From an uncultured Planctomycetia bacterium (GTDB lineage: Bacteria; Omnitrophota; Gorgyraeia; VGKH01; JBHPFN01), in assembly GCA_964406665.1 (NCBI GenBank), contig CAYOSQ010000009.1, positions 6,106 through 70,105 on the forward strand: 64,000 nt of DNA. The letters are read 5' to 3'. Positions within the stretch are counted from its first letter, which is position 1; every line of letters starts with the position of its first letter. The position numbers and the translations under genes are program-made. Below are positions 1 to 64,000 of this stretch, piece after piece. Under the pieces are notes generated by a model. It was not told where the DNA came from. It ran no database searches and was given only the letters and a program-made list of their open reading frames with translations.

Positions 1-1118
1 CCATTGGCGCGGAAAGTGGATATTTATATGTAAGAAATGAATATCCGCTTGCAGTTAAACATTCAAGGATAGCGATTGAGCAGGCAAAAAAACTGGGGCT
101 CCTGGGTAAGAATATATTAGGGAAGAAATTTTCATTTGATATAAAGATAGCCCGAGGTGGAGGTGCATTCATTTGCGGTGAGTCAAGCGCATTAATGGCA
201 TCTTTAGAAGGAATGGTGGGAGAGCCCAAGCCCAAAGATATTCATACTACAGAAAAAGGATTTTTGGATTTACCAACAAACTTGAATAATGTTGAGACCT
301 GGGCAAATGTCCCCTCAATTATTAATAACGGTGCTTCTTGGTTTGCTTCTAAGGGTACTGCCCAGAGTAAAGGAACAAAGATTTTTGCTCTTACCGGTCA
401 AATAAGAAATACTGGTTTGGTGGAAGTTCCTATGGGAATTAGTTTACGTGAGATTATATATGATATCGGCGGAGGTTCTACTAATGGCAATAGGATAAAA
501 GCTGTTCAGACTGGCGGGCCATCCGGTGGTTGTCTGCCCGAGAAGATGTTTGATTTATCAGTAGACTTTGAAGAATTAGCCCAAGCAGGTTCAATGGTGG
601 GTTCTGGCGGCATGGTAGTAATGGATGATTCAACCTGTATGGTTGATGTAGCAAAATACTTTTTGAAATTTCTCATAGATGAATCATGTGGAAAATGCGT
701 TCCTTGTAGAGTAGGTTTAAGCAGAATGCTTGAGGTGATAAATGATATCTCCGAAGGCAGAGGCACTTTAGAGAAGCTTGAGCTTCTTGAAGATACTGCC
801 GAAACTGTGACCATAGCGTCGTTATGCGCATTGGGTAAAACTGCGCCCAATCCGGTTTTATCTACGATTAAATATTTCCGCAGTGAGTACGAGGCGCATA
901 TAAAGGAAAGGCGTTGTCCTGCTGGAGTATGTAGGGAGCTAATTCATTATTCTATTAACGAAGAAAAATGTAAAGGTTGTACAGCTTGTTTAAAAGCATG
1001 TCCTCACGATGCTATTACCGGAGAAATTAAAAAGGTTCATAAAATTGACGAGAGCAAATGCCACAAGTGTGGTATTTGTAAAGAGGTCTGCAAATTTGAA
1101 GCCATAGAGGTGTTATAA
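1..1118 (+). CDS. NADH-binding NuoF/HndC-like flavoprotein subunit (51-kDa family) with two extra C-terminal 4Fe-4S ferredoxin motifs. The 5' end is truncated by the window edge.
   Basis: The frame is open from position 3, reading [18 protein letters not shown]...[19 protein letters not shown], so the CDS starts upstream of the window. The SLBB region and the N3-cluster motif [10 protein letters not shown] are present. The C-terminus carries [12 protein letters not shown] and [11 protein letters not shown] 4Fe-4S motifs. Confidence 0.8.
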
Positions 1119-1120
1119 AA

Positions 1121-1810
1121 ATGTCAAAATACATAACTCTTACTATCGACGGAGCAAAGGTTAAGGCACTAGAAGGAACAACAGTATTAGATGCAGCGCT
1201 TGATTACGGAATCTGTATTCCGCATTTGTGTCATATGCGGGGGATTACTCCTTTCGGAGGATGTCGATTGTGTATTGTAGAGGTTGTTAAGAATGGAAGG
1301 TCAAAAGTAACTGCTTCTTGTACACTTGAAGTAGAAGAGGGTATGGAAATCTTAGCTCATACCGAAAAGATACTTAAGGCAAGAAAAAATGTTGCAGAGA
1401 TGTTAGTCGCGGAAGCACCGAATTCGCGGGCTATCCAGGATATTGCTGTTAGATGTGGTGTTAAAAATGTAAGATATGCGTTTCGCCATAAAGAGTGTGT
1501 TTTGTGCGGGCGTTGCGTGAGAGTTTGCGATGAACTTTGGCGGTCTAAATCTTTAGGATTTGTCGGCCGTGGCAATGAGCGCCACGTAAGATTGCCGTTT
1601 GACAAAAGACCGGAGTTTTGCAAACAATGCAATAATTGCATAGATGCTTGTCCTATGACGATTACTCCTTGTCCTGGTCCTATGAAAGAGGGCGAAGAAG
1701 CCCTTTGTGGTTTATGTGAATCACAGCTATCTATGGCCAAGGAAATTGAGGATAGTTGTGTAGATTGTAGGCTAGGAGAAGGATTTAATTGCGTTAAAAA
1801 GACCTCTTAA
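1121..1810 (+). CDS. Fe-S protein resembling the NuoG/HndD N-terminus (2Fe-2S plus His-ligated and classical 4Fe-4S clusters)
   Basis: It starts 3 nt after the previous stop, so the two are likely coupled. The N-terminus has a 2Fe-2S fold (ITLTIDG...CH...GGCRLC). HKECVLCGRCVRVC and CKQCNNCIDACP motifs follow. Confidence 0.7.
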   Translation: MSKYITLTIDGAKVKALEGTTVLDAALDYGICIPHLCHMRGITPFGGCRLCIVEVVKNGRSKVTASCTLEVEEGMEILAHTEKILKARKNVAEMLVAEAPNSRAIQDIAVRCGVKNVRYAFRHKECVLCGRCVRVCDELWRSKSLGFVGRGNERHVRLPFDKRPEFCKQCNNCIDACPMTITPCPGPMKEGEEALCGLCESQLSMAKEIEDSCVDCRLGEGFNCVKKTS

Positions 1811-1931
1811 AAAATCTTGACAAAAATTATAATAGTAGTTATAATTTAAACAAATTCTACAGTGTTGTATTTTAAGATTGAACAAAGGCGTTCTTAGTCA
1901 AGGACGTCTTTTGTTTTAGTTTGAGGTTAGA

Positions 1932-2070
1932 CCCGCACCTTTTTGGTATCCAAGGGGATGCTAAAAAGGTGATAAAAAAGTAGATAGATAAAAGGTGCGG
2001 GATTAATTCGCACAAGTGATTTACATCGCTTTCAGCTCAGTAAATCATGTGCTCATTAAATGGAGGAAAA
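1932..2070 (+). promoter_or_regulatory. Structured 5' leader (copy A of a shared nitrogen-gene leader motif). A GC hairpin with two alternative 3' partners is followed by a second hairpin that ends at the RBS.
   Basis: CCCGCACCTTTT (1932-1943) can pair with AAAAGGTG (~1964-1971) or with AAAAGGTGCGGG (1990-2001). The second hairpin is gcacaaGTGATTTAC (2010-2024) pairing with GTAAATCATgtgc (2040-2052). It is followed directly by tcattaaaTGGAGG and the ATG at 2071. Copy B lies at 8377-8540. Confidence 0.5.
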
Positions 2071-3657
2071 ATGAATCTGCAAAGACCAAATGCAAATGAT
2101 GTAACACAGACAGCGAATCGATCCAGGAATATTGCTCCTACTTCAGGACTTTGTACTCGCTGTATCGATGGTTGTCGCGGTAACTGTGAAGTATTCAAAG
2201 CTAGTTTTCGTGGCCGAGAGGTAATTTATCCAGGGCCGTTTGGAGAAATAACTGCCGGAGGAGATAAAGATTATCCGGTTGATTATTCGCATCTTAATAT
2301 TTTAGGTTATGCTATGGGAGCAAAGGGACTTCCTAAAGGAGTTAAAGGTGATCCTGATACTGCTATATTTCCTAAAGTAGATACTGAGACTGAATATGGT
2401 TGGAAAGATAAAGTAAAAATGGCAATTCCTGCATTTACCGGCGCTTTAGGTTCTACTGAAATCGCTAGAAAGAACTGGGAACATTTTGCCATCGGTGCTG
2501 CTATTTCGGGCGTAACGCTTGTCTGCGGAGAGAATGTCTGTGGTATAGATCCTGCATTAGAATTGGATTCTAAGGGAATGATTAAAAAAGCACCTGATAT
2601 GGATAGAAGGATTGAGACCTACCGTAAGTTTCACCAAGGATACGGAGAAATTCTTGTTCAGATGAATGTTGAAGATACTAGGCTTGGTGTTGCTGAGTAT
2701 GTTAGTAAAAAGCATAAGCTAAAGACTATCGAGCTTAAGTGGGGCCAAGGAGCAAAATGTATCGGAGGAGAAATTAAAGTTAAATCTTTAGAGAGAGCGT
2801 TGGAACTCAAAAAACGCGGATACATTGTAACACCTGATCCTACGCTTAAATCAGTTAAGCAGGCGTATAAGGCAGGAGCAATTAAAGAGTTCGAACGTCA
2901 TTCTCGCCTAGGGTTTGTTACTGAGGAAGATTTCTTCAAGGAAATTAAGCGTTTAAGAAATTTAGGTTTTGAGCGCATTACATTAAAGACCGGCGCCTAT
3001 CCTATGAGAGAATTGGCAATGGCGATTAAGTGGAGTGCTGAAGCTAAGATCGACCTTCTAACCATTGACGGTGCTCCGGGTGGAACAGGCATGAGTCCAT
3101 GGCGCATGATGGAAGAATGGGGACTTCCTACGTTCTATCTTCAGTCTTTAACTCATGAAATCTGTGAGAAGCTATCCAAAAAAGGTGTGAAGCTTCCTGA
3201 TATTGCTATTGCAGGAGGATTTTCTACCGAGGATCATATCTTCAAAGTATTATCAATGGGTGCTCCATATGTTAAATCTGTATGTATGGGGAGAGCCTTT
3301 ATGATTCCTGGTATGGTTGGTAAGAATATTGGATACTGGATTGAAGGAAAAGATCTTCCTAATACAGTTTCTCGTTTTGGTAAAAAACCAGAAGAGATCT
3401 TTGTTTGTTACAAAGAGCTTGAAGAGAAATACGGTAAGAGAATAAAAGAGATTCCTTTAGGTGCTATAGGAATTTATAGTTTCTCTCAGAAGTTAAGAGT
3501 AGGTCTGCAGCAGTTAATGGCAGGAACGAGAAACTTTAGTCTTCCGTCTATTTCTCGTAAAGATGTTGCCTGTCTTACCCAAGAGGCAGCTAAGATCTCT
3601 GGCATTCCTTATATTATGGATGCATATCGAGAAGAAGCAAATAAGGTATTGAAGTAA
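2071..3657 (+). CDS. Glutamate synthase family protein (archaeal-type GltB domain 2, FMN/Fe-S catalytic domain, COG0069-like)
   Basis: The N-terminal Cys cluster CTRCIDGCRGNCEV is followed by a GltB FMN-domain-like sequence. I prefer the ATG at 2071, which has a GGAGG RBS, over the track start at 2047, which lies inside the leader hairpin. Confidence 0.7.
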   Translation: MNLQRPNANDVTQTANRSRNIAPTSGLCTRCIDGCRGNCEVFKASFRGREVIYPGPFGEITAGGDKDYPVDYSHLNILGYAMGAKGLPKGVKGDPDTAIFPKVDTETEYGWKDKVKMAIPAFTGALGSTEIARKNWEHFAIGAAISGVTLVCGENVCGIDPALELDSKGMIKKAPDMDRRIETYRKFHQGYGEILVQMNVEDTRLGVAEYVSKKHKLKTIELKWGQGAKCIGGEIKVKSLERALELKKRGYIVTPDPTLKSVKQAYKAGAIKEFERHSRLGFVTEEDFFKEIKRLRNLGFERITLKTGAYPMRELAMAIKWSAEAKIDLLTIDGAPGGTGMSPWRMMEEWGLPTFYLQSLTHEICEKLSKKGVKLPDIAIAGGFSTEDHIFKVLSMGAPYVKSVCMGRAFMIPGMVGKNIGYWIEGKDLPNTVSRFGKKPEEIFVCYKELEEKYGKRIKEIPLGAIGIYSFSQKLRVGLQQLMAGTRNFSLPSISRKDVACLTQEAAKISGIPYIMDAYREEANKVLK

Positions 3658-3690
3658 GAAAAGACAAGAAGAAATTCTTGTGTGGTTTAT

Positions 3691-3730
3691 AAAAGCGGCG
3701 TCCGCCAAAATGGCAGACGCCGCTTTAATT
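3691..3730. terminator. Bidirectional Rho-independent terminator between convergent genes
   Basis: The sequence is aaaaGCGGCGTCcGCCaaaaTGGCaGACGCCGCtttaatt. A GC-rich stem is flanked by an A-run upstream and a T-run downstream. Confidence 0.7.
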
Positions 3731-3809
3731 TACAACCAGTCACTCGGGACTGTTAGCGATAGCAACCCTTTAGGGCTTCGCTGCCCCTCGCCTTGCTCGG
3801 GACTGCTTA

Positions 3810-5336
3810 TTAGAGTAGGGGAAGGTATTTCTTTATTTCATGCTGCGTGATCTGGATACGATATTCTTCCCATTCCCGCTTTTTGTTAAACAGAAATCTA
3901 CTGAATATATGTTCTCCTAAGGCATCTTTAACGAATGAACTTTTTTCCGTTTCAAGAATTGCCTCGAAAAGGTTTCCCGGTAGAGATGTCAGACCACGGC
4001 GCTCGCGTTCTTCCATTGCCATATTATAGATATTCGGCTCGACAGGAGCAGGGATGGCATATTTTTTCTCTATGCCTTCTAAGCCCGCTGCTAACATAAC
4101 CGCAAATGCTAAATACGGGTTGCAAGCAGGATCTGGACAACGTAGTTCTACGCGTGTTGCTTTTTCATTTCCCATGCGATACAAAGGGACTCTCAAAAGT
4201 GCAGTCCTGTTTCTCTGTGCCCAGGATGCATAAACCGGAGCTTCGTATCCTGAGACAAGTCTTTTATAAGAGTTTACCCACTGCGCAGTAAGAGAACATA
4301 TTTCACGTGCATGCTTTAATTGTCCGGCAATAAAACGCTTTGCAATAGGAGATAAGTGGTGCTTGTCTTTCTTATCAAAGAAAGCATTTTTGCTACCTTT
4401 AAACAAAGACTGATGTACGTGCATTCCTGAACCATTAACACCAAACATCGGCTTAGGCATAAAGGTAGCATAGACGCCTGCTTGCTGGGCGATTTCTTTA
4501 ATAACATATTTGGATGTAATCACATTGTCTGCAGCAGAAAGCGCATCGGAATATTTTGGATCAATCTCATGTTGAGAAGGGGCTACCTCATGATGGCTGG
4601 CTTCCATCGATACACCCATTTCTTCTAGTACCCGTATAGTCTTATTTCGAAGCGTATTGGCCAAGTCGTTGGGAATTAACTCAAAATATGAACCTTCATC
4701 AATAATCTCAGGTTTATGCGCAGACTTAAAATAGAAGTACTCAATCTCAGCGCCTACAAAAAATGTAAGACCATATTTATTCGCACGTGCCATTGCTCGT
4801 TTTAAGACGTAGCGAGGATCACCTACGTATGCACTTCTATCAGGGTTTAAGATATCGCAGAAAATGCGTGCTATAGGGTAATCACCTTTAGTCCAAGGGA
4901 GTATCTTAAAGGTAGTAGGATCGGGTTGAGCGATTATGTCGCTTTCCTCAGCTTCTGCAAAACCGGTAACTGAAGAACCATCAAAACCTTTACCATGCTC
5001 CAGAGCTTCTTTAAGTTCACCAGGGGTTATGGAAACACACTTTAAAATACCTAAAATATCCACGAACCACAGCTGAATGGTGCGAATCTTATTGTGTTCG
5101 ACCTTAGCTAGGATATCGCGTGCAATACGTTTCTTAGATGAAGTAAGCGCTGGGTTTTCAGCGCGCCTTGCTGCTTGAGATTTACGTTTAGGCAAAAGCG
5201 CATCCTTAGGGATTATGTACTGTCTGCCTGCTCGCTCAGCAGGGAGGGTGCCGTGTTTGATTTTATCGTTCACTGCTTGTCTAGAAATTCCTAAAAGCTT
5301 CGCTGCTTCTGTTGGACTTAAATATTCTTTATTCAT
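3810..5336 (-). CDS. Glutamine synthetase paralog (GSI-alpha-like catalytic domain) fused to an N-terminal excisionase/MerR-superfamily helix-turn-helix domain
   Basis: The N-terminus MNKEYLSPTEAAKLLGISRQAVNDKIKHGTLPAERAGRQYIIPKDAL is an HTH_17-type DNA-binding domain. A complete GS domain follows: DGSS, NGSGMHVHQS, NPY and SWAQRNRTALLRVP motifs, and an NIYNM adenylylation-loop-like segment. It is closely paralogous to the glnA at 8547. I prefer the start at 5336, which has an AAGGAGGT SD, over the track start at 5381. Confidence 0.8.
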   Translation of the reverse strand: MNKEYLSPTEAAKLLGISRQAVNDKIKHGTLPAERAGRQYIIPKDALLPKRKSQAARRAENPALTSSKKRIARDILAKVEHNKIRTIQLWFVDILGILKCVSITPGELKEALEHGKGFDGSSVTGFAEAEESDIIAQPDPTTFKILPWTKGDYPIARIFCDILNPDRSAYVGDPRYVLKRAMARANKYGLTFFVGAEIEYFYFKSAHKPEIIDEGSYFELIPNDLANTLRNKTIRVLEEMGVSMEASHHEVAPSQHEIDPKYSDALSAADNVITSKYVIKEIAQQAGVYATFMPKPMFGVNGSGMHVHQSLFKGSKNAFFDKKDKHHLSPIAKRFIAGQLKHAREICSLTAQWVNSYKRLVSGYEAPVYASWAQRNRTALLRVPLYRMGNEKATRVELRCPDPACNPYLAFAVMLAAGLEGIEKKYAIPAPVEPNIYNMAMEERERRGLTSLPGNLFEAILETEKSSFVKDALGEHIFSRFLFNKKREWEEYRIQITQHEIKKYLPLL

Positions 5337-5339
5337 GTC

Positions 5340-5425
5340 GTACCTCCTTGTCAATTGACAAGTATACCATAAACTTGTCATTTGTCAAGTAAAATCTTTT
5401 TTTACAAAAAAACTTGACAAAATGG
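5340..5425 (-). promoter_or_regulatory. Sigma70-type promoter overlapped by three inverted-repeat operator candidates built from TTGTCAA/TTGACAA half-sites
   Basis: Read in gene orientation the region is TTTGTCAAGT-(19)-ACTTGACAAA, then TGACAAGT-N9-ACTTGTCA, then the perfect palindrome CTTGTCAATTGACAAG just before the SD. TTGACA-16-TATACT promoter hexamers are embedded in the dyads. Confidence 0.6.
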
Positions 5426-5444
5426 CCAGATATGTTATATTTAA

Positions 5445-5501
5445 CATGACGATGGAAGTCAAAGAGGCAATGTAGCCCCAATGTAATGGGGCAATTTTTT
5501 T
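5445..5501 (+). ncRNA. Candidate short transcript (sRNA or leader) divergent from the HTH-GS promoter
   Basis: A divergent TTGACA (5413-5418)-17-TATATT promoter is followed ~55 nt later by the clean intrinsic terminator GCCCCAatgtaaTGGGGCaattttttta (5475-5501). There is no credible ORF between them. Confidence 0.25.
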
Positions 5502-5564
5502 AGACAAAGATGTCCTGATTGAGATTTAAAGAATCTCGATGAGGATTTTTTTATTTTTTTGAAC

Positions 5565-5689
5565 GAAGACGTTCTTAATGACCTAAGAAAGGTTGGAGAA
5601 CGTCTTTTTTTTAGATTGTGACACAACTTACGTAAGCGTAAACGAGACGTAAGTTGTAAGTCACAAGCAACCCCGGACAAAGTCCGGGG
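5565..5689 (+). promoter_or_regulatory. Cluster of three hairpins upstream of the amtB-associated operon. The first is terminator-like.
   Basis: AAGACGTTCT...AGAACGTCTTtttttttt lies at 5565-5612. ACAACTTACGT...ACGTAAGTTGT lies at 5623-5657. CCCCGGACaaaGTCCGGGG lies at 5671-5689. Confidence 0.4.
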
Positions 5690-5716
5690 AAGGATAAGAA
5701 TAAAAAGGAGAAAATA

Positions 5717-6514
5717 ATGAGAAGATCAAAAATAAATTTTATTGTTTTAGCAATAGTTGTTTCAGTGTTTCTTGCTCTTCCTATATATGCTGTTGAAGTA
5801 AATGATCAGGAAGTAAATATTTCTGTTTCGCAAGTTTTTGTTTCAAGATATATCTGGCGAGGGCAGGATCTTTATGCACAAAATGATGCAGCTTATCAAC
5901 CCAGTATTGATATATCTGCTCCCGGGTTTTTATTTGGGACAGATGTAGGTTTGAATATCTGGGGGTCGTTTCCGTTGTCAGATGGCCACGAAGACGGCGA
6001 AGAGCTTGATTATACCTTGAGTTTTTCCAAAGATTTCTTTGATGGCCTGGTAAGTATATCAGAGGGTTACACCTATTTTGACTATCCTAATACATCAGAT
6101 ACTGCAGATGTGAGTGAACCTTGGGTAAACATTACGCTTAATGAGATTCCTAAACTTCCAATTCCCATTTCAATGTCAGTGTTTATGGGATATGATTTTG
6201 CAGCAGCTTCAGGTGGGCCTGATGAGGGCTGGTATTATTCCTGGGGTTTTGCTGGGGATATTGATTTACCTGAGTGGGAAATCTTCCAGGAAGATCAAGT
6301 AGTCTCTTGTAGTATTACTAATTGGGGCAATGACGGTGTTGCTGACCTTAAGCCCAGCACACTTTATGCAACTGATTTTTCGTTTTCAACCTCATATGCA
6401 TTTGGTGATATTAGTGTATCTCCTAGCTTAAATTATACTATGAACCATGAGGAAGCGATCAATTCAGGGGATAGTGAAATTTGGACCGGGATAGAAATCA
6501 GTTATGTATTCTAA
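5717..6514 (+). CDS. Exported hypothetical protein, possibly an outer-membrane beta-barrel, upstream of amtB
   Basis: There is an AAGGAG RBS. The signal peptide is MRRSKINFIVLAIVVSVFLALPIYA. The protein is rich in aromatic/Gly beta-strand-like segments and ends in a C-terminal Phe (..ISYVF). Confidence 0.5.
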   Translation: MRRSKINFIVLAIVVSVFLALPIYAVEVNDQEVNISVSQVFVSRYIWRGQDLYAQNDAAYQPSIDISAPGFLFGTDVGLNIWGSFPLSDGHEDGEELDYTLSFSKDFFDGLVSISEGYTYFDYPNTSDTADVSEPWVNITLNEIPKLPIPISMSVFMGYDFAAASGGPDEGWYYSWGFAGDIDLPEWEIFQEDQVVSCSITNWGNDGVADLKPSTLYATDFSFSTSYAFGDISVSPSLNYTMNHEEAINSGDSEIWTGIEISYVF

Positions 6515-6576
6515 TAACCCCAAAGGGGTTATTGGCCCGCGAACTAATTACTAGCGGGCTTATAAAGGAGGCAACG

Positions 6577-7950
6577 ATGTTGAGACGCTTATTTAGATAT
6601 AGATTTATCAAACTTGTTTTATTAGGAATTGTGGCAGTTAGCATAATGCTGGGAACTGCTTTTGCTGATGATGCTACAGCTGAAAGTAATTCCGTAGCAA
6701 TTAATACAGTTTGGACCCTCATTGCAGCATTTCTGGTTTTCTTTATGCAGGCTGGATTTGCTATGGTTGAGACTGGTTTCACCAGGGCAAAAAACGCAGC
6801 CAATATTATGATGAAGAACTTAATGGATTTTAGTGTAGGTTCTATCGCCTATTGGCTGATTGGATTTGGAATTATGTTTGGCACATCTGCGTGGGGGCTT
6901 TTCGGTAAGGACGGGTTTTTCTTAAGCTCAGGTGATCCTTCCACCGGTGAAGGTTTATGGCAGTTTGCATTTTGGATGTTTCAGACTGTGTTTGCAGCTA
7001 CCGCTGCTACTATAGTTTCTGGTGCAATGGCAGAGAGAACAAAATTTTCTGCCTACCTTTGGTATAGTGTTTTTATAACCGCTCTTATTTATCCTGTTGT
7101 AGGTCATTGGATTTGGGGTGGTGGATGGCTTTCCGCCAAGGGAATGATTGATTTTGCTGGTTCTACAGTGGTTCATTCGGTTGGTGGCTGGGCTGCGCTT
7201 GCAGGTGCAATTTTGCTGGGTCCTCGCTTGGGTAAATATAATAAGGACGGTTCTTCTCGGGCTATCCCAGGGCACAATATTCCTTTGGCAGCTTTGGGTG
7301 TGTTTATTTTATGGTTTGGATGGTTTGGCTTTAATGCCGGAAGTACGACAGCAGGCACTAATTTAAGCATAGCTACAATAGCGGTTACAACTAACTTAGC
7401 AGCAGCAGCTGGAGCTATAGCTGCGATGTCTACTGTTTGGATTCAATTTAAGAAACCTGATACTAGTATGGCTTTAAATGGTGCTTTGGCTGGACTCGTT
7501 GCGATAACGGCTCCTTGTGCAAGCGTTTCTCCGTTGAGTGCAATTATTATAGGAGCTCTTGCTGGAGTTGTTGTTGTTTTCAGTGTTGAGTTTATCGATA
7601 AGGTACTGAAGGTTGATGATCCTGTGGGTGCTATATCGGTGCATGGTGTTTGCGGTGCCTTTGGAACATTGTGTGCTGGTCTGTTTGCAGAAGCTGCTTA
7701 TGGTGAAGCCAGCGGCGTGGGAGCAGTTAATGGTCTTTTCTTCGGCGGTGGATGGAGCCAGTTTTTAACACAGCTAACAGGTGTTGTTTCAGTATTTTTA
7801 TGGGTATTTACATCTGCATTTATTTTGTTTTTCGTAGTTAAGAAGACAGTAGGTTTGAGAGCTTCAGATGAAGAGCAACTCAAAGGGCTTGATATTAGCG
7901 AGCATGGGATGGAGTCTTATTCTGGTTTTCAAATCTTTACAAATGAATAA
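6577..7950 (+). CDS. amtB: Ammonium transporter AmtB
   Basis: The RBS AAGGAGG is followed by the ATG at 6577. It has a signal-like N-terminus and typical Amt family TM motifs (FAMVETGF, VHSVGGWAALAGAILLGPRLGKY). The track start at 6481 overlaps the upstream gene and is rejected. Confidence 0.9.
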   Translation: MLRRLFRYRFIKLVLLGIVAVSIMLGTAFADDATAESNSVAINTVWTLIAAFLVFFMQAGFAMVETGFTRAKNAANIMMKNLMDFSVGSIAYWLIGFGIMFGTSAWGLFGKDGFFLSSGDPSTGEGLWQFAFWMFQTVFAATAATIVSGAMAERTKFSAYLWYSVFITALIYPVVGHWIWGGGWLSAKGMIDFAGSTVVHSVGGWAALAGAILLGPRLGKYNKDGSSRAIPGHNIPLAALGVFILWFGWFGFNAGSTTAGTNLSIATIAVTTNLAAAAGAIAAMSTVWIQFKKPDTSMALNGALAGLVAITAPCASVSPLSAIIIGALAGVVVVFSVEFIDKVLKVDDPVGAISVHGVCGAFGTLCAGLFAEAAYGEASGVGAVNGLFFGGGWSQFLTQLTGVVSVFLWVFTSAFILFFVVKKTVGLRASDEEQLKGLDISEHGMESYSGFQIFTNE

Positions 7951-8023
7951 ATAAAGTATAATGCTTTGCTCAGGGTGTTGTAGTTCAATGCCCTGAGCAA
8001 TAAGAAAATAAAGGAGAAATAAA

Positions 8024-8365
8024 ATGAAACTAATTGTTGCGATGATACAGCCTCATAAATTGCCGGATGTAAAGAAAGCACTCTATGGTGCTGAGGTTTT
8101 TAAGATGACTGTGACAAATGCATTGGGTTGTGGCCAGCAGAGAGGTTATACTGAGACATATCGTGGTGTAGAACAAGAGGTAAATCTTCTAAAGAAGATT
8201 CGAGTCGAGGTCGCGGTCAATGATGATTTTGTTGAACCAACAATTGAGGCGGTTGTTAAAGGTGCCCGCACAGGTAATATTGGAGATGGAAAAATATTTG
8301 TATTAGATTTACCCGAATGCATACGCATAAGAACAGGGGAAAGGGGGAATGAGGCTATCGGATAG
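8024..8365 (+). CDS. glnK: Nitrogen regulatory protein P-II (GlnK/GlnB)
   Basis: The 113-aa protein is [20 protein letters not shown]...GYTETYRG..., including the T-loop (RGxE), and it immediately follows amtB. A hairpin GCTCAGGG...CCCTGAGC lies in the 73-nt spacer. Confidence 0.9.
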
Positions 8366-8376
8366 TAAATTTTCCC

Positions 8377-8540
8377 CGCCCTTTTGGTAGGGTGGGATAA
8401 AATAAAAAAGTCACCAAAAGGGCGGGATCACGTTTACGAGCAGTCAAGCAGCTCGTAAAGTGCTGCTTGTGCTGTAATTTTGCGCATATGATTTACGTCG
8501 TTTAAGGAGACTCCGTAAATCATGCGCTCATTTAAGGAGG
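8377..8540 (+). promoter_or_regulatory. Structured 5' leader (copy B of the nitrogen-gene leader motif) upstream of glnA
   Basis: The GC hairpin is CCGCCCTTTTGGT (8377-8389) pairing with ACCAAAAGGGCGG (8413-8425). Mutually exclusive hairpins follow: TTTACGAG/CTCGTAAA and AAGCAGC/GCTGCTT. The final hairpin is GCGCAtaTGATTTACG (8482-8497) pairing with CGTAAATCAtGCGC (8514-8527). It is followed by TCATTTAAGGAGG and the ATG at 8547. The sequence and architecture parallel 1932-2070. Confidence 0.5.
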
Positions 8541-8546
8541 AATAAA

Positions 8547-9884
8547 ATGGCTAAACAATTAACAAAGAAACAAAAGATTTTAAAGTTAGTAAAAGAAAAA
8601 GATGTAAAATTTATCAGGTTATGGTTTACGGATGTTCTTGGACAGGTTAAGAGTTTCTCAATTACCGATAGCGAATTGGAAAATGCGCTAGAAAGCGGCA
8701 TGGGCTTTGATGGTTCTTCAATTACAGGCTATCAGGATATTGAAGAGTCGGATATGATTGCTATGCCTGATCCTGATACCTTTGCGATTCTTCCCTGGAG
8801 GCCAAAGGAAAAGGCAGTGGCGCGTATGATCTGTGATGTGTTAACTCCTGATAGAAAGCCTTACGAAGGAGATCCGCGTTATGTATTAAAGAGAGCTTTA
8901 GAGCGGGCTAAAAAAATGGGATATGATCATTTCTACCTAGGGCCGGAGCTGGAGTTTTTCTATTTTAAAAAGGACGATGGTATTGAGATATTGGATAAGG
9001 GTGGATATTTTGATCTAACTACTCTCGATGTTGCCAGTGATCTAAGACGTGAGACTGTTTTAGCACTTGAGCAGATGGGAATTAATATTGAATATTCTCA
9101 TCACGAGGTTGCACCTTCACAGCATGAAGTAGATATGCGCTATAAAGATGCCTTGATTATGGCTGACAGCGTAATTACTTACAGGGTTGTGGTTAAAGAG
9201 ATCGCTAGTAAGTTCGGTGTGTATGCTACTTTTATGCCAAAGCCAATCTTCGGAGAGAACGGTTCAGGCATGCATGTACATCAGTCACTTTTTAAGGGAT
9301 CAAGGAATGCATTCTTTGATGTAAAGTCAAAAGACTTTTTATCAGACACAGCACGCAGATATATTGCAGGTCTCCTAAAGCATTCAAAAGAGATTTGTTC
9401 TATTTTTGCTCAGACAACTAACTCTTATAAGAGATTAGTTCCTGGATACGAGGCACCAGTTTACATTGCCTGGAGCCGTAGAAACAGAAGTGCGTTGGTC
9501 AGAGTTCCTCTGTATCATCCGGGACAAGAGAAGGCAACACGCTGTGAGTTTAGAGCCTGTGATCCGGCTTGTAATCCGTATCTTACCTTTGCCGCAATGT
9601 TACACGCTGGGTTAGATGGGATTGAAAAAGGATATAAAGTTCCTGCCCCTATGGAGCAGAATCTTTATCACTTAAGCGATACCGAGAGAAAGAAAAAAGG
9701 TATCCAGACATTGCCGGATAGCTTGGGACATGCAATTTCAATGACTGAGGAAAGTAATCTTGTAAGAAAAACATTGGGAGATCATATATTTCCTAGGTTT
9801 GTTGAGTTAAAGAAAAAAGAATGGGATGAATACAGAATTCAGGTTCCGCAGCATGAGCTTGATAAATATCTTTCTATTTTGTAA
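8547..9884 (+). CDS. glnA: Glutamine synthetase, type I-alpha-like (445 aa)
   Basis: The catalytic motifs are complete: GFDGSS, KPIFGENGSGMHVHQS, NPY and AWSRRNRSALVRVP. It has a GGAGG RBS. Confidence 0.9.
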   Translation: MAKQLTKKQKILKLVKEKDVKFIRLWFTDVLGQVKSFSITDSELENALESGMGFDGSSITGYQDIEESDMIAMPDPDTFAILPWRPKEKAVARMICDVLTPDRKPYEGDPRYVLKRALERAKKMGYDHFYLGPELEFFYFKKDDGIEILDKGGYFDLTTLDVASDLRRETVLALEQMGINIEYSHHEVAPSQHEVDMRYKDALIMADSVITYRVVVKEIASKFGVYATFMPKPIFGENGSGMHVHQSLFKGSRNAFFDVKSKDFLSDTARRYIAGLLKHSKEICSIFAQTTNSYKRLVPGYEAPVYIAWSRRNRSALVRVPLYHPGQEKATRCEFRACDPACNPYLTFAAMLHAGLDGIEKGYKVPAPMEQNLYHLSDTERKKKGIQTLPDSLGHAISMTEESNLVRKTLGDHIFPRFVELKKKEWDEYRIQVPQHELDKYLSIL

Positions 9885-9985
9885 TTGATAAGCTCGCGCT
9901 GTGGCTTTTTTAAAAAGCCACAGCGCACTAAGGATTCCTTTACAATTTTTATGCCTGATATTTAGGCGGTTAAGGATTGAGAATA

Positions 9986-10249
9986 ATGCAGAAACATGCT
10001 CAAGAAATGACCAAAGAGTTGGAATTAAAAACAGCAATTGACAATATTGATGATTTTTTCTTAAAGAGTAAGCAGAAGGAGTTGTATAAATTTATTATCG
10101 AGACAGTTGAGAAGCCGCTTATTGAAAGGACACTTGAGAGAACATATGGTAATCAGATTAAAGCAGCGAAACTTTTAGGAATAAACAGAAATACCTTGCG
10201 CGATAAGATTAAAAGGCTCAAAATAGATGTTAATAAATGGAAGCTTTAA
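9986..10249 (+). CDS. Fis-family DNA-binding protein (stand-alone Fis-type HTH)
   Basis: [46 protein letters not shown] closely parallels the C-terminal half of Fis and the NtrC HTH. I prefer the ATG at 9986, which has an AAGGA RBS. Confidence 0.65.
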
Positions 10250-10254
10250 ACCCG

Positions 10255-10384
10255 GGTTTGCCATAGTTAAAATTTTTACTGGGCAGGCAAATCCGCCCGT
10301 AGGGCCGATACGGCGCGACAAGTTGCGACTATCGGGGTTAACCCTAGCTAGAAAGCGATTTATCTCGCCTTGGCGAGATAAAAT
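10255..10384 (+). promoter_or_regulatory. gltB leader with three hairpins and a GGGTTAACCC palindrome
   Basis: GGGTTTGCC...GGCAAATCC lies at 10255-10295. CCGATA...TATCGG lies at 10306-10336. The perfect 11-bp stem TTTATCTCGCC-ttg-GGCGAGATAAA lies at 10358-10384, 17 nt before the ATG. Confidence 0.35.
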
Positions 10385-10401
10385 TTGGGTAATATAAAAC
10401 A

Positions 10402-13400
10402 ATGAATAATCATTTTCCCAAAAAACAAGGATTGTACGATCCGTGCTTCGAGCATGATGCTTGCGGCGTAGGATTTATTTGCAATATCAAAGGCAATAAG
10501 TCTAACGAGATCGTCAATCAGGGTTTGAATATTTTAAAAAGATTAGCCCACCGCGGAGCTGTGGGAGCAGATCCTGAAACCGGTGATGGCGCAGGAATCT
10601 TAATTCAAACGCCGCATGCATTTTTCCAAAAAATTGCGCAACGTGAAGGAATTACTTTACCTGATGAAGGCTCATATGGAACTGGATTAATATTTTTACC
10701 CCCTGATAAAAAAGAGCGTGAGTTCTGTAAAGATGTATTCAAAAAGACAATTGAACAAGATGATCATACACTTCTTGGTTGGCGCAAGGTTCCAGTTGAT
10801 GATTCCTGTATCGGAAAGACTGCCAAAGCTACACAGCCAGTGATCGAGCAAATATTCATTAAGAAAAATGAGGCATTCAAAGAACAGCTTGCCTTTGAGC
10901 GCAGGCTCTATGTAATCAGAAGAATTGTTGAAAACACAATCAGTGCTTCAGATTTAAAACAAAAATCTTACTTTTATATTACAAATATTTCTTCGCGTAC
11001 ATTTTTGTATAAGGGTCTGCTTATGACCAATCAACTTGAGGATTTCTTTGTTGATCTTAAAGATAAAGATTTAAAGAGTGCTTTGTGCCTGGTGCACTCT
11101 CGTTATAGCACCAATACATTTCCTACCTGGGATTTATCTCAGCCGTTTCGTTTTCTAGCACACAACGGAGAGATTAATACTTTACGCGGCAACATCAATT
11201 GGATGAGGGCGAAAGAAGATTTATTATTTAGTCCTTTATTTGGAGATGATATTGAGCGGATAAAACCAATTGTAGTTCCCGGGGGAAGTGATTCTGCAAG
11301 CATTGATAACGCCTTTGAATTATTAGTGCTCTCAGGTAGATCTTTGCCTCACGTAATGATGATGCTTATTCCTTCAGCCTGGGAACAAAATCATTTGATG
11401 GATGAAAAGCAGAGAAAGTTTTATCAATATCATACTTGTTTAATGGAGCCTTGGGATGGGCCAGCTGCGATTGCATTTACTGATGGCTTGCGAATCGGCG
11501 CAGTGCTTGATAGAAACGGTCTTCGACCTGCCCGCTACATTGTCACTAAGCAAGATATGGTGGTTATGGCATCTGAGGTGGGAGTACTTGATATTAAGCC
11601 AGAAGACATTGCCTATTCTGGCAGGCTTGAGCCGGGAAAAATTTTCTTCATCGATACAAAAGAGGGTCGAATTATTGATGATAAAGAGATTAAAGATACA
11701 GTCTCAAGTCAGTGGCCTTATGATAAATGGCTTAAAGATTGTTTGATTGAGATAGAAAAATTACCTGCTCCGCAAGAAAAACAAAAACCTTCAGATGATG
11801 TTCTTACACAGTTGAAAGCCTTTGGTTATGCGCGTGAAGACCTAAGTGTTTTACTTGGACCTATGGCAGAAACCGGTCAAGAGCCAACAGGTTCAATGGG
11901 TAATGATACGCCACATGCAGTTTTGTCAAAGAGGCCGCAGCTACTTTATAGTTATTTTAAACAATTGTTTGCTCAGGTTACTAATCCTGCGATCGATCCT
12001 ATTCGGGAAGATCTGGTAATGAGTCTGGAATGTTATATGGGTTCTCGCAGGAATCTGCTTGATGAAACAGCTCAGCATTGTCATAAGGTGCGTTTAAAGC
12101 AGCCGGTTTTAACTAATAAAGAATTAGCAAAATTAAAATATATAAATGAAAGAGGTTTTAAAACCAGAACAATATCTCTACTATTTAAAGCAAAAGAAGA
12201 GAATGCATTCTCCCAAGCCCTGGAACGTATATCTAAAGAAGCTAAGGCAGCAATACAGGAAGGATGTTCTTTTGTGGTATTAAGTGACCGCGGTGTAAAC
12301 AAAGATTTTGCAGCCCTGCCAGCATTACTTGCAATTGGTACAGTGCATCAATATCTGGTTAAAGATACTTCGCGCTCCCAAATTGCAATTATTTTAGAAA
12401 GTGCAGAACCTAGAGAAGTACATCACTTTGCCGTGCTTTTTGGTTTTGGCGTAGGTTGTGTTAATCCTTATCTGGCATATGAATCTTTAGAATATCTTAT
12501 TAAAGAAAAAGATTTATCCCTTGATTTTAAAACAGCACAGAAAAATTACATCAAGGCAATAAATAAAGGGGTATTAAAGGTACTTTCAAAAATGGGAATA
12601 TCTACTTTACAGAGTTATCGCGGTGCCCAGATATTTGAAGCCTTGGGTTTAAATGATGAGATTATTGAGAAGTGTTTTAAAGGCACAGTATCGCGTATTG
12701 GCGGTGCAGGGATTGATGTCATAGAAAAAGAAACAATGCTTCGCCACCAAGAGGCGTTTCCCCTTCGGGGAAACGACGACGTGGGGTTTCTCCCCACAGG
12801 TGGGGTTTATCAGTGGAAAAGAGACGGAGAGTTTCATCTTTGGAACCCTGAGAGCATATCAGCTTTGCAGGATGCCACTAGGTTTAATGATTACCAGCTT
12901 TATAAAAAATTCGCTAGGTTTTTTAATGATCAATCAAGCCAGCCCACAACTTTGCGTAGCCTTCTGGAATTTAAGCAAACCAAACCTATTTCTATTGATA
13001 AAGTAGAGCCGGTTGAGAGTATATTCAAGCGTTTTGCTACAGGGGCAATGAGCTTTGGTTCAATCTCTCGTGGTGCACACGAGACCTTAGCCATTGCTAT
13101 GAATAGAATCGGGGGAAAATCCAATACAGGAGAAGGCGGGGAAGACCCAGAGCGTTTTAAAACATTGCCCAGTGGAGATTCTGCCCGCAGCGCTATAAAG
13201 CAGGTGGCATCCGGAAGATTCGGTGCTACAACTAATTATTTAGTAAATGCAGATGAAATTCAAATAAAGATTGCTCAGGGTGCTAAGCCCGGTGAAGGCG
13301 GCCAACTTCCCGGGCATAAGGTAAGTGAAATTATTGCCCGGACAAGACACACTACACCCGGGGTTACTTTAATTTCACCTCCGCCGCATCATGATATTTA

Positions 13401-14928
13401 TTCAATTGAAGATTTAGCCCAGCTTATCTTTGATTTAAAGAATGCCAATCCTAAAGCACGCATAAGTGTAAAGCTGGTTTCAGAAATAGGTGTGGGAACA
13501 GTTGCTGCAGGCGTGGCCAAAGGCCACGCAGACATGATTTTAATCTCTGGTGCAGACGGCGGAACAGGTGCGTCACCGAGAAGTTCTATTATGTATGCGG
13601 GCCTGCCTTGGGAATTAGGTCTTGCGGAGACTCATCAGACATTAGTTTTAAATAATTTACGTAGCCGTGTGCGTCTGCAAACCGATGGTCAGATGCGTAC
13701 CGGCCGAGATGTTGCCATCGCTGCAATTTTAGGCGCTGAGGAGTTTGGTTTTTGTACCTGTGCATTAGTTATTTCCGGATGTGTTATGTTAAGACATTGC
13801 CATCTGAATAATTGTTCTGTGGGAGTTGCCACTCAGGATGAAGTCTTAGAGAAAAGATTCAAAGGAAAGCCTGAGTACGTAGTAAATTATTTTCATTTTG
13901 TTGCCCAGGAATTAAGAGAGGTTATGGCACAGCTGGGAATAAGGCGCGTGGAAGATTTAGTGGGTAGAACAGATTTAATTAAAGTAAATCAGGAGATTGT
14001 CCCCTGGAAGGCAAAAGGGATTGATTATTCCCGGATTCTTTACAAGCCCAAAGTAGATAAGAAAGTTGGGGTTTATTGCACGCAGGCGCAGGATCACGGA
14101 ATCGAAAGTGTGTTGGATAAAAAATTAATTAAGTCTGCTAAGCCGGCGTTGGAAAAATCCCAGCCGGTAACAATTGAATCAGAAATAAAAAATAATAACC
14201 GCACCACAGGAACAATGTTAAGCGGTGAGGTTTGTAAAAAGTTTGGTGAGCAGGGCCTGCCTGAAGATACTATAAGATGTAAATTTACCGGAGTGGCTGG
14301 GCAGAGTTTTGGCGCCTGGTTGGCTAAGGGTGTGACTTTTGAACTCGAAGGTATGGCTAATGATTATATCGGAAAAGGTATCTTCGGTGGAAAGATTATT
14401 GTTTACCCCAGTTCAAAAGCCGATTATTCACCGCAGGATAATATTATTATAGGTAATACTACCTTTTACGGTGCAATAACAGGCCAGGCATATATCCGGG
14501 GATTAGCCGGAGAAAGATTTTGCATCCGTAATTCCGGATTACACGCAGTTGTTGAAGGTGTTGGCGATCACGGTTGTGAATATATGACTGGGGGCAGAGT
14601 GGTAGTATTAGGTAAAACCGGGAGGAATTTTGCCGCCGGCATGTCCGGAGGTATTGCTTATGTGTATGATACAGATAATACATTTAAAGAAAAATGCAAT
14701 ATGGGAATGGTCGAGCTAGAAGAGCTTTTGGAGGAAGATAGAGAGACAATTATTAGTTTGGTCAATAACCATTACAACTATACAAAGAGCGAAGTTGCAA
14801 AGAATGTTTTAGATAATCATACAAGCGAATTAGAAAAATTCGTCAAAGTTATGCCTATTGAATATAAGCGGGTGTTAGAAGGTTTGAAAGTGAAGAAGTC
14901 AAAATCAGATGAGGTTTCTGACGGTTAA
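10402..14928 (+). CDS. gltB: Glutamate synthase large subunit (1508 aa; GATase, FMN and GXGXG domains)
   Basis: The N-terminus CGVGFI is the Ntn amidotransferase signature. The central FMN domain and the C-terminal GXGXG domain are present along the full length. Confidence 0.95.
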   Translation: MNNHFPKKQGLYDPCFEHDACGVGFICNIKGNKSNEIVNQGLNILKRLAHRGAVGADPETGDGAGILIQTPHAFFQKIAQREGITLPDEGSYGTGLIFLPPDKKEREFCKDVFKKTIEQDDHTLLGWRKVPVDDSCIGKTAKATQPVIEQIFIKKNEAFKEQLAFERRLYVIRRIVENTISASDLKQKSYFYITNISSRTFLYKGLLMTNQLEDFFVDLKDKDLKSALCLVHSRYSTNTFPTWDLSQPFRFLAHNGEINTLRGNINWMRAKEDLLFSPLFGDDIERIKPIVVPGGSDSASIDNAFELLVLSGRSLPHVMMMLIPSAWEQNHLMDEKQRKFYQYHTCLMEPWDGPAAIAFTDGLRIGAVLDRNGLRPARYIVTKQDMVVMASEVGVLDIKPEDIAYSGRLEPGKIFFIDTKEGRIIDDKEIKDTVSSQWPYDKWLKDCLIEIEKLPAPQEKQKPSDDVLTQLKAFGYAREDLSVLLGPMAETGQEPTGSMGNDTPHAVLSKRPQLLYSYFKQLFAQVTNPAIDPIREDLVMSLECYMGSRRNLLDETAQHCHKVRLKQPVLTNKELAKLKYINERGFKTRTISLLFKAKEENAFSQALERISKEAKAAIQEGCSFVVLSDRGVNKDFAALPALLAIGTVHQYLVKDTSRSQIAIILESAEPREVHHFAVLFGFGVGCVNPYLAYESLEYLIKEKDLSLDFKTAQKNYIKAINKGVLKVLSKMGISTLQSYRGAQIFEALGLNDEIIEKCFKGTVSRIGGAGIDVIEKETMLRHQEAFPLRGNDDVGFLPTGGVYQWKRDGEFHLWNPESISALQDATRFNDYQLYKKFARFFNDQSSQPTTLRSLLEFKQTKPISIDKVEPVESIFKRFATGAMSFGSISRGAHETLAIAMNRIGGKSNTGEGGEDPERFKTLPSGDSARSAIKQVASGRFGATTNYLVNADEIQIKIAQGAKPGEGGQLPGHKVSEIIARTRHTTPGVTLISPPPHHDIYSIEDLAQLIFDLKNANPKARISVKLVSEIGVGTVAAGVAKGHADMILISGADGGTGASPRSSIMYAGLPWELGLAETHQTLVLNNLRSRVRLQTDGQMRTGRDVAIAAILGAEEFGFCTCALVISGCVMLRHCHLNNCSVGVATQDEVLEKRFKGKPEYVVNYFHFVAQELREVMAQLGIRRVEDLVGRTDLIKVNQEIVPWKAKGIDYSRILYKPKVDKKVGVYCTQAQDHGIESVLDKKLIKSAKPALEKSQPVTIESEIKNNNRTTGTMLSGEVCKKFGEQGLPEDTIRCKFTGVAGQSFGAWLAKGVTFELEGMANDYIGKGIFGGKIIVYPSSKADYSPQDNIIIGNTTFYGAITGQAYIRGLAGERFCIRNSGLHAVVEGVGDHGCEYMTGGRVVVLGKTGRNFAAGMSGGIAYVYDTDNTFKEKCNMGMVELEELLEEDRETIISLVNNHYNYTKSEVAKNVLDNHTSELEKFVKVMPIEYKRVLEGLKVKKSKSDEVSDG

Positions 14929-14939
14929 GGGAATGAACA

Positions 14940-16367
14940 ATGGCTGATCCTAGAGGTTTCCTAAAATTTAAAAGAAAAAAATCTGCCTACCGTCCTGTAA
15001 AAGAACGTGTGGCTGATTATAAAGAAGCCAGTATTCTGCGCCTTGAAGATAGTTCTAAAGAACAGGCCTCACGCTGTATGGATTGCGGTACGCCATTTTG
15101 CCATTGGGGCTGTCCTATCGGTAACCATATCCCCGAGTGGAATAACCTTATGTTTCAGGGAAAGTGGGAAAAGGCATTTCAGCTGCTTGATGCTACAAAT
15201 AATATGCCGGAGATTACCGGCAGGCTTTGCCCTGCATTGTGTGAATATGCCTGTGTCTTAGGAATTAATGATGATGCTATAACCATAAGAGAAAATGAGC
15301 TCGATGTTATTGAGCTTGCATTTAAACATGGTTTGATTAAACCCAGGCCGCCGAAGCAACGTACAGGCAAACGTGTTGCAGTTGTAGGTTCTGGGCCGGC
15401 AGGATTATCTTGTGCAGCCCAGCTTAACAAAGCCGGACACAATGTTGTTGTATTTGAGAAGTCTGCCAAAGTCGGCGGAATTTTGAGATACGGCATTCCT
15501 GATTTTAAACTGGATAAAAAAATAATCGATAGGCGTCTTAAGCTTTGGCAGAAAGAAGGCATTGAATTCAAGACTTCTGTTGAGGTAGGCGAAGATTATC
15601 CTAGCAAAAAACTCTTAGATGAATTTGATGCTGTGTGTTTAACAGGTGGCAGTTCTGTGCCACGAGATCTTAATATCGAGGGAAGGGAATTAGCCGGCAT
15701 TCATTTTGCTATGGATTATTTGGTTCAATCAAACCAACGCGTGGCAGGTGAAAAGATCCCTAAGGATAATCTTATTGATGCCCAGGATAAAAAAGTTGTG
15801 ATTATCGGCGGTGGAGATACGGGCGCAGATTGTGTGGGGACTGCCAATAGGCAGGGTGCCAGCAAGATAGTGCAACTTGAAGTATTGCCTAAGCCGCCAG
15901 TCGATCGCACGGATGATTTCCCTTGGCCAACATACCCAATGTTGCTTAAAACCTCTACTTCACATGAAGAAGGCGCAGATAGACAATGGAGTATTCTGAC
16001 TAAGAAGTTTTCCGGTGAGGGTGTTAAGGTTGAAAAACTTCATTGTATTCAAGTTGAGTTTGGGCCAGAAAAGGATGCACACAATCGCCCTATTATGAAA
16101 GAGGTAAAGGGCAGTGAGTTTGAGATTGAGGCAGACTTAGTTATTCTGGCAGTTGGATTTATTCATCCCCAACATGGAGGCCTGCTTAATCAGCTTGGGT
16201 TAGAGTTTGATGTTAGGGGTAATGTAAAGACAGACGAAGATTTTCAAACTTCCAAAAAGAAAATCTTCTGTGCAGGAGATATGAGAAGAGGCCAATCACT
16301 TATTGTTTGGGCGGTGTATGAAGGCCGCGAGGCTGCTAGGGCGATAGATGGTTATCTCAGCAAGTAG
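14940..16367 (+). CDS. gltD: Glutamate synthase small subunit (NADPH-dependent)
   Basis: Two Cys clusters are present (CMDCGTPFC, CPALCEYAC). Two Rossmann folds are present (VAVVGSGPAGLSCA, VVIIGGGDTGADC). Confidence 0.9.
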   Translation: MADPRGFLKFKRKKSAYRPVKERVADYKEASILRLEDSSKEQASRCMDCGTPFCHWGCPIGNHIPEWNNLMFQGKWEKAFQLLDATNNMPEITGRLCPALCEYACVLGINDDAITIRENELDVIELAFKHGLIKPRPPKQRTGKRVAVVGSGPAGLSCAAQLNKAGHNVVVFEKSAKVGGILRYGIPDFKLDKKIIDRRLKLWQKEGIEFKTSVEVGEDYPSKKLLDEFDAVCLTGGSSVPRDLNIEGRELAGIHFAMDYLVQSNQRVAGEKIPKDNLIDAQDKKVVIIGGGDTGADCVGTANRQGASKIVQLEVLPKPPVDRTDDFPWPTYPMLLKTSTSHEEGADRQWSILTKKFSGEGVKVEKLHCIQVEFGPEKDAHNRPIMKEVKGSEFEIEADLVILAVGFIHPQHGGLLNQLGLEFDVRGNVKTDEDFQTSKKKIFCAGDMRRGQSLIVWAVYEGREAARAIDGYLSK

Positions 16368-16395
16368 GTGAAGCGTGAGAGTCAGTCGATTCAAT

Positions 16396-16430
16396 AGCCC
16401 GCTAAACTGTATTGTTTAGCGGGCTTTCTT
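16396..16430 (+). terminator. Rho-independent terminator after gltD
   Basis: The sequence is AGCCCGCTAAACtgtattGTTTAGCGGGCTttctt. Confidence 0.7.
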
Positions 16431-16536
16431 ATTGAATTGACAGTCCTCGCGCAACCTTAAATAGAGAAGGTGCGAGGGTTTGACAAAGGCAGAATTTAGA
16501 GTTAAGATAGGGGTTACTTGCCTATTAGAGGAAACT

Positions 16537-16911
16537 ATGAATAAAGCCCTATCATTTCTAAAAACAGTCCTTGATAAGTTAATTTATCTTATAAGAGCGC
16601 TAGCTGGCGCTGCAGCGATTCTTGCCATTATTTTTGGAGCTTTTGCATTTAGCGATAATGAATATAAAACAGGTGCATTGCAAATATTGGTTGGAGCGCT
16701 TTTGTTTTTATTTTTCTCAGGCAATATCCGTAAGCCTATGTACTTATTGGTTATGTTGGTTATGATGGTTGTATTAGTTGCTGCCTACTATGTCGACATA
16801 TATTTTGTCGGCAAGGACGGAACAACGTTGCTTATACTATTAGTCGCCCTACCGCTGTTTACGTTTTTGACAGTGAAGAAAATAGATAGGCATTATAAAA
16901 ATGGCTGTTAA
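16537..16911 (+). CDS. Small integral membrane protein (hypothetical)
   Basis: It has three or four hydrophobic helices. I prefer the ATG at 16537. The track's TTG at 16480 is actually a TTGACA -35-like hexamer. Confidence 0.45.
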   Translation: MNKALSFLKTVLDKLIYLIRALAGAAAILAIIFGAFAFSDNEYKTGALQILVGALLFLFFSGNIRKPMYLLVMLVMMVVLVAAYYVDIYFVGKDGTTLLILLVALPLFTFLTVKKIDRHYKNGC

Positions 16912-16959
16912 TTCTAATTGTATTGCCTCGACTAGTAGATATAACATTTATCAATTTGC

Positions 16960-16990
16960 TTGACAAATGATATAACATATGTTATATATT
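16960..16990 (+). promoter_or_regulatory. Promoter with an embedded 18-bp perfect palindrome (candidate operator for the HTH-Fic protein)
   Basis: TTGACA (16960-16965) is followed by a 17-nt spacer and TATATA. ATATAACATATGTTATAT (16970-16987) lies in the spacer/-10 region. An extra half-site GATATAACAT lies at 16938-16947. Confidence 0.5.
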
Positions 16991-17002
16991 ATATAGATAA
17001 AT

Positions 17003-17929
17003 ATGGGAAACTATATAAGACAAATTAAACAGATCAAAGAGAAAACCGGCTGGACTCAAGGTCAATTAGCTGATGAGCTGGGCGTTTCTTTTGCTACTAT
17101 TAATCGTTGGCTCAATAAACACGCAAAGCCGCAGCCTTCACGCCTTAAATTAATTACAAGAATATTCCAGGATATGGTGGGGATTCAGCCTGTCCCGCAA
17201 AAGGAATTAGAGCGGCTTATTAAGAATATTGAATCTTTAAAGAAGAAGTTTAAAGATATAAGAAAATGTATCGTTGGAGATCAAGACCTTCTTGGTGATT
17301 TTTTAATCGAGCTTACCTATAATAGCAATGCCATTGAAGGTAGCCGTATGAGCAAGGCTAATACCAAGGCCATAATTCAGGATAAATCCCTGATTAAAGA
17401 TAGAACCCTTATTGAGCATCTGGAGGTAAAAAATCACGAATCAGTTTTAAGAAAAGTATTAACCGGCGAGATTAAAGGTCCTATTGCAGAAAGCCTTATT
17501 CTTAAGATGCATGCTCAGCTTATGCAGGGAATAATTGCTGATGCTGGATCATATCGCAAAAACTGGATTAAGATTACTGGAGTAGATTTGGTCTTGCCAG
17601 CTCCTGAAGATATAAAAGAAGAAATGGCTGACTTTTTTAAAAAGATAAATAGGCCAGCTGGTGATTCTTTGCAACATATTGCTAGGATGCATTATGAATT
17701 TGAGGCTATCCATCCATTTTCTGACGGAAACGGGAGGTTAGGCAGGCTGATTATAACTATTATGTTGCTGGATAAAAACTTTGCACCGGCAATAGTAAAG
17801 ATAGAAGACAGAAGCCGCTACTATGAAGTTTTGGATTATGCCAATAGAAAAGAAGGTACTTATTTAGTTAAGTTTATTCTTGAAAGTGTCTTGTCAGGAT
17901 TTAGATTGTTAAAATTGCGACAGCCGTAG
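17003..17929 (+). CDS. Fic-family protein with an N-terminal XRE-type HTH
   Basis: The HTH is GWTQGQLADELGVSFATINRWLN. The Fic motif is HPFSDGNGRLGRL. Confidence 0.85.
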   Translation: MGNYIRQIKQIKEKTGWTQGQLADELGVSFATINRWLNKHAKPQPSRLKLITRIFQDMVGIQPVPQKELERLIKNIESLKKKFKDIRKCIVGDQDLLGDFLIELTYNSNAIEGSRMSKANTKAIIQDKSLIKDRTLIEHLEVKNHESVLRKVLTGEIKGPIAESLILKMHAQLMQGIIADAGSYRKNWIKITGVDLVLPAPEDIKEEMADFFKKINRPAGDSLQHIARMHYEFEAIHPFSDGNGRLGRLIITIMLLDKNFAPAIVKIEDRSRYYEVLDYANRKEGTYLVKFILESVLSGFRLLKLRQP

Positions 17930-18214
17930 ATAATTTTTACTATAAAGAAGGTGGATGGGTGGTATAGGGGGAAGGGCGCATAAATTGCAAATGTAGATGT
18001 ATCTTCTAAAATCTCTATACCATGTGATGTGGCTAATACTTAAAAAAAGTACAATATATTGTATTCTTCTACTTGACAAATAAGAGAATTTGTTGTAAGA
18101 TTAACACTCATCATAGAAGCAAACCCCACGTTATCATTAGCAACACCGTATTTATTTACTGCAATTATATTATTATTTCATATCAAGTTATAAGCTTTCA
18201 AAAGGAGATCATGT

Positions 18215-19000
18215 ATGGACAAGACATGCTTAGTTTATATTCACGGCGTACAGCCGGATTTGAAGACGGAAGCTCGTGGTTATTCTAAGGAGTTTCATAA
18301 AAAGATATTAGAAGAGCTGCAGAGGTTAGGCAAGGATGTATCTAAGGTAAGGCGTTTCGAAGTAAGTTGGTCGAATATTACTATTGGATTTAAAAGAAAA
18401 TTAGCGCAGTTACAATTTGATGCAAATCCTGAATTAGGATTTAAAAGAAGACAAGGTTTTCTAAGCGGCGCTTTGCGTAATTTTATTTATCCGGCAGTTA
18501 TTGATATTCTTTTTTATGTAAAAAACAAAGGTAGCGCTAATGCACCGGGTGAAATGGTAATTTTAGAGAGACTTCATAATGCTGTAAAGAAAGCAAAGGC
18601 TAAAGGGTTTAAGAAAGTTGTTATCTTTGCACATTCCTTAGGCACTGTCGCAGCTTATGATTATGTATTCCGTTTTCGGGAAAAATACGCCTTTCCAAAA
18701 AATCTGGAATTAACCGCCTTGGTTACGTTCGGTAGCCCGATATCGCTTTTTGCATCCGGTATGGGGCATCCTATGTCTAGCAAAATCAAGCGACCGAAAA
18801 ACGTCAAGAAATGGTTAAATCTTTGGGATCCGCATGATGGTGTGTCCGGAAGGTGCGAACCACATTTTCCCAAAAATTTTGCTAAAGGATTTTTAAAAGA
18901 TGTGCTAGTTGATACTGGCTTAACTCCCCTAAGAGCTCATCAACGCTATTGGAGTCATAAAAGAGTAATTCGAAAAATGGCAGAGGAGTTAGCGAGGTAG
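18215..19000 (+). CDS. Alpha/beta-hydrolase-fold protein (lipase/esterase-like, DUF676/PGAP1-like architecture)
   Basis: The N-terminus VYIHG is present. The nucleophile elbow is FAHSLGT (GxSxG). The downstream sequence FGSPI is present. An AAAGGAG RBS precedes it. Confidence 0.6.
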   Translation: MDKTCLVYIHGVQPDLKTEARGYSKEFHKKILEELQRLGKDVSKVRRFEVSWSNITIGFKRKLAQLQFDANPELGFKRRQGFLSGALRNFIYPAVIDILFYVKNKGSANAPGEMVILERLHNAVKKAKAKGFKKVVIFAHSLGTVAAYDYVFRFREKYAFPKNLELTALVTFGSPISLFASGMGHPMSSKIKRPKNVKKWLNLWDPHDGVSGRCEPHFPKNFAKGFLKDVLVDTGLTPLRAHQRYWSHKRVIRKMAEELAR

Positions 19001-19019
19001 AGAGAAAGAAGGTAAGTAC

Positions 19020-19871
19020 ATGGAAAACAGCGATAAACAGAAAGAGCAGATAGAAAATGAAATTAATAAGGCATTGCAATCTGGTGTCGGTCCAAAAGCT
19101 GCTAGAATAGCTTTGGCATTTTTAAGCGGTTTAGTTCCTGGAGTAGGAGGAGTTTTTGGTGCTGGAGCAGGGGCGTGGTCAGAATCAGAGCAGGAGAGAA
19201 TCAATAAAATATTCGCCTCTTGGTTAAAGCTTCAAGAAGATGAGATAAAAGAGATTGGTATTACGTTAATGGAAGTTATGATGCGAATTGATAAAGATGA
19301 TGAAAGAATTCAAGAAAGAATACAAAGCCCAGAATATTTGAAATTAATAAAGAAATGCTTCAGGGATTGGAGTGCGGCAGAAAGTGAAGAAAAAAGAATT
19401 CTAATTAGAAATCTTCTATGTAATGCCGCAGGCGGAGAGAAAATATGTGGGGATGACATTATTCGGATGTTCATTGAATGGATAGGCCGTTATACAGAGA
19501 AGCATTTCTTGATTGTAAAGGAAATATATAAAAATGAAGGTATAACTAGGTTAGGAATATGGCAGAACTTATATGGTGAACCAGAAAGGGAAGATTCTCC
19601 AGAGGCTGATTTGTATAAAACGCTGATGCATGATTTAAGTGTCGGACATGTAATAAGGCAACATAGAGATAAAGACTACATGGGAAATTTCTTGAAGAAA
19701 GCAAAACAGAGAAGTTCGGGCTCTAGAATGAAATCAGCATTTGATGATGAGGAAGAGTATGAATTGACAGGGCTAGGTAAATGGTTTATTCATTATACTA
19801 TGAACGAGATGATTCCTCGCATAACTAATAATGAGCAGCCTTCGAATGAAAAAAAGGAGGAAAATAATTGA
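19020..19871 (+). CDS. Hypothetical protein with an N-terminal Gly-zipper-like hydrophobic segment
   Basis: AARIALAFLSGLVPGVGGVFGAGAGAW is followed by a charged, helical remainder. No family was recognised. It starts 20 nt after the hydrolase gene. Confidence 0.5.
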   Translation: MENSDKQKEQIENEINKALQSGVGPKAARIALAFLSGLVPGVGGVFGAGAGAWSESEQERINKIFASWLKLQEDEIKEIGITLMEVMMRIDKDDERIQERIQSPEYLKLIKKCFRDWSAAESEEKRILIRNLLCNAAGGEKICGDDIIRMFIEWIGRYTEKHFLIVKEIYKNEGITRLGIWQNLYGEPEREDSPEADLYKTLMHDLSVGHVIRQHRDKDYMGNFLKKAKQRSSGSRMKSAFDDEEEYELTGLGKWFIHYTMNEMIPRITNNEQPSNEKKEENN

Positions 19872-20569
19872 CTAGAAAAGTTATACTCAAATCACAAGCT
19901 AACCAAGTCCTTGAGATAATTAAAAAATTTGGTTTAATTCCTGCAGAGTTTAAATGGTTTGAAAAAACAACCAAGCTTAATAGTACAAAGGACGTTGTTT
20001 CTTCGCTTGTGCATTTACCAACGGGATACTATTTTTTGTTTGAATATGATAGAGATGGAAAACATTGGTCTGAGTATTCGCCTGGGGGATCTGTAGCTGT
20101 GGTAACATTAAAATACACTGCAAGCTGGGGAGTGCAATTAGGTAATGTTATAGATTGGGCTCAGTCGTTAAAACGTGAAGTTGAATCTCCAAATTTGTGG
20201 GATGCGATATCTCAGGAAAGGCGGATACTGGAGGTTGTCAATGAACCAATTTTTTATAATGAGCTCTTTAATGTTGAAGAGCAGAAAAAGATAAATGCAA
20301 ATTTAGAAGAAATAAAACAATACTTATTAACGACGACGGATTTATCTAAAGAGCAAGTTCAATTAGTAGATAAGCAGTTTGATTATTTTAAGAATTCTTT
20401 GCAAAGGATTGGGCGAAAAGATTGGTTAATGATGTTTACTGGATTTTTAGTTAGCAAAATTCTTACACTTGGGTTACAATCTGATACTGCTAAAGAATTA
20501 TTTAGATTTACTTCAAATGCTTTAAGTTGGCTGATTGCAAAAGCTGATACTTTACATTTAGGAGGGTAA
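19868..20569 (+). CDS. Hypothetical protein, translationally coupled to the upstream gene
   Basis: TTGA start/stop overlap with 19020..19871. No recognisable motifs. Confidence 0.45.
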   Translation: MTRKVILKSQANQVLEIIKKFGLIPAEFKWFEKTTKLNSTKDVVSSLVHLPTGYYFLFEYDRDGKHWSEYSPGGSVAVVTLKYTASWGVQLGNVIDWAQSLKREVESPNLWDAISQERRILEVVNEPIFYNELFNVEEQKKINANLEEIKQYLLTTTDLSKEQVQLVDKQFDYFKNSLQRIGRKDWLMMFTGFLVSKILTLGLQSDTAKELFRFTSNALSWLIAKADTLHLGG

Positions 20570-20615
20570 AAGATAGAATTCCGGATAGAAAACTAAGAAG
20601 CAAAGCTAAGCAAAG

Positions 20616-20761
20616 CTTAGGACCGGTTCTCGTTAAGTATTTATCATATAAAGAGTTTTGAATAAATCCCTGAAGGGACGGCTTCGCTCGGTGTCACTTA
20701 AGGAACATTTTAGTAGCAAGTTAATGGTATGGTAGTAGTTAGATAGATCCGGTCCTTTAAG
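20616..20761. repeat. Imperfect inverted repeat pair flanking ~115 bp (MITE-like or large hairpin) at the distal end of the accessory operon
   Basis: CTTAGGACCGGTTCT (20616-20630) is matched in reverse by AGATCCGGTCCTTTAAG (20745-20761), with 11 of 12 core positions complementary. Confidence 0.35.
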
Positions 20762-20817
20762 TTTTTGCTTTAAGTTTTTATGTGCTTGAAGGTCAAAGAA
20801 AGAAGGAGAAATTTATT

Positions 20818-21399
20818 ATGAGAAAAATATTGTTTTTATTGTCAGTAATTATAATTTTGGTTTTGTCGCATGGCATTGCGCACGCTCAGAGATCTGCGAC
20901 CAATGACGATATGTGGCATCAAAACTTAATTGAAGATTATAAAAAAAGTTTGGTTAACGCCACTACGTGGGATAAGTGGCAAGGTTTTGCCTTTCTAGTA
21001 CAGCCTGAACTTTTTGAAGAAGCAACTCCTGAGGTATTGGCCTTGTTGGATGACCCGGATTTTGAGAATGTCATTTACATATATTTAAGAGAGCTAACCC
21101 AGTCGCAAGAAATACCGTTAGGAGAAAAGAAAGCGGTTATCCTTCGTGCACTAGATGCCTATGAACAAGATATCTTGTCACAAACACCCGAGGCGCTGAT
21201 AGATGAATGGCATACCATATATAAAGACAAAGGTGTCGACAGTCAAATGGGACGTATTACAACAATTTTCTATATTAGAAGTGATGCTGATGCGTTTAAG
21301 CCACTCGTGGAAGAATCGCAAACTATTCCTGAATTTAGCGAAGCTGCTAATGAAATCTTGAGCGGATGGGATGCGTTAACGGAGCATATGAAGCGTTGA
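20818..21399 (+). CDS. Exported hypothetical protein
   Basis: There is an AAGGAG RBS. The signal peptide is MRKILFLLSVIIILVLSHGIAHA. The upstream extension to 20782 is rejected. Confidence 0.5.
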   Translation: MRKILFLLSVIIILVLSHGIAHAQRSATNDDMWHQNLIEDYKKSLVNATTWDKWQGFAFLVQPELFEEATPEVLALLDDPDFENVIYIYLRELTQSQEIPLGEKKAVILRALDAYEQDILSQTPEALIDEWHTIYKDKGVDSQMGRITTIFYIRSDADAFKPLVEESQTIPEFSEAANEILSGWDALTEHMKR

Positions 21400-21416
21400 G
21401 CCCTAATTGAATTACA

Positions 21417-21613
21417 GAATTCCGGGGACACACCCACGAGTGCTGCTCACTAAAGTTCGCAAGCTCGGGTACGTACTCTGTAGGAAACACCAGCTCACGA
21501 TGTTCGCTGGTGCGACGAGGCCTTTGGCCTCGAACGAAGCTAGGAAATCAATCGTCGGGTATGTACTCTGTGATTGATAAAGGGGGCGCGGTCCGATTAG
21601 GGCCGCGCCCCCT
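21417..21613 (+). repeat. Composite intergenic structured repeat (family modules 1 and 2 plus a GC-rich hairpin)
   Basis: GAATTCCGGGGACAC is a half-palindrome. Module 1 is CACCCaCGAGTGCTGCTCACTAAAGTTCGCAAGCTCGGGTACGTACTCTGT (21431-21481). Module 2 is AACACCAGC..GCTGGTGCGaCGAGGCCtttGGCCTCGAACGAAG..AATCAATCG (21486-21553). A GGGGGCGCGG...CCGCGCCCCC hairpin lies at 21581-21613. Near-identical modules occur at 30184-30241 and 31456-31595. Confidence 0.7.
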
Positions 21614-21786
21614 GATTGTTTTCCTACGGTTTCGGCGAACAAGCCGTAATTATAAACTGACACGGAAGCTGAAGTTAGCAAGGGAATAATATTAATAAAG
21701 ACTAAATTTATAATATGTTTGCTTTAAAAAAATCAAATGATAGAATATTCTTTAGAGGGATGTTTTGAAATAGGGGAGATAGAAAT

Positions 21787-22158
21787 ATGTCAAAGAAAAA
21801 AATACTGGTTGTTGATGATGACGTTGCTATCGTAAAGATAATGAGTTTTCAGCTGAAGAAAAAAGGATACGATGTTATTACTGCCTCAAACGGTAGAAGC
21901 TGTATAAGAAAAGCAGCTAAAGAAAAACCAGACCTAATTCTTTTAGATATTCTTATGCCGAAGCTAAACGGTTTTGAAATCTGTAGCTTACTGAAGAAAG
22001 ATAAGAAAACAAAGGAAATTCCGGTTATTATGCTTACAGCCCTGGCAGAGGAAAAAGACTTATCAAGCGGTTTGATGGAAGGCGCAGTCTGTTTTATAAG
22101 CAAGCCGTTTAGCTACAATGATTTATTGCAGGAGGTTAAGATAACATTAGGCAAATGA
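21787..22158 (+). CDS. Response regulator, receiver domain only (CheY-like)
   Basis: It reads KILVVDDD...DLILLDILMP...KP, with the Asp pocket and conserved Lys. Confidence 0.85.
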   Translation: MSKKKILVVDDDVAIVKIMSFQLKKKGYDVITASNGRSCIRKAAKEKPDLILLDILMPKLNGFEICSLLKKDKKTKEIPVIMLTALAEEKDLSSGLMEGAVCFISKPFSYNDLLQEVKITLGK

Positions 22159-22248
22159 TAACGAGGGTTTTAATAATATTTTTTCCTTGTAATTCCGGTT
22201 AATGTTTTGTTATAGCGGAAACAATAAAAGTTATAAAGGAGGAGTGAA

Positions 22249-24138
22249 ATGAAAAGATGCGTTTTTGCCGTGGGAATTACTATTTTGCTGATTTTAGGGT
22301 TTGGTTTCGAGCTCGGGGCCGATGAACCTGTTGAAGCCGGCGATGAAGATATTTTTTTTATGGAGATACCCATGGTAGTGGCTTCTTCTAAACGAGAACA
22401 GCTTATTACTGAGACTGCCTCCAGCGTAATGGTGGTTACGGCCGAAGACATCAAGCAGTCAGGGGCTATCAATCTTGGTGATGTTTTGCGTTCAGTTGCG
22501 GGGGTTGATATAAGAGAAGCTCATGCAAGTCAACACGTTATAGGTATCAGAGGTTTTGCCGATACCGCTCACGTGTTGGTTACGATAGACGGAAATAATG
22601 TTTTTATGTATCATGCCAACCATATTTTTCTCGACTGGGCCCCGATAGATTTAGAAGAGGTTGATCGTATTGAAATTATCAAAGGTCCGGGAGCGATATT
22701 CTACGGCGGCAGTGCTTTTAGCGGCGTAATTAATATTATAACTAAAACTCCCCGGCAGCTTGAAGGGACTCAGGTAAATGTAGCCGGTGGTCATAAAAGT
22801 ACGATTCGCAGCAATGTTATTCATGCCGGAGTGCAGGGTAACTGGGAGTATAGTGTCTCAGGAGGTCATCGCGAGGCTGAAGAATGGGAAAAGCCGAAAA
22901 TGGCACAAACGAAAGAATATTTCTCTGTTGATTTTTTCTCCGGAAGGGCGGTTTATAACATTGATGATGAATCTTCCATTTCATTAACGGCACGACATTC
23001 TGAGGCGAAGAACGTAATTTCTCGTGTATGTAATCCCGATACAACTTTGATTTCGCTACGCTATGATAGGCCTGATTTTTGGGCCAGATTTTTTTACAAT
23101 AATCACCAAAAGACTTTCTGGAATGATTTTCATGGCGTGGATGATTCTAATTATGAGCTTGAACTTTTTCGTACCTTAAAATGGGGAAAAAATATTACGT
23201 CTTTCGGTGGATACTTAAAACATACTGCTTGGGAAGTGGCAGCGCTTGCGGATAGGCCGGCCTATAGCGTAGTCAAAGGTACTCGGGAAGTTCATGACGT
23301 GGAAGATTACGCTTTAAACATTGAAAATGAGTACCGCTTTAACGACCAGCTTATCTTTTCTTTGGGTGGTCGGTGTGAGTATTATTCTCACCTGGATTTT
23401 CTCGGCTTAGGAAGAGGCAGTGTTATTTATAAGCCTGTTGATGATCAGAGTATCCGCTTTACTATCGCTAACGGCTATTACATACCTTCTTTGTTTCAGC
23501 ACACCAACCAAGGAACTGCTTATCCTTTTGCCCTCGGTGATTCTTCTGTAGAGGAAGAAAAGATTATTTCTTATGAGCTGGCATATTATAATCAACTGAC
23601 CAAGAAACTGAAGTTGAACGCCGCAATATTTTACAATGACTATCAGGACTTGATTGATAATACACAGTCCGGCCCGATGAAAAACGTTGCTGATGGCTAT
23701 CAATATGGAGGAGAACTAGGCTTAGATTTTATTGTGACAGATTGGCTGACTGGATTTGCTAATTACGCCTATCAGAATATTCACAGGCAGGATTTTGATA
23801 ATATGCATGTTGACCCGGAACATAAGGTTAATTGCGGTTTAAGGAGCAAATTTGGCAAGTGGTCAACAAACTTTATTTTTCATTACGTAGATTCATACCA
23901 TGAGATTTACCTGACGTCTAATCCTGTATTCGGTTTAGTTTCACCGGGACCCTCAAAGGTGAAGGCATATACTACTGTTGAAGCCCGCATAGCTTACGCC
24001 CCTACGGATAATCTTGAGCTGGCAATAGCCGCCTATAATTTGTTTAACGACAGTCATTATGAATCCAATACAGACGATTATCATACGGCAGATGAAATTG
24101 GGCGTAGGATAACAGGGAGTATATCATATAAGTTTTAA
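22249..24138 (+). CDS. TonB-dependent outer-membrane receptor
   Basis: It has a signal peptide, a plug domain (MVVTAEDIKQSG, IEIIKGP) and a beta-barrel with a C-terminal ..SISYKF. Confidence 0.85.
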   Translation: MKRCVFAVGITILLILGFGFELGADEPVEAGDEDIFFMEIPMVVASSKREQLITETASSVMVVTAEDIKQSGAINLGDVLRSVAGVDIREAHASQHVIGIRGFADTAHVLVTIDGNNVFMYHANHIFLDWAPIDLEEVDRIEIIKGPGAIFYGGSAFSGVINIITKTPRQLEGTQVNVAGGHKSTIRSNVIHAGVQGNWEYSVSGGHREAEEWEKPKMAQTKEYFSVDFFSGRAVYNIDDESSISLTARHSEAKNVISRVCNPDTTLISLRYDRPDFWARFFYNNHQKTFWNDFHGVDDSNYELELFRTLKWGKNITSFGGYLKHTAWEVAALADRPAYSVVKGTREVHDVEDYALNIENEYRFNDQLIFSLGGRCEYYSHLDFLGLGRGSVIYKPVDDQSIRFTIANGYYIPSLFQHTNQGTAYPFALGDSSVEEEKIISYELAYYNQLTKKLKLNAAIFYNDYQDLIDNTQSGPMKNVADGYQYGGELGLDFIVTDWLTGFANYAYQNIHRQDFDNMHVDPEHKVNCGLRSKFGKWSTNFIFHYVDSYHEIYLTSNPVFGLVSPGPSKVKAYTTVEARIAYAPTDNLELAIAAYNLFNDSHYESNTDDYHTADEIGRRITGSISYKF

Positions 24139-24231
24139 ATAAGTTAATTAAAGCTATGGTTGGTTCTGCTATATTGTTATATAAAAGATAGTCGCGTAGA
24201 TGTATTAAATTCAGGTGTTTAAAGGAAAAAT

Positions 24232-25143
24232 ATGATGAAAAAGGTTTTAATTTGTTTTATTTCAGCTTTTTTTATTTCTTCTTCTGTTTATCCGGGAGAA
24301 AGTAAGAATATTGTCGTTGTAAAAAGCCGGAAGTCTGCTCCTTACAACCTTGCTTTGAGTGGATTTAAGAAATATTTGAAGAAAGAACAAGTTGACGTCC
24401 ATATTATAGAATACAAGCTTAAAGGAAAGGAAGATGTATCAGAGATAAACAAGATAGTTAAGAAAAATAATCCAGCACTTTTTTTCAGCATAGGAACCCC
24501 TGCAACCAGGATTATTCAGGGGAAAGAGTTCAACAACATTCCTGTAGTGTTTGCTATGATACTGGATCCAGAAAAAAACAAGATTAATCCTCCGGGCGTG
24601 TCGATGCATATTCCTTTGAAGATGAAGCTTAAGGAAATTAAGAGGTTTTTCCCCGATGTGAAAAAAATCGGATTGATTTGTTCTTCGTCTGCTGATTTTA
24701 AGGAAGCATCGCGATTGGCGGTAGAATTTGGTCTTGAAGCTATCGGAAAGAAGATAAATTCGAAAAAGGAATTTCCTCAAGCGCTTAAAAACTTATCAGG
24801 TAGAATAGATTGTTTTTTAATGTTTCCTGATTCAAACGTTTATTTTCCCGAATCTGTTGAGTATCTGTTGGTTGAGAGTTTAAGAAAAGGATTTCCGGTT
24901 GTGGGCCTTTCTTCAATTTACACTAAGGCCGGGGCTTTGATTTCTTTAGAGTGCGATTATGAAGATTTAGGTGCGCAGGCAGGAGAGATCGCTTTGGAGA
25001 TACTCTCAGGAAATGTACCAAAAGCAGAATTTGTGAATCCGCGAAAAACAAATTATTCTTTAAATCTTATAGTTGCGAAAAGGCTAGGAGTTGATTTTTC
25101 TTCTACGGCTATAGCGGAGGCGAAGCGTATTTTTAGAAATTAA
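24232..25143 (+). CDS. Periplasmic substrate-binding protein (ABC-type, PF04392-like) associated with the sensor kinase
   Basis: It has a signal peptide and an SBP-like fold. Its stop overlaps the kinase start (ATGA). Confidence 0.6.
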
Positions 25144-28100
25144 TGAAAATTAACATATCGAAAAAAATTATACTGCTATTTGTTTTTTTTGTTTCTGTTT
25201 TAGGGGCGTCTTTCGGCGCCTATTTTCTTAATCAGCAAAAAGAGAATATGCTCTTGGATTTTGATAAGAGGGCGCAGGTTTTGCTTAGTAGCTTAACTAT
25301 CAGTAGCGAGTACCCGGTTCTAATTGAGGATATCGAGGTTTTAGATAAACTAGGCAGCCAAGCCTTAGATCTGGAAGACGTTATTTACTGCGAAATAACG
25401 GATAATGAAAATAATTTTCTCTTTCGGGGAGGATTAAAAGAAGAGCAATATATTAGGGAGCATGAAAGCAGCATCTTAACTGAGAAGATCTTAGGGGATG
25501 ATGGCGAGGATTTTATTTTAGGCATGGGGGAAACTCAAGTTGAAGAAATCGGTAAGGTAAAGTTAATCTTTACGCTTGGTAATTTGATGGCAAGATTAAA
25601 CACAGTAAAGAAAGCTTTAATTATATTGGTTATAGCTAGTATTTTGTTTGCTGTTGTGTTTATTAGTTTATTGGTTTATTTTGTTTTGAGTCGGCCTGTA
25701 GGCAAATTGTTAAAAGGAATAAAAAGAGTTGCGGAAGGCGATTTTGGCTTTAAGGTTATCGTTAAAACTGAAGATGAAGTTGGCCAGCTTGCTAGTTCTT
25801 TCAATAAAATGGCCGAAGAGATAGAGCGTCGGGTTTTGGAATCAGAGGCTATTAATGAAGACCTAATTCGAGAGGTTTCTGAGCGCAGAAAGTCAGAAGA
25901 ACATTTAGAAAAAGCGCAGGAAGCGTTAAAAACAAGTGAAGAAAAGTTTATGAATACTTTTTATAATTCAGTTGATGCGAGTTTGTTGATTAACGAAAAT
26001 AGATTTGTAGATTGTAATGATGCAGCAGTAGAAATGCTTCGATATTCAGAAAAGAAAAGACTGCTTTCTGTCCATCCATCGCAGTTGTCTCCGGAAAGGC
26101 AGCCGGACGGACAGCTATCTTCAAAAAAAGCAGATGAAATGATTCGAGTCGGCTTTAAAAAGGGTTTTCATCGGTTTGAGTGGGTTCATCGTAGGGCCAA
26201 TGGCGAGGATTTTATTGCAGAAGTAACCCTGACGTCAATACCTCTTCATGGAAAGAATATGCTTCATACTTCATGGAAAGATCTTACTGTTTATAAAGAA
26301 GCAGAGGAACGTTTAATACAAGCGTACAAAACAACAAAGATTATTCTTGAGAAGTTGCCTTTTGGTGTTATTGTCGTAGGAAAAGATAAGAGGATACGTC
26401 AGATAAATGAAGCTGCAAAGAAGATGATTGGGATAGGCGCAGGTGAAAGTAGAGACGTTATTGGTAAGATGTGCCACAATTTTATTTGTCCCGCTAAAGA
26501 GGACAACTGCCCTGTATTAGATTTAGGCGGGAGGATAGATACGTCAGAGCAGACACTGCTTACTGTTAAGGGGGAACGAGTTCCCGTATTAAAAACTGTA
26601 CTGCCGATTGTTCTTGAGGAAGAAGATGTTTTGCTGGAGGCTTTTGTTGATATAAAGGATTTAAAAGTAGCGCAGGACGCACTTAGGCACGCCAAGGAAC
26701 AGGCAGAGGTTGCCAATAAAGCGAAAAGCGAATTTTTAGCCAGGATGTCTCATGAAATCCGTACCCCGCTAAACGCTGTTATAGGTTTCTCTGAACTCTT
26801 GGGGGATACCTCGCTTGATTTTGTGCAGAAGGATTATGTCACTACTGTGCGCGACAGCGGAGAAATGTTGCTTGCTTTGATAAATGACATACTTGATATT
26901 TCGAAGATTGAAGCTGGGGAAATGCAGCTTGAGAGTGTGGATTTTGACCTAGAATATTTAATAAGGAATGTAATCAAGATAAACTCTCCGAGGATCAAGG
27001 GTAAAAACGTAGAAATCTTCTGCGATTATGATGATGATTTACCTCGAAGTTTTGACAGTGATCCTACTAGAATAAGACAGGTGGTTTCTAATCTTTTGAG
27101 CAACGCCATCAAATTTACCGAAGCGGGGGAAATAGACATAACGGTAGCTTTGCAAGAGCCGCAATCTTCAGATTCACAGAATAATATTCGCTTAATGAGA
27201 ATTTCAGTAAAGGACACAGGAATCGGTATCCCTGAAGAAAAACAGCAAAGTGTTTTTGACGCGTTTGAACAAGCTGATATGTCCACAACAAGGAGGTTCG
27301 GGGGGACTGGATTAGGGCTTGCAATTTCAAAGGCTATCGTAGAAATGATGAAAGGAAAAATCTGGGTTGAGTCAGAGTCGGGCAAAGGAAGCGAATTTAT
27401 CTTCACCCTTAAACTTAAAGAAGTTCCCTCTGCTATAGAGCAAGAAATATTTCCTGTTAAATTAGAACAGCTTAAAGACAAAAAAGTAGTAATCGTTGAT
27501 GATAACGAGCATGCGCGCAACCTAATGGAGCGTTATTGTAAGCAGATACAGATGAATGTGCTATACGTGGCGGCTTCCGCTAAGGAGATTTTGGATTGGC
27601 TATCTCAACAGTCTGAAATACCCGAGCTTGTTTTAAGCGATATTATGATGCCTGAGATGAGCGGACACGAGCTAGCTAAAAGCATCAGGAAAAGAAAACG
27701 GTTAAAAGGTATAAAAGTAATTGCCATAACTTCTGACACAAGGCCCGGAGCGGCAAAGGAAACCAAGGATTCCGGATTCGATGCTTATCTGCCAAAGCCA
27801 ATTAAAAAGTCTGATTTTATCAGGACCATACAAACAACCTTAGGGGATAAACGTCAAAAAGGTCAGATTATTACCCGCCATATGTCGGAAGAATTATCCT
27901 GCAAGGGATTAAGGGTTCTTATAGTAGAGGATAATATAGTAAATCAGAAACTTCTGCGAGTGTTGCTTAAAAATATTGGTTGCGAGACAGACATAGCCTC
28001 TAATGGTCAGGTAGCTGTAGATAAGGTGAAAATACGCAAATATGATTTAGTGCTAATGGATTTACAGATGCCTGTTATGGGGGGTATAGAAGCTACAGAA

Positions 28101-28298
28101 TATATTCGTAATAAATTAAAAAAGGAAGTTCCAATTGTAGCCCTGACAGCTGCCGCGATGAAAGAGGACCAGACAAAGAGTATGGCGGCCGGAATGAACG
28201 ACTACATTACAAAGCCGGTTGTACCGAAGAAATTGAAGGAAAAGATTATCCAATGGGGAACATTAGGCAATATGGAAAAAGGAAAAAATAATGATTAG
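25143..28298 (+). CDS. Hybrid sensor histidine kinase with TM/HAMP, PAS, HisKA, HATPase and two receiver domains
   Basis: The H-box is [18 protein letters not shown]. The N, G1 and G2 boxes are NAIKFT, DTGIGI and GGTGLGL. The two REC domains are VVIVDD... and VLIVEDN...LMDLQMP. Confidence 0.9.
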
Positions 28299-28617
28299 AA
28301 TAGATAAAAAGAAAGCTTTGAGCGAGCTCGGCATCCCTGAGGAGATGTATGATGAGCTTCTGGGTGATTTTATTACACAGACAGAAGTATCAGTTAAGCA
28401 ACTTGAGGAGCTTGTACCCACAGATAATTTTGAAGAAATAAGGAAGGCGGCTCATTTTATCAAAGGCTCGGCGGGGAATCTGAGGATAGAAGAAATTCAC
28501 ATTTTGGCTAAAGAGATAGAATTCGCCAGTAAAGAGAACAGGGATAAAAAAGCTATAGAGGTTGATGTCGCTAGACTGAGAATATTGTTTGAAGAGTTGA
28601 AGAAAATCGTACTGTGA
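28291..28617 (+). CDS. Hpt (histidine phosphotransfer) domain protein
   Basis: [16 protein letters not shown] is an HxxKG phosphotransfer motif. It overlaps the kinase stop. Confidence 0.75.
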
Positions 28618-28778
28618 TTTTCTTCAACATAAGGATAAATCCTGATATTATACTGATAGAAAAAACTCTGATACCTGCAGTGTTATCGGCAAAGTTATCA
28701 GCGAAAGATGAGTAAACCTGTTGATATCAAGAGATTGCTAAAAGCGATCAATAACTTTATTTAAGTATTGGAGAGAAT

Positions 28779-29555
28779 ATGGATGATAAAAAAACAATTT
28801 TAGTAGTTGATGACGCTTCGGATGTTCGAAAGTTGCTTAAGTTTCATTTAGAGAATAAAGGTTACCAGGTGATTGAGGCGCAGGATGGAGAGGAAGGCTT
28901 GCAGATGATCCATGAATCGCGACCGGACTTAGTCATTTTAGACATTAATATGCCGAAAATGAGCGGTATTGAGGTATATAAGAAGTTATCCGTAGGAACG
29001 GATAGGCCTATTTTTCCGGTTTTAGTCTTAACGGTGCGTGAAGAATTAGGATGCTTATTTAAGGATTTAGATGTTGATGGATTTGTGACAAAGCCATTTG
29101 AGATTGAAGTCATCCTCAATAACATTGATGCTATAATGGAAAAAAGATATGGGGTCGTCGCAGAAGAAAAGCCCAAGAAAACAAGTGGCCCTAAAAAAAT
29201 CTTGATAATTGAAAATGATTCGGATGCCTTCGACAAGATAGTTATTGCGTTTTTAAACGCCGGTTTTTTGGTGAATTCAGCAAGGAGCGGTATGGATGCC
29301 ATCGAGAAAATAATGGTAGATTTACCTGATTTGATAGTGGTTAAATTAGGCCTTTCTGATTTATCGGGAGATTTGCTTGTTGCGAAATTAAAACAGATGC
29401 CGAAAACAATGGATATTCCTGTTGTTTTATATACGCCCTACAGCAGTAGTTTAGACCATGTTGTGGTTGATAAGATATGTGAAAAAATAAATATAAAACT
29501 GGTTAAATCTGATAGCCCTGATGTCCTTTTGAAAAAGGCAGAAGAGGTATTATAA
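28779..29555 (+). CDS. Response regulator with tandem receiver-like domains
   Basis: The first REC domain is ILVVDDASD...LVILDINMP. The second is divergent (ILIIENDSD...IVVKLGLSD). Confidence 0.75.
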   Translation: MDDKKTILVVDDASDVRKLLKFHLENKGYQVIEAQDGEEGLQMIHESRPDLVILDINMPKMSGIEVYKKLSVGTDRPIFPVLVLTVREELGCLFKDLDVDGFVTKPFEIEVILNNIDAIMEKRYGVVAEEKPKKTSGPKKILIIENDSDAFDKIVIAFLNAGFLVNSARSGMDAIEKIMVDLPDLIVVKLGLSDLSGDLLVAKLKQMPKTMDIPVVLYTPYSSSLDHVVVDKICEKINIKLVKSDSPDVLLKKAEEVL

Positions 29556-29583
29556 CAACAATAAACTTAAGGAGAATATTCTT

Positions 29584-29958
29584 ATGGAAGGCAGAAACAT
29601 TTTAGCGGTTGATGATGACGAGGTTATTTTAAAATTAATAGAAAACGACTTGCAGAAAGCCGGATTTACAGTAATTAAAGCTAAAGGCGGCAAAGAGGCA
29701 ATTGAGCTAATGGGAAGAAAGCGGCCTGATTTGATACTGCTTGATATTGATATACCGGAAATGTCTGGCCCAGAAATTGAGCAGATATTAAGAGATGATC
29801 CAGATACAAAAAAAATACCGATTATATATCTTACCGAAATAATGACAAAAGAAGAAGAAAAAAAAGAATTCGGACATGCCTCTGGCGGGAATCTGTTTAT
29901 TGCAAAGCCATATGATCCTAAGAAATTATTAGAGCTGGTTAAGAAATATACAGAGTAA
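29584..29958 (+). CDS. Response regulator, receiver domain only
   Basis: It reads ILAVDDDE...LILLDIDIPEMSG...AKP. Confidence 0.85.
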   Translation: MEGRNILAVDDDEVILKLIENDLQKAGFTVIKAKGGKEAIELMGRKRPDLILLDIDIPEMSGPEIEQILRDDPDTKKIPIIYLTEIMTKEEEKKEFGHASGGNLFIAKPYDPKKLLELVKKYTE

Positions 29959-30121
29959 TTAGTTATTTTATGCCTAAATAGTTGCCTTATTAGTAAGTGT
30001 TAACAACAAATAAATTATAGACGTTGTAGGCAATTCGGAAGATAAATGTAGGTTCCTGGAAATTTCAAAACGTAGTAGTAGTTTTCAAAAAGTATTATGC
30101 TATAACGAAATTTGTACAATA

Positions 30122-30459
30122 GGTACGTGTCCCCGGAATTCCGGGGACACGTACCTAATTTCAACTACGTAGTTGAAATTAAAAAGTACGTACACCCTTC
30201 GAGTGCTGCTCACTAAAGTTCGCAAGCTCGGGTACGTACTTTGAGGAATACACCCTACACTTCACTTAAGATATAGACTAGTGAGTGTTGTGGCCAGGAT
30301 GTAAATAATGGGCCACTAACGGGTGCGATTAAGGAAGGCACCTGCACAACAGGTGCGATTAATTCCAGCTGACTTATGTTCCTTGGCGTCCATAAGTCAG
30401 GGAATTAATCGAAGGTACACCCTCGTTTCACATCGGGTGCGTCGAGGCCGAAGGCCTCG
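30122..30459 (+). repeat. Dense array of palindromes and structured repeat modules (modules 1 and 3, a long bipartite hairpin, and a TCGAGGCC-gaa-GGCCTCGA hairpin) ending at the RBS
   Basis: A 34-bp perfect palindrome GGTACGTGTCCCCGGAATTCCGGGGACACGTACC lies at 30122-30155. ATTTCAACTACGTAGTTGAAAT lies at 30158-30179. Module 1 lies at 30184-30241 and module 3 at 30250-30327. The hairpin GATTAATTCC..CTGACTTATG...CATAAGTCAG..GGAATTAATC lies at 30357-30410. A short hairpin lies at 30441-30459. Confidence 0.7.
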
Positions 30460-30478
30460 AGCGGAAAGGAGAAAGAAC

Positions 30479-31444
30479 ATGGCGCAAAAAGAGATTACTG
30501 CAAGTGCATTAAATCCAAATGAGTTTATTGAGAGTATGGGCAAGCAGATTTCCGAGACAGTCAAAGACGGATGTGCGATCAACGCGCTTTCCGGTGGGGT
30601 GGATTCTTCAGCAGTTACCTTGCTCGGACACAAGGCATTGGGCAACAGGTTAAAGACTTATTTTATTGATAACGGTCTCATGCGCAGCAAAGAACCAAAA
30701 AGTATTGCTTTAGCATTTAAGAAGTTAGGGGTTAAGGTTGAGATTTTAGATGCTCAGGATGCGTTTTTCAGCGCTTTAAAAGGCATCACTGATCCCGAGC
30801 AGAAAAGAGAAGCGATTACCCAAACGTTTTACAAAGATATATTCGGTAAGCTGGTAAGAGAAAGCGGTGCGAAGTTTCTCCTGCAGGGGACAATCCTTAC
30901 TGACGTGGATGAGACTAAAGCCGGTATCAAAAGGCAGCATAATGTATTTGAACAGTTAGGTATTGATCCTCAGGAGGCATTTGGGTATAAGATTATCGAG
31001 CCGTTAGTGCAGATGCGTAAAGACGGCGTGCGTAAACTGGGCGAAGCATTAGGGTTGCCGAAGTCACTTTTTAAAAGGATTCCGTTTCCCGGTCCTGCGC
31101 TATCCGCGCGTGTTATCGGAGAAGCTACGCCTGAGCGCATTGAAATCGTACGGCAGGCAACAGTCATCACCGAAAAGATGCTTTCCTATGCTAAGGCATT
31201 TCAGTATATGGCGATTTTACACGAAGACAGGGTTACCGGCATGCGTGATAACAAAAGGGATTTTGGCATGCAGATTGAGATTAGATGTTGGGATAGTGTG
31301 GATGCACGTCAGGCTACGCCTACAAAAATACCCTTTAAGCGGCTGCGCGCGCTGGCTGATAAAATCACCGCTGAAGTACCGGGTGTAGTGAGTGTTACTT
31401 ATAACATAACCACAAAACCACCTTCAACAATTGAGGCGGTGTAG
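30479..31444 (+). CDS. guaA: GMP synthase ATP-pyrophosphatase subunit (GuaA C-terminal domain as a stand-alone protein, archaeal GuaAB-like)
   Basis: The PP-loop is ALSGGVDSSAVTLL. The dimerisation/C-terminal region is ...PFPGPALSARVIGE...SVTYNITTKPPSTIEAV, which parallels GuaA. There is no glutamine amidotransferase domain. The ATG at 30479 has a GGAAAGGAG RBS. The track extension to 30323 runs across the repeats and is rejected. Confidence 0.8.
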   Translation: MAQKEITASALNPNEFIESMGKQISETVKDGCAINALSGGVDSSAVTLLGHKALGNRLKTYFIDNGLMRSKEPKSIALAFKKLGVKVEILDAQDAFFSALKGITDPEQKREAITQTFYKDIFGKLVRESGAKFLLQGTILTDVDETKAGIKRQHNVFEQLGIDPQEAFGYKIIEPLVQMRKDGVRKLGEALGLPKSLFKRIPFPGPALSARVIGEATPERIEIVRQATVITEKMLSYAKAFQYMAILHEDRVTGMRDNKRDFGMQIEIRCWDSVDARQATPTKIPFKRLRALADKITAEVPGVVSVTYNITTKPPSTIEAV

Positions 31445-31455
31445 TAGAATTCTAA

Positions 31456-31595
31456 AAGTACGTACACCCTTCGAGTGCTGCTCACTAAAGTTCGCAAGCT
31501 CGAGTACGTACTCTGTGGAAACACCAGCTTGCTGAGAAGCGCTCGCTGGTGCGTCGAGGCCTTTGGCCTCGAACGAAGTCAGAAAATCAATCGAT
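31456..31595 (+). repeat. Structured repeat modules 1 and 2
   Basis: Module 1 is AAAGTACGTACACCCTTCGAGTGCTGCTCACTAAAGTTCGCAAGCTCGAGTACGTACTCTGT. Module 2 is AACACCAGC..GCTGGTGCGTCGAGGCCtttGGCCTCGAACGAAG..AAATCAATCG. Both are near-identical to 21431-21553. Confidence 0.7.
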
Positions 31596-31614
31596 AATAA
31601 TCAAAAGGAGAAAA

Positions 31615-32796
31615 ATGAATAATAGTTCCTGGTTTTCTCAAATTTCTTTTAAGCAACGGATTTGGTTGTTCGCAACTGTGGCAGGAATGCTTGCGATTAC
31701 AATCCTGGGGATTTTTCTAAGCTCATCAAGCAAGCCAGGGGAATCAATTGAATTCAACATTAATATGTCTATCCAGGACATTGCTCCCAAAATTGGAGTT
31801 ACAGGTAAAGGCCTTGCCCGTGAACTTGAATTACCGATTGATATTTCCAAGAGAAAACCTCTCAATTTATTAAAGATAACAAACGAAGAACTTCATCATG
31901 CTGTTGAACATATTCTTTCTCATCGCGATAGCATACTCAAATATTATATTTACGCGGCATTGGTATTGTTTGGTCTTGTATTTCTTACCAAACTAGGACG
32001 GCCAGATGGATCAGATATCAAGCACAGACATAAGTGGTATCCTCGAACACCCTACATTGTTTCTCTGTTGTTTTCTGTAGCAGTAGCTGGATTCATTCTT
32101 GGCAAGTCGCCTAATCCCATGGAGGGGGCAGTCAAAGTATTCAAATCAATGGTAGGACTTTATCCTGACCCGATGGTTAAAGCAATCGCTTTCGGTTTTT
32201 TCATTATACTTGCTGTTATTGGAAATAAAATGATCTGTGGTTGGGCCTGTCCTTTTGGTGCTTTGCAAGAACTTATTTATAGCATACCAATTTTGAAAAA
32301 AATCAAAAAAGAGAAACTTCCATTTGTATTCATAAACACAATCCGCACCTGTCTTTTTATCGCGATGCTTCTTTTCCTGTTTGGAGTTATTGGGGGACGC
32401 AGGGGATTTGTGATTTACCACTATATTAATCCTTTTAACCTATTTAATTTTGATTTTGAAACATTCAGTATCCTGTTGACAGTAATCATTGTTTTGTTGG
32501 TATCATTTGCTGTCTACCGCCCATTTTGTCAGTTAGTTTGTCCTTTTGGATTTATCTCATGGATAGCTGAGCGATTCAGCATTTTTCGTGTTCGCATTGA
32601 TAAAGAAAAGTGCACCCAATGTGGTGCTTGCATAAAGGCATGTCCTCTGGAAGCCGCAGAGGGTCTGGTTAACGGTAAAAAGATGCCGGCAGATTGTTTT
32701 AGTTGTGCGCGCTGCTTGAATGTTTGTCCAGTTGACGCCATTCAATATACAGCTTCTTCAAAAAAAGTAAAACAAGTTTCTGTAGTTGATAAATAA
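31615..32796 (+). CDS. Membrane-bound polyferredoxin (NapH/MauN/FixG-like 4Fe-4S protein)
   Basis: There are multiple TM helices. The motifs are CGWACPFGALQE, CQLVCPFGF, CTQCGACIKACP and CARCLNVCPVDAI. The ATG at 31615 has an AAAAGGAG RBS. Confidence 0.7.
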   Translation: MNNSSWFSQISFKQRIWLFATVAGMLAITILGIFLSSSSKPGESIEFNINMSIQDIAPKIGVTGKGLARELELPIDISKRKPLNLLKITNEELHHAVEHILSHRDSILKYYIYAALVLFGLVFLTKLGRPDGSDIKHRHKWYPRTPYIVSLLFSVAVAGFILGKSPNPMEGAVKVFKSMVGLYPDPMVKAIAFGFFIILAVIGNKMICGWACPFGALQELIYSIPILKKIKKEKLPFVFINTIRTCLFIAMLLFLFGVIGGRRGFVIYHYINPFNLFNFDFETFSILLTVIIVLLVSFAVYRPFCQLVCPFGFISWIAERFSIFRVRIDKEKCTQCGACIKACPLEAAEGLVNGKKMPADCFSCARCLNVCPVDAIQYTASSKKVKQVSVVDK

Positions 32797-32824
32797 TAAG
32801 GAACTCAAGCGAGGGAGGAAAAAC

Positions 32825-33016
32825 ATGGGAAAAGCAGAAGGTGTATGTAAGATGGATGGATGTGAAGGGGCTTGGTATTTTCTAGGGATAATTGGCGCGG
32901 TAGTGTATTACATTTCAACCGCAACGAGCTTTTGGATTGGCGTGTTAGGATTTCTAAAAGCCCTTGTCTGGCCAGCATTCCTCGTCTTCGAAGTACTCAA
33001 ATTTGTGGGGGCGTAA
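32825..33016 (+). CDS. Small membrane protein (about 63 aa), hypothetical
   Basis: A GAGGGAGG RBS precedes it. Two hydrophobic helices follow a Cys-containing N-terminus (MGKAEGVCKMDGCEG). Confidence 0.4.
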   Translation: MGKAEGVCKMDGCEGAWYFLGIIGAVVYYISTATSFWIGVLGFLKALVWPAFLVFEVLKFVGA

Positions 33017-33104
33017 CACCCTACACTTAAGATATAGACTAGTGAGTGTTGTGGCTAAAATGTAAGTAAGCCACTAACGGGTGCGTCGAGGCCGAAGGCC
33101 TCGA
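33016..33104 (+). repeat. Structured repeat module 3 plus a TCGAGGCC-gaa-GGCCTCGA hairpin, ending at the RBS
   Basis: AACACCCTACACTTAAGATATAGACTAGTGAGTGTTGTGGCTaaaatgtaagtaAGCCACTAACGGGTGCG then TCGAGGCCGAAGGCCTCGA. The inner stem is GTGGCT/AGCCAC here and GTGGCC/GGCCAC at 30290-30316, a compensatory change. Confidence 0.65.
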
Positions 33105-33129
33105 GCGAAAAAAAAGGAGTCGTAATAAA

Positions 33130-34128
33130 TTGAAAAAAGGAAATAGAATTGTATGTTTTTCTTTGTTGGTTAGTATCACTCTATATGCATCCGAGGTTTA
33201 TGCTAAAGGAAAATTATTGGACAGGATAAGAGATAGGATAGAGAAAAAGCGCAGCCAGTGTACAGGTCTTAAAGAAGACAGGGAAAGAATGCCGGGGGAT
33301 TATGATTATTCTCTTAAGCATAATGGGAAGAAGAGAACCTACAAACTGCATGTCCCTCGGTCTTATAGCGGCCGGCCCACCGCTCTTATTTTGGCTTTTC
33401 ACGGAGGCATGGGCTCTGCAGAAGTTATGTCAAAATATTATGGCCTGAGAGAAAAATCAGATAGGCAAGGTTTTATAGTTGCGTTTCCAAATGGGGCAAG
33501 CAGATTGCCAACAGGAAAATTTGCCACCTGGAACGCAGGCAACTGCTGTGGTTATGCTGTTGAGAGTCAGAGCGATGACGTTGGTTTTATAAAAGCGGTT
33601 ATTGATGATATCAAAAACAAGGTAAACGTTAATAAGGTATTTGCAACCGGAATGTCCAACGGGGGTATGTTGTCATATCGCCTTGCTTGTGATATGTCTG
33701 ATACATTCTCTGCGATTGCCGCTATTTCAGGAACAGATAATTATGATGAATGTAATCCGACAAAGCCAATATCAATTATGCACATTCATTCTTTGCAAGA
33801 TTCGCATGTGCTTTATAAAGGGGGCTGTGGTCCTGATTGTCTCGTAGGGGGTGAGACTGAGTTTGTTTCAGTACCTAAGACTATTGCTAAATGGGTTAAT
33901 ATAAACCAGTGCAACAAAAGTCCTAGAAGAGTGTTTCAGAATGAGAATGCTTTTTGTGATGAGTATTCAGGCTGTAAAAGTAATGTGACTGTAAAAGTTT
34001 GTACAACAAGAGATGGTGGGCATTCTTGGGCTGGGGCAAAAAAAGTGCCAAATCCTCTTGAAAAAAATTCCCCTTCACAATCAATAAATGCAACAGACGA
34101 AATCTGGAAGTTCTTTAAGAATCAATAA
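33130..34128 (+). CDS. Secreted esterase of the PHB-depolymerase/LpqC family
   Basis: It has a TTG start with an AAGGAG RBS and a signal peptide. The motifs are LILAFHGGMGS, AFPNG and GMSNGG (nucleophile elbow). Confidence 0.65.
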   Translation: MKKGNRIVCFSLLVSITLYASEVYAKGKLLDRIRDRIEKKRSQCTGLKEDRERMPGDYDYSLKHNGKKRTYKLHVPRSYSGRPTALILAFHGGMGSAEVMSKYYGLREKSDRQGFIVAFPNGASRLPTGKFATWNAGNCCGYAVESQSDDVGFIKAVIDDIKNKVNVNKVFATGMSNGGMLSYRLACDMSDTFSAIAAISGTDNYDECNPTKPISIMHIHSLQDSHVLYKGGCGPDCLVGGETEFVSVPKTIAKWVNINQCNKSPRRVFQNENAFCDEYSGCKSNVTVKVCTTRDGGHSWAGAKKVPNPLEKNSPSQSINATDEIWKFFKNQ

Positions 34129-34165
34129 AGAAATCTTGGGCTGGTTCATCCAGAATATGTAAAAG

Positions 34166-34197
34166 AAAAGTACGTACTCGAGTACGTACTTTTTTTA
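34166..34197. terminator. Bidirectional terminator formed by a 28-bp perfect palindrome with a GTACGTAC core
   Basis: AAAAGTACGTACTCGAGTACGTACTTTT is followed by TTT. It sits between convergent genes. Confidence 0.7.
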
Positions 34198-34240
34198 TTC
34201 TAATGCATCTGCTCGCCGAGCTATGCTCGTCTCGCGGTGC

Positions 34241-34323
34241 GATTGATTCCAGCTAATTTATGTCAGCGACAGCAGCTAGTTATTATTCAAAAACGTCGCA
34301 GCCATAAGCTAGGGAATCAATCG
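34241..34323. repeat. Long hairpin repeat related to 30357-30410, overlapping the 3' end of the minus-strand gene
   Basis: GATTGATTCC..AGCTAATTTATG...CATAAGCTAG..GGAATCAATC. The outer stem shows a compensatory A/T to G/C change relative to GATTAATTCC/GGAATTAATC. Confidence 0.5.
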
Positions 34324-35120
34324 AGATGCGGTTCTAAACTGCGCATTTTATCAATGGTAATTTCTGGAACTTCGTAGGTGCCGTCTCCAGGCACAGGCGG
34401 GTATTGAATAAAGTATTCCTTAACTAGCTCGTCATAAGTTTTATAAGCTTGTGTATATAGTTTTAATCCTGCTAAGGCATCTCCTAAGATATCGAGTCCT
34501 AGCAGAGAATGTTTATCAATTGCCAATACTGAATCTGCAATTTTTTTTGCCTCTGCAAAATTACCTCTTATTAAAGCGTAACGGCCGTTTTTAACCAGGT
34601 GATTTATTTCATTGTCCCTCCGAGCATTTGCTATAACTGGTAAGTTCAGAGAGTTACTTTCGGCATTATCAATCGTTGCGGATAAGGAATAGTTGTCGGG
34701 CTTAAGTTTTGCAGTTTCCTGGGGTGTAATATAGAACACATGTTCAATAGCATTGACCTCATCAAGGATAACTTTATTTTCTGTGACCGCAGTTGCTTGG
34801 ACATCGATTTTAACAATATTGTCCTGGCTGTCGCGTAAGGTAAACTTTATACCTTTTATCCAGGATTCTTTATTAGTGCCTAACTGGGTGTGAATAATTT
34901 TTTTATCTTCATTGCCGTAGGCAATATTTTGATAGTAAGCATTCATTGCATCAGGATTAGAGAGGATAAGAAAAATAATTATTGGTTCACCGGGCTGAAA
35001 GCCTTTAGCATTTATTGCTACATCATAGTAAATTACGGTTTTCAAATTGGCAGCGTAAGCTGAATTGATTGATAACAATAAAAGCCCGATTAAAAGAAAT
35101 AAGATTATTTTTTTCATCAT
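34317..35120 (-). CDS. Secreted hypothetical protein, translationally coupled to the upstream metalloprotease gene
   Basis: The signal peptide is MMKKIILFLLIGLLLLSINSAYA. There is an ATGA overlap with 35117..37237. Confidence 0.55.
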   Translation of the reverse strand: MMKKIILFLLIGLLLLSINSAYAANLKTVIYYDVAINAKGFQPGEPIIIFLILSNPDAMNAYYQNIAYGNEDKKIIHTQLGTNKESWIKGIKFTLRDSQDNIVKIDVQATAVTENKVILDEVNAIEHVFYITPQETAKLKPDNYSLSATIDNAESNSLNLPVIANARRDNEINHLVKNGRYALIRGNFAEAKKIADSVLAIDKHSLLGLDILGDALAGLKLYTQAYKTYDELVKEYFIQYPPVPGDGTYEVPEITIDKMRSLEPHLD

Positions 35121-37237
35121 TTGTCATTTACCCTCATTTGCCCCAGACAGTTACCTCTGTTGGCGTTTCCGCCGACTAAGCCGCCACTATTATATCCAGT
35201 ACCGGTTGAAAAAGTACAGAAAGCTGCTCCATCAGGATCTCTGGGCCAGCAGCCAAACATCCCTGCGTCAGAAAAAACTTCAAAGAAACGACAGTATTTC
35301 ATAACACAGTTTACATCTCCGCTTTGTTGAGATCCTTTAGGGTGGAATCTAAAATCATGAGGAAGTCTGTGTCCGCAAAGGTATAGAGGAGGTGATCCTG
35401 TCCAATATCTATAAGATGTCCTTATTGCAGCAGAGGCTCTGTTGTTGTAAGCAGCGCTGCTTTCAGGGGAATAGATCGTAGTTTTTGCCCAGGGTGCTTC
35501 TCCGTGATGCCAGACGCAAGTAGAGTGGCCCAGTTCGTGAGCAGCTATGCGTGGTGTCCAGTGATTTAATACTGTGGCAGTAACATTTATCGGCGGTCCC
35601 ATAATGCCTTCGTTGATTCTCATTTGCATTGAGCGGCCACCTATGTTTGTTGGGATTTCGCCGGAATTCATTTTCAGAATAAGACCGTGTTGGGCTCCGG
35701 TTGTGGCATGACCTCTATTAGGATTTCCCACTCTGCGTCTTAATTCATTATTTGCTACTAAATGGCACATTATGCCTGATGTAGGGTAATGCCCGATACC
35801 CCTGCCGGTTCTGTCATTTATTAACAGATCCTTGAAGTCTGTATGGAATCTGGTCTGAGAACCTTGTACAAAAAAGCCTCGATACTCTTCGTAGTTTGAG
35901 TATCCGTCACCATCATGGCCGTCTAAATTGGGGGTGTTATCATTATCATTTGTAGCTGGTGCACCATTTTTATCCTGAGGGGCTGAATCAGCAATTTTAT
36001 TATTGTTATCATCAAGAGGAATCGAGACTGGTCCGTTGGGAGCGATATCTTCACAACCCTCGGCACTTGCTTTAATAAATCCGAAAGAGCCATAGTCATT
36101 GCTGGTAACTGTAACAGTTGCAGTAGTGGTTAATCTTTGAGTTTCAGCAGTTGTATAGAAACTTCCTCGCCCACCGCCTAAAAGAAATCCCGGCATAGGT
36201 TCATTAAAATGAAGATCAGGCTTGGTCTGAAAACCTTTGTTAAGGCAAACACCTTTTTCATTAGAAACACGGCTTAAATCAAATTTTATTCTACGTGGCG
36301 GACCTGGATATACCCAGCCTTGTCCGCCGACCCATCTATAGGTTCTTGCAGTAAATCTAACCATATTATTTTCTTCTGGTAACCAAGCAGCAGGACATTT
36401 AGTTATATCTATGCCAATACGAAAAACTTCAGGCGGAGGTGTTACGTCTGGTTCTTCAGGTGGAGTTGGTTCTGGGCCAGGATCAACCGGATCTTCTGGA
36501 GGAGCTGGTGGGACAGGTGGCGTTGGTTCTGGCTCTGGTTCGGGTTCTGGTGTAGGCTCAGGCTCAGGCTCGGGTTCTGGTTCAGGTTCAGGAGTTGGAG
36601 CAGGAGCGGGAGCAGGCGCAGGCTCAGGTTGTTCATCACAAGGTTTAACTTTAAAATTAGAGATTGAAACACTGTATAGCCGAGGCATCTTCCCTGAATT
36701 AACATCATCACAACAGGCTCGAACATCTTCAACTATAAGATGTCTTTCTCTGGGGTCAGTTGATTTGACAGTAATTCTAATACAGCGGCCAAGATCGCCG
36801 CTAAAAGTATGACTGGAGTAAGGTGGGATTATCACGGTTTGCCTGCCGGCATCTGAAGTTATGGTTACTTCTAAATTACGCCTTCTCTCCCAGCGGTTTT
36901 GAATGGTGATGTTTTCGAATTCGCAACAATCACTTTCAGGAGGCGCAACTGAGGGATATTCTGGCCGGGAATTATCAATAATAATTACCGGCGGAGCACC
37001 CAAATGATGTTTTTCGGTAGTTGTGCCAATAGGAAGATTCTCTGTTCCAAAAGTGAAAGGTGATTCGCCAGTAGTAGTGGCTGGAGTTGAATCAGGTGTG
37101 CTTGCTGGCGGTGGCGAAGAGCCATGTTCCTCAGAACAGCTTGCAAAAGTATTAACAGTATAAGATATAAATAGGAAGCTAAAAAGAAAGAGACAGGAGA
37201 AAACTTTTTTGAAATGAGGTTTTAATATACTTTTCAC
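35117..37237 (-). CDS. Lipoprotein with a metzincin-like zinc-metalloprotease motif, a Cys-flanked N-domain and a (PE)n/PAPAP linker
   Basis: A signal plus lipobox-like ..TFASC is present. A CC...CC-bracketed domain follows. The linker is PEPAPAPAPAPTPEPEPEPEPEPEPTPEPEPEPEP. A thrombospondin-type-3-like Asp-rich segment is NDNDNTPNLDGHDGDGYSNYEEY. HELGHSTCVWH fits HExxHxxxxxH. Confidence 0.6.
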   Translation of the reverse strand: MKSILKPHFKKVFSCLFLFSFLFISYTVNTFASCSEEHGSSPPPASTPDSTPATTTGESPFTFGTENLPIGTTTEKHHLGAPPVIIIDNSRPEYPSVAPPESDCCEFENITIQNRWERRRNLEVTITSDAGRQTVIIPPYSSHTFSGDLGRCIRITVKSTDPRERHLIVEDVRACCDDVNSGKMPRLYSVSISNFKVKPCDEQPEPAPAPAPAPTPEPEPEPEPEPEPTPEPEPEPEPTPPVPPAPPEDPVDPGPEPTPPEEPDVTPPPEVFRIGIDITKCPAAWLPEENNMVRFTARTYRWVGGQGWVYPGPPRRIKFDLSRVSNEKGVCLNKGFQTKPDLHFNEPMPGFLLGGGRGSFYTTAETQRLTTTATVTVTSNDYGSFGFIKASAEGCEDIAPNGPVSIPLDDNNNKIADSAPQDKNGAPATNDNDNTPNLDGHDGDGYSNYEEYRGFFVQGSQTRFHTDFKDLLINDRTGRGIGHYPTSGIMCHLVANNELRRRVGNPNRGHATTGAQHGLILKMNSGEIPTNIGGRSMQMRINEGIMGPPINVTATVLNHWTPRIAAHELGHSTCVWHHGEAPWAKTTIYSPESSAAYNNRASAAIRTSYRYWTGSPPLYLCGHRLPHDFRFHPKGSQQSGDVNCVMKYCRFFEVFSDAGMFGCWPRDPDGAAFCTFSTGTGYNSGGLVGGNANRGNCLGQMRVNDK

Positions 37238-37480
37238 AATAATAATATTGAGAGATAATTAGGTAAGCTGTATTTTACTATTGTCTTATGAGCTTGTCAA
37301 GAGGGCTTGTTAGTTGGGCTGTTCGTTAACGGCTTTTGACTACGCCCCGCAAAAAGCGCGGGATTGCTCCCTAAGATAAATCTTAGGGAGACTATAGTGA
37401 CTACAGTCTTTCTAAAGCTTGCTTTAGGAAGCCCTAAAGAATTGGGCTTTACCCTAATAGTTCCCTGTGGGACGTAGTTT

Positions 37481-37511
37481 CAAGAGTACGTACCTTAAGT
37501 ACGTACTCTTG
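37481..37511. repeat. Perfect 13-bp-stem palindrome with a GTACGTAC core
   Basis: The sequence is CAAGAGTACGTACcttaaGTACGTACTCTTG. Confidence 0.6.
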
Positions 37512-37559
37512 AATAATAGTTATATACTTCTTTCCTTAATAGTGCTATTATGGGCTATT

Positions 37560-38768
37560 ATGACACAAGTAAACAATTCTTTTTACGGCTTGGGGATTGC
37601 CCCAAAAATACTCGATATACTGGATCGGATGAAGTTTACTGTTCCTACACCGATTCAGCATAAAGCCATCCCTATTGTTATAGAAGACAAAGATATTATA
37701 GGAGTTGCACAGACAGGTACTGGTAAAACACTTGCTTTTGCTGTGCCTATTATTCAGCGCCTTTCCCAGAAAGAAGGTCGTGCGTTGATTCTTGTACCTA
37801 CCAGAGAACTTGCTATTCAGGTAAATGAGGAGTTTGCCAAGATTGCCCCGTCGTTTGGCATAAAGACAGCTGTTATTGTAGGTGGGGTGTCCATAAATCT
37901 GCAGTTAAGAGCATTAAGCAAAAACCCGCGCATTCTAGTGGCTACTCCCGGACGGCTTGTAGATCATATGAAGCGACGCACAATTGTTTTAAATGATGTG
38001 AATGTTTTGGTTTTGGATGAGGCGGATCGTATGCTGGATATGGGATTTCTGCCGGATATCGAAAGAATTATTAGATGTGTTCCCAAAAACAGACAGACTA
38101 TGCTTTTTTCAGCAACTATACCGGGAGCGATTGTAAGAATTGCATCCGCGCACATGAGGCTCCCCATTCATATTGAGGTTGCTCCTTCGGGAACTACTGC
38201 AGAAAACATTATTCAGGAAGTATTTATTGTTAAGAGAAGTTCAAAGCGCAGACTTTTAATTAAGCTGTTAGATAAATATCACGGCCCGGTACTTATCTTT
38301 TCCCGGACAAAAATAGGAGCTAAAAAGATTGCCCGCGGCTTACAGGAAATGCACCGCAGGGCTGCTGAGATTCACTCCAACCGTTCTCTGGGCCAGAGAA
38401 AAGAGGCCTTGAATGGTTTTAAATCAGGAAAGTATAAGATACTTGTTGCCACTGATATTGCTGCCAGGGGTATTGATGTTACAGGTATAGAGCTTGTTAT
38501 AAATTATGATCTTCCTGATGAAACTGAGAATTATGTACATCGCATTGGGCGCACAGGCCGCGCAGGACACGAAGGCCGCGCCATATCTTTTGCCACACCT
38601 GAACAGGGCAGGGATGTTAAAAACATTGAAAAACTTATTAAGACTGCCTTACAAATAGTAGAACATCCTGAATTCCCTAAAGAGGAATTTCAAGAAGGGT
38701 CAAAAAAAATCCAGACTTTTAAACCGCGCAAGAGAAATCGAAGAAGACGCAGGAGACCACGGAAGTAG
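37560..38768 (+). CDS. DEAD-box ATP-dependent RNA helicase
   Basis: The Q-motif is F..LGIAPKILDIL..MKFTVPTPIQ. The helicase motifs are AQTGTGKT, PTREL, DEAD, SAT, ARGID and HRIGRTGRAG. It has an Arg-rich tail. I prefer the ATG at 37560; the track's GTG at 37467 runs across the palindrome. Confidence 0.85.
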   Translation: MTQVNNSFYGLGIAPKILDILDRMKFTVPTPIQHKAIPIVIEDKDIIGVAQTGTGKTLAFAVPIIQRLSQKEGRALILVPTRELAIQVNEEFAKIAPSFGIKTAVIVGGVSINLQLRALSKNPRILVATPGRLVDHMKRRTIVLNDVNVLVLDEADRMLDMGFLPDIERIIRCVPKNRQTMLFSATIPGAIVRIASAHMRLPIHIEVAPSGTTAENIIQEVFIVKRSSKRRLLIKLLDKYHGPVLIFSRTKIGAKKIARGLQEMHRRAAEIHSNRSLGQRKEALNGFKSGKYKILVATDIAARGIDVTGIELVINYDLPDETENYVHRIGRTGRAGHEGRAISFATPEQGRDVKNIEKLIKTALQIVEHPEFPKEEFQEGSKKIQTFKPRKRNRRRRRRPRK

Positions 38769-38957
38769 ACACCTCAAGCATCGGCACTTGATTCACACCT
38801 AACTTCATAACTTACAATAATTAATAAAGACAATTTTGATGTTAATCATAAGAGTTTATTCTATGTTTTTAGTTTTACAGTACTTGGTTTAGGGTGTAAA
38901 ATAGTTGCTATCGCTTTAGTCATCGAGCGACAGCAAGCTGGACCACAAAGGAGTGGC

Positions 38958-40010
38958 ATGGCTAGATTCTTCAATCTTATCAAAGTAGCTTTTCGTAGAA
39001 TAATTTTCCTCCTGATATTTTTTCTTCTGTTTTTTCTTATGCTGGAGGCAGCGACACGCCTCTATTTTTTCATTAAAAACAAGATAAATCCTCCCATGAT
39101 GACGTTTTCTGAATCATTAGGCTGGCAGACCAAGGCAAAATCGTACAAAAAAGGTAACCTAAAATGTTACGGCCCGGTAATCGTCACCACAACAGAATAC
39201 GGCTTCCGCGTTTTTGGCGATGTGAATACCGATAAGACTAAAATCTTGGTTCTGGGAGATTCATATACTTTTGGGAATGTTGTTTCAGACGGCGATCTCT
39301 ATTATGATCATTTAAAGAGGCTTAATAATTCGATAGAAATATTTGCCTATGGCTGCGGTGGATACGGGACATTGCAAGAATACATGATTCTTGATAAATA
39401 TTTTGATGAGATTAAGCCTGATATTATCCTCTGGCAATTTAGTGACGGAGATTTTATTAACAATGACCATGAGTTGGAATCGAGCAGCATAATCAATAAT
39501 CATATGCAGAGGCCCTATTATATTGATGGAAAAATAAAATTGCTCTATCCGACTCCGATTAAAGGAGTGTCCTACCATATTTTTTATAATTCGCATTTCT
39601 TACGTTGGCTTAATATTAAATTAAGTCTTATAAAAGCCGTACTAGAAAATACTTTAGAATATGATTTAAATATTGATAGTTCTGATTTCCAACGGGCAAA
39701 GCGCACGACCTCTTTGATTATGGGATTAGTGAGACAGCGAGTAGGCGCAATACCAATTGTTGCCTTTTCCGTAGATGAAATTGGGGTGGGCCAGGGTGTT
39801 TTTAAAGAAATCTGCAAGGAGCACAATATTATTTTTGTATCACAGCTAAACGAAGTATTAAATAAGTTGAAGCTAAGTGGTCAGAAGATAGATTGTTCGC
39901 CCGGAGATAAACATTGGAATAAGTATGGTCATTATTTTGCCGGTAGGCTGCTTTTGGAATATTTAGAAAAAAGTAACCTGGTTGAGAAGAGAAGACCACT
40001 GTTTCCCTAA
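38958..40010 (+). CDS. SGNH/GDSL-family hydrolase with an N-terminal membrane anchor
   Basis: It has a TM helix, then LVLGDSYTFG (the GDS block), then ...DGDF. Confidence 0.55.
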   Translation: MARFFNLIKVAFRRIIFLLIFFLLFFLMLEAATRLYFFIKNKINPPMMTFSESLGWQTKAKSYKKGNLKCYGPVIVTTTEYGFRVFGDVNTDKTKILVLGDSYTFGNVVSDGDLYYDHLKRLNNSIEIFAYGCGGYGTLQEYMILDKYFDEIKPDIILWQFSDGDFINNDHELESSSIINNHMQRPYYIDGKIKLLYPTPIKGVSYHIFYNSHFLRWLNIKLSLIKAVLENTLEYDLNIDSSDFQRAKRTTSLIMGLVRQRVGAIPIVAFSVDEIGVGQGVFKEICKEHNIIFVSQLNEVLNKLKLSGQKIDCSPGDKHWNKYGHYFAGRLLLEYLEKSNLVEKRRPLFP

Positions 40011-40260
40011 GGCAATTTTTTATAAGATTCTGCACCTGATTCATTGATTCTTGCAATCTACGACTTATGTTCTGCGGCTTACATAACTGCTGATAAATTA
40101 CTTTCCTGGGTAAAAATTATTTTAAATTCCTGTTGCATTGAGAAACAAAAGGTGTATAATACTTTAAAAACAGCGGAAGAAGAAATTGATCAGTTACTTA
40201 TACGAAACATATTTAGACAGCTTGAAAAAGAGCTGTCTTTTCTCTTTTTAAGGAGTGATA

Positions 40261-40425
40261 ATGACTAAATTAAGTATGAATGTAAGCATAAGGAAGGTTC
40301 CTGAGAACCCAAATATGTTTGAATTTACTATTGCCACACCGGTTTTAAGGTCACAATTTCGTCTGCCCAGACCACTGGTGAATAAATTAAGAATATTGAT
40401 GGAGAAGGCTTTAGTCAGCAAGTAG
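40261..40425 (+). CDS. Small hypothetical protein (54 aa), not in the track
   Basis: An AAGGAG RBS lies 7 nt upstream of the ATG. It encodes MTKLSMNVSIRKVPENPNMFEFTIATPVLRSQFRLPRPLVNKLRILMEKALVSK and ends 15 nt before the transporter gene. Confidence 0.3.
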   Translation: MTKLSMNVSIRKVPENPNMFEFTIATPVLRSQFRLPRPLVNKLRILMEKALVSK

Positions 40426-40439
40426 AATAAAATTTAATT

Positions 40440-41837
40440 ATGGATAGCAAACATATACCTCAGAAAAGTGTTGCTATAACAATATCAACGATATTGATTG
40501 CTGTATTAGGCGGGCATTTCGGCCTTAACTTCAATCAGATAATCGCATTAGTGGCATTTTCACTTTCAATTTTAGGAACACTTCTTTTCTGGCAGTTCCG
40601 CTTAAGCTTTGCATTCTTGGGTGCGAGTTTGGTTCTGCTTACCCGTGTTACAACCTTAGATAATTTTATTCACCATTCATCAATGGAGATTATTCTCTTT
40701 TTAATTGGAATGATGATAATCGTGGGATTCTTAAAAGAGATTGGGGTGTTTTCCTGGTTTTTACAGCGCGCATTAGTTATGAAGGAAATCAGTGCGAAGA
40801 AATTTTTAGTGTCTTTAGTCTTTTCTTCCGCAATACTTGCCTGTATTATTGATGAAGTTTCCTCAATCTTAATTGTGGTTATGATAATTTTCGAATTTTG
40901 TGACTACTTTGAAATCAACCCCATTCCCTACATCTTAGCAGCGGTACTTGCAACAAATGTGGGTTCTGCCGGAACAGTAATCGGCAACCCTATTGGTTTG
41001 ATGATTGCAGCTAAGGCGCATTTGACTTTTGAAGATTTTATTAAGTATGCATTTCCGCTAATGTTTATGTCTTTATTTGTGGTTAGTGGGTTGCTTTTGG
41101 TGATTTTTAGAAAACACTTACAAGAGCTGGATGAGAAAATGAAAGAGTTCGGCCCAAATGAATTTTTAGTGCGCTTATTGTCAATTCCTCCGGAGAAAAA
41201 CGTAAAGATTGGATTTGTAATCTTTGGCGTTACCTTAGGATTGATAGGTTTTCATCACCGCCTGGAACTTCTCTTAGGGCTTGAAACTAACACAATTTTA
41301 CTTATCGCACCTATGCTTGCCTCGGCGGTTATTATGGTCTGGCGCAGACACAAAGCCAGAGAATATGTTGAAAAGGATGTAGAGTGGTCAACGCTTTTAT
41401 TTTTTATGTTTCTCTTTGCTCAGGCAGGAGTTTTGGCTGATCACGGAGTAGCAGAAATATTTGCTAAGAAGCTTTTGCTGCTGGTATCCCATAATCAGAA
41501 TTTGCTGGTTAGCACAATTTTATTCGGCGGGGCAGTAGTTTCCAGTGCTTTGGATAATGTTGTTGTAGTTGTTGGCTCCATTCCAATATTGCACAGCTTG
41601 GAAGCTATTACACATTCGAACGGTATACTTTGGTGGGCTTTGTTATTTGCAGCTTGTTTTGGCGGCAACATAACAGTAATTGGTTCTACGGCAAATCTTA
41701 TTGCTTTAGGTACACTTGAGAAGCAGAAGAATACGACTATTAGTTTTTTATATTGGTTCAAGATTGGTGCAATAGTTGGTTTGGCGACACTGGTTTTTGT
41801 TTGGGCAGCATTAATATTAATTCCGTATTATAATTAA
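40440..41837 (+). CDS. ArsB/NhaD-superfamily anion or Na+/H+ permease
   Basis: It has about 12 TM helices with a duplicated-half architecture and a central charged loop. Confidence 0.55.
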   Translation: MDSKHIPQKSVAITISTILIAVLGGHFGLNFNQIIALVAFSLSILGTLLFWQFRLSFAFLGASLVLLTRVTTLDNFIHHSSMEIILFLIGMMIIVGFLKEIGVFSWFLQRALVMKEISAKKFLVSLVFSSAILACIIDEVSSILIVVMIIFEFCDYFEINPIPYILAAVLATNVGSAGTVIGNPIGLMIAAKAHLTFEDFIKYAFPLMFMSLFVVSGLLLVIFRKHLQELDEKMKEFGPNEFLVRLLSIPPEKNVKIGFVIFGVTLGLIGFHHRLELLLGLETNTILLIAPMLASAVIMVWRRHKAREYVEKDVEWSTLLFFMFLFAQAGVLADHGVAEIFAKKLLLLVSHNQNLLVSTILFGGAVVSSALDNVVVVVGSIPILHSLEAITHSNGILWWALLFAACFGGNITVIGSTANLIALGTLEKQKNTTISFLYWFKIGAIVGLATLVFVWAALILIPYYN

Positions 41838-41914
41838 ATTTTGTTCTATATGTCTTGACTTGTTGTCGAGTTTAGTTATAATAGCTGAAAATATCCTCAC
41901 CTAGATTTTAAACT

Positions 41915-43030
41915 ATGAAGTTGAAAGCAAAGATCGTACTTGAAGACGGAAGAATTTTTAAAGGTTTTTCTTTTGGTGCAACAGGAGAAAGCAAGGGCGA
42001 AGTAGTCTTCAATACTAGTCTCACCGGATATCAAGAAATCCTCACAGATCCATCCTATAAAAGTCAAATAGTCACAATGACTTATCCCTTAATCGGAAAC
42101 TATGGCGTTAATTTAGAAGATGTAGAATCAGCCAAGCCATTTGTGGAAGGTTTTGTAGTTAAAGAGCACAGTCATATTGTTAGCAACTGGCGTTCTCAAA
42201 AAAGCTTAAGCGCTTATCTTAAAGAAAATAATATTATTGGCATTGAAGGCGTTGATACCAGGGCATTAACTAGGCATATCAGGCTGCAGGGTGCAATGAG
42301 GGCAGTGATGTCTACTGAAGATTTGGATGATAAAAGTTTGATTGAGAAGGCAAAGGCCTTTCCCGGATTAGTTGGGGTGGATACAGTAAAAGAAGTAGTT
42401 TGCAAAAAAAGTTATTGTTGGAATCATTCAGAGTTTGGTAAGGGTAGGACAAAGAAGAGAAATAAATTCAAGGTAGTTGTTCTTGATTGCGGGGTTAAGT
42501 TTAATATCTTACGCCATTTGCAGGATTTACTGTGTGAAGTTATTGTTATGCCGGCGAATTCAACTTACGAATCAATTATGAAAGAAAAGCCAAGCGGTAT
42601 GATGTTATCCAATGGCCCCGGAGACCCTGCGGCAGTACCGTATGTTGTAAAAACTGTAAAGAAGCTTTTGGGCAAATTCCCGATTTTTGGAATTTGCCTA
42701 GGACATCAAATGCTGGGTTTGGCCTTAGGTGGGAAGACCTATAAGTTAAAGTTCGGCCACCACGGAGGAAACCAGCCGGTTAAGGATCTTAAAACAGGTA
42801 AGATTGCTATCACAGTCCAAAACCACGGGTTCTGTGTAGATATAGATTCTTTAAGCAAAGATGTAGAGGTTACTCATATTAATTTAAATGATAATACCTT
42901 AGAAGGTATTCGTCATAAAAAGCTGCCGGTATTTTCTGTGCAGTATCACCCGGAAGCAGGCCCCGGGCCACACGATGCAACATATTTGTTTAACACGTTT
43001 GTAGATTTAATGAAAAAGCACAAAAAATAG
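41915..43030 (+). CDS. carA: Carbamoyl-phosphate synthase small (glutamine amidotransferase) subunit
   Basis: The GATase triad region is GICLGHQ ... HPE. Confidence 0.9.
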
Positions 43031-43032
43031 AA

Positions 43033-46000
43033 ATGCCTAAGAGAACAGACATACATAAAATTTTAATTATCGGATCAGGTCCAATAGTAATTAGCCAGGC
43101 CTGTGAGTTTGATTACTCCGGTACTCAAGCCTGCAAGGCTTTACGTGAAGAAGGCTTTGAAGTTATTCTGGTTAATTCTAACCCGGCAACAATTATGACA
43201 GACCCGGAAACTGCTGATGCAACTTATATCGAGCCGATTACTCCAGAAGTTGTGGAGAAAATTATCGAGAAAGAACGCCCTGATGCTTTGCTTCCAACCT
43301 TAGGTGGTCAAACAGGTCTTAATACTGCAATGAAGATTGTAGAAAATGGCGTTTTGGAAAAATACAATGTTAAGATGCTCGGTGCGAATTATGACGTAAT
43401 CAAAAAGGCTGAAGACAGAGATGATTTCAAAAAGGCAATGCTTAAGATTGGTTTAGATTTACCTAAAAGTGCTTTAGCCTATAACATGGATGAGGCCCGA
43501 GCTGCTTTAAAAGAAATCGGCTTGCCTGTAATTATCCGGCCCAGTTTTACTTTAGGTGGAACGGGTGGTGGAATCACAACTACAGAAGAAGAGTTTGAGA
43601 AAATAGCCGCGCTGGGCTTAAAGAACAGTATGATCAGCGAAGTTCTAGTTGAAGAATCTATCGTCGGCTGGAAAGAGTATGAGCTTGAAGTAATGCGTGA
43701 TAGAAAAGACAATGTAGTAATTGTCTGTTCCATTGAAAACTTTGATGCAATGGGAATTCATACAGGAGATTCAATTACAGTAGCTCCGGCACAAACCTTA
43801 ACTGACCGGGAATATCAAAAAATGCGTAATGCAGCACTTGAAATTATCCGGGAGATCGGAGTGGAGACTGGAGGTTCCAATATACAGTTTGCAGTTGATC
43901 CTAAAACGGGGAGAATGGTTGTAATTGAGATGAATCCCAGAGTTTCTAGAAGTTCTGCTTTAGCCAGTAAGGCTACAGGATTTCCTATTGCAAAATTTGC
44001 TGCTAAACTTGCCGTGGGTTATACCTTAGATGAAATTCAAAACGATATTACAAAAGAGACACCGGCATCTTTTGAGCCGAGCATTGATTATTGTGTGGTG
44101 AAAATCCCCCGGTTTACTTTTGAGAAGTTTCCTGAGGCAAAAGATATTTTAGGTATTTCCATGAAATCAGTCGGCGAAACAATGGCAATTGGTAGAACTT
44201 TTAAAGAGGCTTTGCAGAAGGGATTGCGCGGTTTAGAAATCGGCCATATAGGATTAGATAATAAATTGGATTTTTCCCAAGTCCCAGATGAAAAAATCAG
44301 GCTTAGACTGAAAGAACCTAATGCCTCAAGAATATTCTATATTAAATATGCTATTCAGAAAGGCTACCGCTTAGAAGAAATATTAAATCTTACCGGGATA
44401 GATCCTTGGTTCATTGAAAATATTCGACAGATAGTGTTGTTAGAAGATGAATTGAAAAGAGAATTTGCCGAGAATAAAAAATTAAGCGTTGAATCTTTAA
44501 GAGAAGCTAAGCAGTGCGGTTTTAGTGATAAGCAGATCGCACAGATAATTAATTCTGATGAATTATCAGTCAGGGCTTTAAGAAAAAAACAGGGGATAGA
44601 GGCAACTTATAAACTGGTTGATACCTGTGCTGCAGAATTTGAGGCATATACGCCTTATTATTATTCTACTTATGAGACAGAAAATGAGACCAGGCCCTCA
44701 GATAAAAAGAAAATAATGATTTTAGGTGGGGGGCCAAACAGAATAGGTCAGGGAATAGAGTTTGATTATTGCTGCTGTCATGCATCTTTTGCACTTAAAG
44801 AGTTAGATTTTGAAACTATTATGGTTAACTCCAATCCGGAGACAGTTTCTACGGATTATGACACATCGGATAAATTATATTTTGAGCCGCTTACATTTGA
44901 AGACGTAATGAATATTATTGATAAAGAAAAACCAGACGGAGTTATTGTTCAGTTTGGCGGACAAACCCCGCTGAACTTGGCTCAGCAGTTAGAAAAGGCT
45001 GGTGCACCAATAATAGGTACTAGTGTAAAATCAATTGATATGGCTGAGAACAGAGATAAGTTTTCTCGGGTTGTTAAAAAATTAAAGATTTATCAGCCAG
45101 ATAATGGTTCAGCAAAATCTGAGGAAGAGGCCAAGAAAATTGCTCGCAAGATTGGCTATCCGATATTAGTCAGGCCTTCTTATGTCTTAGGCGGAAGAGC
45201 AATGCGCATTGTTTATACCGAAGGCGAATTGGAAACGTTTATCCACGAAGCACAAGAAGCTTCTGAGGAACATCCTATTCTTATTGATAAGTTTTTAGAA
45301 GATGCGGTTGAAGTGGATGTAGATGCTGTTTCAGATGGCAAGAAAACAATTATTGGCGGGATAATGGAACATATTGAAGGAGCGGGAATTCACTCTGGAG
45401 ATTCTGCCTGTGTATTACCCCCGCATACTTTAAGTGATGAAATTATAGAGAAAATTAGAAATCATACTTATGCATTATCCCGAGAACTTAAAGTTAAAGG
45501 TTTATTGAATATTCAGTTTGCTGTTAAGGGTGATGATGTTTATGTTTTAGAGGTTAACCCCCGGGCTTCCAGAACAGCTCCTTTTGTGAGCAAGGCTACA
45601 GATGTTCCTTTGGCTAAGATTGCGGCAAAAGTAATGGCGGGAAAATCTCTGGAATCTTTAGGAATTATAAAAGAAAAAGAAGTCTCTCATGTATCTGTTA
45701 AAGAATCAGTATTGCCATTTTCCAGATTTTCCGGCGTAGATATAATTTTAGGGCCGGAGATGAAATCTACGGGAGAAGTTATGGGAGTGGATAATTCTTT
45801 TGGAATGGCATTTTATAAAGCACAGGTGGCTGCCGGACAGATGTTGCCGGATAAGGGCAAAATATTTATAAGTGTAAAAAATGACGATAAGAGAGATATT
45901 ATTTTTATCGCGAAGAAACTTTTTGATTTAGGGTTTGAGATTGTATCCACTAAGGGAACTTCTAAGGTGCTTCAGTCAAACAGTATTGAAACAACCACTG

Positions 46001-46257
46001 TGGGTAAGATTGGTGAAGGCAAAGAAAGTATTCTAGACCTTTTAAAAAGAGATGAAATAAAACTCATTATCAATACTCCATCAGGTCGGCGTGGTCAATC
46101 GGATATGCGTCCGATAAGAAGCTTGGCTGTTTTACACGGGGTACCCAGCATTACCACTATTCAGGGAGCCCAGGCTGCGGTTAATGGAATTGAAGCTATG
46201 ACCAAAGGAGATTTCAAGGTTAAATCGATTCAGGAATTTGCACAGGCTAGTCTTTAA
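43033..46257 (+). CDS. carB: Carbamoyl-phosphate synthase large subunit, copy 1 (1074 aa)
   Basis: There are two ATP-grasp halves, an oligomerisation domain and an MGS-like C-terminus. The N-terminus is [25 protein letters not shown]. Confidence 0.9.
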
Positions 46258-46290
46258 ATTTTTTAAATCATTTTAAATAAGGAGAGGTAA

Positions 46291-49200
46291 ATGCCAAGAA
46301 GAGACGACATCCATAAAATATTAATTATTGGTTCAGGTCCAATCATTATTGGACAAGCTTGTGAGTTTGATTATTCTGGAACTCAAGCCTGCAGGGCATT
46401 AAAAGAAGAAGGCTATGAAGTAGTTCTGGTTAATTCAAATCCTGCAACCATTATGACAGATCCAGAAACGGCTGATAAAACATATATTGAACCTCTTACA
46501 GTGGAAAGCATAGAAAAGATTATTGCTAAGGAAAAGCCTGATGGCTTACTTCCGAATTTAGGTGGACAAACAGGATTGAATTTAACTTCAAGTCTTCATA
46601 AAGCCGGAATACTTAAAAAATATAATGTTGAGATTATTGGCGTTAAAGCAGATGCCATTGAACGCGGGGAAGACCGCATTGCGTTTAAAGAAGCAATGAA
46701 TAAGCTTAGTATAGAGATGCCTAGATCTGAGCCGTCTCATTCTGTAGAAGAAGCCGAAGCTATTGCTGAGCGCATAGGGTTTCCTGTTGTATTAAGACCT
46801 GCTTATACTATGGGTGGTACCGGCGGAGGGATAGCTTATAATGTTGAGGAGTTAAGAGTTATTGTTGCCCGAGGGCTTGCGGTAAGTTTAGTGCATCAAG
46901 TATTGGTTGAAGAATCGGTTACTGGCTGGGAAGAGCTTGAGCTTGAAGTTGTAAGGGATGAAAAAAATCAGAAGATCACGGTTTGCTTTATTGAAAATAT
47001 TGATGCGATGGGTGTACACACCGGAGATAGTTTTTGCTCAGCTCCGATGCTTACAGTCCCGGAACCATTACAAAAACGTATGCAGGAATATTCTTATAAA
47101 ATTGTCGATGCTATTGGTGTAGTGGGGGGAACCAATATTCAATTTGCCCATAATTTAGAAGATGACAGGTTGGTAGTTATTGAAATCAATCCTAGAACAT
47201 CACGCTCTTCAGCGCTGGCATCTAAGGCTACAGGTTTTCCTATTGCGAGAATTTCCACAAAGTTGGCAGCAGGTAGAACAATGGATGAAATTCCCTATTG
47301 GAAAGAAGGGACCTTAGAAAAATACGAGCCCAGCGGAGATTATGTAGTAATTAAATTTGCCAGATGGGCATTTGAAAAATTCCCTCAGGCAAAAGATATT
47401 TTAGGTACTCAGATGAGAGCTGTGGGGGAAGTAATGAGCATTGGTAAGACCTTCAAAGAGTCATTTCATAAAGCGATTCGCTCTTTGGAAACAAAGCGCT
47501 ACGGCTTAGGCTGGGTAAAAAACTTCAGAGATCTTTCTCTTGATGAGCTGAAGAAAAAATTAGCTCATCCATCTAGCGAGCGAATATTTTTGCTTTATGA
47601 GGCACTGCGTAAAGGTGCAGACATAGAAGATATGTATAAATTAACCTATATCGGCAGATGGTTTATCAATGAGATAAAAGAATTGGCTGAATATGAAAAT
47701 GAGATGCTCAAATGTGATTGGAATACCCTTTCTGATAAAATGTTGACCAAGGCAAAAGAATGGGGTTTTTCTGATAGATATTTAGCTAAGCTGTTTGATG
47801 TGAAAGAAAAAGAAGTGAGAGTTAGAAGAATTGCGATTGGTAAGCACGGCCGATTTGAAGCAGTGCCGGTAAGTGGCGTAGAAAATGCAGCTTATTATTA
47901 TTCTACTTATATTGGGGAAGATGTAGTTCCGGTATCTCAAAATAAAAAGATAATGATTTTAGGCGGTGGCCCTAACAGGATTGGCCAGGGTATTGAATTT
48001 GATTATACTTGTGTTCATGCTGCCTTTGCATTAAGAGAAGAAGGATTTGAATCCATAATGGTTAATTGTAATCCTGAAACAGTCTCAACTGATTACGATA
48101 CATCGAATAAACTTTATTTTGAACCTTTGACTGTTGAAGACGTATTAACTATTTATGAGAAAGAAAAACCTGAGGGGGTTATTGTTCAGTTTGGTGGTCA
48201 GACACCATTGAATATTGCTCAGGAATTAAAAGAAAATGGTGTGAAGATTTTGGGAACTTCACCTGAGAGTATACATTTAGCAGAAGACAGGGAACGTTTT
48301 CGCGATAAGATGATCGCATTAAATATTCCTCAGCCGGAAAGTGGTACTGCCAGAACTTTGGACGAGGCTTTAGAGATCGGTAAGAGAATCGGATATCCTT
48401 TAATGGTTAGACCTTCTTTTGTTCTTGGTGGACGAGGCATGGAAATTATTTACGAAGAAGAATCCCTAAAGCATTATGCTCTTGAGGCAATTCAGGTGAG
48501 CCCTGAACATCCTATGCTTATTGATAGATTTTTAGAGCAGGCCATTGAGGCAGAAGTAGATGCTTTATGCGATGGAGAAAATACTTATGTTGCTGCGATA
48601 ATGGAACACATTGAGCTGGCGGGTGTTCACTCAGGTGATTCTGCATGTGCAATTCCCACAAGGACGATTCCAGAGAAGCATCTTAAGACAATTAAAGAAT
48701 ATACCAAAAAGATTGCAAAAGAATTGAAGGTAGTTGGTTTGACGAATATCCAATATGCAATATGTGATGATAAGGTATATATTCTTGAAGCAAATCCTCG
48801 GGCTTCCCGAACTGTTCCGGTGGTTTCTAAGATGCGGGGTATTCCTATAGCTCATATAGCTACTCAGCTGATGTTGGGTAAAAAACTCAAGGATTTTCCA
48901 ATACTCAAAGACCAAAAATTAACTTATTTTGGTGTTAAGGAAGCAGTATTTCCTTTTAATATGTTTCCAGAAGTAGATCCTCTCTTAGGGCCTGAGATGA
49001 AGGCAACCGGAGAGGTTATGGGTATTGCGGATTCTTTTGGTATGGCATTTTATAAGGCCGAAGCAGCAGCAGGTTTGGAACTTCCTTTAAAGGGAAGTGT
49101 GCTTTTAACCGTTGCGGATAAGGATAAAACTCAGCTGTTAAAAATTGCTAAAAGGATTATTAAATTAGGTTTTAATATTTTGTCAACTGAAGGTACGAAT

Positions 49201-49494
49201 AAATTGCTAAAAGAAAATAAAATAGAATCTGATTTAATCAAGAAGTTACACGAAGGAAGACCCAATATTCTTGATACGATTAAGAATAAGGGAATAAATA
49301 TGATTATCAATACTCCTATTGGAAAAAATAGCAAATTCGATGATAGCTATATACGCATAGCTGCAATTCAACATAAGATTCCCTACATTACAACTTTAGC
49401 AGCTGCTCAGGCAAGTATTGAAGGCATCGAGGCTGCTAAGAAAAAAGCAGTAGTTCCTGTTTCGCTTCAGGATTATTACAAGAACAAAAAATAA
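46291..49494 (+). CDS. carB: Carbamoyl-phosphate synthase large subunit, copy 2 (1067 aa), tandem paralog
   Basis: It has the same full-length architecture. The N-terminus [62 protein letters not shown] is nearly identical to copy 1, and the rest diverges. Confidence 0.85.
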
Positions 49495-49517
49495 ATTTCA
49501 AAAAAGAGGAATTGATT

Positions 49518-51035
49518 ATGGTAAAAAAAGTTGGCTTTGATAATGAAAAATATTTAAAAGAACAGACCGCTGCAATTTTAGAGAGAACTGAAATGTATGG
49601 CAATAAGCTGTATCTCGAATTCGGCGGGAAACTCCTTTTTGATTATCACGCTTCTCGAGTATTACCAGGGTTTGATCCCAACGTTAAGATGCGCCTACTG
49701 CAGAAACTTAAAGATAAAGCAGATATTATTCTTTGTATCTATGCAGGTGATATCGAGAGACGAAAAGTAAGAGCTGATTTTGGCATTACCTATGATGTCG
49801 ATGCCTTAAAACTGATAGATGATTTAAAAGAATGGGGTTTAAGTATTCGTGCGGTGGTAATAACTCGCTTCGACAATCAACCTGCGGCTAAAATATTCAA
49901 AAATAAGTTAGAGCGTCGAAAAATCAAAGTTTATACGCATAAGTTTACTAAGGGATACCCTTCTGATATAGATACCATCGTAAGCGATGAAGGTTATGGA
50001 ACAAATGCATATATTGAAACGAAAAAACCCTTGGTTGTGGTTACTGCACCAGGGCCGGGAAGTGGAAAGTTGGCAACCTGTCTTTCGCAGCTTTATCATG
50101 ATTACAAAAAAGGTAATAAGTCCGGATATTCTAAATTTGAGACTTTTCCAATTTGGAATATACCTTTAAAGCATCCAGTTAATATCGCTTATGAGGCAGC
50201 AACCGCAGATTTAAGGGATTTCAATCTTATTGATCCATTTCATTTAGAAACTTACGGTGAGACGGCAATTAATTATAACCGAGATGTGGAAGTATTTCCT
50301 GTATTAAAAAGAATACTTGAGAAGATAACTGGGGCAGAATCTGATTTTCAGTCTCCTACTGATATGGGTTGTAATAGAGCAGGTTTCGGCATTATTGATG
50401 ATGATGCAGTAAAAGTGGCAGCGAGACAAGAAATAATCAGACGTTATTTTAGATACAGCTGTGAGTATGTTCTTGGTTTTGTAGATAAGGAAACTGTGGA
50501 AAGAGTTGAGCTTATTATGGAACAGATAGGTATGAAACCGAAGGACAGGGTTGTTGTTGATCATGCCAAAAAGGCAGCTGCAGAAGCTCAAAAGAAAGGC
50601 ACGGGTAACGAAGGGATATATTGCGGTGCTGCTATAGAGCTTCGTGATGGTTCTATAGTTACTGGTAAGAATTCTCCGCTTATGCACGCAACCCCAAGTT
50701 TAATTATAAATGCAATAAAGGTGTTAGCAGAAATCCCAGACAAAATACATTTATTGTCACCGGCAATAATACAATCAATCGGTAAGCTTAAAAAAACCAT
50801 GTCGAAGAAGACAGTGGTAAGCTTAGATTTAGAAGAAGCCCTTATAGCATTGAGCATAAGCGCAGCTACCAATCCAACATCGAAGTTGGCTATGGAAAAA
50901 CTGCAGGAGTTACAAGGTTGCGAAGTTCATGTAACTCATATTCCTACCCCTGGCGACGAGGCCGGATTAAGGAAGTTGGGAGTTAATTTGACCAGCGAAC
51001 CTGATTTTTCTAGTAGTAATCTTTTTGTAGCGTAA
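49518..51035 (+). CDS. DUF1846 / UPF0371 family protein
   Basis: FDNEKYL...[25 protein letters not shown]...[15 protein letters not shown]...[22 protein letters not shown] matches the family along its full length. Confidence 0.7.
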
Positions 51036-51054
51036 AATATAATATAAGAGGTGA

Positions 51055-52668
<1,614 letters not shown>

Positions 52669-52710
52669 TCTTTCCTTCGACCCCTGAGAAGACTTATTAT
52701 AAAATTATCT

Positions 52711-54114
52711 ATGTTTAAAAAAATCATAAACAAGATTTTGTCTTGGCGAAAAAAAGAAGTTGTCAACGGACCAATACTTCCCACTATTTTCCAACTAGCT
52801 TTCCCTCTAATGATCAGTTCTGCATTACACACTACCCAAAGCCTTGTAGATATGTTTTGGGTTGGCCGTCTTGGTTCTGCACCTATTGCTGCCGTCGGAA
52901 TAAGCGGAACAATAATCATGATATTGATAACGCTGATCTTTGGCGTATCTTCAGGAACCGTTGCCTTAGTTTCGCAGAATATTGGTGCGAAGAAACATTC
53001 TCAAGCCGGTCAAGTTGCTATGCATTCTTTACTATTGGCTGCTTTAGGGTCTCTTGTTGTTGCAATAATCGGAATTATATTCGCCAAGAAACTTCTTCTG
53101 ATTTTAGGTGCAAGTGAAGAAGTTGTTACAGTAGGAACAAGTTATCTTAGAATAATTCTTTCCGGTGGGATGATAATGTTTGTATTGTTTTTATCGAACT
53201 CTATACTTTTAGGTTCCGGCGATATGATTATTCCGATGATAGTAATGGTTATTGCAAATATTCTTAATATTGTGTTAGATCCTTTATTTATTTTTGGTAT
53301 TGGTTTTCCTAAGATGGGTACAGCTGGAGCTGCTTTAGCCTCTGTGATATCGCAATTTATTTCTTGTTGTATTGTGCTTTTTGTTTTGTTTAAAGGATAT
53401 TCTAATGTACGTATTCGTCTTTCTGAATTTTCATTTCAACCGAAGATCATAGTTGAAACATTAAAGATAGGCATACCTAGTTCTTTGCAGATGTTTTTTA
53501 GAAGTACTATGATGATAGTAATAATGTCTATCGTTGCAGGTTTTGGTACGTTTGCCTTGGCTGCTTATAGCATAGGGCTTAGGGTGCAGATGGTTATATT
53601 GATGCCTTCATTTGCTTTAGGGTCAACTGCGGCAACATTAGTTGGTCAGAATATCGGGGCAAGGCAGTTTAGAAAAGCACAAAAAAGTGCACTTGCCTCA
53701 GTTAGCCTGGATTTAATTTTTATGATTGTTTTAGGCATTTTATTCTTTGTATTTGCCGAGAACATAATTAGTTTCTTCGATAAAACTCCTGAGGTTATTG
53801 CCATAGGAAAAACTTATTTTAGAATAACCGCATTATTCTATAGCTTTATTGCATTCGGTGTTGTGCTTAATCGTGCGTTGGTGGGTGCCGGAGATACAGT
53901 TGTTCCTATGATTATTACTTTTGTTTCTCTCTGGGTAGTGCAAATCCCGCTTGCAATCTATTTATCAAAGCATACTGCTTTGGGTCTAAATGGTGTGTGG
54001 TGGGCTGTAGTTGTTTCCTATATTGCAAACGGATTGTGCATCTTGTTATGGTTTTTAACTGGCCATTGGAAAAAGAAGCATTTAGCTAAAGAAGACTTAA
54101 GCATTGTAAAGTGA
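52711..54114 (+). CDS. MATE-family efflux transporter
   Basis: It has 12 TM helices and a duplicated 6+6 layout typical of MATE/NorM. Confidence 0.7.
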   Translation: MFKKIINKILSWRKKEVVNGPILPTIFQLAFPLMISSALHTTQSLVDMFWVGRLGSAPIAAVGISGTIIMILITLIFGVSSGTVALVSQNIGAKKHSQAGQVAMHSLLLAALGSLVVAIIGIIFAKKLLLILGASEEVVTVGTSYLRIILSGGMIMFVLFLSNSILLGSGDMIIPMIVMVIANILNIVLDPLFIFGIGFPKMGTAGAALASVISQFISCCIVLFVLFKGYSNVRIRLSEFSFQPKIIVETLKIGIPSSLQMFFRSTMMIVIMSIVAGFGTFALAAYSIGLRVQMVILMPSFALGSTAATLVGQNIGARQFRKAQKSALASVSLDLIFMIVLGILFFVFAENIISFFDKTPEVIAIGKTYFRITALFYSFIAFGVVLNRALVGAGDTVVPMIITFVSLWVVQIPLAIYLSKHTALGLNGVWWAVVVSYIANGLCILLWFLTGHWKKKHLAKEDLSIVK

Positions 54115-54115
54115 A

Positions 54116-54334
54116 ATGATAGTAAGTGTAAAAGTTATAGCCAATGCAAAAAAAGAAATGGTTAAAGAAGAAGCAGGGGTTTTAAAGGCATATGTTAAGG
54201 TACCGGCAGTCGAGGGAAAAGCTAATAAAGCACTTATTGAATTATTATCAAAGCATTTTAAAGTTAGCAAGAAATCAATTTCTATCCAAAGAGGAAGTAA
54301 ATCCCGCCAGAAAACAATCTCAATAATATATTAA
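54116..54334 (+). CDS. DUF167 (YggU/UPF0235) family small protein
   Basis: It is a 72-aa protein: VKVIANAKKE...VKVPAVEGKANKALIELLSKHFKV. Confidence 0.6.
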   Translation: MIVSVKVIANAKKEMVKEEAGVLKAYVKVPAVEGKANKALIELLSKHFKVSKKSISIQRGSKSRQKTISIIY

Positions 54335-54371
54335 AGATATTCTTGAAAACAATTGACAATAATATAAGCTA

Positions 54372-54398
54372 GTGTTACGATTATTGATATCGTAACAC
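54372..54398 (+). promoter_or_regulatory. Dyad-symmetric operator candidate (10-bp inverted repeats, 7-bp spacer) in the nikR promoter
   Basis: GTGTTACGAT-tattgat-ATCGTAACAC ends 9 nt before the nikR ATG. TTGACA lies at 54353-54358 upstream. Confidence 0.5.
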
Positions 54399-54407
54399 CA
54401 TGAAATT

Positions 54408-54821
54408 ATGAAAAAACTAACACGATTTAGCATATCTTTAGAGCAGGACTTATTAAATAAGTTTGATAATCTTATAAAACAAGAAAAGTATTCCAATCGT
54501 TCTGAAGCCTTCCGGGATTTGATTAGAGATAAGTTGGTTAAATCTGACTGGCACAAAGGAAAAAAGGTTGCCGGGGCCATAACTCTTATTTATGATCATC
54601 ACAGAAGAGAATTAATACATAAATTGATGGAAATACAGCATGATTTTCAAGAATTAGTTGTTTCTACTCAGCACATACACTTAGATCATCATAATTGTTT
54701 TGAAATAATCGCTGTAAAAGGAAATGCTCGTGACGTTAAGAAATTAAGTGATAGCCTAAAATCTGTTAAAGGTGTAAAGCATGCTGCATTAAGTATGTCC
54801 AGCACGGGTAAAGATATATAA
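54408..54821 (+). CDS. nikR: Nickel-responsive regulator NikR (RHH plus ACT-like metal-binding domain)
   Basis: The N-terminal ribbon-helix-helix is TRFSISLEQDLLNKFDNLIKQEKYSNRSEAFRDLIR. The C-terminal His/Cys metal site is IYDHH...STQHIHLDHHNCFEII. Confidence 0.8.
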   Translation: MKKLTRFSISLEQDLLNKFDNLIKQEKYSNRSEAFRDLIRDKLVKSDWHKGKKVAGAITLIYDHHRRELIHKLMEIQHDFQELVVSTQHIHLDHHNCFEIIAVKGNARDVKKLSDSLKSVKGVKHAALSMSSTGKDI

Positions 54822-54875
54822 TTTTAAATATAATCCGAATAAAATAATAACCATTAAAACTGCAACGCAACCGAA

Positions 54876-55034
54876 ATGAAAAATATTGAGAACAAAAAAA
54901 ACAAATTGTCAGCAGCCTTAGAAGAAATAAATAAATCAATTAAGCAAGTAAACTTTGGAGAAGTAGTGGTAACAATTCATAATGCTAAAGTAGTGCAGGT
55001 TGAAAAGAGAGAGAAGAAAAGATTTGATAAGTAA
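54876..55034 (+). CDS. DUF2292 (YezD-like) small protein, 52 aa, not in the track
   Basis: MKNIENKK...VNFGEVVVTIHNAKVVQVEKREKKRF matches the DUF2292 signature (FGxVxIxxxxGKVVQIE..EK.R). The RBS is weak. A hairpin plus T-run follows at ~55035-55070. Confidence 0.45.
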   Translation: MKNIENKKNKLSAALEEINKSIKQVNFGEVVVTIHNAKVVQVEKREKKRFDK

Positions 55035-55120
55035 GAGCTACTACACAAGTAGAGCTAAATTTTAAAATTATATCAAGCCGACTGGACCACCAGAGGGATA
55101 GAATCTAAGGAGGTGGAGGC

Positions 55121-56407
55121 ATGGATCAAGTCCAGTCAGCAGGGAAAAGATTAAAATTACCTATTTTATTAACGGTTTTTTTAACTTTTTTGGGTATTTT
55201 GGGAGCTGCAGGTATTTCTTGTGCAGATGATGATGTGATAATGACTGAAATAAATGCACTTAAATCTCGTATTGCCCAGCTTGAAAACAAGTTAGCTGCG
55301 CAGGATAAAGAAGTGACAGGAATTCAGGAAAAAAGTATACTTCCTAGTATTGATGGTCTTACTATTGGCGCAGGTGCAACATTTGTTTTACAGGGCACTA
55401 ACAATGCTAACGGTGATGATCTCTCAGCAAATAGCGAGGATGTAATTGATCCAAGCTATTCAGTAGATATAACATTAACAAAAGAGTTTGAAAATGGAAC
55501 TGCCTTTATTGCTACAGAAGCAGGAGGGGGTGCTGGAGTCGATGATGAGCTTGCTGTTTTTAGCGCAGTAAATGCTGATGCAACCGGTGGAGATTCAAAC
55601 ATAGCTGTTACAGAAGCATGGTACCAGCACAATCTAGATCCTCTAACTGTTACTTTTGGTAAAATTGCTGCGGATGCTTTTATGGATGCCAATGAGTATG
55701 CAAATGATGAAACAACTCAGTTCTTAGGTTCAGAATTTAAACACTCATCAACCATAGAATTCCCTGACAATTCTGCAGGTTTCTTTTTCGGCTTAGCTCT
55801 TTCGGATATGTTCACCGCAGAGGCAATTATAATGGATGGAAATGCTGACTGGGAAGATATGTTTGAAGATACCTTTTATGGTGGACAACTTACAATTAGT
55901 CCTAGAATTGCCGGAAGACCAGGTAACTATCGTGTATTTGGATGGGGTAGTGGTCGTGATCACACTAAATGGAATGATTCATCAGTAGTTCAAAAAAGCT
56001 CTTATGGCTTTGGTTTAAGTGCGGATCAAGAGCTTACTGATATTATTGGTGTGTTTGCTCGCTACGCCTGGCAGAATCCTGAAGTTTACTTAAACGGTGA
56101 AAGTTTTTCACTTGAGCATTCATACAGTTTGGGAACGCAGATAGCCGGCGAACCCTGGGGAAGATCTGATGATGTTTTAGGAATTGCATTCGGTCAAATC
56201 TTTCCGTCAGGAGACTATAAAGATGCCGGCAGCAATTTAAATGCTGATGCCGAAGGACATGTTGAACTTTATTACAGCTATAAATGTAATGATCATTTAA
56301 CAGTAAGTCCTGATGTTCAGGTTATTATGAATCCTTACGGCGGCGATGCTACAAACGGAGATAATACTATTGTCGTAGGAGGCATAAGAGCACAGGTTGA
56401 TTTTTAG
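55121..56407 (+). CDS. Putative outer-membrane porin with an N-terminal coiled coil, within the nickel-uptake cluster
   Basis: It has a GGAGGTGGAGG RBS and a signal peptide. A coiled-coil segment (INALKSRIAQLENKLAAQDKE) is followed by Gly/aromatic-rich beta-strand periodicity. The C-terminus is ..AQVDF. Confidence 0.55.
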   Translation: MDQVQSAGKRLKLPILLTVFLTFLGILGAAGISCADDDVIMTEINALKSRIAQLENKLAAQDKEVTGIQEKSILPSIDGLTIGAGATFVLQGTNNANGDDLSANSEDVIDPSYSVDITLTKEFENGTAFIATEAGGGAGVDDELAVFSAVNADATGGDSNIAVTEAWYQHNLDPLTVTFGKIAADAFMDANEYANDETTQFLGSEFKHSSTIEFPDNSAGFFFGLALSDMFTAEAIIMDGNADWEDMFEDTFYGGQLTISPRIAGRPGNYRVFGWGSGRDHTKWNDSSVVQKSSYGFGLSADQELTDIIGVFARYAWQNPEVYLNGESFSLEHSYSLGTQIAGEPWGRSDDVLGIAFGQIFPSGDYKDAGSNLNADAEGHVELYYSYKCNDHLTVSPDVQVIMNPYGGDATNGDNTIVVGGIRAQVDF

Positions 56408-56434
56408 ATAGATGATTATAAGGAGAAAAAAATA

Positions 56435-57070
56435 ATGCATATTCCAGATGGTTTTTTAACAGCAAATACATGGATACCGACTTGGCTAATGTCTATAGGG
56501 GGATTGGGATATTGTTTGAAGCAAGCCGGTAGATTATTAAAAGATAGAATGATACCGCTCATGGGAGTTATGGCTGCATTTATCTTTGCAGCACAAATGT
56601 TAAACTTTCCTGTAATGGGTGGGACATCAGGTCATTTATTAGGAGGGGTTCTAGCAGCGGTGTTGCTGGGGCCATATGCAGGTGCAATTGTTATTGCTAT
56701 TGTTTTGACAGTCCAGTGTATTATTTTTCAAGATGGAGGGCTTACTGCACTTGGTGCGAATATTTTTAATATGTCTTTCATAGGTGCAATAGGCGGCTAT
56801 ATGCTTTATAGCTTAATAAGGAAAGCAATTAATGGCAAAAGAGGCATAATGATCGCTTCAGCAGTGGCTGCGTGGATTTCAGTGGTTGCAGCATCAGCTG
56901 TTTGCGCTTTTGAGTTAGCTTTTTCGGGTACTTCACCACTTAGGGTTGCTCTTCCTGCAATGGTAGGAGTGCATGTTTTGATAGGTATCGGTGAAGCAAT
57001 AATCACTTGTTTGGTTATTGGTTTCGTATTAGAAGCACGTCCTGATTTGATTTATGGGGAGGATAAATAA
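56435..57070 (+). CDS. cbiM: ECF-type Ni/Co transporter substrate-specific component CbiM/NikM
   Basis: The hallmark N-terminus is MHIPDGFL. There are about 5-6 TM helices. Confidence 0.85.
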   Translation: MHIPDGFLTANTWIPTWLMSIGGLGYCLKQAGRLLKDRMIPLMGVMAAFIFAAQMLNFPVMGGTSGHLLGGVLAAVLLGPYAGAIVIAIVLTVQCIIFQDGGLTALGANIFNMSFIGAIGGYMLYSLIRKAINGKRGIMIASAVAAWISVVAASAVCAFELAFSGTSPLRVALPAMVGVHVLIGIGEAIITCLVIGFVLEARPDLIYGEDK

Positions 57071-57072
57071 CT

Positions 57073-57366
57073 ATGAATAAGAAAGAAATACTTTTTGGTT
57101 TGACTGTTGCTTTATTTTTAGCCTTGCTTATTTCACCGTTTGCTTCATCGTGGCCAGATGGGTTGGAAAAAGTTGCAGAAGATAAAGGTTTTTTGGAATT
57201 AGGTGAAGTTGAGCCAATATTGTCTTCGCCTATTCCTGATTATCAATGGCCGGGATTAAACAACGAGGGATTTGCTACCGCGTCCGCAGGTTTAGCCGGG
57301 GTGTTAATTACATTTGGTGTGGTTTATGGTGTAGTGGGACTACTTAAAAAGCCTAAAACTCTATGA
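57073..57366 (+). CDS. PDGLE-domain small membrane protein (CbiN/NikL-like auxiliary component)
   Basis: It reads ...ISPFASSWPDGLEKVAEDKGF, with an N-terminal and a C-terminal TM helix. Confidence 0.6.
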   Translation: MNKKEILFGLTVALFLALLISPFASSWPDGLEKVAEDKGFLELGEVEPILSSPIPDYQWPGLNNEGFATASAGLAGVLITFGVVYGVVGLLKKPKTL

Positions 57367-58133
57367 GACATTCTTATCTAGACCACTATTGTGATATTGA
57401 TAGTGTGATTCATCGGATTGACCCGAGAATCAAGTTAATAAGTTTGCTCGGGTCAATCCTTTTTGTAATTCTTACTCCAGCTAATTCATTTATAGCTTTT
57501 GCGTTCTATGGCGTAGTTATTAGTTTGCTTTTAATTGTTTCAAAAATACCCGTAGGTTTTATTTTAAAACGGTCTTTGGTAATTATTCCTTTTGTTGTAG
57601 CGATTGCTTTATTTATTCCTTTTTTTAAACAGGGACAAATTGTTGGCAGATTTTACTTTGGAACGTTTCCAATTACAATAACATATGAAGGTTTAATGAT
57701 ATTTTGGAATATTATAGCAAAAGCGTATTTATCAATTCTATGTATGATTTTACTTTCAGTTACAACAAAATTTAGTGATTTACTTAAGGCAATGGAGAAT
57801 TTAAAATTGCCTAGAATAATCGTTATGATAATGTCATTTATGTATCGTTATATTTTTGTAATTATTGATGAACTTATGAGCATGAAGAGGGCAATGGATA
57901 GTCGTGCATCAGTTATAAAAAGGCATTCTCAGATAAAAGTGCTTGCTCGATTAATCGGAGTTCTTTTTGTACGTAGTTATGAGAGAGCCGAAAGGGTGTA
58001 TGCGGCTATGTGTTCGAGGGGATTCAGCGGAAAAATAGTTACGCTTAAAAGTAATTCGGTCAGTAAATTTGATATCTGCTTTCTTATTTGTTTATTTTTT
58101 GTTTTTGCTTTAATACGTTTTAACCTTATCTAA
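57363..58133 (+). CDS. cbiQ: ECF transporter transmembrane (T) component CbiQ
   Basis: It shows the hydrophobic 5-TM pattern typical of CbiQ/EcfT. Its ATGA start overlaps the previous gene. Confidence 0.7.
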   Translation: MRHSYLDHYCDIDSVIHRIDPRIKLISLLGSILFVILTPANSFIAFAFYGVVISLLLIVSKIPVGFILKRSLVIIPFVVAIALFIPFFKQGQIVGRFYFGTFPITITYEGLMIFWNIIAKAYLSILCMILLSVTTKFSDLLKAMENLKLPRIIVMIMSFMYRYIFVIIDELMSMKRAMDSRASVIKRHSQIKVLARLIGVLFVRSYERAERVYAAMCSRGFSGKIVTLKSNSVSKFDICFLICLFFVFALIRFNLI

Positions 58134-58142
58134 AATAATTAT

Positions 58143-58907
58143 ATGAATAAAGAAATTGTTAAAGTCTATTCACTCAATTACGGTTATCCAGATGGTACCA
58201 TAGCCCTTTCAAATATTAATTTGGATATCTATCAAGGTGAGTCTGTTGCTATCATTGGTCCTAACGGCGCAGGGAAATCTACATTTTTGTTGCATCTTAA
58301 CGGAGTTTTACCGGAGTCATTTTCTTCTGAGAGCAATATAGTTGTTGATGATATAGAAGTAAATAGAGAAAATTTACCTGAAATTCGCAAAAAAGTAGGA
58401 TTGGTATTTCAGAATCCGGATGATCAATTATTTAATCCAACCGTATTTGAAGATATCGCATTCGGCCCGCTTAATCTAGGATATCCTAGCAAAGAAATAC
58501 AGCGGCGGGTAACTGTTGCATTAGAAAAAGTAGGGATGTATGGTTTCGAAAAGAAGCTTTCTCATCATCTTAGTTTTGGTGAAAAAAAGAGAATTTCTTT
58601 GGCCACAGTACTTTCTCTAGATCCAAAAGTTATTGCTTTAGATGAGCCGACTAGTAATTTAGATCCGAAAAGCAGAAGAGAGTTCTTGAATTTGCTTAAT
58701 CAAATGTCCACTACAAAGATTATTGCTACTCACGATCTTGAAGCTGTAGTTGAGACGTGTCAGAAAGTTGTAATATTAGATAAAGGAAAGATTTGTGCTG
58801 CAGGAGAAACCAGGGAAATCCTTTTAGACAAAGAACTTCTTGAAGTTCATGGATTAGAAGTGCCATATAGCCTAAGAGAAGTTTCTGTAGATATTATCTC
58901 ATCTTAA
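58143..58907 (+). CDS. cbiO: ECF transporter ATPase CbiO
   Basis: Walker A is GPNGAGKST. The signature is LSFGEKKR. Walker B is IALDEPT and the H-loop is ATHD. Confidence 0.85.
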   Translation: MNKEIVKVYSLNYGYPDGTIALSNINLDIYQGESVAIIGPNGAGKSTFLLHLNGVLPESFSSESNIVVDDIEVNRENLPEIRKKVGLVFQNPDDQLFNPTVFEDIAFGPLNLGYPSKEIQRRVTVALEKVGMYGFEKKLSHHLSFGEKKRISLATVLSLDPKVIALDEPTSNLDPKSRREFLNLLNQMSTTKIIATHDLEAVVETCQKVVILDKGKICAAGETREILLDKELLEVHGLEVPYSLREVSVDIISS

Positions 58908-58956
58908 AACAGTCATTAATTAGACAGACAAAATAATATTTGATATAATACATTTC

Positions 58957-59751
58957 ATGACTTTTTTAAATAAAAAGATAAAAATGAAACGACTTCTGAT
59001 AATAATAACTACAATTATAGTTTTTTCCATCTCGGCTTTTTTAATTTCTACTCCTAGGTTATATACAGTTCCTATTTTAACTTATCATCATATCGATGAC
59101 GAAGAACACAGGGATAGCCCGGCTGTAAGCATTGAAAACTTTTCCTGGCAGATGGAGTTTATCCAGGAGAGAGAATATAATGTAATTTCTTTAGACGAGT
59201 TAGTTGTGGGGATAAAAACTAATAAGAGGTTTCCTTTCAAAACTGTTGTGATTACCTTTGATGATGGTTATAAGAATTTTTATACGAATGCGTTTCCGGT
59301 TTTAAAAAAATATAATTTTCCTGTAACTATTTTTATCGGTTCTAAAACAGTAGGTAAGCAATTTATGACCTGGGGAGAGATTTATGAAATAAGGGACTGG
59401 GGGGCTGATTTTGGCTCTCACGGAGTTCTCCAGGCATATTTGCCGATAGAAAACGAAATAGTCTTACATAAAGAAATATTCTTAAGTAAAGAGACGTTAG
59501 AAAGTAAGTTGGAAAAAGAGATAAGATATTTCTGCTATCCCTTAGGTGGTTTTAATAATAGGATAAAACATTTGGTTAAATTAGCAGGGTACAGAGGTGC
59601 CTGCACGACAAATAGAGGATCTAATAGATTCAACCGCGATGTATATAGTCTGCAAAGAATTAAGCCTACCAACAAAGATACATCAGCAACGTTCTGGATG
59701 AAGTTATCTGGTCTTTATAACTTATTTAGAAGTCAGCGTGAACCTTATTAA
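58957..59751 (+). CDS. Polysaccharide deacetylase (NodB-homology) with an N-terminal membrane anchor
   Basis: Motifs TFDDGYKNFY and HG are present. The start may instead be the downstream ATG at 58984 (MKRLLIII). Confidence 0.65.
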   Translation: MTFLNKKIKMKRLLIIITTIIVFSISAFLISTPRLYTVPILTYHHIDDEEHRDSPAVSIENFSWQMEFIQEREYNVISLDELVVGIKTNKRFPFKTVVITFDDGYKNFYTNAFPVLKKYNFPVTIFIGSKTVGKQFMTWGEIYEIRDWGADFGSHGVLQAYLPIENEIVLHKEIFLSKETLESKLEKEIRYFCYPLGGFNNRIKHLVKLAGYRGACTTNRGSNRFNRDVYSLQRIKPTNKDTSATFWMKLSGLYNLFRSQREPY

Positions 59752-59752
59752 T

Positions 59753-60889
59753 TTAAATAAAATTGATGATGGTTTCTGCGGCTCGCTTTGTTGCGCCGGG
59801 TTTACCTAGATAATTCTCTAGTTTTTCCAGCTCACTTTTCATTTCGATTATTTTTTTTGGACTCAAGAGAAGATTGAGGGCTTCTTCAGCAATTTTCTTA
59901 GCCGTTACATCGTTCTGGATTAATTCAGGAACAATCTTTTTTCTGGCCACAACATTTACTAATCCAATAAAAGGAAGTCGAACAAGCATCTTTGCAATTA
60001 ACCAGGTTAAGAAAGATACTTTGTATATTATTATTAATGGTTTTTTTAATATTGCAATTTCTAGCGTTGCGGTTCCCGAAGCGCTTATAGCTAGATCAGA
60101 GGCGTTGATTCCATTGTAAGTATTTTCTCGACAGATTCTAATAGGTAGATTATAGCCAGAGGTATATTTTTTAATTGATTCATCATTCAATGAATGAGAT
60201 TGCAGGATGATAAATTGAGAGTTATTAATTTTGTCATGGATTATTTTTGCAGCTTCCAGCATTTCGGGCAAGAGAGATTTTATTTCTCTTTCTCTGGATC
60301 CGGGAAGAAGGCTTACAGTAACATTTTTTTCTGCTAGTCCAATTTCATTTAAGAATTGTTTCCTATCTTGAGAAATAGAAACAATATCTAGTAGAGGATG
60401 TCCTACGAAAGCAGCTTCAACATCGTGGCGACCATAGAGCTCTTCTTCGAACTTAAAAAGAACGATCATTCTATCTACGCATTTCTTAATAAGTTTTATT
60501 CTGTTTTTGCCCCAAGCCCAGACCTGCGGACTAATATAATAAATAACACGAATATTTCTTTTTTTTAATTCTTTGGCAAGTCTTAGGTTAAACCCCGGAT
60601 AATCAATAAGAATGACTGCATCAGGTTTTTCTTTGTCAATTTCAAGAAGAAAGTCTTTAAAGATTTTTTTAAACTTACTTAGGTTTTTCAATACTTCAGA
60701 AAAACCTACAACAGCCAGATCAACAATGTTATAGGTTATTCTTACTCCGGCTTCCTGCATTTTTTTTCCGCCTAAACCAAAAAACTCTATATCAGGAGAT
60801 ATTTCTTTTATTGCTTCAATTAAGTGTGCTGCGTGTAAATCGCTGGAGGCTTCTCCGGCGACGATCGCAAGTTTTTTTATCTTTTCCAT
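59753..60889 (-). CDS. lpxB: Lipid-A-disaccharide synthase
   Basis: It is a GT19 family member. The N-terminus is KLAIVAGEASSDLHAAHLIEAIK and it is 378 aa. Confidence 0.85.
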   Translation of the reverse strand: MEKIKKLAIVAGEASSDLHAAHLIEAIKEISPDIEFFGLGGKKMQEAGVRITYNIVDLAVVGFSEVLKNLSKFKKIFKDFLLEIDKEKPDAVILIDYPGFNLRLAKELKKRNIRVIYYISPQVWAWGKNRIKLIKKCVDRMIVLFKFEEELYGRHDVEAAFVGHPLLDIVSISQDRKQFLNEIGLAEKNVTVSLLPGSREREIKSLLPEMLEAAKIIHDKINNSQFIILQSHSLNDESIKKYTSGYNLPIRICRENTYNGINASDLAISASGTATLEIAILKKPLIIIYKVSFLTWLIAKMLVRLPFIGLVNVVARKKIVPELIQNDVTAKKIAEEALNLLLSPKKIIEMKSELEKLENYLGKPGATKRAAETIINFI

Positions 60890-61800
60890 ATTTTTTGTTC
60901 GATTCTTATGGCAAGAGCTAGGGCGCTGGTTGCTTCTTCTCCGGAAACTATTGGTTTTTTATTATTGGTAATACAATCCAGAAAAGATTCTAATTCTTGT
61001 TTTAGGGATTCTTCACGTTCAATAGGAAGGGAGTTTTTCGCAATTTGCTTGCCATCTTTTTTATACATGAAGGCTTCTTGCTTTACGTAATCTAAAGAAA
61101 TATAGGTATCTTTTAAAAACAGCCTGATCTTTCTCATGGCCTCAGGAGAGACTCTGCTGGCAGTAAGGTTGCAGACGCAGCCGTTTTTAAAGGAAAGCCT
61201 AGCGTTAGCGATATCTTCGCGGTTAGTTAATATGTTTACACCAACGGCCTGTAAATCTTTTAAGCTGGACTTTGTTAAACCTAAAACGATATCAATATCA
61301 TGTATCATAAGATCTAGCACAACGCCGATATCAGTGGATCTACCGGAGAAAGGGCTTAAGCGGTGGCATTCTATGAAGCGTGCATCTGATGCAATATCTT
61401 TAATTGCTTGAAATGCAGAATTGAATCTTTCTATATGACCAACTTGCAATACTAAGCGTTGTTTTTTGCTTAAGCTTGTGAGTTTTTTTGCTTCTTTTAT
61501 TGTGGAAGTAATAGGTTTTTCTATTAAGCAGTGTATTTTTTTGGAGAGAAAATAGTGGGCGACTTCATAATGAAGTTTTGTGGGCACACATATGCTTACC
61601 GCATCAATGGTTTCTAAGGGTATCTTCTTATAATCAAGGTAAGGTTGTGCGCTAAACTCTTTGGCTACAACATCAACTTTTTCCTGCGAACAATCACAAA
61701 CTGCAACAAGCTTAGAATGCTCTTTAATTGCGGCATAAACCTTAGCATGTTTAGAACCCAGGTGTCCTGTTCCGATTACGGCTAAATTGATTTTTTGCAT
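60877..61800 (-). CDS. Gfo/Idh/MocA-family NAD-dependent oxidoreductase, possibly GnnA-like (UDP-GlcNAc 3-dehydrogenase) given the lpxB linkage
   Basis: The Rossmann N-terminus is INLAVIGTGHLGSKH. The EKP motif is present. It overlaps the lpxB start. Confidence 0.55.
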   Translation of the reverse strand: MQKINLAVIGTGHLGSKHAKVYAAIKEHSKLVAVCDCSQEKVDVVAKEFSAQPYLDYKKIPLETIDAVSICVPTKLHYEVAHYFLSKKIHCLIEKPITSTIKEAKKLTSLSKKQRLVLQVGHIERFNSAFQAIKDIASDARFIECHRLSPFSGRSTDIGVVLDLMIHDIDIVLGLTKSSLKDLQAVGVNILTNREDIANARLSFKNGCVCNLTASRVSPEAMRKIRLFLKDTYISLDYVKQEAFMYKKDGKQIAKNSLPIEREESLKQELESFLDCITNNKKPIVSGEEATSALALAIRIEQKIWKR

Positions 61801-61866
61801 AGGTTAAATATAACAAATAACTCGACAAAAGTCAATTAAGATGCTAATATATCCGCTTAAATAGCC

Positions 61867-63663
61867 ATGAAAGACTATCTTAAAATACTTAAATTTCTCA
61901 AGCCACACAGAATGCTTTTTATCCCGGCAGTAGTATGCATGGGATTTTCTGCGTTGTTTGATGGTGTAACAATTACAATGATTGCACCTCTTTCCGACAG
62001 GGTGTTAAGCGACGGAAAGATTATTATTCCGTTTAATAATTTACCTCCATTTTTAGCTTCGCTGGTAGACAAAACTAATAATCTTCCTAGACCAGAGCTA
62101 TTGAATTATATTGCTTTTACAATTTTGGCGTTGTTTTTATTGAAAGGATTTTTCTTCTTCTGGCAGTCATATCTTATGTCTAATATAGGACAGAGGGCTG
62201 TTCGGGATATGAGACTTAGATTATATCAAAAATTCCAAGATTTATCCCTAGATTATTATAGCAAGAAACGCAGCGGAGAACTTATTTCAAGAATTACAAA
62301 CGATGTTATGCTTGTGGAAAATGCTGTATCATACGGAGTTACGGATCTTATCTATCAAACTCTGCAAGTAGCATTTTTTACTTTTTTGATTTTCTTCATC
62401 CATTGGAAGTTTGCCTTTATTTCTTTTATACTTTTTCCCTTAGTTGCCGGACCTATGGTTACAATTGGAAGGATGCTTAAGAAGTTGGCAAGAAGTTCTC
62501 AAGAAAAAATGGCAGATATTAATTCGTTGCTATTTGAGACAATCTCCGGTGTGCGCATTGTAAAGGCATTTTGTATGGAAGAATATGAAACTAAAAGATT
62601 TGCAGATCACAATAAAGATTTTTACAAGATTAATATGAAGTCAATCCGTAGGAATTTGATCTTAAGCCCTCTAACAGAGTTTATCGGAGCTGCCTGCGGA
62701 ATAACGATTTTCTTTTTAGGAGTACGCAATGTAATTGATGGATCTATTTCTTTTGGTACGTTTGGTTTATTTTTGGGTGGTTTGTTTTCATTAATCAGAC
62801 CTTGCAAGAAACTCTCAGGTGTAAATGCGATCATTCAAAAGGCAATATCTGCCAGTGAGAGAATACATGATGTACTAGAGACAGAATCCAGCATTAAAGA
62901 GAAAAAAGATGCAGCAACAATATCAGGAATTAACAAGACTATAGAATTCAAAGATGTCTGGTTTCGCTATGAAGAAGATACGGCAGATGTTTTAAAAGAT
63001 ATAAATATTAAGATAAAAGCCGGGGAGCTAATTGCTATTGTTGGCCCGACGGGAGCAGGTAAGTCAACTCTGGTTAATCTTATCCCTAGGTTTTATGATG
63101 TGACTAAGGGAAGAATTTCAATTGACGGAGTTAATCTAAAAGATATGAATACCAAATCGTTGCGTTCTTTGATAGCAGTGGTTACTCAAGAGACGATTTT
63201 ATTTAATGATACTGTTAAAGCAAATATTTCTTATGGAAGTGGCGATGTTAAAGATGATTTGATTAAAAATGCAGCAGAAATGGCTTTTGCTCATAATTTT
63301 ATTATGAAAATGCCAAAAGATTACAATACGATAGTTGGAGATAGAGGATTTAAGCTTTCAGGAGGAGAGAAGCAAAGATTGACCATTGCTCGAGCAATCT
63401 TGAAAAATCCCCCTATTTTGATTCTTGATGAGGCGACTTCACAGCTTGATTCTGAATCAGAGCGCTATGTGCAAGAAGCCCTAGACCGTTTAGTGCAAAA
63501 TAGAACAGTTTTTTGTATTGCCCACAGACTTTCTACTATCCGCAAAGCAGATAGAATTATTGTTTTAGATGATGGAAACATCGTTGATATTGGAAAACAC
63601 GAAGATTTGCTCTCCAAAAGTGGTCTTTATAAGCGACTTTATGAGACACAATTCAAAATGTAA
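61867..63663 (+). CDS. msbA: Lipid A export ABC transporter (MsbA-like fused permease/ATPase)
   Basis: There are six TM helices followed by an NBD. Walker A is GPTGAGKST, the signature is LSGGEKQR and Walker B is ILILDEATS. Confidence 0.8.
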   Translation: MKDYLKILKFLKPHRMLFIPAVVCMGFSALFDGVTITMIAPLSDRVLSDGKIIIPFNNLPPFLASLVDKTNNLPRPELLNYIAFTILALFLLKGFFFFWQSYLMSNIGQRAVRDMRLRLYQKFQDLSLDYYSKKRSGELISRITNDVMLVENAVSYGVTDLIYQTLQVAFFTFLIFFIHWKFAFISFILFPLVAGPMVTIGRMLKKLARSSQEKMADINSLLFETISGVRIVKAFCMEEYETKRFADHNKDFYKINMKSIRRNLILSPLTEFIGAACGITIFFLGVRNVIDGSISFGTFGLFLGGLFSLIRPCKKLSGVNAIIQKAISASERIHDVLETESSIKEKKDAATISGINKTIEFKDVWFRYEEDTADVLKDINIKIKAGELIAIVGPTGAGKSTLVNLIPRFYDVTKGRISIDGVNLKDMNTKSLRSLIAVVTQETILFNDTVKANISYGSGDVKDDLIKNAAEMAFAHNFIMKMPKDYNTIVGDRGFKLSGGEKQRLTIARAILKNPPILILDEATSQLDSESERYVQEALDRLVQNRTVFCIAHRLSTIRKADRIIVLDDGNIVDIGKHEDLLSKSGLYKRLYETQFKM

Positions 63664-63795
63664 AATCCAATAAAAAAACTTGCAAAAACAACTAGTTTTG
63701 ATATACTAAACTGCATTATCGAAATAATGCAACAAAAACTAACCATTTTAAGCAAAAAAAGCATAGTTTTAAACTAGGCACAATGAGGAGGAAGC

Positions 63796-64000
63796 ATGAC
63801 GGATGAATTAATTAAGCAGTTGCTTGAAGCTGGAGTGCATTTTGGGCATCAAGCCAAAAGATGGAATCCCAAGATGGAAAGATTTATTTTCGGCGAAAGA
63901 AAGGGAATTTATATAATTGACCTCGAAAAAAGCGTCGTATTTCTTAATGAAGCCAGGGATTTCTTAAAAGAATTAGCTTCTAAGGGAAAAACAGTACTTT
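63796..64000 (+). CDS. rpsB: 30S ribosomal protein S2 (3'-partial)
   Basis: An RBS GAGGAGG is present. The N-terminus is [34 protein letters not shown]-16-TATACT promoter and a leader hairpin TGCATTAT..ATAATGCA lie upstream. Confidence 0.9.

Follow-up and report, generated by a model that had tools for sequence, protein, structure and literature searches.

The window analysed here, 64,000 nucleotides of a contig from an uncultured Planctomycetia bacterium, contains two overlapping minus-strand genes, encoding proteins of 706 and 267 amino acids, that sit between a promoter-like and a terminator-like site (Table 1). An earlier note on this DNA had described both reading frames, and had the stop codon of the first gene (the protease gene below) overlapping the start codon of the second (the partner gene). 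The list of open reading frames and public gene calls agree with this: the same 706/267-residue pair is called on five of six independent contigs, and the junction (...GACAAATGATGAAA...) is a 4-nt ATGA overlap. The promoter-like site, which precedes the GTG start by about 35 nt, is the best-scoring one in the region by consensus match; it looks like a strong sigma-70-like promoter at the upstream end of the two-gene operon. At the other end, the palindromic hairpin is a predicted bidirectional terminator-like site between convergent genes. A Gly/Ser-rich ORF of 133 codons on the opposite strand (36411..36812) was rejected as a gene: its sequence is the Pro/Glu repeat of the protease read from the other strand.

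Table 1. Features of the protease-partner operon, with window coordinates; residue numbers refer to the encoded protein
Feature	Coordinates	Strand	Basis
Sigma-70-type promoter-like site (TTGACA, 17 nt, TAAAAT)	37272..37300	-	11 of 12 consensus matches
Protease gene, 706 aa, GTG start	35117..37237	-	ORF and public gene calls
Signal peptide and lipobox, residues 1-34, predicted lipidated Cys34	37136..37237	-	Reading of the sequence
Cys-rich N-domain, about residues 100-200 (CCEF...C.RI...CC...C)	36638..36940	-	phmmer and conserved Cys
Pro/Glu-rich low-complexity tether, residues 201-272	36422..36637	-	Sequence; an imperfect hexanucleotide repeat (36524-36628) encodes part
Ig-like beta-sandwich, residues 273-405, part of the family core	36023..36421	-	AF2 model and Foldseek
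Asp/Asn-rich connector, residues 406-455 (DxNxNxIAD and DxDxxPxGDGxxGDG...YEEYRGF)	35873..36022	-	Conservation
Catalytic domain, residues 456-706	35120..35872	-	Structural neighbours and profile matches (metzincins)
Zinc-binding motif HELGHSTCVWHH, residues 567-578 (H567, E568, H571, H577, H578)	35504..35539	-	96-97% conserved
Candidate Met-turn SGDVNCVMKY (S639, G640, C644, M646, Y648)	35294..35323	-	91-97% conserved
Partner gene, 267 aa, 4-nt overlap with protease gene	34317..35120	-	ORF, conserved neighbour, fusion in P0191
Partner signal peptide MMKKIILFLLIGLLLLSINSAYA, predicted cleavage after AYA	35052..35120	-	Reading of the sequence
Two TPR repeats of partner, about residues 170-237	34410..34613	-	Profile match, Pfam TPR_2
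Palindromic hairpin AAAAGTACGTACTC/GAGTACGTACTTTT with flanking A and T runs	34166..34193	-	Sequence

The core of the protease (beta-sandwich, Asp-rich connector and catalytic domain) is kept from Planctomycetota to Nitrososphaerota. In the AlphaFold2 (AF2) model the beta-sandwich has pLDDT values mostly above 94, and its Foldseek matches are the CLIPPER domain 9ifr (E 9e-5) and the F-spondin reeler domain (E 3e-4), with a target-normalised TM-score of about 0.49. The connector (IPLDDNNNKIAD...NDNDNTPNLDGHDGDGYSNYEEYRGF) is conserved family-wide (GDG 95-98%, YEEYRG 91-98%) and was confidently modelled solely when the beta-sandwich was present. The earlier note had likened it to a Ca-binding repeat; the Asp-rich segment is indeed there and highly conserved, and from their motif resemblance its loops probably bind Ca2+.

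The catalytic domain carries the HExxHxxxxxH motif that the earlier note had picked out, with three His and the Glu at metzincin spacing. Conservation of HExxHxxxxxHHG at 96-97% and of SGxxxC[IV]MRY at 91-97% (M646 itself, 91%) over 282 distinct homologs places these motifs far beyond chance. The Cys that had been remarked on at the usual Gly position belongs to a family trait: members have Asn (46%), Gly (25%), Ser (10%) or Cys (5%) there, so that the canonical Gly is replaced in 75%. The earlier note had asked for a check of the Met-turn beyond the third His; a conserved turn with a Met, the candidate for it, does lie there. The family is large, with 3,756 clusters at 50% identity and members in at least 415 species genomes; archaea have it, as do bacteria of marine, soil and sediment habitats.

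To what known family does this protein belong? The earlier note had recognised none, and our searches agree. The 706-residue protein had no Pfam match even at E up to 1 and, against NCBIfam, only low-complexity linker matches far below cut-off; neither protein matched the PADLOC anti-phage defence models at E up to 0.1. No curated metzincin profile of Pfam or NCBIfam (M10, M12A, M12B, M43, M54, M57, M64, M66, M6, M7, M8 and others) reached threshold. When 58 family members were run against Pfam, single members gave sub-threshold matches to M10, Astacin or Reprolysin (E 4e-4 to 1e-2), and most of these sporadic matches concerned models of metallopeptidases (M10, astacin, two reprolysin models, SprT-like and M48). 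A family profile searched against the whole PDB sequence set, however, found metzincins only, the adamalysins being best (E 4.8e-4), followed by serralysin, myroilysin, ulilysin, MMPs and ADAMTS; a sub-profile again found only metzincins.

Structure comparison, which had been proposed as a check, points the same way. With the AF2 model that includes the beta-sandwich (pLDDT 94.1, pTM 0.89), Foldseek returned only beta-sandwich matches (CLIPPER, reeler), that is, the accessory domain and not the enzyme, and the catalytic part was therefore re-predicted alone (pLDDT 86.7, pTM 0.85). Metzincins made up 48 of its 50 top neighbours, but the similarities are weak (best E 3.9e-3, none below 1e-3; TM 0.16-0.37 with large rmsd). 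The modelled order is five strands, the HExxH helix, a Met-containing segment and C-terminal helices, and the helix at the usual backing-helix position is very short. The metzincin-like assignment of the earlier note is supported by sequence profile and, at weak structural scores, by the modelled fold. From these profiles and models we read the protease as a new, divergent metzincin-like family outside every described one, and it appears to be a large metzincin branch, thousands of sequence clusters in size, that lacks a curated model or name.

Among described families, adamalysins/reprolysins (MEROPS M12B; adamalysin II, BmooMPalpha-I, BaP1, ADAMTS-1) give the best sequence-profile matches to the family. 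The alignment covers the strand before the active-site helix and AHELGH..(x)5..H, and in a sub-threshold HMMER stretch the family's G-x-x-x-C-I-M-R aligns to GASLCIMR of adamalysin II, which we take to be the adamalysin Cys-Ile-Met Met-turn. In structure, too, adamalysins rank with the top neighbours, but at TM-scores of only 0.2-0.3. They differ from the family in other ways: no reprolysin Pfam model reaches threshold (two models were matched by one of the 58 members each, E 0.006-0.01); the family has HExxHxx[N/G/S]xxHH where adamalysins have HExxHxxGxxHD; the third His and the Met are about 68 residues apart, as against about 20 in snake-venom enzymes; and the domain of the family has a beta-rich C-terminal subdomain and is preceded by a beta-sandwich and an Asp-rich connector fused to it.

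The top structural neighbour is instead bacterial myroilysin, of astacin/serralysin type (M12A/M10B; E 3.9e-3, probability 0.89), and the profile alignments with serralysins, BMP-1 and myroilysin extend over the Met region. The family's Met-x-Tyr spacing (M646, Y648) matches the SxMxY turn of astacin- and serralysin-type metzincins, whose Tyr is a fifth zinc ligand. Unlike these enzymes, the family has no astacin or M10 Pfam match above threshold, no RTX or other typical C-terminal domains, and nothing that suggests a propeptide cysteine switch. The likeliest residue for such a switch, Cys331 in a conserved GxCLN loop of the beta-sandwich, is present in only 61% of members (Ala in 26%), and a cysteine switch through this loop was rejected as a general latency mechanism.

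The 267-residue partner is predicted to be exported, and most bacterial partner homologs have hydrophobic N-termini; many homologs have an uncleaved signal-anchor or a lipobox. Taken alone it gives only weak TPR matches (E about 0.1) and falls into no curated Pfam or NCBIfam family, but a profile of the partner family matches consensus TPR structures at per-repeat E of about 1e-12 (profile positions 207-271), and Pfam TPR_2 is found in 22 of 35 homologs. Two clear TPR repeats suggest a protein-binding subunit. Outside the TPR region the partner has no PDB or Pfam match, and its N-domain resembles nothing there; kinship of this N-domain with the protease beta-sandwich was rejected (hhalign probability 0.3%). 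A search of a 5.8-billion-protein set with the partner profile, which gave five matches, was swamped by generic TPR words.

The earlier note had proposed that the two genes form a pair, an idea that absence of the partner gene at homologous loci would have overturned. In about 66 of 85 non-redundant loci, drawn from many phyla and including archaea, the next gene downstream, in the orientation of the protease gene, encodes a partner homolog, with full-length matches (E 1e-26 to 1e-118); some 14 assessable loci have no detectable partner. Since 80 of the surveyed loci were the best 80 of 415, the survey is biased towards closer relatives. Around these loci, broad conservation is confined to the protease and partner families: no third conserved gene was found there, an OmpA-like neighbour occurring in 13 loci only, and the other clusters were antisense-ORF artefacts or subsets of at most seven loci. 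Spacing between the two genes is -20 to +40 nt in 45 of 61 pairs, nine of which have the 4-nt overlap. Pairwise divergences of protease and partner correlate (r = 0.76, reached by none of 999 Mantel permutations), but co-inheritance alone can explain this, and the correlation falls to r = 0.26 among distant pairs.

In one lineage the two are a single protein. P0191, encoded on five contigs, is a protease-partner fusion with the partner part at the C-terminus, and no separate partner lies downstream. Export signals are mostly concordant between the two proteins, signal-less proteases pairing with signal-less partners; three archaeal loci depart from this, with a hydrophobic segment at the N-terminus of the protease and none in the partner. 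One of the two proteins is usually membrane-tethered. The earlier note had offered inhibitor, chaperone or substrate as roles for the partner. The fusion and the mostly matching export signals make a substrate unlikely, leaving the other two as rivals, and the downstream homolog in about 66 of 85 loci together with the fusion makes a dedicated binding subunit most likely.

We accordingly consider it probable, though well short of certain, that this self-contained bicistronic operon encodes a two-part extracytoplasmic proteolytic module in which the partner is a dedicated subunit, likeliest for docking, adaptor function or activation. The protease would be a lipoprotein with Cys34 as its anchor, and tethers rich in Ser/Thr/Pro and in Pro/Glu would keep it at a distance from the membrane. 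Its core would comprise an Ig-like beta-sandwich, a connector that probably binds Ca2+, and a zinc endopeptidase domain of divergent metzincin type. If the domain works as metzincins do, zinc would be bound by H567, H571 and H577, E568 would act as general base, and M646 of the C-[IV]-M-R-Y turn would pack beneath the metal; a fifth ligand, or a contact to substrate or transition state, might be provided by Y648 or H578. The partner, translationally coupled to the protease gene and presumably exported as an N-domain with two TPR repeats, would bind the protease and, as a docking, adaptor or activator subunit, may control when or on what it acts. We slightly favour an adaptor or activator over an inhibitor, with a latency or inhibitor role nearly as likely.

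A cognate inhibitor or latency factor would be produced one-to-one with the protease and block its active site in the producer's envelope until release. We regard this as possible but doubtful. Translational coupling and tight adjacency do suggest stoichiometric co-production, both proteins share a compartment, and the partner evolves faster than the catalytic domain (mean pairwise identity 22% versus 32%). Yet the TPR module is typical of scaffolds, searches of PDB and Pfam showed no resemblance, in sequence or profile, to an inhibitor family, and a permanent C-terminal fusion lacking a separate partner gene fits a regulatory domain better, although a role like that of a cleavable pro-domain would be compatible with it. 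Co-transcribed, specific metallopeptidase inhibitors are documented: the potempins of Tannerella forsythia are beta-barrels of 98-132 residues encoded upstream of the peptidase, each a small exported or lipoprotein partner acting specifically on its neighbour (PMC9890683). The serralysin inhibitors Inh/AprI, with a gene adjacent to and co-transcribed with that of the peptidase, have a like arrangement. The known co-transcribed inhibitors are, however, single beta-barrels of about 100-130 residues (PMC9890683), whereas partner homologs have 230-500; the partner here is downstream, has TPR repeats and no similarity to potempins or Inh was found. The pair is moreover conserved across many phyla, not in a single organism.

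TPR proteins are often chaperones, and the partner might serve the protease in folding, export or anchoring, for its maturation or localisation, while standing outside the working enzyme. The three archaeal partners that lack an export signal beside a protease with a hydrophobic N-terminus would fit a pre-export chaperone, and the many homologs with signal-anchor or lipobox could tether a soluble protease to the membrane. In the window, however, it is the protease that is predicted to be lipid-anchored and the partner that is soluble, so anchoring is not the general role, and the fusion keeps the partner domain permanently attached. We think this improbable.

In outline, the docking or adaptor reading has precedents in LbcA-CtpA, NlpI-Prc (E. 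coli) and BepA, in which an exported protease is paired with or fused to a TPR protein that binds it and governs how active it is or what it cleaves. These proteases are serine C-terminal processing proteases or, in BepA, of M48 gluzincin type, as against the metzincin-like enzyme here. Both LbcA and NlpI are lipoproteins made wholly of TPRs, and to our knowledge neither is encoded beside its protease, whereas the present partner combines only two TPRs with a novel N-domain and is translationally coupled. LbcA-CtpA is the pair of Pseudomonas aeruginosa (PMC6050968, PMC8764530, PMC11021448). BepA is an M48 metallopeptidase with its own TPR domain (PMC8423444, PMC7950410), an architecture that the P0191 fusion mirrors.

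Metzincins (MMPs, ADAMs, astacins, serralysins) are one of the best-studied protease superfamilies, and literature searches yielded nothing relevant on a metzincin-plus-TPR operon or matching the new family. That the TPR partner is nearly constant and translationally coupled suggests that control or targeting is built into the module as a subunit, for which there is precedent in a few unrelated envelope proteases and for which we found none among metzincins. We would put forward only tentatively the broader idea of a widespread, hitherto unrecognised two-component protease system with this pair as its founding example, in which a new metzincin family has an obligate partner, with novel N-domain and TPRs, that activates it or delivers substrates. 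If true, exported, membrane-anchored, cytoplasmic and fused versions of one module would all exist. From the new family, peptidase classification would gain an entry and thousands of 'hypothetical proteins' would become annotatable; two genes, a confident model and a natural fusion would also make a tractable system for partner gating of a zinc protease. The finding overturns no principle.

It could be argued that the catalytic-looking domain is not a working peptidase at all but a zincin-like binding fold or non-peptide hydrolase with a superficial resemblance to metzincins, as the weak structural scores, the lack of a curated peptidase model at threshold and the mostly absent Gly of the motif might suggest. 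Pseudo-enzymes, however, normally lose catalytic residues, whereas in this family the three His, along with Glu and Met, are retained at 91-97% across phyla and domains of life, and every significant or near-significant sequence match is to an active metzincin peptidase. We judge a non-peptidase very unlikely.

The N-terminal half of the protease bears out most of what the earlier note had said of it. The sequence MKSILKPHFKKVFSCLFLFSFLFISYTVNTFAS|C34 (...VNTFAS-C34) satisfies a PROSITE-type lipobox rule on reading, and close homologs (P0001, P0002, P0004 and P0005) have a Cys at this position too, in keeping with the lipoprotein signal proposed and with a predicted lipidation. The Cys-bracketed N-domain is likewise real: C104/C105, C152, C175/C176 and C200 are conserved within the close clade. 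Its phmmer matches were P0002, P0004, P0005 and L021 (E 1e-19 to 1e-34) and P0172 (1e-11), with no others, and on these matches the domain is specific to the closest clade. A linker of Pro/Glu-Pro/Ala composition follows, as described. In the databases it matches only Pro-rich linkers of other proteins, SslE for example; matches of this kind (SslE, TonB and the like in the Pfam, NCBIfam and PADLOC searches) were dismissed as compositional.

What did not hold up is the description of the linker DNA as a near-perfect repeat that could vary in length by slippage. Tandem Repeats Finder detects arrays of period 6, 12 and 30 over 36524-36628 only, with 71-84% matches, and synonymous interruptions of this kind hinder slippage. 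Linker length and composition do vary between species (PE here, PT in P0001, PK in P0002 and P0004). An exact look-up of the 706-residue protein, with V or M first, gave no match and hence no 90%-identity cluster for linker lengths; linkers were compared across strains, as had been proposed, on the six independent contigs. Five of these, from different samples, are base-for-base the same as the window over the whole operon, and in the sixth, whose strain is about 0.7% diverged elsewhere, the linker is unchanged; the one indel of this contig falls in an A5 run near 36254 and leaves the linker untouched. Because the repeat is imperfect and the linker identical in all six, a contingency locus in which replication slippage in these short-period repeats tunes the reach of the protease from the membrane is scarcely credible, and is largely refuted for the population that these contigs sample.

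The 706-residue lipoprotein encoded here is not recognised by Pfam, NCBIfam or PADLOC. Are there others like it? A search with residues 265-706 returned 77 homologs, none of which has a Pfam domain on record and each of which, where named by its source, is labelled 'hypothetical protein'. At E ≤ 1e-3 an exhaustive profile search yielded 3,756 cluster representatives, and at E ≤ 1e-30 it yielded 1,989; at least 415 loci were confirmed by scanning species-representative genomes for one peptide pattern. The bacterial loci belong to Planctomycetota (the closest, 58-75% identity), Omnitrophota, Acidobacteriota, Bacteroidota, Verrucomicrobiota, Aminicenantes, Armatimonadota and others; the archaeal ones belong to Nitrososphaerota, Geothermarchaeota and Bathyarchaeia. 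When 58 members were compared singly with Pfam they gave isolated sub-threshold matches only, mostly to metallopeptidase models (M10, astacin, reprolysin, SprT-like, M48). The exact 706-residue protein, with V or M as first residue, was not found in a collection of 15 billion protein sequences; the best match among its homologs is 65% identical and its own sequence is not among them. Five public contigs nevertheless have its gene among their calls, and the adjoining 267-residue partner is in the protein collection at 100% identity. Matches to SslE, TonB and similar proteins, the only ones in the curated-family searches, were rejected as signs of relationship because they are confined to the Pro-rich linker and are compositional.

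The earlier note had proposed a metzincin-like protein, and the HExxHxxxxxH spacing on which it relied is indeed present and strongly conserved (see table). The Cys that it saw in place of the usual Gly is there as well, at position 574; across the family this position is mostly not Gly, and Cys is one of the residues that replace it. When the family profile was compared with all PDB chain sequences, metzincins were the only matches: snake-venom adamalysins came first (E 4.8e-4), followed by serralysins, myroilysin, ulilysin, MMPs and ADAMTS, with alignments spanning the preceding strand, the active-site helix and the third His. A sub-profile that starts at the helix and ends at the C-terminus gave a nearly identical match list and, in adamalysin II, a secondary stretch (sub-threshold alone) that aligns the family's G-x-x-x-C-I-M-R with GASLCIMR, which we take to be the Met-turn of that enzyme. 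The catalytic domain modelled alone (pLDDT 86.7, pTM 0.85) has metzincins as 48 of its top 50 Foldseek neighbours, which include myroilysin, ADAMTS-1/4/5, snake-venom enzymes, MMP-1, astacins, meprin, fragilysin and ADAM33. Its predicted order of five strands, HExxH helix, long insert with an extra helix, Met segment and short C-terminal helices is consistent with the metzincin plan, from which the model differs in its very short backing helix and unusually beta-rich lower half. The protein is thus very probably a metzincin-like zinc peptidase, and our reading is that it is a genuine but strongly divergent one, outside every described family. Every catalytic residue is kept in Bacteria and Archaea alike, which argues against the alternative that the catalytic-looking domain belongs to a pseudo-enzyme.

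Features of the operon, the encoded protease and the surrounding DNA (residues are those of the 706-aa protein; other positions are those of the window)
Feature	Position	Strand	Basis or remark
Protease ORF, 706 aa, GTG start	35117..37237	-	ORF reading
Partner ORF, 267 aa	34317..35120	-	ORF reading
Signal peptide with lipobox (…TFAS-C34)	residues 1-34		sequence reading
Ser/Thr/Pro-rich stretch	residues 35 to ~95		sequence reading
Cys-rich domain (CCEF…C.RI…CC…C)	~residues 100-200		sequence reading
Pro/Glu-Pro/Ala linker	residues 201-272		
Ig-like beta-sandwich	residues 273-405		AlphaFold model
Asp/Asn-rich connector	residues 406-455		
Alpha/beta domain with HELGHSTCVWHH (567-578)	residues 456-706		
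Zinc motif	H567, E568, H571, H577, H578, G579		96-97% conserved (282 distinct members)
Candidate Met-turn	S639-G640-x3-C644-[IV]-M646-R-Y648		91-97% conserved (282 distinct members)
Canonical Gly position	574		Asn 46%, Gly 25%, Ser 10%, Cys 5% (282 distinct members)
Hexanucleotide repeat	36524-36628		unit match only 71-84%
Secreted esterase	33130-34128	+	NF050058, E 5.9e-49, above cut-off
GTACGTAC inverted repeat downstream of operon	34166-34193		terminator-like hairpin
Further GTACGTAC inverted repeats	37481-37513, 21467-21478, 31502-31513		
Direct repeat, ~125 nt	21430-21554 and 31464-31593		~87-90% identity between copies

AlphaFold gave a very confident model for residues 265-706 (mean pLDDT 94.1, pTM 0.89), from which the beta-sandwich and the C-terminal domain are predicted to be one rigid unit. 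Among solved folds the sandwich is closest to a CLIPPER stalk domain and to the reeler domain of F-spondin (E 9e-5 to 1e-3). Comparison of the two models shows that the Asp-rich connector is modelled well only with the beta-sandwich present, which suggests that it is positioned between the two domains. Judged by their sequence, its DxNxNxIAD and DxDxxPxGDGxxGDG motifs may resemble EF-hand, dockerin or thrombospondin-type calcium loops; the protease matched no curated calcium-binding model in Pfam. The Cys-rich domain is confined to the closest relatives (homologs P0002, P0004, P0005 and P0172, and locus L021).

The earlier note had also paired the lipoprotein with the 267-residue protein and would have given the pairing up had that gene been absent from homologous loci; the gene is present at most of them. 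A single-sequence search of protease-homolog neighbourhoods found a relative of the partner immediately downstream in about 30 loci. With a profile built from these, a homolog was found directly downstream in about 66 of 85 non-redundant loci, archaeal ones included, in a count that drew on the best 80 of the at least 415 genome loci; in five of the 19 partner-less loci the downstream sequence is too short to judge. The profile matches are full-length and on the same strand (E 1e-26 to 1e-118). BLAST clustering of all neighbouring ORFs gave protease and partner as the only two broadly conserved families. Their spacing is -20 to +40 nt in 45 of 61 pairs, with a 4-nt overlap in nine. Pairwise divergences of the two proteins are correlated (r = 0.76, reached in none of 999 Mantel permutations); among distant pairs the correlation drops to 0.26, and it could be explained by co-inheritance alone.

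Export signals are mostly concordant, most bacterial pairs having a signal peptide, lipobox or signal-anchor on both proteins. Short, core-only proteases (~470-520 aa) that have no signal are paired with signal-less partners (L009, L010, L025 and L043), a combination that suggests the module also exists in a cytoplasmic version. Discordance was seen at three archaeal loci with long forms of the protease (L019, L039 and L051), where the protease has a hydrophobic N-terminal segment and the partner has none. In homolog P0191 the protease (residues 21-716) and the full partner domain (750-996, E 3.9e-51) are fused in one polypeptide; the five contigs that encode it do so identically, and downstream of it they have no separate gene for the partner. 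The agreement in export signals and the P0191 fusion point to a physical partnership, and the partner is probably a dedicated binding subunit.

The partner consists of a predicted cleavable signal peptide, an N-domain of ~145 residues that matched nothing, two TPR repeats and a segment capping them, in which an E-P-P motif is conserved. Matches of the repeats to consensus TPR structures reach E ~1e-12 per repeat, and Pfam TPR_2 matches 22 of 35 partner homologs; as a lone query the partner found only three homologs in a large protein set. Many partner homologs (e.g. those of L019, L037 and L062) have an E/K-rich helical hairpin insert (…GEISEEEYE…; columns ~133-170 of the partner alignment, A3) with weak SHOCT and GvpG Pfam matches, which is missing from the window's partner.

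What does the partner do? By analogy, our slight preference is for a docking subunit, adaptor or activator, because TPR modules are scaffolds and several envelope proteases depend on TPR partners, as in NlpI-Prc. LbcA-CtpA is another such case (PMC6050968, PMC8764530, PMC11021448), and BepA carries a TPR domain of its own (PMC8423444, PMC7950410), an arrangement mirrored by the P0191 fusion. Nearly as likely is an inhibitor or latency factor, of which the potempins are an example (PMC9890683), although known co-transcribed inhibitors are single beta-barrels much smaller than the partner. A chaperone or anchor is a weaker third option. The note had offered inhibitor, chaperone or substrate; substrate is now the least likely, given the mostly concordant export signals and the P0191 fusion. 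The protease would be lipid-anchored and kept off the membrane by flexible Pro-rich tethers, with the three His binding zinc, E568 activating water, and Asp-rich loops binding calcium and bracing the beta-sandwich against the catalytic domain. The partner would be produced in step with the protease via translational coupling and would then bind it.

We found no paper on the protease family or on a metzincin-TPR operon, no curated model, and no source annotation beyond the label quoted above. Precedents exist for metzincin-type proteases, for TPR partners and for protease-partner operons; what appears to be new is this family together with the near-obligate pairing in it. The module holds no conceptual surprise, and is widespread and experimentally tractable.

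Other neighbours were seen in some lineages. Immediately upstream of the 48%-identical homolog is a gene for a CsgG-family lipoprotein (L008:1117-1899), and an OmpA-domain protein neighbours the protease homolog in 13 loci (L011:4970-5923 and 12 more), which hints at an outer-membrane or cell-surface context in these lineages. In three Chitinophagaceae loci without the TPR partner (L061:5921-6322, L082:5970-6332, L092:5976-6338) a small secreted protein of 120-133 aa lies downstream instead; these share the motif …GNVxDxxGKxIxNAxIIAIDSxKN…GKYxIxVKAAGF… and may be a lineage-specific replacement partner. Among carriers that can be cultivated, relatives in Chitinophaga or Bryobacter retain both genes, and Pseudoflavitalea sp. 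G-6-1-2 (L087) has no partner gene.

Reading of the ORFs places both genes where the earlier note had them, and the ATGA-type overlap is real, the protease stop and partner start sharing four bases (…AAATGATG…). Of six independent metagenome contigs with the locus, five have the same 706/267-residue pair among their public gene calls. A sigma-70-type promoter-like site (TTGACA, 17 nt, TAAAAT; 11/12 match) lies ~35 nt upstream of the GTG. At the other end, the interval from the partner stop to the convergent esterase gene contains a 12-bp palindromic hairpin with A and T runs at its flanks. With the promoter-like site at one boundary and the hairpin at the other, the two genes are a discrete bicistronic unit. 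The esterase matches the extracellular short-chain polyhydroxyalkanoate depolymerase type 1 model; in the protease-homolog neighbourhoods of other lineages it is not conserved.

The proposal that the linker varies in length by slippage is not supported: the underlying hexanucleotide repeat is imperfect and the linker is identical in six contigs. Five of these, from different samples, are identical to the window over all 2,921 nt of the operon, and in the sixth (L005), from a strain 0.7% diverged elsewhere, the linker is unchanged. In L005 (651-2770) one A is lost from an A5 run (window ~36254), splitting the protease gene into ORFs of 352 and 359 aa; either an error in sequencing or assembly or a natural frameshift could account for the loss. 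Between species the linker varies in length and composition (PE here, PT in homolog P0001, PK in P0002 and P0004), which is ordinary drift of a low-complexity tether and not a contingency locus. A 133-aa Gly/Ser-rich ORF (36411-36812, +) was rejected as a gene, being the reverse-complement shadow of the Pro/Glu linker repeat.

No Rfam family matched anywhere in the window. The window contains five inverted repeats that share the self-complementary core GTACGTAC (consensus GAGTACGTACTC), where chance alone would give 0.02; they could be a REP-like element or an operator. Two bracket the operon, the upstream one being a perfect palindrome, CAAGAGTACGTAC-CTTAA-GTACGTACTCTTG, in a divergent intergenic region. 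Both copies of the direct repeat, the second of which is intergenic, hold the GTACGTAC motif and a GC-rich hairpin (GAGGCCTTTGGCCTC).
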